This document shows positions 1 through 12,010 of a stretch of DNA of 12,010 nucleotides, piece after piece. The first letter of the stretch is position 1; each line of letters opens with the position of its first letter. Below the pieces are notes generated by a model. It worked only from the letters and a program-made list of their open reading frames with translations. It ran no database searches and was not told the DNA's origin. The position numbers were made by a program, and so were the translations under genes. The DNA lies in assembly GCA_964589725.1 (NCBI GenBank), contig CAZPUJ010000230.1, forward strand, positions 1 through 12,010, given 5' to 3'. This stretch comes from an uncultured Planctomycetaceae bacterium. Lineage in GTDB: Bacteria > Planctomycetota > Planctomycetia > Planctomycetales > Planctomycetaceae.

Positions 1-357
1 CACGCGAGACCGAGAGGACGGGAAATGACCTTCCGAAGAGTGGGTGGGCTGGATCTGTTACCTCAACCCGTTCCAGGCTGGCATCGTCTGGGTTCTTGAA
101 CGGGGCATCAAGATCGGTTGTCGTTCGACAACATCCCGCACAACGTCGTGATGCAGGGTCTGCGGAACGTGGTCGCGGATGGCAACATCCTGAACCTCCA
201 ACCCGCTGGCCGAAGCATTCGAAGGGGTGTTGCTTGGGAGCCCATCGAAAGCGTCGTTCCGCCCATTCGGAATTCTGCGGTGCCAGTTGTGGCCGGTCTC
301 CTGACCGAGCCACCCCGCCCGACCGTAGGTCTCCCCGAACGGTCCAGCTCGGTTCGG

Positions 358-732
358 TCAAATCGGAATGGCGAAGATAATGATTTCACCGTCGGGCACG
401 ACGCGCATTTGTAAGTCGTGTCCCGCCAGCAGAGCCATTCCGATGAGCGGTTCGGTTTCGGCCGCATCGACTTCGATCGTGAGTGGGCGACCGTCCCAGA
501 GAATCGTGAGTTCGAAGATTTGGCTGAACGTCTTGCTGCCATCAGCCAAGTACACGTTCGCGATGCCAACTCGCTTGCCGCCGAATCGCTCGATCACTGC
601 CAGCGGCAAAGTGAGACTGCCACTAACCCCGGTATCGACCACGCCCGAAAAACCAATCGCAGACCGATCGTCGCAAACAATCGCCAAGTCAATCCAACCT
701 TCGAATTCGTCGGTGACAACTCCACGAATCAT
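358..732 (-). CDS. Retropepsin-like (clan AA) aspartic protease, about 124 aa from the coupled ATG at 732. The ORF-track frame is open upstream to 795.
   Basis: The translation contains 'VVDTGVSGSLTLP', the catalytic D-T-G motif of retroviral-type aspartyl proteases, and a downstream flap/'LIGMALLAGHDL' (hydrophobic-hydrophobic-Gly) motif typical of the single-domain retropepsin fold. An internal ATG at 732..730 overlaps the stop of the upstream gene as ATGA (+ strand 729..732 = tcat). An AAGGA ribosome-binding site lies 7 nt upstream of that ATG. The size matches bacterial retropepsin-like proteases. Confidence 0.7.
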   Translation of the reverse strand: MIRGVVTDEFEGWIDLAIVCDDRSAIGFSGVVDTGVSGSLTLPLAVIERFGGKRVGIANVYLADGSKTFSQIFELTILWDGRPLTIEVDAAETEPLIGMALLAGHDLQMRVVPDGEIIIFAIPI

Positions 733-998
733 GCGACCGTCCTTGGCACGCGGCCGATACGGTGGTAGTAGAGGCTCCCAATTCGCACCAGCCAAACCTC
801 CGCGTTGGGTTGCCGGGTTCGCAAATCTCTGACCGCCAAAATTCCATTGGCGGCGACGCTGAAATCACCCGACAGAACGTCGATGGCAACGACTTGGCCT
901 TTGGCGGACGCGACCTGAACTTCGATGGTTTCGCGGTACAACTTGTCGCCGCGCGCAGCGATCTCTTCGGCGGAGAGCGTGACGGCTGTTTGAGACAT
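729..998 (-). CDS. Small (89 aa) hypothetical protein, the conserved-looking partner of the retropepsin-like protease and first gene of a two-gene operon.
   Basis: ATG at 998..996 with a GAGGAG site 9 nt upstream. An in-frame stop lies upstream at 1055..1053. The stop overlaps the start of the protease gene (ATGA). The central motif 'GQVVAIDVLSGDFSV ... VWLVRIGSLYY' resembles, from memory, a small DUF family often found next to retropepsin-like proteases. This was not verified. Confidence 0.55.
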   Translation of the reverse strand: MSQTAVTLSAEEIAARGDKLYRETIEVQVASAKGQVVAIDVLSGDFSVAANGILAVRDLRTRQPNAEVWLVRIGSLYYHRIGRVPRTVA

Positions 999-1132
999 GA
1001 TCGAAGACTCCTCGGAAAAGCGGGCTTCTATGCCACGCAGCAGTGTAACTCGTCAAGCCATCAGGACTGAATCCCGCATTGACGATTTCCGTTACTAGCC
1101 CGGCCAGCAGTGCCTTCAGGCGTTCAGTGGGT

Positions 1133-1176
1133 ACATAAAAGGTGACATAAAAGGTGTCAGACATAAAAGGTGTCAG
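1133..1176. repeat. Three tandem direct repeats ACATAAAAGGTG(TCAG) (12, 16 and 16 nt) containing a TGACA-N7-TGTCA inverted repeat. Candidate operator or iteron upstream of the protease operon.
   Basis: Read directly: 1133-1144 acataaaaggtg, 1145-1160 acataaaaggtgtcag, 1161-1176 acataaaaggtgtcag. tgaca at 1143-1147 and tgtca at 1155-1159 form a 5-bp palindrome. The array is AT-rich in a GC-rich background, 135-180 bp upstream of the start at 998 on the sense side of the minus-strand operon. Confidence 0.8.
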
Positions 1177-1304
1177 GAACCGTTTATTAACGAATCCAGG
1201 TCAGGCCCATCGGACATCGTCCATGTCCGTCTCAGCCGCCGCTCGCCGTCACCACGGACTTCGGCCAATTTTGAATTCTTGAATGCGTGACCCCGACCGT
1301 GCGG

Positions 1305-1508
1305 CTATTTCGCAAAGATACGGTCCTTTAGTTTGAAGACCAGACCCTCCTTGGTCTCGATATCGGTCAGCAGTTGCTTTACTTTCCGCTTCGAGCAGAC
1401 GCGGAGTTTCCAAAAAGCCCGCAGGATGTCGACCAGGTCAAAGACCTCAATGCCCTCGGCCACGCAGAAGTTGCGTGCGCGACGATCGTTGGTGTCGGCC
1501 AGGAACAT
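1305..1508 (-). pseudogene. C-terminal remnant (67 aa) of a DUF3368/PIN-like toxin. The N-terminal catalytic half is missing.
   Basis: The translation 'FLADTNDRRARNFCVAEGIEVFDLVDILRAFWKLRVCSKRKVKQLLTDIETKEGLVFKLKDRI' aligns to the C-terminal DUF3368 segment of PIN-like toxins, which is about 150 aa in full. The pattern is LLxDxxxRRxAxxxGxxVxGxxGxL...G. The same frame has a stop 10 codons upstream (1539-1541), and no other minus frame encodes a PIN N-terminus. Confidence 0.6.
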
Positions 1509-1843
1509 GGGCGTCGTTTCCGAATGCGTTCGACCGCCTCATCGAGATCCTTCGCCGGCCGCGCTTCGAGTTCGATCCGGAATCCCCGCTGCTCGAGCAT
1601 CTCCTGAAACCGCCACTGCGTCATTCCCACCAACTCGGCGGCACGCCCGAGCGTGACCGCCCCGTCCAAATATCGCCGGATCGCTGCCTCCATCCGCAGT
1701 TGCGGCTTGACAGCAAACATCATCTGCACCGCCTCGCGCACAGCCTCCTCCTCGCTGGCGAAACAACCCGCCCGCACCACGGCGGAAAGCTCATTATCGA
1801 CGTCAGGTGGTGCAACATTCGTCTGGTGCCGGGCCATGATCAA
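1379..1843 (-). CDS. UPF0175-family antitoxin-like protein with a non-conserved C-terminal extension of about 43 aa that overlaps the toxin remnant.
   Basis: Residues about 50-111, 'EAAIRRYLDGAVTLGRAAELVGMTQWRFQEMLEQRGFRIELEARPAKDLDEAVERIRKRR', match the UPF0175 signature (LY..G..SLGKAAELAGMS..EF..LL...GI). A strong site, GGAGGTGA, lies 9 nt upstream of the ATG at 1843. A typical family member ends near aa 90-110; here the frame stays open to 1379. Confidence 0.6.
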   Translation of the reverse strand: MIMARHQTNVAPPDVDNELSAVVRAGCFASEEEAVREAVQMMFAVKPQLRMEAAIRRYLDGAVTLGRAAELVGMTQWRFQEMLEQRGFRIELEARPAKDLDEAVERIRKRRPCSWPTPTIVAHATSAWPRALRSLTWSTSCGLFGNSASARSGK

Positions 1844-1925
1844 TCACCTCCAAGTGGAAAAATTCACGTTAGCAGTCGTGGGGACGTATCCGCAAGTTGG
1901 CGAGTGCCGTTTGTGAATGGAATCC

Positions 1926-2054
1926 GGGGTCAAGATGTTCTGATTTCTTTTTTGGCCCCGCAATCCACCCGCGACACGATTTGCCATTCAGTCGTGCGAT
2001 CAGAGTTTGACGTCCGTTCGCGCCGCCAAAACAGAAATCAGAACACGTGACCCC
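1926..2054. repeat. Imperfect inverted repeat of about 22 bp (ggggtca..gttctgatttct / agaaatcagaac..tgacccc) flanking about 84 bp.
   Basis: Arm 1 is 1926-1948 ggggtcaagatgttctgatttct. Arm 2 is 2033-2054 agaaatcagaacacgtgacccc. There is a 12-bp perfect core and a 7-bp outer match with a 3-4 nt mismatch between them. Confidence 0.5.
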
Positions 2055-2094
2055 TCAATGCCGGAGGCGATCGCCGAAGAGACGCCAACAAAAT

Positions 2095-2129
2095 GGCCCA
2101 GGGATTCTCGATTGTCGAATCCCTGGGCC
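2095..2129 (-). terminator. Rho-independent terminator for the flotillin gene.
   Basis: A perfect 13-bp stem, ggcccagggattc (2095-2107) / gaatccctgggcc (2117-2129), with a 9-nt loop lies 33 nt downstream of the stop at 2162. On the minus strand it is followed by ATTTTGTTGG. Confidence 0.55.
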
Positions 2130-2161
2130 GGTGATGCTGCGACTTCTTGACCAATCGACTG

Positions 2162-4366
2162 TCACGCTTGTGAGAGGGATGGCTCCTGTTTGACTTTGGG
2201 TTCCGGTTTGGCTGATGCTGAATCTGGTTCGGCTGTTGGGCTGACAGTCGTTGACGTTGTCACGCCTAGGCCGACTTTGTCAGCGATCAACAGGTCGATC
2301 AACGTTGCGAACAAACCCATATCCTTCGAGTGACCATTCGCCTGGCCGTTGCCATTGCCATTCGCGCCGGACATGAAGAGGCGTTCGGGCACCAGAGGTT
2401 GTTTGCTTTGCGACAGGTGTTGAGCCACCAGCGAGAGCGCGTACAACCGCGGGTCGCCGTATGAGCCGATCTTCTGCGCGAGCACTCGGGCCTGAGCCTC
2501 GCCTTCCATCGAGACGCGTTGCCCTTCGCCTTCACCCATCAGCTTGAGCGCCAGGCTTTCGGCTTCGGCCTTCAGCCGAATCGCTTGGCTGGCGGCTTCG
2601 GCTTCGAGCACTTTGCGTTTGCGGTCGGCTTCGGCCTCGACAACGGATTGCTCCGCCTTCTTGCGGCCTTTCGCCAAATCCGCGTCGCCCTGGTTAGCGG
2701 CGATTTGGATTTGCACTTGCGAGTTCGTCAGTTCGGCCTGCTTGTCGGCCACGGCTTGAGCCATCTTCAGCTCCTTGAGTTTGTCGGCGGCGGTTTTTTG
2801 CTGTTCGTAGGTCAACACCTGCTCGCGAGCCAACTGCCGCTGACGCAATTGATCCAACAGTTTTTCGATGTCGCTGCCGGCCACGCTGTCGGGCTTGCCG
2901 ATCAGCACGTCCACCAGCTCGATGTCGAAGTCCTTAAACTTCCCTCGCAGTTCGCCACGAGCTTCCGCTTGGATGACGTCACGCTCGTGCAGCAACGCCA
3001 GCATGGTTTTCTTGTGAGCGATGTCCCGGAAGTACGCGCTCAGCAGCGGGTCTAGCGTTTGCGTGATGAGTTTCTTCACGTCGCCGAATCGCTGCACAAC
3101 GCTCGCGGCCTTCTGGTAGTCAATGTGGACGACGATCGACAGCGGCAGCACCGGTTCGTAAGCGTCGGCCGTGACCAGGTCGATCGACTTCAGACTTTCG
3201 TCGAATTTATGCGACTCGCTGCGGCCAGTGATCCAGTGCAGCACGAAGTTCGTCGTCGGGACCAGGTGAACGTTGCCGGCATACCGGTTGAACGCATACT
3301 TGCCCGGCCCCAGCGTGTTGGCTTGCACGCCACGCTCGCCTTCGACCACTCGTTCGCCGTGACGGAACGCCACGCCCGAAACGTCGTGTCCTTCCTTTCC
3401 GTAATAACTGACGACGACCCCCACGTGCCCGATCGGCACCACGGTCTTCGGCATCAGCTCGACGGTCGCAAACCAACGGTTGATGAAATACGTGCCGTCC
3501 GTCAGCGGAACGTACTGCCGGCCGCGTCGGCCGCCGGCTCGCAGAAACGCTTCGATGTCCTGATAGTTGTTGTGATAGTTCGGATCGCTGGCCTCCGTCG
3601 CGACCGCCGGAGCGATAATGTGCCCCGCTGCCAATGCCGGTCCGTCATGCGCGGTCACAATGCCAATCTTGTCGCCGGAATGAACTTCGTTGGTTCCATC
3701 TTCCGACGATTCCACGTTGCCCCCGCCGATCACGATTGGATCGAAACCGTTGACAGCGGCAAGTTCCTCGCGCCACGCGCTGAGCGTTGATTTCTCGCCT
3801 GCGTTGCCGAGGTTGTGGTGATAGACCACCTGCTCGGTGACCACGACGAACAGCACTGGGTTGATCACGTACACGCCTTCGCGGAGGATCGCTCGCTGAC
3901 GGCCTCGCTGGCCGTAAACCGGCTTCTCACCGAAGCCGCCGCACAGAAACGCTCGTGCGTCTTGGAAGTGGTTGCAGTCCACCACGCGACCGAGCGTTTG
4001 TTCCGGAGGCAATGGCTGGCCATCGCGAGCAAACAGGTAGCCGATTTTGCCTTGCGGCACGACCGTCAACGGAGCCTTGTGAATTCGGAACTGCCACGGC
4101 CAGTAACCGAAGTGCAGTCCACCGCGCAGCAACTCCGCCTGAAAACCAGCCTCGCCGTTGAGCGCCATCAAGCGGCCCTCACCCAGCGACCCGGTTTGCG
4201 ACCACAGTTTCTCCACGACGCCGACACGGTTGTTCGGGATGAATTTCACCCCCAACAACGCCGGCAGCAGGAGCAATGCGACGACAAACAACATCGCAAT
4301 GAGTCGCACCGCTCCGTCTGGCAAATCCACTGCCAAAAAATTCATGCTCATCAGAAACGTACTCAT
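2162..4366 (-). CDS. Flotillin-family (SPFH/band-7, FloT/YqiK-like) membrane protein, about 734 aa.
   Basis: There is an N-terminal transmembrane segment (LIAMLFVVALLLLPALLGV). It is followed by an SPFH-like region and then a long Glu/Ala/Lys-rich coiled coil with EA repeats (VEAEADRKRKVLEAEAASQAIRLKAEAESLALK), typical of flotillins. The likely start is the ATG at 4366 (MSTFLMSMNF), with an AAGGGA site upstream. The ORF-track extension to 4525 lacks a ribosome-binding site. Confidence 0.8.
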   Translation of the reverse strand: MSTFLMSMNFLAVDLPDGAVRLIAMLFVVALLLLPALLGVKFIPNNRVGVVEKLWSQTGSLGEGRLMALNGEAGFQAELLRGGLHFGYWPWQFRIHKAPLTVVPQGKIGYLFARDGQPLPPEQTLGRVVDCNHFQDARAFLCGGFGEKPVYGQRGRQRAILREGVYVINPVLFVVVTEQVVYHHNLGNAGEKSTLSAWREELAAVNGFDPIVIGGGNVESSEDGTNEVHSGDKIGIVTAHDGPALAAGHIIAPAVATEASDPNYHNNYQDIEAFLRAGGRRGRQYVPLTDGTYFINRWFATVELMPKTVVPIGHVGVVVSYYGKEGHDVSGVAFRHGERVVEGERGVQANTLGPGKYAFNRYAGNVHLVPTTNFVLHWITGRSESHKFDESLKSIDLVTADAYEPVLPLSIVVHIDYQKAASVVQRFGDVKKLITQTLDPLLSAYFRDIAHKKTMLALLHERDVIQAEARGELRGKFKDFDIELVDVLIGKPDSVAGSDIEKLLDQLRQRQLAREQVLTYEQQKTAADKLKELKMAQAVADKQAELTNSQVQIQIAANQGDADLAKGRKKAEQSVVEAEADRKRKVLEAEAASQAIRLKAEAESLALKLMGEGEGQRVSMEGEAQARVLAQKIGSYGDPRLYALSLVAQHLSQSKQPLVPERLFMSGANGNGNGQANGHSKDMGLFATLIDLLIADKVGLGVTTSTTVSPTAEPDSASAKPEPKVKQEPSLSQA

Positions 4367-4579
4367 GGTGTCCCTTTCGTGTGCGCAGTCATGTGCGCTC
4401 GTAGCGACCGCATTCATGCGGTCCAGCCAGGGACGCCGACTTGGGTGTCGCATCGACCCGATGAATCGGGTCACTACGAGCGCCGCGTCCCCGGCTCGTG
4501 GACACTGAGGCAACTTCGGGGCCAATCACCTCAATCGCGACAACCGCCCATCCACAGCCGAGTTCAGCCAAACAGCAAC

Positions 4580-4626
4580 TCTCGCGGACCTCGCGAGAAC
4601 TGTCAGATGTGGTGACAATTCTCACC
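4580..4626 (+). promoter_or_regulatory. Two small palindromes in the leader of the sigma-54 activator gene: tctcgcg-N5-cgcgaga (4580-4598), and ggtga-N6-tcacc (4611-4626) abutting the start codon.
   Basis: Read directly. The second lies over the ribosome-binding region, immediately 5' of the ATG at 4628. Confidence 0.3.
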
Positions 4627-4627
4627 C

Positions 4628-6004
4628 ATGCCTGACTCTCTTCTGATCTTGCAACCTTTCGGGACCGATCTGAGCGACCTGCGCAAGGCAATCGTCTCCA
4701 AAGCTGATGCGAACGCTGTCGTGCAATTGGTTACGTCGCCGAAGGAATTGCTCACAACGGTGACGGACACGACGCGAGATCATGTCGCGTTAATTCCGCT
4801 CGCTGCGGGACGAGGCAAGAACGGCGGCCTGGCCTTGATCTCGCAAATTCGCGAAAGCAATCCAGATGTCGTCGTAGTGATTGTCGCGGACAAAGGAGAT
4901 GTTGATGTGGCCGCGCAAGCCATTCAGGCTGGAGCGAACGACTTCTTGGTGCTCGGACCAAAACTGCGTGAGCGAGTCGCAACGCTGCTGGGCAAGCTGC
5001 AGGCGCTGCTCGATGCGGTGCGACGCAAGCGGCAGTTGGATGAGTACAGTTCGCAGCTTGCCAAGTCACTGCAACAGCAGTGGCCACTGATTGGAGCTTC
5101 GGCGGCGATGCGCAAGTTGCTGACGCGGATTCAGCGAGTCGCCAAGATCCCCCGGCCGGTGTTGATCATCGGCGAGCGAGGGACCGGCAAGGAATTGGTG
5201 GCGCGTGCGATTCACTTTTCGGGCGGGCCAGCGTCGAGGCCGCTGGTCACGATCAATTGCGCGGCGTTCAACGACGCGCTGTTGGAAAGCGAACTCTTCG
5301 GCCACGAGCGGGGCGCATTCACGGGTGCGGACACCGCTCGGCGAGGCAAGTTCGAGCTCGCCGACGCCGGCACGCTATTCCTCGACGAGATTGCTCACAT
5401 GTCGCTGCCGTTCCAGCAAAAGATTCTGCGCGTCGTCGAATACGGCGCGTTCCAGCGAGTTGGCGGCAGCGAAGAACTGCGCACGACCGCTCGCATCGTC
5501 GCCGCCACGAACTGCAATCTGCGCGACCGTATTGAACGAGGCGAGTTCCTGGCGGACTTGTACGACCGCATTTCGTTCGAGGTGCTCGACATCCCGCCGT
5601 TGCGGCAGCGCGGCGACGACGTTGAGCTGCTGGCCCAGCATTTCCTAGCCACGTTCGTGCGCGAGACGCATTCGCTCACGCCCAAAACATTTTCGACTGC
5701 CGCACTCGCCGCGCTCAAACAATACTCGTTTCCCGGCAACATCCGCGAACTGAAGACGATCGTCGAACGCGCGGCCTATCGCGACTCGGCAACCGAGATC
5801 ACACCCAGCGACCTCGGCCTAATCGCCGAGGACAACTGCCGCGCTCGCGCCGGCACCTTCGAGGAAAAGCGGGATGCCTTCAGCCGGCAACTCGTCCGCG
5901 AAGCGATCACCCAAGCCGACGGCAACCAAGCCCAAGCCGCGCGACTGCTGGGCCTCTCTTACCACCAGTTCCGCTACGACCTCAAGAAGTACTCCACTCG
6001 CTAA
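4628..6004 (+). CDS. Sigma-54-dependent transcriptional activator (bacterial enhancer-binding protein) with an N-terminal degenerate receiver-like domain and a C-terminal Fis-type helix-turn-helix.
   Basis: Motifs seen: Walker A 'GERGTGKE', the sigma-54 contact motif '[15 protein letters not shown]', Walker B 'GTLFLDEI', and 'ARIVAATN'. The C-terminus reads '[22 protein letters not shown]' (Fis-type HTH). The first 120 aa or so align to a CheY-like fold, but the acidic pocket is lost (QPF for DD; IPL where the phospho-Asp would be). Confidence 0.9.
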
Positions 6005-6009
6005 CACTA

Positions 6010-6111
6010 CAGCGCACCTTCTGACTCGTTGTAGCTGAATTCGCAAGAATTCAGTCAGTCGACCAGGCTCGTGTGGCTGAATCCTTGCGAATTCAGCTAC
6101 AAGGTGCGCTG
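6010..6111. terminator. Large composite palindrome filling the convergent intergenic gap. Putative bidirectional terminator or repeat element.
   Basis: 6084-6111 cttgcgaattcagctacaaggtgcgctg is the reverse complement of 6010-6020 + 6029-6047 (cagcgcacctt / ttgtagctgaattcgcaag), giving about 28 bp of pairing with an 8-nt bulge. A nested hairpin, ctgaattc-GCAA-gaattcag, sits at 6034-6053. The structure spans the whole gap between stops at 6004 and 6112. No U-tract on either side. Confidence 0.45.
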
Positions 6112-7428
6112 TCATCCTCCCGATCCAGGTTGATCGAGGAAGGTTGTGTCGGTCGGCGGCCAGTGCTGCTCATCCGCGGGGTGCAACCTCCACTCTTTGC
6201 TGACGATCAGCCGTGCGCCTCGACGAAACGTGAGATACGACCAAGCCCATTGCAAGACCACCAAGAGCCGGTTTCTGAAACCGGTCAGGTAGTAGATATG
6301 CACGACCAACCACAACACCCAAGCGGCAAACCCCGCCAGCTTCAGCCGGCCGATCTCCACAATCGCCCGGCTTCGGCCGATCGTGGCCATCTGCCCCTTG
6401 TCCGCAAAGTGGAACGACTGTCGAGGCTTGTTGGCGAGGTCACCGCGGATGGTCTGCGCCAGGTATTGGCCCTGCTGCATGGCCACAGGCGCTGTGCCCG
6501 GCAGCGGCCTGCCGGTTTGATGCGTAAAGCTGGCTTGGTCGCCGGCCACAAAGACGTTCGGGTGCCGCTTGACACTGAGGTCTGGTTCCACCAGCACGCG
6601 GCCCTGTCGATCAAACTCCATTTCGGTCGCTTGTCCGAGCGATGATGCTTGCACACCGGCCGCCCAGAGGACGGTGGCGGCTCGGATCCGTTCAGTGTCG
6701 ATCTCGACTCCGTCGGCGTCAATCTTTGTCACGGCGCTCGTGGTCCAGACCTGCACTCCCAGATGTTCCAGATCTCGCGCGGCCCTGGCTGCCGACTGCT
6801 CGCTGAACATCGGCAGAATTCGCTGGCCTGCTTCCAGTAGGATTACGCGAGCCTGGGTAGAGTCGATGTTGCGAAAGTCCTTGGCCAGAGTGAAGCGGCT
6901 CATCTCGCCAATCGCTCCGGCCAGCTCCACGCCTGTCGGTCCGCCGCCGACGATCACAAAGGTCAAAAACCGCTTGCGGTCGTCGAGCGACTTGCTCCGC
7001 TCCGCCTGCTCGTAAGCCGCAAGCACGCGGCGGCGAATCTCCGTGGCCTGCTCCAAGTTCTTCAGACCGGGCGCGTGCTCTTCCCACTCATCGTGCCCGA
7101 AATAGCTGTGCCGAACTCCACAGGCCAGGATGAGGTAATCGAAAGCCACCTCCCCGAAATCGGCAACGGCCAGCTTCCGATTCAGGTCCAACGAGTGGAC
7201 CTCACCTTGCAGCACACGGATGTTGCGATATCGCGAAAGCATGCTGCGAATCGGAGCCGCGATGTCCGCCGGACTGAGGCCGGCCATGGCCACTTGATAC
7301 AAGAGCGGCTGAAACAGGTGATGGTTGGAGCGATCCACCAGCGTCACCTCAACGCCTCGAAGGCCACCGAGTCCCTTGGCGGCATTCAGCCCGGCGAACC
7401 CACCGCCAATGATCAAGACATGCGACAT
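6112..7428 (-). CDS. ndh: Type-II NADH dehydrogenase (NDH-2 family FAD/NAD(P)-binding oxidoreductase).
   Basis: Dinucleotide-binding motifs 'HVLIIGGGFAGLNAAKGL' and 'FVIVGGGPTGVELAGAI', plus 'AAGDQASF', and the C-terminal amphipathic/membrane-anchor region typical of NDH-2. The start is the ATG at 7428, with a GGAGG site upstream. The ORF-track start at 7515 is unlikely. Confidence 0.85.
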   Translation of the reverse strand: MSHVLIIGGGFAGLNAAKGLGGLRGVEVTLVDRSNHHLFQPLLYQVAMAGLSPADIAAPIRSMLSRYRNIRVLQGEVHSLDLNRKLAVADFGEVAFDYLILACGVRHSYFGHDEWEEHAPGLKNLEQATEIRRRVLAAYEQAERSKSLDDRKRFLTFVIVGGGPTGVELAGAIGEMSRFTLAKDFRNIDSTQARVILLEAGQRILPMFSEQSAARAARDLEHLGVQVWTTSAVTKIDADGVEIDTERIRAATVLWAAGVQASSLGQATEMEFDRQGRVLVEPDLSVKRHPNVFVAGDQASFTHQTGRPLPGTAPVAMQQGQYLAQTIRGDLANKPRQSFHFADKGQMATIGRSRAIVEIGRLKLAGFAAWVLWLVVHIYYLTGFRNRLLVVLQWAWSYLTFRRGARLIVSKEWRLHPADEQHWPPTDTTFLDQPGSGG

Positions 7429-7464
7429 AACTATCCCTGTACCTCCTGAGGCTGCGCAACAGGC

Positions 7465-7543
7465 AGTGCAAAGTGCAGAGTGAAAAATACTGAGTGCAAA
7501 GTGAAGGACATTCATCAGCGTCCATTACTCTGCACTTTGCACT
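7465..7543. promoter_or_regulatory. 17-bp perfect inverted repeat AGTGCAAAGTGCAGAGT (7465-7481 / 7527-7543), with a third direct copy of the core AGTGCAAAGTG at 7493-7503. It lies in the ndh leader and the tail of the upstream gene.
   Basis: Read directly; the reverse complement of 7465-7481 equals 7527-7543. It sits between the ndh start (7428) and the stop of the upstream minus-strand gene (7589). Confidence 0.55.
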
Positions 7544-7588
7544 CTGTACTGCTGGCCCAAAATCTCGACCCCGCCCATGAAAGATTTC

Positions 7589-8659
7589 TCACGCCTTCCA
7601 ACCACTCGACGCCGCGCGGGCGATTTTTTCGCCGATCAACGCGATCTTGTGATCCTTGAGCCGCTTCTCATTAAGCCAATAGGGACTGGTGATCTCCTTG
7701 AAGGCATGGATGGCGGCCTGGATCCCCTCGGCCCAGGCCACAGCAATGAGTTTGATGTCCCCATGCACGTCGCCCACCGCGAAGATGCTCTGCCGGCTGG
7801 TCTCGAGGTACGGATCGACGGCGATGCTGCCATCGTCGTTGAGCACCAGCGCGAGCCGTTCGAACGTTTCCTTGGCCGACAAGAAACCGATCTGCACGAT
7901 CGCCAGCGAACAGTTCAGCCGTTGGCCTCCGGTAATCTCCAGTTCGATCTCGTCCCCCGCGAATCGCGCGGCCAAGATCTCCGTCGATGCGTGGACCTTC
8001 CCGCCCGCCTCGCGGATGTGCGTCAGGCTGTCCGGCTTTCCGATGGGTGTGGCCTCGCGAACAATGAGATCCACTAAACCTCCGCGCGCCAACACCATCA
8101 GAGCCGCATCGAGAGCCGAATCGCCGCCCCCCACCACCGCGACGCGGCTGCCTTCGTAGTCGCCGATTTTTGGGATCTTGTAATGGACACTCCGCGACTG
8201 AAGCTGGTCCAGCACACTCAGCCGTCGGGGGTAGTGCAGAAGCCCGCAGGCAATGATCACTTTGCGGCACAGATAGCTCCCCTTGCTGGTGACAACCCGC
8301 TTCAATCGGTCCTCCGTCTCGATGTGGTCCGTGTCGTCGATCGTCACCAATTCTTCGTTGAAGTGGAACTGCACCAACGCATCCAACGCCTGACGGTACG
8401 TTCTCTGAGACAACTCCTCGCCGGTAATGCCGTCGGGAAAGCCCGGGATGTCCACGATCCGCTTGTCCGCATACAGAAACTGCGGCTGTCCACCCGGACG
8501 TTCCTTGGCCTCGATCACCAGCGTAGTCAGTGCCCGGTGAGCTGTCGTCAGCCCGGCGGCCAAGCCAGCCGGCCCGGCCCCGATGATGACCACGTCCCAG
8601 TAGGGCAATTGCTCGAAGTCCAAGTCAGGCTCAAGCTGCGTTACCTTGAAGTCTGCCAT
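7589..8659 (-). CDS. Thioredoxin-reductase-fold flavoprotein lacking the redox CxxC. YumC-like ferredoxin-NADP+ reductase (type 2), a FAD/NAD(P)-binding oxidoreductase.
   Basis: FAD motif 'VVIIGAGPAGLAAG', NAD(P)H motif 'VAVVGGGDSALDAALMV' preceded by 'HY' as in YumC (HYFV...GGGDSAVDWA), and 'FAVGDV'. There is no CATC/CxxC between the domains. ATG at 8659 with an AGGA site 7 nt upstream. The ORF-track TTG at 8665 is a less likely alternative start. Confidence 0.75.
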   Translation of the reverse strand: MADFKVTQLEPDLDFEQLPYWDVVIIGAGPAGLAAGLTTAHRALTTLVIEAKERPGGQPQFLYADKRIVDIPGFPDGITGEELSQRTYRQALDALVQFHFNEELVTIDDTDHIETEDRLKRVVTSKGSYLCRKVIIACGLLHYPRRLSVLDQLQSRSVHYKIPKIGDYEGSRVAVVGGGDSALDAALMVLARGGLVDLIVREATPIGKPDSLTHIREAGGKVHASTEILAARFAGDEIELEITGGQRLNCSLAIVQIGFLSAKETFERLALVLNDDGSIAVDPYLETSRQSIFAVGDVHGDIKLIAVAWAEGIQAAIHAFKEITSPYWLNEKRLKDHKIALIGEKIARAASSGWKA

Positions 8660-8777
8660 GATCAATCCTGTTGTGAATCAGGTTGTCCCTGATGTCGTTG
8701 AAAAGTAGGCGGTGGGGTGAAGTGAGGATGACGTGGACTTCTTTTGACACGGAGTAGAGGGTTTGGCAACGGGCGCA

Positions 8778-9278
8778 TCAAGGGCGGTGATGAGTTTTGG
8801 GAGGTCGCGGTAGCCTTTGATGCGGCGAATTTCTTTTCGACTTTGAGCAGGCCGGCCGCGATGTGTCCAAGCCTCGAGCCCGCAGTTCAGTCAGCAATTC
8901 GGTACAGACCGGCGCGTTCTCGGTCCCTCCCTGACGCAGCCCCAAGATATGTTTGTGGCCGTGTTCGTCGAGTCCCACGGCAAGGATTAGCATCTCGCCC
9001 GCGAAGTCGCTGCCGTCCAGGAACAACGCCACGAAGCGGATCGTGTTCAGGGGGCCAGTCATCAGTTTCTCCAGCTCGTCGGCCGAGGCCCTCACGAAGC
9101 CGCGACTGACGCTGGACTTCTTCACGCCGACTCCCGCGCGCGCCAGATCGAGCACTCCCTCGTAGTCTCGGCACGACACGCCGCGAACCATCTTGGCCAG
9201 TCGCAAAATTGGTATCAATTCCGTCTTCAACAACGGCGTCGGCCGTCGACGTAGAATGAGATGCCAGCAGCATGTCAA
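8778..9278 (-). pseudogene. Internal fragment of an IS256/Mutator-family transposase, covering roughly aa 95-245 of a protein of about 400 aa. A possible further out-of-frame remnant runs down to about 8690.
   Basis: 'GVSCRDYEGVLDLARAGVGVKKSSVSRGF...LEKLMTGPLNTIRFVALFLDGSDFAGEMLILAVGLDEHGHKHILGLRQGGTENAPVCTELLTELRARGLD' follows the Mutator consensus (G.StRdi...vS.s.vSr...PL...v.lDa......A.Gi...G.k.iLG...g..E....W...L..L..RGl). Upstream of the start the frame is closed by TAA (9293-9291), so the N-terminal 90 aa or so are missing. After RGLD at about 8868 the family signature is lost (the DGLKGF / second-Asp region is absent), indicating a deletion or frameshift. Confidence 0.65.
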
Positions 9279-9434
9279 CTTCCGTGTTTGTTATGATGTC
9301 CGACCGGAAAATGGTGTCACTGATCGACTCGGTGAGAACCTGTTCACGAATAACACCGTGTTTTCGCTGGTAGTGATCGACTTCCCAGGCTCATTCAAAA
9401 GGCGGCGAGTTTACAGTGTCCCTTTGCGTTCTTC

Positions 9435-9499
9435 GCGGCCTTCTGTTTAAAAAATGGGTCTTGAGACATGGGGTGCATTTCGTTTGAACAGAAGGCCGC
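9435..9499. repeat. 13-bp perfect inverted repeat gcggccttctgtt / aacagaaggccgc with a 39-nt spacer.
   Basis: Read directly; arms at 9435-9447 and 9487-9499. Confidence 0.6.
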
Positions 9500-9549
9500 A
9501 GAGATCGCAAAGGAAAACGGACCTCTTGGGGCGGCGGAGCCGCAACCAA

Positions 9550-9649
9550 ACTAACCCGAAGCGTCAGCGAGGGCGGGCGCTCCGAGTGACGGAGATTTTT
9601 CAATCCAAACTTTGTGAAACGCCCGCCCTCGCTGACGCTTCGGGTTAGT
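9550..9649. repeat. Perfect 30-bp inverted repeat (actaacccgaagcgtcagcgagggcgggcg / cgcccgccctcgctgacgcttcgggttagt) separated by 40 bp that contain their own 5-bp hairpin (ctccg-agtga-cggag). A MITE-like or cruciform element.
   Basis: The reverse complement of 9550-9579 is identical to 9620-9649. The two arms translate to the same 'PPSLTLRVS' peptide in the spurious ORFs 9391..9603 (-) and 9614.. (+), confirming exact symmetry. Confidence 0.85.
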
Positions 9650-9823
9650 GTGTCGGCTCAAAATCTTTGCGTAGCGCGAAGATCTCAAACGTTTGCAGTA
9701 CAGCGTGGTCCGAAGAACTCCACGAATTCATTGTTGGACAGGTTCTTAGCCTCGTCACCTGCGTTGGCTTCAACGCAGCGAGAAAGAGGGGCTGGTCGAA
9801 TACCGTGTACGAGGAGCAAGACG

Positions 9824-11296
9824 ATGAGTCATGCGGATGATCGAATGGCGGCAAGGAGCATTCGGCGGCGGGTGTGGATCCTGACGGTGTGGTTACTGGC
9901 CGTGTCGTTGCCTCTGGTTGCCGGTTGCGTCGAGCAACCGTCGAACGTGCCGGTGGCGAGCGCCGATTCATCGCAGACGTCGTCCTCGCAGGCTGACGAG
10001 CCGGATCGAGCAGCCAACGCCGTGATCGCGGATGAGCGGCCACGACAGGACGGCAGCGCGAACGTCATTCAGCTTACTTCACTGAAAGTTCCCGGCAAAG
10101 ACATGGACTGGCCTCGCTTCCGAGGCCCAAACGGCATGGGAACCAGCGACGCGAAGGGGTTGCCGATGACCTGGAGCGCGACAGAGAACATGGCTTGGAA
10201 GACCGAGTTGCCGGGGCCGGGCGCTTCGAGTCCGATTGTGTTTGGCGATCAGATCTATCTGACGTGCTACACCGGTTATTTCATCCCGAACCAGCCTGGT
10301 GGCAGTCTCGAGCAGCTCAAGCGGCACCTGATCGCCGTGCGGCGCCGCGACGGCGGAATTGTGTGGAACCAAGCGATCGCCGCGAGGTTGCCCGAGGAAA
10401 GTCAGATTCGTGATCACGGCTTTGCCGCGAACACGCCTGCCGCGGATGCCGAGCGCATTTATGTGTTCTTCGGCAAGTCGGGAGTCTTCGCGTTCGACCA
10501 CAGCGGCAAGCAACTCTGGCAGGCCGACGTCGGTTCGCAGACTCACGGCTGGGGCACGTCGGCTTCGCCCGTGCTCGACAAGGATCTGGTCTTCATCAAC
10601 GCCAGCGTCGAAAGCCAGTCACTGATCGCGCTCGATCGGCGTACGGGTGCCGAGAAATGGCGAGCGAAGGGCATCCACGAGGCATGGAATACTCCTGTCG
10701 TGGTCACCGCCAGTTCGGGGAGGCGGGAATTGATCGTGGCCACTCAGGGCAAGGTGCTGGCGTTTGATCCCCAGACGGGGGATGCGCTGTGGTCCTGCAA
10801 GACTGACATTGGCTGGTACATGGTTCCCAGTGTCGTCGCGGCTGACGGCATCGTTTATTGCCTGGGAGGTCGCTCCGGGACCGCCGCGCTGGCCGTGCGA
10901 GCCGGTGGCGATGGAGACGTGACCGAGACCCATCGGCTGTGGACGAGCGTCAAAGGTTCGAATGTTTCATCGCCAGTCTATCTCGATAAGCATCTCTATT
11001 GGATGCACGAGCAACTCGGCATCGCCTACTGCGCCACGGTCGACAGCGGGAACGTCGTCTACGAACAGCGTCTCGAACGAGCCGGACAGGTCTACTCGTC
11101 CGCGCTGCTGGCCGACGGGCGACTGTATTACCTCACGCGGGATGGCCAAACTTTCGTGCTCGCGGCGAAACCCGGTTTCGAGCAGCTTGCCGTGAACGAC
11201 CTTGGCGACGGGAGCCTCTTCAACGGCAGCCCGGCCATCGACGGCTCCCGCCTGCTCCTCCGATCAGACAAGTTCCTGTACTGCGTGGGCAAGTAG
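9824..11296 (+). CDS. PQQ-like beta-propeller repeat lipoprotein (BamB/PQQ-enzyme-repeat fold), about 490 aa.
   Basis: ATG at 9824 with a GAGGAG site 7 nt upstream. The signal peptide ends in the lipobox 'LVAGC'. Repeated W-containing beta-propeller blades are present (e.g. 'ALDRRTGAEKWRAKG', 'AFDPQTGDALWSCKT', 'GIVYCLGG'). The ORF-track start at 9614 runs through the 30-bp inverted-repeat arm and is rejected. Confidence 0.8.
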   Translation: MSHADDRMAARSIRRRVWILTVWLLAVSLPLVAGCVEQPSNVPVASADSSQTSSSQADEPDRAANAVIADERPRQDGSANVIQLTSLKVPGKDMDWPRFRGPNGMGTSDAKGLPMTWSATENMAWKTELPGPGASSPIVFGDQIYLTCYTGYFIPNQPGGSLEQLKRHLIAVRRRDGGIVWNQAIAARLPEESQIRDHGFAANTPAADAERIYVFFGKSGVFAFDHSGKQLWQADVGSQTHGWGTSASPVLDKDLVFINASVESQSLIALDRRTGAEKWRAKGIHEAWNTPVVVTASSGRRELIVATQGKVLAFDPQTGDALWSCKTDIGWYMVPSVVAADGIVYCLGGRSGTAALAVRAGGDGDVTETHRLWTSVKGSNVSSPVYLDKHLYWMHEQLGIAYCATVDSGNVVYEQRLERAGQVYSSALLADGRLYYLTRDGQTFVLAAKPGFEQLAVNDLGDGSLFNGSPAIDGSRLLLRSDKFLYCVGK

Positions 11297-11370
11297 AACT
11301 GATCATCAAAGAAGCAAACCCGGCCGGGCTTGCCCATTGGGGTCGCTTGATTGAGGACTGACTAATCACA

Positions 11371-11387
11371 CCGGCCACAAAGGCCGG
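11371..11387 (-). terminator. Small GC hairpin, ccggcc-acaaa-ggccgg, directly 3' of the DUF1501 stop. A second imperfect hairpin, gcaaaccc-ggcc-gggcttgc (11314-11333), lies 3' of the PQQ gene. Putative convergent terminators.
   Basis: Read directly. No strong U-tracts follow; weak call. Confidence 0.3.
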
Positions 11388-11389
11388 GG

Positions 11390-12010
11390 CTACATGACTT
11401 CGTGAATCGGTTCCGCGCCCTCGACACCCACCAGCTTTTGATCCAGCCCGCCGTAAAAATACGTCAGGCGATCGGGGTCGAGGCCGAGTTGATTCAGCAT
11501 CGTGGCGTGCAGATGCTTGACATGGAATGGCTTCTCGACCGCCGCGCTGCCGAGTTCGTCGGTCGTGCCGACGGAGATGCCGCCGCGAACTCCGCCGCCG
11601 GCGAGCCACATCGTAAAGCCGTAAGCGTTGTGATCGCGGCCGGTCCCTTTCTCGTACTCGGCGGTCGGTTGCCGGCCGAATTCGCCGCCCCAAACGATCA
11701 GCGTCGATTCGAGCAGTCCGCGGGCTTTCAAATCGGTCAACAACGCAGCGACGGGTTGATCGGTCTCGCCGGCGTGCAAGTCGTGGTTCTGTTTGAGATC
11801 GCCGTGAGCGTCCCAGTTGTCGTCGTTATGCGCTCCGCCGGAATAAATCTGCACGAAGCGGACGCCGCGCTCGACTAGTCGTCGCGCGAGCAAGCACTGC
11901 CGAGCGACCACGGCACAACGTTTCTCGTTCAAACCATACAACTGCTGAATATGCTGTGGTTCCTGCGTCAGATCAACGGCCTCGGGCGCGGAAGACTGCA
12001 TCTTGAACGC
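11390..12010 (-). CDS. DUF1501-family protein (sulfatase/alkaline-phosphatase-like superfamily), C-terminal 200 aa or so. The gene continues beyond the window end.
   Basis: The translation has 'NDDNWDAHGDL', 'TLIVWGGEFGRQP' and 'GRDHNAYGFTMWLAGGGVRGG', characteristic of DUF1501 proteins, which are abundant in Planctomycetota. The stop TAG is at 11392-11390. The ORF-track M at 12001 is internal; the frame is open to the window edge. Confidence 0.8.
   Translation of the reverse strand, partial: AFKMQSSAPEAVDLTQEPQHIQQLYGLNEKRCAVVARQCLLARRLVERGVRFVQIYSGGAHNDDNWDAHGDLKQNHDLHAGETDQPVAALLTDLKARGLLESTLIVWGGEFGRQPTAEYEKGTGRDHNAYGFTMWLAGGGVRGGISVGTTDELGSAAVEKPFHVKHLHATMLNQLGLDPDRLTYFYGGLDQKLVGVEGAEPIHEVM

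Follow-up and report, generated by a model that had tools for sequence, protein, structure and literature searches.

A widespread two-gene cassette of a small protein and a predicted retropepsin-like aspartic protease, a tentative candidate for a toxin-antitoxin-like module

The stretch of DNA analyzed here, 12,010 nt from an uncultured Planctomycetaceae bacterium (GCA_964589725.1 CAZPUJ010000230.1:1-12010, hereafter the window), encodes on its minus strand a small protein of 89 aa and, translationally coupled to it, a retropepsin-like aspartic protease of 124 aa. Judged by sequence comparison, the description of this pair as an autonomous, widespread and strictly linked small-protein/retropepsin-like protease cassette is secure. 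The pair appears to be unstudied so far; no description of such a combination was found in the open-access literature, surveys of toxin-antitoxin (TA) systems included. The best reading of its function, which we offer tentatively and place somewhat short of an even chance, is a TA-like module, with the small basic protein holding the acidic protease in check.

The gene for the small partner is located at 729-998 (minus strand; ATG 998-996, TGA 731-729) and the protease gene at 358-732 (minus strand; ATG 732-730). At the coupling junction (729-744, minus strand) an AAGGA sequence (744-740), 7 nt before the protease ATG, is followed by ATGA, in which the start codon at 732-730 overlaps the stop codon at 731-729. 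An earlier, sequence-only reading of this DNA had described the overlapping pair and the AAGGA site inside the upstream gene, and it was correct in all the coordinates that it gave. Both ORFs are real genes and not chance occurrences, as shown by their tens to thousands of homologues and a dN/dS of about 0.1.

Upstream of the small gene, a conserved leader (999-1048, minus strand) contains a GAGGAG sequence (1013-1008) preceding the ATG and a TTACACT sequence (1048-1042). The latter lies 36-50 nt 5' of the start in the window and in the related planctomycete loci (L005-L009 compared), which suggests a candidate -10 element and a cassette carrying its own promoter, although a sigma-70 scan found nothing. 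Directly 3' of the protease stop codon, two stable GC-rich hairpins (290-353, minus strand), together predicted to fold as RNA at -37.9 kcal/mol (z = -2.8) and lacking a T-run, may form the end of the transcription unit. Further upstream, at 135-175 nt 5' of the small gene, there are three perfect direct copies of CACCTTTTATGT (1133-1176, minus strand; 0.01 expected by chance), composed of two 16-nt units (TGACACCTTTTATGTC) and one 12-nt unit. It had been proposed that the pair has its own repeat-bearing upstream region. The repeat itself is real, but it is absent from all 25 related loci compared (0/25) and hence local to this genome and outside the conserved module; a role as a conserved operator was rejected on these grounds.

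The linkage of the two genes was assessed from both sides. In a protease-first sample of 80 metagenome loci, 75 of which had enough upstream sequence to be evaluated, the small gene is found directly 5' of the protease gene in 74, the sole exception being a truncated protease remnant. An identical 4-nt overlap is present in 58 of 70 metagenome pairs, and it also occurs in cyanobacterial, plasmid and planctomycete loci. For proteases with 31-45% identity to that of the window, the small gene is located upstream in all five loci with readable DNA, in one of which it had been left uncalled in the annotation; in a sixth such locus, known from the gene table alone, the protease gene is preceded by one for 102 aa that overlaps it by 4 nt. 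Sampling by the small protein gave a protease in 14 of 15 loci: the planctomycete loci all have it immediately 3', and in cyanobacterial chromosomes it is downstream in 4/4. Two small genes with a tandem domain structure are both followed by a protease. The genome-contig scan for related loci was carried out with a narrow alignment and comprises 8 loci. Variations on the arrangement exist: two small genes precede one protease in L001 (5675-6644) and L004 (3618-4641). In L083 (184-1157) a second small gene lies 3' of the pair, suggesting that the cassette can be arrayed in tandem.

The two proteins also evolve together. Pairwise identities of the small protein and the protease are correlated with r = 0.95 and have nearly the same mean (46.1 and 45.8%, respectively), a divergence in step. 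With dN/dS values of about 0.125 (small gene) and about 0.10 (protease gene), purifying selection acts on both. For the protease the pairing is essentially obligate. The translationally coupled module proposed from the single sequence is therefore co-conserved in other genomes (74/75 protease-first loci, with the same overlap in 58/70 pairs).

The protease contains a DTG motif at residues 33-35, within the sequence VVDTGVSG (residues 31-38). Across 29 aligned homologues, the most distant with 27% identity, the residues D33 and G35 do not vary and T34 is nearly invariant (at least 90%), and the second retropepsin motif, L96-I97-G98, is conserved with L96 and G98 invariant, which does away with the possibility of a chance DTG. 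In total 67 homologues were found, several of them named "clan AA aspartic protease" by their sources, and this is also the NCBI name of close homologues. A match to a retropepsin-type profile had been anticipated. This held for NCBIfam, where TIGR03698 (clan_AA_DTGF) was matched with E = 1.9e-11, at 44.2 bits against a curated cut-off of 57.35 bits, but not for Pfam, which gave no match; by the curated threshold the window protease belongs to a subfamily related to TIGR03698 and is not a member of it.

An AlphaFold (AF2) model made from the 29-sequence alignment has a pLDDT of 91.7. The matches listed for this model by Foldseek against the PDB are all retropepsins or pepsin-like aspartic protease domains, the best being Rickettsia APRc (5c9b, E = 5.6e-4), the simian foamy virus protease and the XMRV protease, with a TM-score of about 0.6 (0.62-0.64 for XMRV). 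A profile search of the PDB sequences returned weak matches only, to the same retropepsins, indicating that there is no solved structure in this protease subfamily. Based on the conserved motifs and the predicted fold, the downstream gene product is a genuine, single-domain retropepsin-like protein of the clan AA "DTGF" type, with predicted protease activity, in agreement with the single-domain DTG aspartic protease recognized in the sequence-only reading. The enzyme presumably works as a homodimer. By eye, neither a signal peptide nor a membrane-spanning segment is apparent, and the protein is apparently cytoplasmic; it is acidic, with a pI of about 4-5 (range 4.05-6.08). The DTG/ILG motif template of retropepsin-like proteins has been described, and of the COG5550/COG3577 group "little is known" (PMC2642776).

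The small protein has a core, VAIDV..GD.. and W.VRIG, which had looked conserved in the single sequence and is indeed conserved across a large family. Its 46 close homologues derive from planctomycete metagenome bins, whereas the family as a whole comprises 2233 representatives at 50% identity in an exhaustive profile search (E <= 1e-3) and at least 7275 clusters at 90% identity, mostly cyanobacterial, in a word-indexed profile search. The partner thus has homologues by the thousand. Those that carry a name are nearly all "hypothetical protein", except for two with JGI ribosomal-protein names. A small domain of unknown function had been expected for this protein, but the window protein has no match in Pfam, NCBIfam, PADLOC or PHROGs, and 30 diverse family members show no meaningful match to any Pfam family. 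In the same Pfam searches neither the window protein nor the 30 family members revealed a recognizable DNA-binding domain.

Structurally, the small protein is predicted by AF2 (pLDDT 82) to fold as helix(10-29)-strand-strand-helix-strand, with the first two strands forming a beta-hairpin, and to end in a basic, disordered tail (residues 78-89), which carries a conserved h-R-h-G motif; no solved structural relative was found. The family has invariant polar residues, and most of the proteins are neutral to basic (pI usually about 8-10, range 5.8-10.2); about 10% of the members are tandem two-domain copies. Pfam DUF5678 is the closest to a named relative. DUF5678 has a similar "GK.VAI..G" hairpin motif, and the small domain of the metagenomic protein P0119 scores under threshold (E = 4.5e-4, 20.4 bits vs. 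a cut-off of 23.2). In contrast, the window protein does not match DUF5678 and neither does any of the 30 family members at E <= 1, so that membership was rejected.

By blastn, the window resembles related planctomycete loci in 365-1022 only, a region made up of the two genes and the ribosome-binding leader, and the other ORFs of the window have no counterpart in any related locus examined. The limited extent of the similarity and the lack of a common flanking gene argue for cassette behavior. The places where copies are found are diverse: between ffh (SRP54) and rpsP-trmD-rplS (a small gene of the tandem-domain type with its protease, L025 2501-3507), between serA and panE, after thiS, and next to BrnT/BrnA, DUF433, XisI, IS110 or a CARF/Csm6-like gene. 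The insertion in L025 interrupts an otherwise highly conserved housekeeping cluster. The pair is also carried by cyanobacterial megaplasmids, including pCC7120alpha of Nostoc PCC 7120, on which it is annotated as hypothetical protein WP_044523651.1 and "clan AA aspartic protease" WP_010999818.1. On plasmid pNSMS101 of Nostoc sp. MS1 (L108 2483-3120) the pair is flanked by pglZ and a short pglX in a BREX-1 locus; it adjoins an IS630 transposase there, and this BREX locus may be disrupted. Overall, the distribution of the module appears patchy, mostly in cyanobacteria and planctomycetes.

A Pfam scan of 141 flanking small ORFs identified DUF433 (three times), BrnT, BrnA, DUF5615 and ParE-like domains (twice each), as well as PIN_3, HigB, DUF4258, MNT and Unstab_antitox. 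The neighborhoods are often rich in TA genes, which is a qualitative observation with no matched background. The TA-like architecture and the TA-gene neighbors noted for the window are therefore encountered at other loci too. In the window itself, a 154-aa ORF (minus strand, with its ends within 1305-1843) has a UPF0175 antitoxin domain at residues 46-93 (Pfam E = 1.7e-10) and overlaps a 67-aa ORF (1305-1508, minus strand), plausibly, by its position and sequence pattern, the C-terminal part of a UPF0175-partner PIN-like protein (DUF3368/COG2405 type). The region 1305-1843 looks like a TA locus from which the N-terminal part of the toxin has been deleted. Of the decayed PIN/UPF0175 neighbor claimed earlier, the UPF0175 half is confirmed by this domain, but the "PIN remnant" has no significant HMM match in Pfam or NCBIfam. 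A fragment of a Mutator-family transposase (166-aa ORF, 8778-9278, minus strand; model positions 111-224 of 379) is found 8 kb from the pair, and the remaining genes encode SPFH, sigma-54 regulator, oxidoreductase, PQQ propeller and DUF1501 proteins. The surroundings in the window are mainly housekeeping genes and do not constitute a defense island.

Inactivated and orphan copies bear on the question which of the partners is dispensable. Orphan small genes are present in L011, with a C-terminal extension, and on an Oscillatoria plasmid (L107), and no intact orphan protease was found among the loci sampled. Defects are limited to the protease in 12 loci vs. three with defects in the small gene only; with gene length allowed for, this asymmetry has a binomial p = 0.07 (p = 0.19 with a conservative count), and the excess of protease inactivation is a trend that is not statistically significant. 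Intact proteases next to a defective small gene occur in L039, L041 and L099. Independent nonsense mutations in the protease gene (L024, L030/L053, L044, L048, L067, L070, L098) affect Trp, Gln, Glu or Leu codons; four are at Trp (TGG to TGA or TAG), two of which hit the invariant W79. The small gene is intact in six of these seven lineages, and L048 retains a fragment of it only. Stepwise decay of the protease is seen in one lineage (L042, L044, L049; about 1440-1820), where a frameshift near codon 20 came first (L042), L044 adds a nonsense mutation and a deletion in L049 removes the DTG region, all with a full-length small gene. Recoding of the in-frame stops was considered and rejected, as all three stop codons are used and each is one substitution away from the sense codon of its position.

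In the TA-like reading, the small protein would be made first, in at least equal amount, and would bind the protease dimer and thereby hold the protease inactive. Its conserved, basic, extended C-terminal segment (..YHRIGR..) would plausibly occupy the acidic cleft that takes up the substrate, or else the interface of the dimer. If the partner were lost or titrated, the protease would cleave cellular proteins. Binding, inhibition, toxicity and any trigger are what we infer here. The reading is favored by an anatomy as in type II TA modules, including the ATGA overlap, by the near-obligate pairing and lock-step divergence, by the complementary charges of a basic small protein and an acidic protease, and by the cassette-like mobility, plasmid carriage and TA-rich neighbors. 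The direction of the asymmetry in orphans and decay is as expected for a harmless small partner. Tandem small domains and loci with two small genes fit with a partner that would bind a symmetric protease dimer.

Several observations weaken this reading. The intact proteases beside a defective small gene in L039, L041 and L099 are awkward for a potent toxin, and the decay statistics are weak. Antitoxins usually diverge faster than toxins, whereas here the two proteins are conserved to the same degree. The small protein has no recognizable DNA-binding domain, the charges of a basic partner and an acidic effector are opposite to those in most type II pairs, and the surroundings in the window are mainly housekeeping genes. 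We know of no TA family with an aspartic-protease toxin, and no description of one was found in the open-access literature, TA surveys included. That the cassette is the first TA-type module with a retropepsin-like aspartic protease as its effector, held in check by a small protein with a new fold, is a possibility against which the balance leans.

Alternatively, the small protein may be a dedicated substrate of the protease. The small protein, or its tandem form, would then be a precursor that is cut in the tail or the linker, and cleavage would release or activate it, like the processing of a miniature polyprotein. The conserved disordered C-terminal tail with its h-R-h-G motif and the tandem-domain proteins with variable linkers are consistent with such a role, although the embedded ribosome-binding site can explain part of the conservation of the tail. 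Conservation equal to that of the protease, together with invariant polar residues, suggests that the small protein has its own function. P0119 (313 aa), in which two small domains run straight into the protease, would at first sight provide Rosetta-stone evidence, but its junction (..HRGRV\|MIQG..) would be expected from a single-base indel at the ATGA, the sequence is a single metagenomic one, and we have discounted it. Moreover, intact small genes that are orphans or lie beside dead proteases would leave an unprocessed precursor. On balance, we consider it unlikely that the small protein is primarily a substrate.

A two-subunit regulatory or quality-control protease without a toxin, with the small protein as an adaptor, activator or assembly chaperone that the protease would require for its action on cellular targets, would account for the strict linkage, the lock-step divergence and the strong purifying selection on both genes. 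The many copies among housekeeping genes and the three loci with an intact protease and a broken small gene, which are difficult for a toxin, are readily accommodated as well. The non-syntenic cassette contexts, the plasmids and the TA-rich neighbors are nevertheless unusual for a housekeeping complex; the apparently patchy distribution and the frequent inactivation of the protease argue in the same direction. An adaptor-type role is, in our view, unlikely.

Many TA modules defend against phage, and the TA-like architecture raises the possibility of anti-phage abortive infection, in which infection would undo the hold of the small protein on the protease, with death or arrest of the cell as the outcome. 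One copy lies between pglZ and pglX of the BREX-1 locus mentioned above and another adjoins the CARF/Csm6-like gene. In PADLOC-DB v2, however, neither the small protein, the protease nor the fusion P0119 has a match at E <= 1, the window and most of the sampled loci are outside defense islands, and there is no sign of a phage sensor domain. Neither gene was found in the phage collections INPHARED and IMG/VR, and a phage origin of the pair was rejected on that basis. The defense role and neighborhood suggested by the sequence-only reading thus find little in their favor beyond the one related locus within a defense system (BREX), and we regard defense as quite improbable.

Lastly, a programmed -1 frameshift yielding a small-protein/protease fusion as in retroviral Gag-Pro, with the two-gene layout being secondary, is effectively excluded. 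The reading frame of the protease is shifted by -1 from that of the small gene and is open for 44 codons 5' of the ATG in the window (24-60 in many loci), and P0119 and P0159 read as fusions, but no X XXY YYZ slippery heptamer occurs anywhere in the small gene, the open stretch, which is due to the conservation of the overlapping small gene, varies and is only 3-8 codons in L016 and L017, and a conserved ATG and a Shine-Dalgarno sequence belong to the protease gene itself. The metagenomic proteins P0119 and P0159 (113 aa) represent either natural fusions, which would be rare, or indels of 1 nt at the ATGA.

Free-standing retropepsin-like proteases of bacteria and archaea (COG5550/TIGR03698 type) have hitherto been without an assigned function or partner. 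We find that the genes of one large branch of these proteases are nearly always accompanied by that for a specific small protein of equal conservation, which itself represents a family of thousands that has no database model, and a "protease of unknown function" thereby becomes a testable two-component system. Model strains carry the pair, for instance Nostoc PCC 7120 on plasmid alpha. If the TA-like reading is true, the module would define a new class of enzymatic toxin together with a natural proteinaceous inhibitor of a retropepsin. A relative of the retroviral proteases would then be a selfish or stress-activated enzyme for killing or growth arrest in bacteria, which would inform ideas on the origin of retroviral-type proteases. 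If it is a processing or adaptor system instead, it would be a new and widespread cytoplasmic proteolytic module of cyanobacteria and planctomycetes.

Among known proteins, the protease is close to TIGR03698/COG5550 (clan AA, the AF_0612 family), with which it shares a length of about 120-125 aa, the DTG(F) and ILG-type motifs and the retropepsin fold. It differs in its score (44.2 bits, under the 57.35-bit cut-off) and in having V for F after the DTG; no description of a partner gene for the TIGR03698/COG5550 proteases was found in the open-access literature. Fold and catalytic motifs are also shared with Rickettsia APRc, eukaryotic Ddi1 and the retroviral proteases, a group that provided the best matches by structure and weak ones by profile. 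In contrast to APRc, which is membrane-anchored, the window protease is free-standing and apparently cytoplasmic, and unlike Ddi1, which bears ubiquitin-like and UBA domains, it consists of a single domain. Retroviral proteases are excised from polyproteins, whereas this protease is tied to a separate small gene.

As a gene pair, the cassette resembles type II TA modules such as BrnT/BrnA, VapBC and UPF0175-PIN, which are likewise small two-gene operons with the smaller gene upstream and a 4-nt overlap. Common to both are the strict co-occurrence, the movement between contexts and plasmids, the clustering with TA genes, and the occasional orphan "antitoxin" and mutated "toxin" copies. The cassette differs from these modules in that an aspartic protease, not among the known classes of TA toxin, would serve as its effector, and in that the partner is basic, as conserved as the effector and without a recognized DNA-binding fold. 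A second parallel is offered by the ImmR/ImmA and COG2856-Xre pairs of mobile elements, in which the protease acts on its own partner (PMC2701414). As in the cassette described in this work, the gene for a small protein comes first in these pairs and is coupled to that for the protease. The ImmR/ImmA-type pairs combine a zinc metalloprotease with an HTH repressor, where the cassette has an aspartic protease and a partner without a recognizable HTH.

Follow-up and report, generated by a model that had tools for sequence, protein, structure and literature searches.

Genes and hairpins of the window

The window, by which we mean the whole 12,010-nt stretch of DNA analysed here, is an entire MAG contig with Planctomycetota gene content, including a DUF1501 protein, a PQQ_2 propeller, a sigma-54 activator and an SPFH protein. 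It contains one doublet of a repeat that we designate W-type. To the left of this element, and outside it, lies a minus-strand relic of the IS256 family (Transposase_mut; 8778–9350), whose ORF (8778–9278) spans profile positions 111–224 of 379; both IS ends are lost, as is the N-terminal part. To the right is a plus-strand PQQ_2 beta-propeller gene (9824–11296) that starts 172 nt 3′ of the element.

A repeat search placed the arms of the element at 9547–9579 and 9620–9652. They are 33 nt long, 97% complementary and separated by a 40-nt spacer (9580–9619), which on folding forms the loop of a long hairpin. Within the arms, 9550–9579 and 9620–9649 are complementary at 30 of 30 positions, bearing out the perfect arms and spacer length given in the first-pass annotation. 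Unit typing identified each arm as one W-type REP-like unit, the left on the plus strand and the right inverted, on the minus strand. The left arm comprises a CTAA foot (9551–9554), a 21-nt core, AACCCGAAGCGTCAGCGAGGG (9553–9573), and an inner stem extension, CGGGCG; the core of the right arm lies at 9626–9646 (minus strand). These are the two occurrences of the core in the window, compared with none in 200 dinucleotide-preserving shuffles. The arm sequence is ACTAACCCGAAGCGTCAGCGAGGGCG, in which the unit reads CCC-GAA-GC-GTCA-GC-GA-GGG. Folded as single-stranded DNA, positions 9540–9660 have a free energy of −52.7 kcal/mol (z = −12.8 against shuffles). The small hairpin and T5 run previously noticed in the spacer are both present, as a 5-bp hairpin (9580–9594) followed by ATTTTT. 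This sole T5 run sits inside the loop, and the sequence 3′ of 9652 is GTGTCGGCTC.

A second, independent hairpin at 9416–9518 was found by repeat search and folding. It had been read as a 13-bp inverted repeat beside the element; an inverted repeat does exist there, but it is considerably larger, with 36-nt arms (9416–9451 and 9483–9518) that match at 83% around a 31-nt loop (−29.1 kcal/mol, z = −6.0). No relatives of this hairpin were detected among 261 fetched loci or in IMG/VR. Both hairpins are enclosed by an outer inverted repeat (26 nt, 73%; left arm 9335–9360, right arm 9721–9746), each arm of which is conserved in the closest relative, locus L122 (9786–9803 and 9906–9923, respectively).

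Other palindromes occur elsewhere in the window. A classical GTAG-tagged REP doublet at 4395–4483 pairs GTAGCGACCGCATTCATGCGGTC with GACCCGATGAATCGGGTCACTAC (29-nt arms, 31-nt spacer), and one of its arms is 100% identical over 29 nt to a sequence in L028. Since this doublet is located in the 5′ part of a long ORF (2162–4525), the true start of that ORF is probably downstream of it. Further long intergenic hairpins lie at 6029–6102, 7465–7543, 1936–2045 and 1132–1175. One has 34-nt arms and a 6-nt loop and is situated between the convergent sigma-54 activator and NDH2 genes; the others comprise a 17-nt perfect inverted repeat at the NDH2 start, a hairpin with 26-nt arms and a triple tandem of GACATAAAAGGTGTCA. 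None of the four had relatives in the first 132 fetched loci.

The W-type repeat family of Planctomycetia

The arm proved to be multi-copy across many genomes, answering the question of copy number raised by the first-pass annotation. Among the matches listed, more than 119 genome stretches contain the exact core, nearly all of them from Planctomycetia. The isolates among them are Alienimonas chondri, Alienimonas sp., Novipirellula sp. SH528 and Neorhodopirellula pilleata, and the MAGs are labelled Gemmataceae/Gemmatales, Isosphaeraceae/Isosphaerales, Pirellulaceae/Pirellulales and Planctomycetaceae. As loci were fetched by the exact 21-mer, conservation of the core is partly built in, while partner arms and extra copies are less biased. 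The element of the window thus belongs to a dispersed repeat family of many Planctomycetia. It had no match among PLSDB plasmids and matched two contigs only in IMG/VR. A full-text literature search for the W-type sequence or its peptides found no published description.

Two observations concern the taxonomic labels of the loci. One W-type doublet (L017, 7733–7812) is in a complete Abditibacteriaceae chromosome, outside the Planctomycetota. Five repeat-bearing MAGs with a G+C content of about 60% (L045, L053, L098, L099 and L102) are labelled ‘Candidatus Kuenenia stuttgartiensis’. The G+C content of Kuenenia is roughly 41%, and the label is probably wrong.

Outside the 21-mer just 4–5 bases are conserved, which gives a unit of about 25 nt: a foot, [C/G]TAA, followed by CCC-GAA-GC-GTNA-GC-GA-GGG. 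The basic unit is therefore this 25-mer and not the 30-bp arm. Feet across the family include AGTAA, ACTAA, ACCAA, TGTAA and CGTAA, that of the window being CTAA. The units are strongly biased to head-to-head arrangement, with 115 ‘+-’ pairs versus four ‘-+’ pairs, and 230 of 291 units (79%) fall in ‘+-’ doublets; tandem direct arrays and lone units were also seen. Doublet loops fall into several size classes between 5 and 130 nt, and loops are common to copies within one genome, indicating that whole doublets replicate as units. In the genomes sampled, there is one additional W-type site per 24 kb or so, a figure biased to copy-rich genomes, and one locus (L119) has at least five sites within 8 kb. 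From a sample that leans to copy-rich genomes, we estimate hundreds of W-type copies per genome in many Planctomycetia. In several Pirellulaceae genomes (L085, L104, L015, L100, L107, L114 and L095) W-type doublets are repeatedly bordered by the motif TTTGAAGTTGCGC and its complement GCGCAACTTCAAA, which gives rise to nested composite palindromes that resemble BIME mosaics.

Across the 198 non-anchor units, variation is greatest at the N of the GTNA loop (46%, with all four bases represented); the last A of GAA and the terminal G come next. In 45 of 115 doublets the arms mismatch at this loop base. Constraint acts on the 25-nt unit, not on the long stem. The outer four bases show apparent covariation, which may be due to subfamilies particular to single genomes and not to selection for pairing. 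A lone W-type unit folds weakly (−3.5 kcal/mol, z about 0), which counts against its recognition as a hairpin.

The copy in the window is in a class of related long-form copies, which have inner stems of the form CGRRCGCTYC...GRAGCGYYCG, often with GAATTC at the centre. Its 30-bp perfect stem is the third longest of 112 copies, in which the median longest perfect stem is 15 bp. The copy is thus atypically intact, and its 30/30 perfection suggests that it is young or was recently homogenised. The earlier judgement that the palindrome is too exact for a structured RNA holds for this copy but not for the family, where stems are far shorter and arms often differ at the loop base. The associated proposal of a DNA-level origin was supported, the ~100-bp unit being a dispersed, mobile-looking repeat and not a locus-specific RNA stem.

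A perfect palindrome in a short-read MAG contig could also be a unique local product of template switching or fold-back replication, as had been suggested, or an artefact of assembly. The 30/30 perfection is compatible with such an origin. Yet the same arms are found in hundreds of unrelated loci, including those of isolates, and this copy number excludes a template-switch duplication or artefact; we consider such an origin extremely unlikely. An assembly artefact is in itself unlikely: the element lies in the interior of the contig, the sequence on either side of it is unique, and other members of its family occur in isolate genomes. The flanking gene is moreover collinear with that of L122.

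We also examined the position of copies relative to genes, using a crude ORF caller. The median distance of copies is 50 nt from the 3′ end of a gene and 123 nt from a 5′ end. Their context was convergent in 23 cases, tandem in 42 and divergent in 11 (background counts 94, 224 and 85, respectively), with divergent regions under-represented. Together with the very stable stem, these figures would suit a functional RNA hairpin maintained by selection on transcripts, such as a terminator, an mRNA-stabilising 3′ stem-loop, an RNase III site or a 5′-UTR regulator. We regard this as an unlikely origin for the element. No gene precedes the copy in the window, which has the defunct IS relic on one side and the 5′ end of the PQQ gene on the other, and its T-run falls in the loop instead of following the stem. 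An Rfam scan gave no match; sub-threshold matches were to animal and plant miRNA models only, on the neighbouring hairpin. An RNA stem does not need a 21-nt sequence conserved across orders, nor does it sit easily with arms that may mismatch at the loop base, with in-frame copies inside coding genes or with a sister repeat family tied to a HuH gene (both described below), and the gene-context statistic itself comes from the crude ORF caller. A role in termination or at the RNA level may be a secondary use.

Turnover of palindromes at orthologous sites

The closest relative, L122, has a PQQ gene that is 92% identical and aligns to window positions 9211–9350 and from 9731 onward. Between the aligned blocks the window has a specific 380-nt segment (9351–9730) and L122 has 106 nt, which contain a different perfect 28-nt palindrome inside the same outer inverted repeat. 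Comparison of the orthologous site, another check proposed by the first-pass annotation, thus revealed an indel in which each relative holds its own palindrome. The L122 palindrome (9815–9886, ATCAGCCGGAACGCGCTAGCGTCCGGTT) is itself a member of another dispersed family, also seen in L020 (1–27) and L015 (3996–4023).

W-type copies were also found in frame within genes. In a uvrA gene (L049, 2477–5854), four tandem units with a 33-nt period and one inverted unit (4873–5038) are inserted between the second Walker A motif and QSPLGRTATSNPATY, and are read as TRSVSEG four times, then PSLTLRVS. A W-type doublet in L042 (5025–5092) lies in frame within cas1, where it splits the Pfam match in two, and a long-form doublet in L110 (4286–4374) is in frame in the PSCyt2 domain of a DUF1549/DUF1553 protein. 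L021, L038 and L080 have comparable copies inside ORFs.

The DUF1549 protein allowed a broader comparison. Among its orthologues (L110 compared with P0121–P0145, and L132 at about 2110–2290), a single site between QLAGDL and ILGTGFLRQTLSNREG carries in-frame inserts from at least five palindrome families, or no insert. For one pair of proteins with 91% identity, the DNA flanks align to the same boundaries and the inserts are wholly different. This looks like a landing pad or the replacement of one palindrome by another. Copies are therefore gained, lost or replaced at orthologous sites and can sit in frame in genes.

These observations bear on whether the element is a classical MITE, that is, a deletion derivative of an IS with a DDE transposase, perhaps of the IS256 relic itself, with the 30-bp arms as terminal inverted repeats. 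Inverted arms around a short non-coding core, proximity to a transposase relic and presence/absence polymorphism all fit this description. However, we found no target-site duplications of 3 nt or more above expectation in 112 copies, at any boundary offset from 0 to 9, and the flanking duplications sought under the first-pass annotation are accordingly lacking at this length. Nor would such an element be expected to have loops of just 5 nt, or to occur as lone units or as single arms in tandem direct arrays; no transposase family recurs near the 119 copies and no IS was found with ACTAACCCGAAGCG... ends. The truncated edge of the relic, within the aligned block 9211–9350, is common to L122, which is without the element, so truncation of the relic predates the variable segment and no tie between relic and element can be demonstrated. 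The MITE interpretation is largely refuted, and we consider it very unlikely. What stands of the original suggestion of a miniature mobile element is that the repeat is dispersed and mobile-looking; what falls is its assignment to a transposase-type MITE. The alternative suggestion of a recombination or resolution site found no support.

The P-type sister unit, class 3 HuH-Y1 genes and known systems

Quentin et al. (2018, BMC Genomics 19:475, PMC6006769) described class 3 HuH-Y1 (TnpA_Y1) proteins, chiefly from Planctomycetes, Acidobacteria and Legionella, and the class 3 gene of Planctopirus limnophila (ADG69454.1) is flanked by the repeat ACGAGCCGGAAGCGTCAGCGACGGGC (PMC6006769, Table S1). 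The exact P. limnophila 27-mer had no matches in metagenomes, and a scan with a relaxed P. limnophila-type pattern led to contig L192. This carries a 174-aa gene (79–603) with the motifs NHVH, WT and YVLDEQ, with four repeat units upstream and three downstream. These units, which we term P-type, read CGAG-CCG-GAA-GC-GTNA-GC-GA-CGG. They share the core GAAGCGTNAGCGA with the W-type unit and differ in the foot, CGAG, and in one swapped compensatory stem pair. P-type feet include ACGAG, CCGAG and CAGAG, with the stem CCG..CGG; in typing, W-type units showed the foot [AC][GC]TA-A and the stem CCC..GGG. W-type stems covary with the Planctopirus, Legionella and Solibacter versions. The doublet grammar of the two types is identical, and they are exclusive by locus: one set has 208 W-type and no P-type units, and the other 224 P-type units and about one that is W-like.

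The stop codon of the L192 gene lies inside the GTAA loop of a repeat unit, the C-terminus ..SEPEA and the TAA being encoded by CCGAGCCGGAAGCGTAA. Most class 3 homologues likewise end within a repeat unit whose GTAA loop supplies the stop. The L192 protein has 1981 homologues, under the JGI name ‘REP element-mobilizing transposase RayT’, and a profile search of the class 3 family returned 3530 clusters at 50% identity. P-type ‘+-’ doublets are present on both sides of all seven independent class 3 genes with readable DNA, an independent confirmation of the link published for P. limnophila. EPEA, the translation of the P-type unit across the stop, falls within the last 45 residues in 89 of the 120 top homologues, and two homologues with non-EPEA C-termini also have P-type flanks.

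Every one of the close class 3 homologues listed with readable DNA is flanked by P-type units, none by W-type, and searches of the 119 W-type loci by regular expression and tblastn found no class 3 gene flanked by W-type units, which counts against mobilisation of the family by a RayT-type enzyme. Clustering all ORFs of these loci against each other, in search of a mobilising gene linked in cis, returned just ordinary planctomycete paralogues. The sole direct pointer to a W-type enzyme is homologue P0417, which is 45% identical to a P-type enzyme: translated, the W core gives NPKRQRG, and this peptide stands in the called N-terminal extension of P0417, 18 residues ahead of the conserved core of the protein, which we take as a hint. 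In ‘plasmid’ records of Legionella adelaidensis searched with the published class 3 repeats, no gene was seen at the five sites inspected.

Two other HuH genes came to light among these loci. L105 encodes a divergent class-3-like HuH-Y1 protein (1693–2241; 25–30% identical; motifs TTYGTWLPG, HVH, PWTKG and YRYVRDHRDQG) with another palindrome, CCCCAAGCCGACGGCATGCCGTCGGCTTGG, on both sides, possibly a further enzyme/repeat pair. L085 has a class 2 RAYT-like gene (3227–3802; DHIH ... YIARNP) with GTAG REP doublets, GTAGCCGGATTCGCCAAGAATTCGGA, at its flanks; a W-type doublet lies 1.3 kb away. These genomes thus run more than one HuH/hairpin system in parallel, and in L085 several are found together in a single genome.

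The exclusivity of the two types is also relevant to a further possibility, that the repeat is the binding site of a conserved host protein (nucleoid-associated, regulatory or similar to an uptake signal) and is kept by selection rather than mobility. An exact 21-mer common to several orders would be expected of such a site; variability peaks at a central base, as it does in many protein sites, and copies occur in genome-maintenance genes such as uvrA. Against this, half-site spacing varies from 5 to 130 nt, density is just about one per 24 kb, copies turn over between close relatives and the two mutually exclusive sequence types track an enzyme family. We judge a host-protein site to be quite unlikely.

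Taking these data together, we propose that the element is probably a REPIN-like non-autonomous doublet, mobilised in trans by a cognate class 3 HuH-Y1 endonuclease; mobilisation in trans is inferred from the P-type sister family. A cognate class 3 HuH-Y1 enzyme, with its gene at another genomic location, would recognise the W-type unit as a small single-stranded DNA hairpin together with the foot on its 5′ side. By cutting and rejoining units, such an enzyme could allow doublets to spread or be exchanged without target-site duplication. At the window locus the element is probably without a dedicated function, and any effects as a cruciform or as a 5′-UTR hairpin of the PQQ propeller gene would be secondary. 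This kind of element is already known, while the W-type family was previously undescribed.

A more ambitious possibility, which we put forward as doubtful, is that W-type and P-type are specificity variants of an ancient Planctomycetia-wide system, in which palindrome families swap at fixed ‘landing pads’. A vertically kept class 3 HuH-Y1 enzyme would then hold the hairpin repeat nearly invariant over very long times. The landing-pad component derives from the L122 and DUF1549 sites, which hold different palindromes in close relatives. If true, it would imply a mechanism of hairpin-for-hairpin exchange that has not been described for REPINs. Repeated palindrome replacement at single sites, including those in uvrA, cas1 and DUF1549, offers a testable lead on target choice.

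The findings have implications for annotation and for the study of HuH enzymes. All through planctomycete genomes, the hairpins yield spurious small ORFs and peptide inserts (TNPKRQRG, VTRSVSEG and PSLTLRVS) and should be masked as repeats. Class 3 ‘REPtrons’ have so far been the subject of a short note on about two dozen proteins. A large enzyme family, at least two exclusive repeat types and a 21-mer present across orders together make a clean system for the co-evolution of HuH enzymes and hairpins, in which the repeat specificity types differ by the foot and one compensatory base pair.

Of the systems described to date, the W-type unit has much in common with the class 3 HuH-Y1 repeats (Quentin 2018). 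The two have an identical 13-nt core, GAAGCGTCAGCGA, and the same architecture: a stem of 3–4 bp, a GA(A)/GA internal loop, a 2-bp stem and a GTNA loop. Both occur as head-to-head doublets and tandem arrays, and both appear to be in high copy. They differ in the pair beside the internal loop, which is C-G in the W-type unit and not G-C, and in the foot, [C/G]TAA in contrast to the published CnGA (CGAG), a difference that counts against mobilisation by RayT. Flanking of HuH genes was seen for P-type and not for W-type units.

A dispersed near-palindrome of about 100 bp, intergenic and conserved across genera, also recalls MITEs of the Correia and ERIC type. Those elements are of fixed length and have terminal inverted repeats with TA or other target-site duplications, whereas the W-type family has no such duplication, loops of variable length and single or tandem units. 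An intrinsic terminator would have a T/U run directly 3′ of the stem and a gene upstream, both of which are lacking at this element. The in-frame copies in uvrA, cas1 and DUF1549, read as VTRSVSEG...PSLTLRVT, resemble Rickettsia palindromic elements (RPE) and intragenic REPs, although the sequence and phylum differ from those of RPE and the copy in the window is intergenic.

There is a further structural parallel with REPINs and BIMEs, which Bertels and Rainey reportedly described in 2011 as REP doublets with a RAYT in Pseudomonas fluorescens SBW25 and E. coli. Here too, two inverted units of about 25 nt and a short spacer form a hairpin of about 100 nt, and the copies are extragenic, biased to gene 3′ ends, free of target-site duplications and divided into within-genome subfamilies that share loops. 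REPs have been noted within replication and repair genes (overview in PMC3733652). The W-type unit differs from the REPs of class 2 RAYTs in having no GT[AG]G tag (neither GTAG nor GTGG), and from REPINs in that its own hairpin is weak and its presumed enzyme is of class 3, not class 2. Finally, unlike classical REPs, which are usually species- or genus-specific, the W core is identical across several orders.
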